This document shows positions 1-64,000 of a stretch of 64,000 nucleotides of DNA, piece after piece. The position numbers were made by a program, and so were the translations under genes. Position 1 is the stretch's first letter; the number at the start of each line of letters is the position of its first letter. The stretch spans positions 16,704,001 to 16,768,000 of the forward strand of contig CP086569.2 in NCBI GenBank assembly GCA_009914755.4, given 5' to 3'. The stretch is from the human T2T-CHM13v2.0 reference genome, Homo sapiens. The notes below the pieces were generated by a model. It was not told where the DNA came from. It worked only from the letters and a program-made list of their open reading frames with translations, and searched no databases.

Positions 1-56800: not shown

Positions 56801-59800
56801 AACATCACAACTAAAAGAACTAGAGAAGCGAGAGCAAACAAACTCAAAAGCTAGCAGGCGACAAGCAATGACTAAGATCAAAGAAGAAATGAAGGAAATG
56901 GAGACATGAAAAACCCTTCAAAAAATCAATGAATCCAGACTGGTTTTTTGAAAAGATTAACAAAACAGATAGACCACTAGCCAGACTAACAAAGAAGAAT
57001 AAAAGTAAGAATAACCAAACAGACACAATAAAAAATGTTAAAGGGATATCACTGCTGATCTCACAAGAATACAAACTACCATCAGAGAATAGTATAAACA
57101 CCTCTATGTAAATAAACTAGAAAATCTAGAAGAAATGGATAAATTCCCATGAGTAGACTAGGAAGAAGCCAAATCCCTGAATAGACCAATAACAAGTTCG
57201 GCAATTGAGGCAGTAATTAATAGTCTACAAACCAAAAAAAGTACAGGACCAGACAGATTCACAGCCAAATTCCAACCGAGGTAACAAGCGGAGCTGGTAC
57301 CATTCCTTCTGAAAGTATTTCAAATAATATAAAAAGAGGGACTCCTCCCTAACTCATTTTATGAGGCCAGCATCATTCTGATAACAAAACCTGTCAGAGA
57401 CACAACAAAAACAAAATTCCAGGCAAATATCCTTGATGAACATTGAAGCAAATATCCTCAATAAAATACTGGCAAACCGAATCCAAGAGCAATTTAAAAA
57501 ACATATGGACCACGAGCAAGTGAGCTTATCCCTGGGATGGAAGGCTGGTCCAACATATGCAAATCAATAAATGTAATCCATCACATAAACAAATCCAATG
57601 GCAAAGACCACGTGATTATCTCAAAAGAGGCAGAAAAGGCCTTCAATAAAATTTAACAAACTTTCATGCTAAAAGCACTCAATAAGTTAGGTATTGATGG
57701 AACATTTGTTAAACTAATAAGAGCTATTTATGAAAAACCCACAGGCAATATCATAGTAAATGGACAAAAGCTGGAAGCATTCCTTTTGAAAACTGACATA
57801 AGACAAGGATGCCCTCTCTCACCACTCCTATTCAACATAGTATTGGAAGTTCTGGCCAGGGCAATCAGGCAAGAGAAATAAATAAAGGTATTCAAATAGG
57901 AAGAGAGGAAATCAAATTGTCTCTGTTCGCAGATGACATAATCGGATATTTAGAAAACCCCATCGTCTCAGCCCAAAATCTTCTTTAGCTGATAAGCAAT
58001 GTCAGCGAAGTCTCACGATACAAAATCAATGTGCAAAAATCACAAGCATTCCTATACACATATATTAGACAAACAGAGAGCCAAATCATGAGTGAACTCC
58101 CATTCACAATAGCTACAAAGAGAATAAAATGCCTAGGAATACAACTTACAAGGGATGTGAAGGACCTCTTCAAGGAGAACTACAAACCACTGTTTGAGGA
58201 AATAACAGAGGACACAAACAAATGGAAAAACATGTCACACTCATGGATAGGAAGAATTAATATTGTGAAAATGGCCATACTGCCCAAAGTAATTTACAGA
58301 CTCAATGCTATCCCCATCAAGCTACCATTGAATTTCTTCACAGAATTAGAAAAAAGCTACTTTAAATTTCCTATGGAACCAGCAAAGTTCCTGTGTAGCC
58401 AAGATGGTCCTAAACGAAAAGAACAAAGCTGGAGGCATCATGCTACCTGACTTCATGCTATGCTATTGGGCTACAGTAACCAATACAGCATGGTTGTGGT
58501 ACCAAAACAGATATATAGACCAACGGGATAGAAAAGAGGCCTCAGAAATAACACCACACGTCTACAGCCATCTGTCTTTGACAGACCTGACAAAAAACCA
58601 AGCAATGGGAAAAGGATTCGCTATTTAACAAATGGTGTTGGAAAAACTGTCTAGTCATCCCCTGGACCCCTGCCCTACACCTTATACAAAAATTAACTCA
58701 AGATGGATTAAAAATTTAAATGTAAGTCCTAAAACCATAAAAACCCTAGAAGAAAACCTAGGCTATACCATTCAGGACATAGGCATGGGCAAAGACTTCA
58801 TAACTAAAACACCAAAAGCAATGCCAACAAAAGCCAGAATTGACAAATGTTATACAATTAAATTAAAGAGCTTCTGCACAGCAAAATAAAATATCATCAT
58901 GGATAACAGGAAATCTTCAGAATGGGAGAAAATTTTTCAATCTATCCATCTGACAAAGGGCTAACATCGAGAATCTACAAAGAACTTAAACAACCTTACA
59001 GGAATAAAACAAACAACCCATCAAAACGTGAGTGAAGGATATGAACAGACACTTCTCAAAAGAAGACATTTATGTGACCAACAAACATATGAAAAAAGAA
59101 GCTCATAATCACTGGTCATTAGAGAAATGCAAATCAAAACCACAATGAGATATCATCTCACACCAGTTAGAATGGTGATCATTAAAAAGTCTGGAAACAA
59201 CTGATGCTGGAGAAAATGTAGAGAAATAAGAACACTTTTACATGGTTGGTGGGAGTGTCAATTAGTTCAATCATTGTGAAGACTATGTGGTGATTCCTCA
59301 AGGATCTAGAAGCATTTAACCAGCAATCCCATTACTGCATATATACCAGAAGAGTTAAAAATCATTTTACTTTAAAGACAGGTGCACACATATGTTTATT
59401 GCAGAACTGTTCCCAATAGCAAAGACTTGGAACCAACCCAAATGCCCATCAATGTTAGACTGGATAAAGAAAATGTGGCACATGTATAATAAGGAATACT
59501 ATGCAGCCACAAAAAGAATGAGTTCATGTCTTTTCCATCATCATGGATGAAGCTGGAAACCATCATTTTCAGCAAACTTACACAGGAACAGCAAACCAAA
59601 CACTGCATGTTCTCACTCATAAGTAGGAGTTGAACAATGAGAACATATGGCCACAAAGAGAGGAACATCACACACTGTGACCTGTGAGGGGGTGGGGAGA
59701 GAGATAGGGGATAGCATTAGGAGAAATACCTAGTGTAGATGACGGGTTGATGGGTGCAGCAAGCCAGCATGGCACATGTTTACCTACGCAACAAACCTGC

Positions 59801-59850
59801 ATATTCTGCACATGTATCCCAGAACTTACAATATAATTTTTAAAAAGTGT
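53851..59850 (+). mobile_element. LINE-1, nearly full-length (5'UTR to 3'UTR), older L1PA/L1PB-type, degenerate, with an internal deletion of about 480 bp in the ORF1 C-terminal region
   Basis: 5' end 'gggcaagatggccaaatagcaatatctccagtttgcagctgcaagaaagaccaatgcagaaggcaggtgatttctgcatttccaactgaggtacccggtttatctcattgg'. ORF1: '...gaagatcaacttaatgaaatagtgtgaagacaagattggagaaaaaagaatgaaaagaactaacaaagcctccaagaaatatgggactatgtaaaaagaccaaacg'. At about 55835, 'attcaggaaatt|gcatcaactaatgggcaaaataaccagctagcatcataatgacagg' joins mid-ORF1 directly to the inter-ORF region. ORF2 EN and RT follow: '...cctccctaactcattttatgaggccagcatcattctgataacaaaacctgtcagagac...ggatgccctctctcaccactcctattcaac...ctctgttcgcagatgacataatcgg'. 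3' end '...acctacgcaacaaacctgcatattctgcacatgtatcccagaacttacaatataatttttaaaaa'. Confidence 0.9.
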
Positions 59851-61724
59851 AGAAAAAACACTTTAAATTGTAAATATTTTCGGCTTTGCAGGCCATCTGG
59901 TTGTCTTATAGCTATGTAACTCTGCTGCTGTGGCTTGAAAGCAGCTGTAGATAATATCTCAACAAATGGGCACATCTGTGTTCCAATAAAGCTTTATTTA
60001 CACAAAGCAGGTGTCTGTTGGTATGTAGGTAAAAATTCTGTCACTATGTTTTTCCTCTACTTTCATACGACAACAATCATCAGCACAGAAGAAGACTTCT
60101 GTGACCAAATGTGTAGGGTTTTTACCCACACAAAACAGTGTACACCATCTGGTTGTCCTCTAATTCAGTTCCAACAGTCTCTACACACAGATAGCATGAA
60201 ATCCTGCAAGTTAAGGACTCAGTCCCACAGACCACACTCTTCTTTCCCCCAGTCACAAGTACAGGCCTCTGCAACTTCTGACCAAGCAACTTCTAGTTGG
60301 GGTTCCCACAATCTCCTCTTTGGGTTTGATTAATTTGCTAGGTGGCTCACATAACTCAGGAAAACCCTTACATTTAGTGGTTTATTAGGAATGATATTTT
60401 AAAGTGTACAGATAAACAGCCAGATGAAGACACATAGGGCAAAGTCTGGGGAAGTTACTCAAGCGAAGAGTTCTGTCCCCGAGGAGTTGGGGTGTGACAC
60501 TGTCCCAATGCTGGATAAGCTTTTCATCCCGCTTCTGTTGAACTACATTTGTTCAGCTCTACAGGGGCCCTCTGAACCCTGTCCTTTGGATTTTTAAGGA
60601 GGCTTCAGGACATAGGATGATTAACTAGACCATTAGGCATTGGTGATCAACTTAATCTTTGTCCCATCTTCCCTCTCTGGAGGTAGGGCATGCAGCTAAA
60701 AGTCCCTACCCTCTAATCCTGCCTTGGTCTTTTTGGTGACCAGTGCTACTCTGAACCTATCAGACAAAAGACACATAAAAGACAGCACTTAGGAGATCCC
60801 AAGGGCTTTAGGAGTTATAAGCCAGAAACTGTGCATGAAAACCAATATGTATAAAATATGTATAAATGCCCTAACACCATAGCCAGATTTGCCCTGGGAT
60901 GTAGATTGTAGACTCCTGGTTTATAGCATCTAATATTGTTTGGCCAAAAATATCATAGTTCACCAGGGGACACTGCCATCTAACATTTTATGTCCTTCTC
61001 TCCCCTTAAGTCTCCTTAATTTTAACACTCATGTTTATAAAGTAACATTTTCCTACTTTACCAATCATATTATTTACTTTTTTCACTTATATTTTTTGCT
61101 TAGGATAAAGGAAAACCCTATATTTCTTATTTACACAGTTTCCAAAGTCACATGGAAAATGAACCATAGTTGTCCACAACTTTAAGAACTGGAAATAGTC
61201 TAGAAATAATTATCAAATTTATTCTACCTTCCAGGTGTTTATTATCTATCCATGTTGGATTTGGAAGCTTTAAAGTATTTAGGAAAGCATTGTCATTAAA
61301 AGATGAAGTTATTATCAGAAGGCTGTCACAATAAGCTTCTCAAATATTGAAGAAGAAAGTCTATAATTTCTGAGAGCCAACACAATGAACAGTTTGCTGA
61401 GACTTCATCCTTTGAAATGTGGTGGCTTATTTCTTAAATCATGCCTGTGCTGTTACGATCGAGTGAAAATAAAAGTGGGATGTCTAGATCCCAACTTGTA
61501 CCTGCTATAAAATTTACAGTATTATTTTTTTGTGTCTAATTTTCTGACAAGGTCTAAGGATGTGTCCATCTGAAGAAGTTTAAACATTAGCTGCTTCTAT
61601 GTGGTGAGGCAAAACACCAGCACACAGCTACCAACTTCCAGCTCAATATTATTACTAACGAAATGCTGCTAATAGTTATAAGATACACACAGAGATGATT
61701 ATAGAGTCCTCCCCACAGGACAAG

Positions 61725-62272
61725 AACATGCTATTGTGAATAGTGCTGTGTAATGAACAAATTGTGAATAAACAACGTACTGTGAATATGCTCATGGCAG
61801 CTGTGTTCACAATAACAAAGATGTGGGTTCAACCCTAATGCCCATCAATGATAGATTGGATTAAAAGAAATGGTACATATATACCATGGAATTCTATGCA
61901 GCCATAAAAAGGAATAAGATTATGTCCTTTGCAGGGACATGGATGGAGTTGAAAGCTGTTATCCTCAGCAAACTAATGCAGGAACAGAAAACCAAATACC
62001 GCATGTTCTCATTTATAAGTGGGAGCTGAATGATGAGACCACATGGAGGGGAACATTGTATACTGGGGTCTGTCAGAAGGTGGAGGACAGGGGAAGGGAG
62101 AGCATGGGGAATAACTAATGGATGCTGGGGTTAATACCTAGGCAATGGGATGATATGTGAAGCAAACCACCACTGCACACATTTACCTGAGTAACAAACA
62201 TGTACATGTACCCCTGAACTTAAAAGGTGGAAATTAAAAACAACAACAACAACAACAACAACACAACAACAG
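61725..62272 (+). mobile_element. LINE-1 3'-terminal fragment (about 0.5 kb), sense, ending in a (CAA)n/A-rich tail
   Basis: '...gctgtgttcacaataacaaagatgtgggttcaaccctaatgcccatcaatgatagattggattaaaagaaatggtacatatataccatggaattctatgcagccataaaaaggaataagattatgtcctttgcagggacatggatggagttgaaagctgttatcctcagcaaactaatgcaggaacagaaaaccaaataccgcatgttctcatttataagtgggagctgaatgatgagaccacatggagg...acaaacatgtacatgtacccctgaacttaaaaggtggaaattaaaaacaacaacaacaacaacaacaacacaacaaca'. Confidence 0.85.
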
Positions 62273-63189
62273 GATAAGATTTGCTAATATCTTCTATCTG
62301 TGACTCCTCACAGTAAACCTAGATGCCTATTGTGTGACAGATGAAATGGAGATTTAGGACAGTCAGTAATTTGTGTTACTTTTAAGGGAGAGCCAGAATC
62401 CAAATATTTGTATAAATGATGTAGGTTTTGGGCTACAAATGGACCAATCTATCACCTGCGATTCCTTGATAAGGATAGTGCCCAGGAATGAAATGAGGAG
62501 CTGCTGGTGTATGACACAGGATATGGTGAGACTCTGCGGTGAGTGAGGTATGCTCTAGAAGCCTTGTGAGGACTCTGTTGCAAGCAGTGACAACTGCTCT
62601 GAGAATCTGTGACTATCCTGAGGTTGACCTGATAGGGCCAGGAGATTGCATCCCTTCTTAGGAAACAATCTGGTAGCCATTCATAATCCATTTATCTTGA
62701 TGATATACTGATTGTTGTGTCTAATTGAGGAAGAAAATGGAATAAAAATGAATAAGAAAAGCCTGGGTTGAAAAGTTATTGGCAAGCTAATTTGAATGGA
62801 GTATAATTAAAAATATGTAAGGAAGTTCCCCTATAAGACAAGAGCATGCTATTGTAAATAGTGCTGCATAATGAATATATTGTAAATAAGGCATATATTG
62901 TATTTCTGTCTCATTGCTGCAGGGGTTCCTGAAATCAGTCTTCTTTAATCCTAGATATCGAAACTCCCTGTACTCATGGTGGGCAACCCCACACTCTATG
63001 CCGGTTTTGTGTTTCACTATGTAGATGCAGCTGATGTTTAAAGTTCTACAGTTGCAGATATCCCTAGATCTTGTTGGAAAATTCAGCACAAAAACCTAAT
63101 ATTGTAACTTTCATAGCACCTACAAGGTGGGGTCTAGACCTACTAGGGACCTTACAGAGGCAGGTTCTTATTACCATGGTTTCTCCTGG

Positions 63190-63998
63190 TGTGGTCTTTT
63201 CTTTTTTAATTTTAGAGACAGTGTCTCACTCAGAGTTCAGTAGTGTAATTATACATCATGGCAACCTTGAACTCCTTGGCTCAAGTAATCCTCCCACCTC
63301 AGCCCCCTGAGAAGCTGGGATTAAAGGTGCTTGCCACCTTGAAGAGAGGGGGACTTGCTACGTTGGCCAGGCTGGCCTCAAAGTCTTGGGCTCAAATGAT
63401 CCTCCCACCTCAGCCTCTTGAGTAGCTGGAACTTAAGTTGCCTGCCAGCTTGTAGATACTAAGTCTGGCTATGTTGCTCATGGTGGCCTTGAACTCTGTG
63501 TTTAAGTCATCCTCCCACTTCAGCTCCCTGTGTAGCTGGAACTGAAGGTGCCTGCCACCCTGCAGAGAGGGGGTCTCCCTACGTTACTCAGGCTGGCCTC
63601 AAACTTTTGGGCTCAAGTGATCCTCCAACCTTATATGAGTAGCTGGAAATGAAAGTACATGCCACCTTGTGGAGAAGGGATCTTTCTATGTCACACAGGC
63701 TGGGCTCAAACTCTTAGGCTCAAGTGATCACCCCACCTTAGCGTTCTGCATAGCTGGAACTAAAAGCACCATGCCACCTTATAGAGATGTTGCCTATGTT
63801 GCCGAGGCTGGCTTCAGACTCCTGGGCTCAAGCAATCCTTTCACCTCAGCCTCCTGAGTAGCTGGAACTAAAGGTGCTTGCCACATTTTAAAGATGGGGT
63901 CTTGTTACCCAGGCTAGCCTTGAAATCTTGGGCCCAAGTGATCCTCCTTTTCAGCCTCCCAAAGCACAGGGAATACAGGGGTGAGCCACTCCCTGGCC
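63190..63998 (-). repeat. Alu-derived tandem array: about 7 copies of an antisense Alu-monomer-like unit of about 108 bp, capped by an Alu 5' end at the window edge
   Basis: The unit '…agagagggggtctccctacgttactcaggctggcctcaaacttttgggctcaagtgatcctcc(c/a)acct(c/t)agcctc(c/t)tgagtagctggaa(c/a)t(g/a)aaggtgc(c/t)tgccacc…' recurs with 'gccac' landmarks at about 63333, 63444, 63554, 63661, 63773, 63879 and 63985, a spacing of 106-112 bp. The array begins with a T-rich tail 'ggtcttttcttttttaattttagagacagtgtctcactcagagttcagtag' and ends with 'cctcccaaagcacagggaatacaggggtgagccactccctggcc', an antisense Alu 5' terminus. Confidence 0.85.
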
Positions 63999-64000
63999 AT

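What the first reader, a model, noticed from the sequence alone, without database searches (positions are those of the whole stretch)
63190..64000. Alu internally expanded into a roughly 108-bp, 7-unit tandem array (satellite-like Alu derivative)
A normal Alu is a dimer of about 300 bp. Here the antisense Alu at the right edge of the window carries the segment between the homologous 'ggaggc(c/t)gaggc' positions of its left and right monomers repeated about 7 times head to tail. Unit length is 106-112 bp and units are mutually diverged by roughly 10-20%, so the expansion is old. It is flanked by a normal Alu tail (T-run at 63190) and a normal Alu 5' end (63998). The likely origin is unequal crossover or replication slippage between the two homologous monomers of a single Alu, followed by further expansion. 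Such Alu-derived minisatellites are uncommon and can be length-polymorphic or unstable. The array may continue beyond the window end.
Basis: seen in the sequence. Interest (0 to 1): 0.5.

Follow-up and report, generated by a model that had tools for sequence, protein, structure and literature searches.

The report
Ancient AluJ with five extra monomers
One very old antisense AluJ element at the right edge of the window has its monomer repeated head to tail as a 111-bp array; this is a real but ordinary, long-decayed example of the well-known class of Alu-derived tandem repeats.

Summary
Tandem Repeats Finder reports period 111, 5.8 copies, 71% matches and score 508 at 63270-63902, the strongest tandem repeat in the window. 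The structure, read on the + strand (the element is on the minus strand), has four parts:
- a T-rich tail (63197-63213);
- one right-monomer unit;
- five hybrid units of 107-112 bp;
- one left-monomer unit ending in the Alu 5' end at 63998.

All six junctions read GCCACC|TTGTAGAGA and lack about 24 bp (the A-rich linker plus the start of the right monomer). An AluJ hybrid monomer carrying that deletion is exactly 111 bp, which explains why the period is 111 and not the usual 135.

There are no internal A/T tails, so independent insertions are excluded. Units are only 73-82% identical (mean 76%), 4 CpGs remain of about 50 expected, and the longest exact match shared between units is 17 bp. Only 2 non-CpG changes are shared by all five hybrid units, against 5-9 private ones each. 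The expansion was therefore early, it is ancient (about AluJ/AluS-boundary age), and the array has not been homogenised since.

It is a neutral fossil. It is unlikely to be unstable today, and it does not continue past the window end. Alu-derived minisatellites number in the thousands. Interest is low.

The parts
63197..63213 (-). Alu 3' A-rich tail, read as TTTTCTTTTTTAATTTT on the + strand. It is the only A/T run of 5 or more bases in the whole element.
   Evidence: Sequence; run scan (single run at 63202).
63214..63338 (-). Unit u0: a right-monomer-type unit that keeps a degraded copy of the 31-bp right-monomer-specific segment. Its last ~76 bp (63263-63338) are already in register with the array.
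   Evidence: Alignments; weak Metazoa_SRP hit at 63155-63342 on the minus strand.
63339..63449 (-). Hybrid unit u1 (111 bp).
63450..63559 (-). Hybrid unit u2 (110 bp).
63560..63666 (-). Hybrid unit u3 (107 bp, with a 4-bp deletion).
   Evidence: groups with u4 in 79% of NJ bootstraps.
63667..63778 (-). Hybrid unit u4 (112 bp).
   Evidence: weak SRP hit at 63670-63774 on the minus strand.
63779..63885 (-). Hybrid unit u5 (107 bp).
   Evidence: SRP hit at 63782-63881 on the minus strand, E=0.073.
63886..63998 (-). Unit u6: a left-monomer-type unit (CCCAAAGCAC.GGGAATACAGGGGTGAGCCAC) that ends with the Alu 5' end, GGCC, at 63995-63998.
   Evidence: best Metazoa_SRP hit at 63890-63997 on the minus strand, 20.9 bits, E=0.0043.
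63270..63902 (.). The periodic stretch as called by TRF: period 111, 5.8 copies, 71% matches, score 508.
63332..63347 (.). First of six junctions of the form GCCACC|TTGTAGAGA that lack the ~24-bp linker. The other junctions fall at 63449/63450, 63559/63560, 63666/63667, 63778/63779 and 63885/63886.
   Evidence: motif search (4 matches with at most 1 mismatch, all in the array, 0.02 expected by chance); 25-column gap against in-window Alus.

Best explanation
A single AluJ element inserted in antisense orientation. It already carried, or soon acquired, a ~24-bp deletion that removed the A-rich linker and the first bases of the right monomer. Its left and right monomers, which in AluJ share a long near-identical block, then misaligned, either by unequal sister-chromatid or homologue exchange or by replication slippage. 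That produced a third, hybrid monomer offset by 135 - 24 = 111 bp. The then-identical 111-bp units allowed a few more rounds of unequal exchange, which raised the number of hybrid units to five. Expansion then stopped, and the units have decayed independently and neutrally ever since. The array has no demonstrated function; it is a fossil of an old local expansion.

Shown: the periodicity, the hybrid anatomy, the shared deletion, the lack of internal tails, and the early timing relative to the element's age.
Inferred: the molecular mechanism (crossover versus slippage), the absolute age, and neutrality.
For: - Periodicity: TRF gives period 111 x 5.8 copies, score 508; self-BLAST gives diagonals at multiples of ~111.
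- Anatomy: right monomer with tail, five hybrid units, then left monomer with the 5' end.
- Predicted unit length: an AluJ left/right hybrid with the linker removed is exactly 111 bp and aligns end to end with u1-u5.
- Shared deletion: the linker is absent at all six junctions, and the junction motif occurs nowhere else in the window.
- AluJ type: GGGCTCAAG(C/T)GATCC and GTCTCGCTA(T/C)GTTGC motifs.
- Homology for misalignment: the typed AluJo left and right monomers share a 29-bp exact block, against 16 bp in AluSx and 8 bp in AluY.
- Timing: 2 non-CpG substitutions are shared by all five hybrids, against 5-9 private ones each. Several CpGs decayed to TG in some units and CA in others, so they were intact when the units separated.
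- Age: per-unit non-CpG divergence from AluJ is 12.6-18.9%, the same range as ordinary AluJ copies in this window (12-21%) and above its AluS copies (6-12.6%). Per-lineage non-CpG divergence between units is 11.7%.
- No homogenisation: all diagonals are ~72% identical.
Against: - The target-site duplication of the whole element cannot be checked, because only 2 bases follow the Alu 5' end. That it was one insertion is therefore inferred from a single tail plus a single 5' end.
Searches support the main points independently, but individual 'stem' substitutions could be source-gene variants.
- No primate genome could be searched, so uniqueness of the locus and its conservation across species are untested.
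- Unequal crossover and slippage cannot be told apart from the sequence.
Confidence: 0.85

Rival explanations
1. The multimer was made at or before insertion rather than in situ. Either the L1 reverse transcriptase switched template repeatedly between the homologous left and right monomer segments of one Alu RNA during target-primed reverse transcription, or a multimeric Alu source gene was retrotransposed.
For: The pre-expansion 'stem' is very short: 2 non-CpG changes shared by all units, 4 shared CpG-position changes, and the linker deletion. All of these could be source-gene variants, so the interval between insertion and expansion could be zero. Ahmed & Liang (PMC3389668) suggest that initiation of some TE-derived tandem repeats is linked to retrotransposition.
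Against: No other copy of the junction or the unit exists in the window or in the scanned collections, although those collections are microbial and so say little. The unit tree has weak internal structure ((u3,u4) at 79%, plus u1 at 73%), which suggests stepwise rather than single-event origin. In-situ unequal exchange is the established route for such arrays.
Confidence: 0.09
2. The region is a pile-up of independent insertions of Alu elements or free Alu monomers (FLAM/FRAM) next to or into each other.
For: Alus cluster, and tandem pairs are common (PMC3592446). RepeatMasker would probably list several partial Alu hits here.
Against: There is only one A/T run of 5 or more bases in 803 bp. 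All six junctions fall at the same two Alu positions and share the same ~24-bp deletion. The units are left/right hybrids, not any free-monomer type. Spacing is regular at 107-112 bp.
Confidence: 0.02
3. The array is a still-active, length-polymorphic minisatellite (VNTR), or a functional element such as a source of exonised splice sites or an Alu-derived miRNA cluster.
For: Roughly 20% of human minisatellites vary in copy number (PMC8096271). Weak sub-threshold matches to Alu-derived miRNA families were seen (mir-1285, 24.6 bits against a gathering score of 56).
Against: Units are 76% identical on average, the longest shared exact match is 17 bp, and there is no homogenisation. CpGs are almost fully decayed, with 4 left of ~50 expected. 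The whole window gives no Rfam match at gathering score. All miRNA-family matches are far below threshold and are what any Alu gives.
Confidence: 0.04

Closest known systems
Alu-derived minisatellites / TE-derived tandem repeats in the human genome (Jurka & Gentles 2006, Gene 365:21, as cited in PMC3389668; Ahmed & Liang 2012, PMC3389668)
   Same: Part of a single Alu is repeated head to tail in situ. Initiation occurs between direct repeats inside the element, followed by local expansion. AluJ-derived arrays tend to have more copies than arrays from younger Alus.
   Different: The catalogued arrays were selected for at least 95% identity between units and average 2.3-2.4 copies. This array is a decayed one (76% identity) with 5.8 copies. 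Its unit is a whole hybrid monomer (111 bp), and the 'direct repeats' are the two Alu monomers themselves.
The normal dimeric Alu (left monomer, A-rich linker, right monomer; 135-bp left/right offset, PMC3592446)
   Same: The terminal units are a normal right monomer with its tail and a normal left monomer with its 5' end. The sequence is of AluJ type.
   Different: There are five extra hybrid monomers, the A5TACA6 linker and the first bases of the right monomer are deleted at every junction, and the offset is 111 bp rather than 135 bp.
Free Alu monomers (FLAM/FRAM) and monomer-derived gene clusters such as snaR (PMC3045588, PMC3337139)
   Same: Monomer-sized, 7SL-derived units occur in more than two copies at one place.
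   Different: FLAM and FRAM are dispersed retroposed monomers, each with its own tail. snaR genes are spread by segmental duplication of much larger units. The units here are tail-less left/right hybrids that abut directly.
Classical satellite DNA and the SVA VNTR
   Same: Tandem organisation; the SVA element also contains antisense Alu-like sequence.
   Different: This array is only 0.63 kb at a single locus in this window and is not homogenised. The SVA VNTR unit is not Alu-derived and measures 35-50 bp (from general knowledge).

Membership tests
Alu SINE (AluJ subfamily) | Sequence derived from the 7SL RNA Alu domain | tested here: met
   BLAST to Alu consensus sequences, alignment to intact in-window Alus, and sub-threshold Metazoa_SRP matches on the minus strand in u0, u4, u5 and u6 (best 20.9 bits, E=0.0043).
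Alu SINE (AluJ subfamily) | Dimer of a left monomer and a right monomer, the right one carrying a 31-bp extra segment | tested here: met
   u0 keeps the right-specific segment and u6 is left-type. Five hybrid monomers lie between them.
Alu SINE (AluJ subfamily) | A-rich linker (A5TACA6) between the monomers | tested here: not met
   About 24 bp, including the linker, is absent at all six junctions. This is read as a deletion in the founder copy.
Alu SINE (AluJ subfamily) | 3' A-rich tail | tested here: met
   T-rich run at 63197-63213 on the + strand.
Alu SINE (AluJ subfamily) | Flanking target-site duplication | not testable with these tools
   Only 2 bases (AT) follow the Alu 5' end before the window ends.
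Alu SINE (AluJ subfamily) | AluJ-diagnostic bases (GCTTGAGCCCAGGAG rather than the AluS CCTGAGGTCAGGAG; CATAGCGAGACCCC) | tested here: met
   All units carry GGGCTCAAG.GATCC and GTCTCGCTA.GTTGC on the + strand. The best BLAST subfamily is AluJo.
TE-derived tandem repeat / Alu-derived minisatellite | At least 2 head-to-tail copies of a unit of at least 20 bp that is at least 70% similar to a TE consensus | tested here: met
   5.8 copies of 111 bp. Units differ from the AluJ hybrid at 12.6-18.9% of non-CpG sites.
TE-derived tandem repeat / Alu-derived minisatellite | At least 95% identity between units (the catalogue filter of Ahmed & Liang 2012) | tested here: not met
   Mean identity is 76%. 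This array would have been missed by that catalogue, though it fits the class by origin.
Polymorphic VNTR | Copy number varies between individuals | not testable with these tools
   No population or primate assemblies were available. The sequence argues against it (17-bp longest exact match).
Satellite DNA | Long, homogenised, usually multi-locus arrays | tested here: not met
   The array is 0.63 kb, all diagonals are ~72% identical with no higher-order structure, and the junction motif is found only here in the window.

The most novel reading that the evidence does not exclude
The five extra monomers were created in the insertion event itself, by repeated reverse-transcriptase template switching between the homologous left and right monomer segments of one Alu RNA, or came from a multimeric Alu source gene. 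On this reading the locus records a retrotransposition-coupled route to tandem repeats rather than later unequal crossover. The very short pre-expansion stem does not exclude this.
Probability: 0.08. Interest if true: 0.4.

Novelty: new member of a known kind. Interest (0 to 1): 0.15.

Why it matters
It matters little in itself. It is a clean textbook example of how the internal left/right homology of an Alu, strongest in AluJ, can seed a monomer-sized tandem array, and of how such an array freezes and decays once its units diverge. It also shows that catalogues requiring at least 95% identity between units miss old TE-derived arrays. For genome annotation, the region should be read as one rearranged AluJ rather than several Alu fragments. 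Nothing suggests a function or present-day instability.

Tried and rejected
1. Other copies or the same locus elsewhere. The unique flank and two versions of the deletion-bearing junction gave 0 hits in the metagenome and prokaryotic genome collections. These collections are microbial, so the result says nothing about primate genomes.
2. Two-unit (221-bp) higher-order structure. This was suggested by the lag-221 autocorrelation peak and by 84% identity between 63283-63410 and 63504-63631. I rejected it because self-BLAST diagonals at 111, 222 and 332 are all ~72% identical, and the tree supports only (u3,u4) at 79% and (u1,(u3,u4)) at 73%.
3. Pinning the crossover to GGAGGC(C/T)GAGGC through the 'CCCAC' state. 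I rejected this because that state is normal in AluJ right monomers of this window (5 of 8).
4. Rfam. Nothing in the whole window reaches gathering score. In the array there are only sub-threshold SRP and Alu-derived miRNA-family matches.
5. Pfam scan of the long ORFs near the array, to annotate the surroundings. It found no family at E<=0.001, so their L1 ORF2 identity rests on memory only.
6. First fuzzy-regex extraction of right-monomer motifs. It picked up left monomers by mistake, and I replaced it with alignment-based extraction.

Full report
**Context.** The window is catarrhine primate DNA. The window is AT-rich, at 32-42% GC. No Rfam family reaches gathering score anywhere in it.

- Tandem Repeats Finder reports a period-111 array at 63270-63902, with 5.8 copies, 71% matches, 3% indels and score 508. 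It is the highest-scoring tandem repeat in the window.
- None of the ordinary Alu dimers in the window produces a TRF row with a period of 100-170.
- The repeat finder gives families with start-to-start spacings of 106-111 bp or about twice that, 218-221 bp.
- Self-BLAST gives parallel diagonals at offsets 111, 222, 332, 439, 547 and 653. The first is 591 bp long at 72% identity.
- Base autocorrelation at lags 111 and 221 (0.371 and 0.385) exceeds the maximum over all lags in 300 shuffles (0.334).

**Anatomy.** I cut the region at the recurring GCCACC|TTG junction and aligned the pieces to the antisense left and right AluJ monomers. Read on the + strand, with the element on the minus strand, the order is:
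- a T-rich tail at 63197-63213;
- u0 (to 63338), a right-monomer-type unit that still carries a degraded copy of the 31-bp right-specific segment;
- five units, u1-u5 (63339-63449, 63450-63559, 63560-63666, 63667-63778, 63779-63885), of 111, 110, 107, 112 and 107 bp;
- u6 (63886-63998), a left-monomer-type unit ending in the Alu 5' end, GGCC, at 63995-63998.

In the sense orientation u1-u5 start like a right monomer (GGTGGCA.GCACC...CCAGCTACTC) and end like a left monomer (..GAG.CCAGCCTG.GCAAC.TAGCGAGACCCC.TCTCTACAA, without the 31-bp segment). This is the product expected when the right monomer of one chromatid pairs with the left monomer of the other. Two checks that do not rely on my typed consensus agree:
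- Alignment to two intact Alus from this window shows the same register and a 25-column gap at the first junction.
- Rfam's Metazoa_SRP model gives weak, sub-threshold hits on the minus strand in u0, u4, u5 and u6 (best 20.9 bits, E=0.0043).

**Why 111 bp and not 135.** The normal left/right offset in an Alu is 135 bp (PMC3592446). Here every one of the six junctions reads GCCACC|TTGTAGAGA, with minor variants. Each lacks about 24 bp (antisense ACGCCCGGCTAATTTTTGTATTTT), which is the A-rich linker plus the first bases of the right monomer. A hybrid built from the AluJ consensus with this deletion is exactly 111 bp and aligns end to end with u1-u5. The outermost junctions (u0/u1 and u5/u6) also lack the linker, so the deletion was in the founder copy before the first duplication. 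The junction motif occurs four times with at most one mismatch, all inside the array, against 0.02 expected by chance and none in the other Alus.

**Independent insertions are excluded.** The 803-bp element has a single A/T run of 5 or more bases, the tail at 63202. All junctions fall at the same two Alu positions, and the internal units are hybrids rather than any free-monomer type.

**Where the exchange happened.** I first thought the 'CCTCCCACCTC' state was left-monomer-specific. However, u0, the right monomer, has it too, and alignment-based extraction shows that 5 of 8 AluJ right monomers in this window carry the GAGGTGGGAGG-type state. The exchange can therefore only be placed within the roughly 43-bp segment common to both monomers, between CAGCTACTC and GAG|(A/G)CCAGCC. 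In the typed AluJo consensus the two monomers share a 29-bp exact block there, against 16 bp in AluSx and 8 bp in AluY. This gives a plausible reason why an AluJ is a good substrate. That last point rests on consensus sequences from memory.

**Age and history.**
- The hybrid units are 72.6-81.9% identical to each other (mean 76.2%).
- Only 4 CpGs remain where about 50 would be expected from composition.
- Against the AluJ hybrid, each unit differs at 12.6-18.9% of non-CpG sites. That matches ordinary AluJ copies in the same window (12-21%) and exceeds its AluS (6-12.6%) and AluY (2-7%) copies.
- Only 2 non-CpG substitutions are shared by all five hybrids, plus 1 shared by four, while each unit has 5-9 private ones.
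- Several CpGs became TG in some units and CA in others, for example TCTCGAAC and AAGCGATCC. They were therefore still intact when the units separated.
- Per-lineage non-CpG divergence between units is 11.7%, at the AluS/AluJ boundary for this window.

The expansion therefore happened early in the life of the element. By inference from the generally accepted ages of AluS and AluJ, that was tens of millions of years ago, probably before or around the catarrhine radiation. The unit tree is nearly star-like, with (u3,u4) at 79% and (u1,(u3,u4)) at 73% bootstrap. All self-alignment diagonals have about the same identity, so there is no higher-order repeat and no later homogenisation.

**Consequences.**
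- The longest exact match shared by two units is 17 bp. This offers very little substrate for further unequal exchange or slippage, so the suggestion that the array is unstable or length-polymorphic is unlikely, though untested.
- The array does not run on beyond the window, because the Alu 5' end is reached two bases before the end.
- For the same reason, the target-site duplication cannot be examined.

**Comparison with what is known.** Alu-derived tandem repeats are a described class. Jurka & Gentles (2006) showed minisatellites arising inside Alus between short direct repeats. Ahmed & Liang (2012, PMC3389668) found 7,276 TE-derived mini/satellites in the human genome, with AluJ-derived arrays averaging 2.4 copies and some reaching 15 or more copies. 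A later review counts 2,663 of them as Alu-associated (PMC9659126). That catalogue required at least 95% identity between units, so an old array like this one would not be in it. By origin it belongs to the same kind. What is slightly unusual is that the unit is a whole hybrid monomer and that there are five extra copies. It is not a satellite: it is short, occurs at one locus in this window, and is not homogenised.

**What could not be done.** No primate genome, RepeatMasker library or population data were available. Scans of the microbial collections for the flank and for the junction found nothing and are uninformative. The main open alternative is that the multimer arose at insertion, through reverse-transcriptase template switching or a multimeric source gene. 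The short pre-expansion stem does not exclude this. I give it under 10%.

**Verdict.** It is an ordinary, ancient, decayed member of a well-known class. Interest is 0.15.

Noticed in passing
window 32582-32686: A young, homogeneous minisatellite: 23-bp unit TGTATCTGTAACAGATACAGACT x 4.6 copies at 98% matches. The unit is internally palindromic (TGTATCTGT / ACAGATACA) and abuts the T-tail of the antisense AluS at 32715-33004. It is a much better candidate for a length-polymorphic, hairpin-forming repeat than the Alu array.
   Followed up: partly
window 14179-14430 and 41604-41783: Long (AAAG)n (65 copies) and (GAAA)n (45 copies) microsatellites lie directly after the tails of an AluY (13896-14185) and an AluJ (41133-41399). 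These are typical Alu-tail-derived microsatellites.
   Followed up: no
window 11237-11571: The youngest Alu in the window: an AluY 94% identical to consensus, with 2.2% non-CpG divergence, that still carries a 54-base A-tail at 92% purity.
   Followed up: no
window 44660-45181 (-), 46014-46688 (+), 58031-58450 (+): ORFs of 139-224 aa whose translations look like L1 ORF2 fragments from memory, but Pfam gave no family at E<=0.001. The identification is unconfirmed.
   Followed up: partly
window 4792-5230 and 35513-35610: AT-rich low-complexity blocks, (TA)n and derived 13-40-bp periods. These are ordinary.
   Followed up: no
window 63784-63841 (-): A sub-threshold match to the Alu-derived miRNA family mir-1285 (24.6 bits against a gathering score of 56, E=0.037) inside unit u5. 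Weaker matches to this and other Alu-derived miRNA families occur in other units. This is what any Alu sequence gives and is not evidence of a miRNA gene.
   Followed up: no
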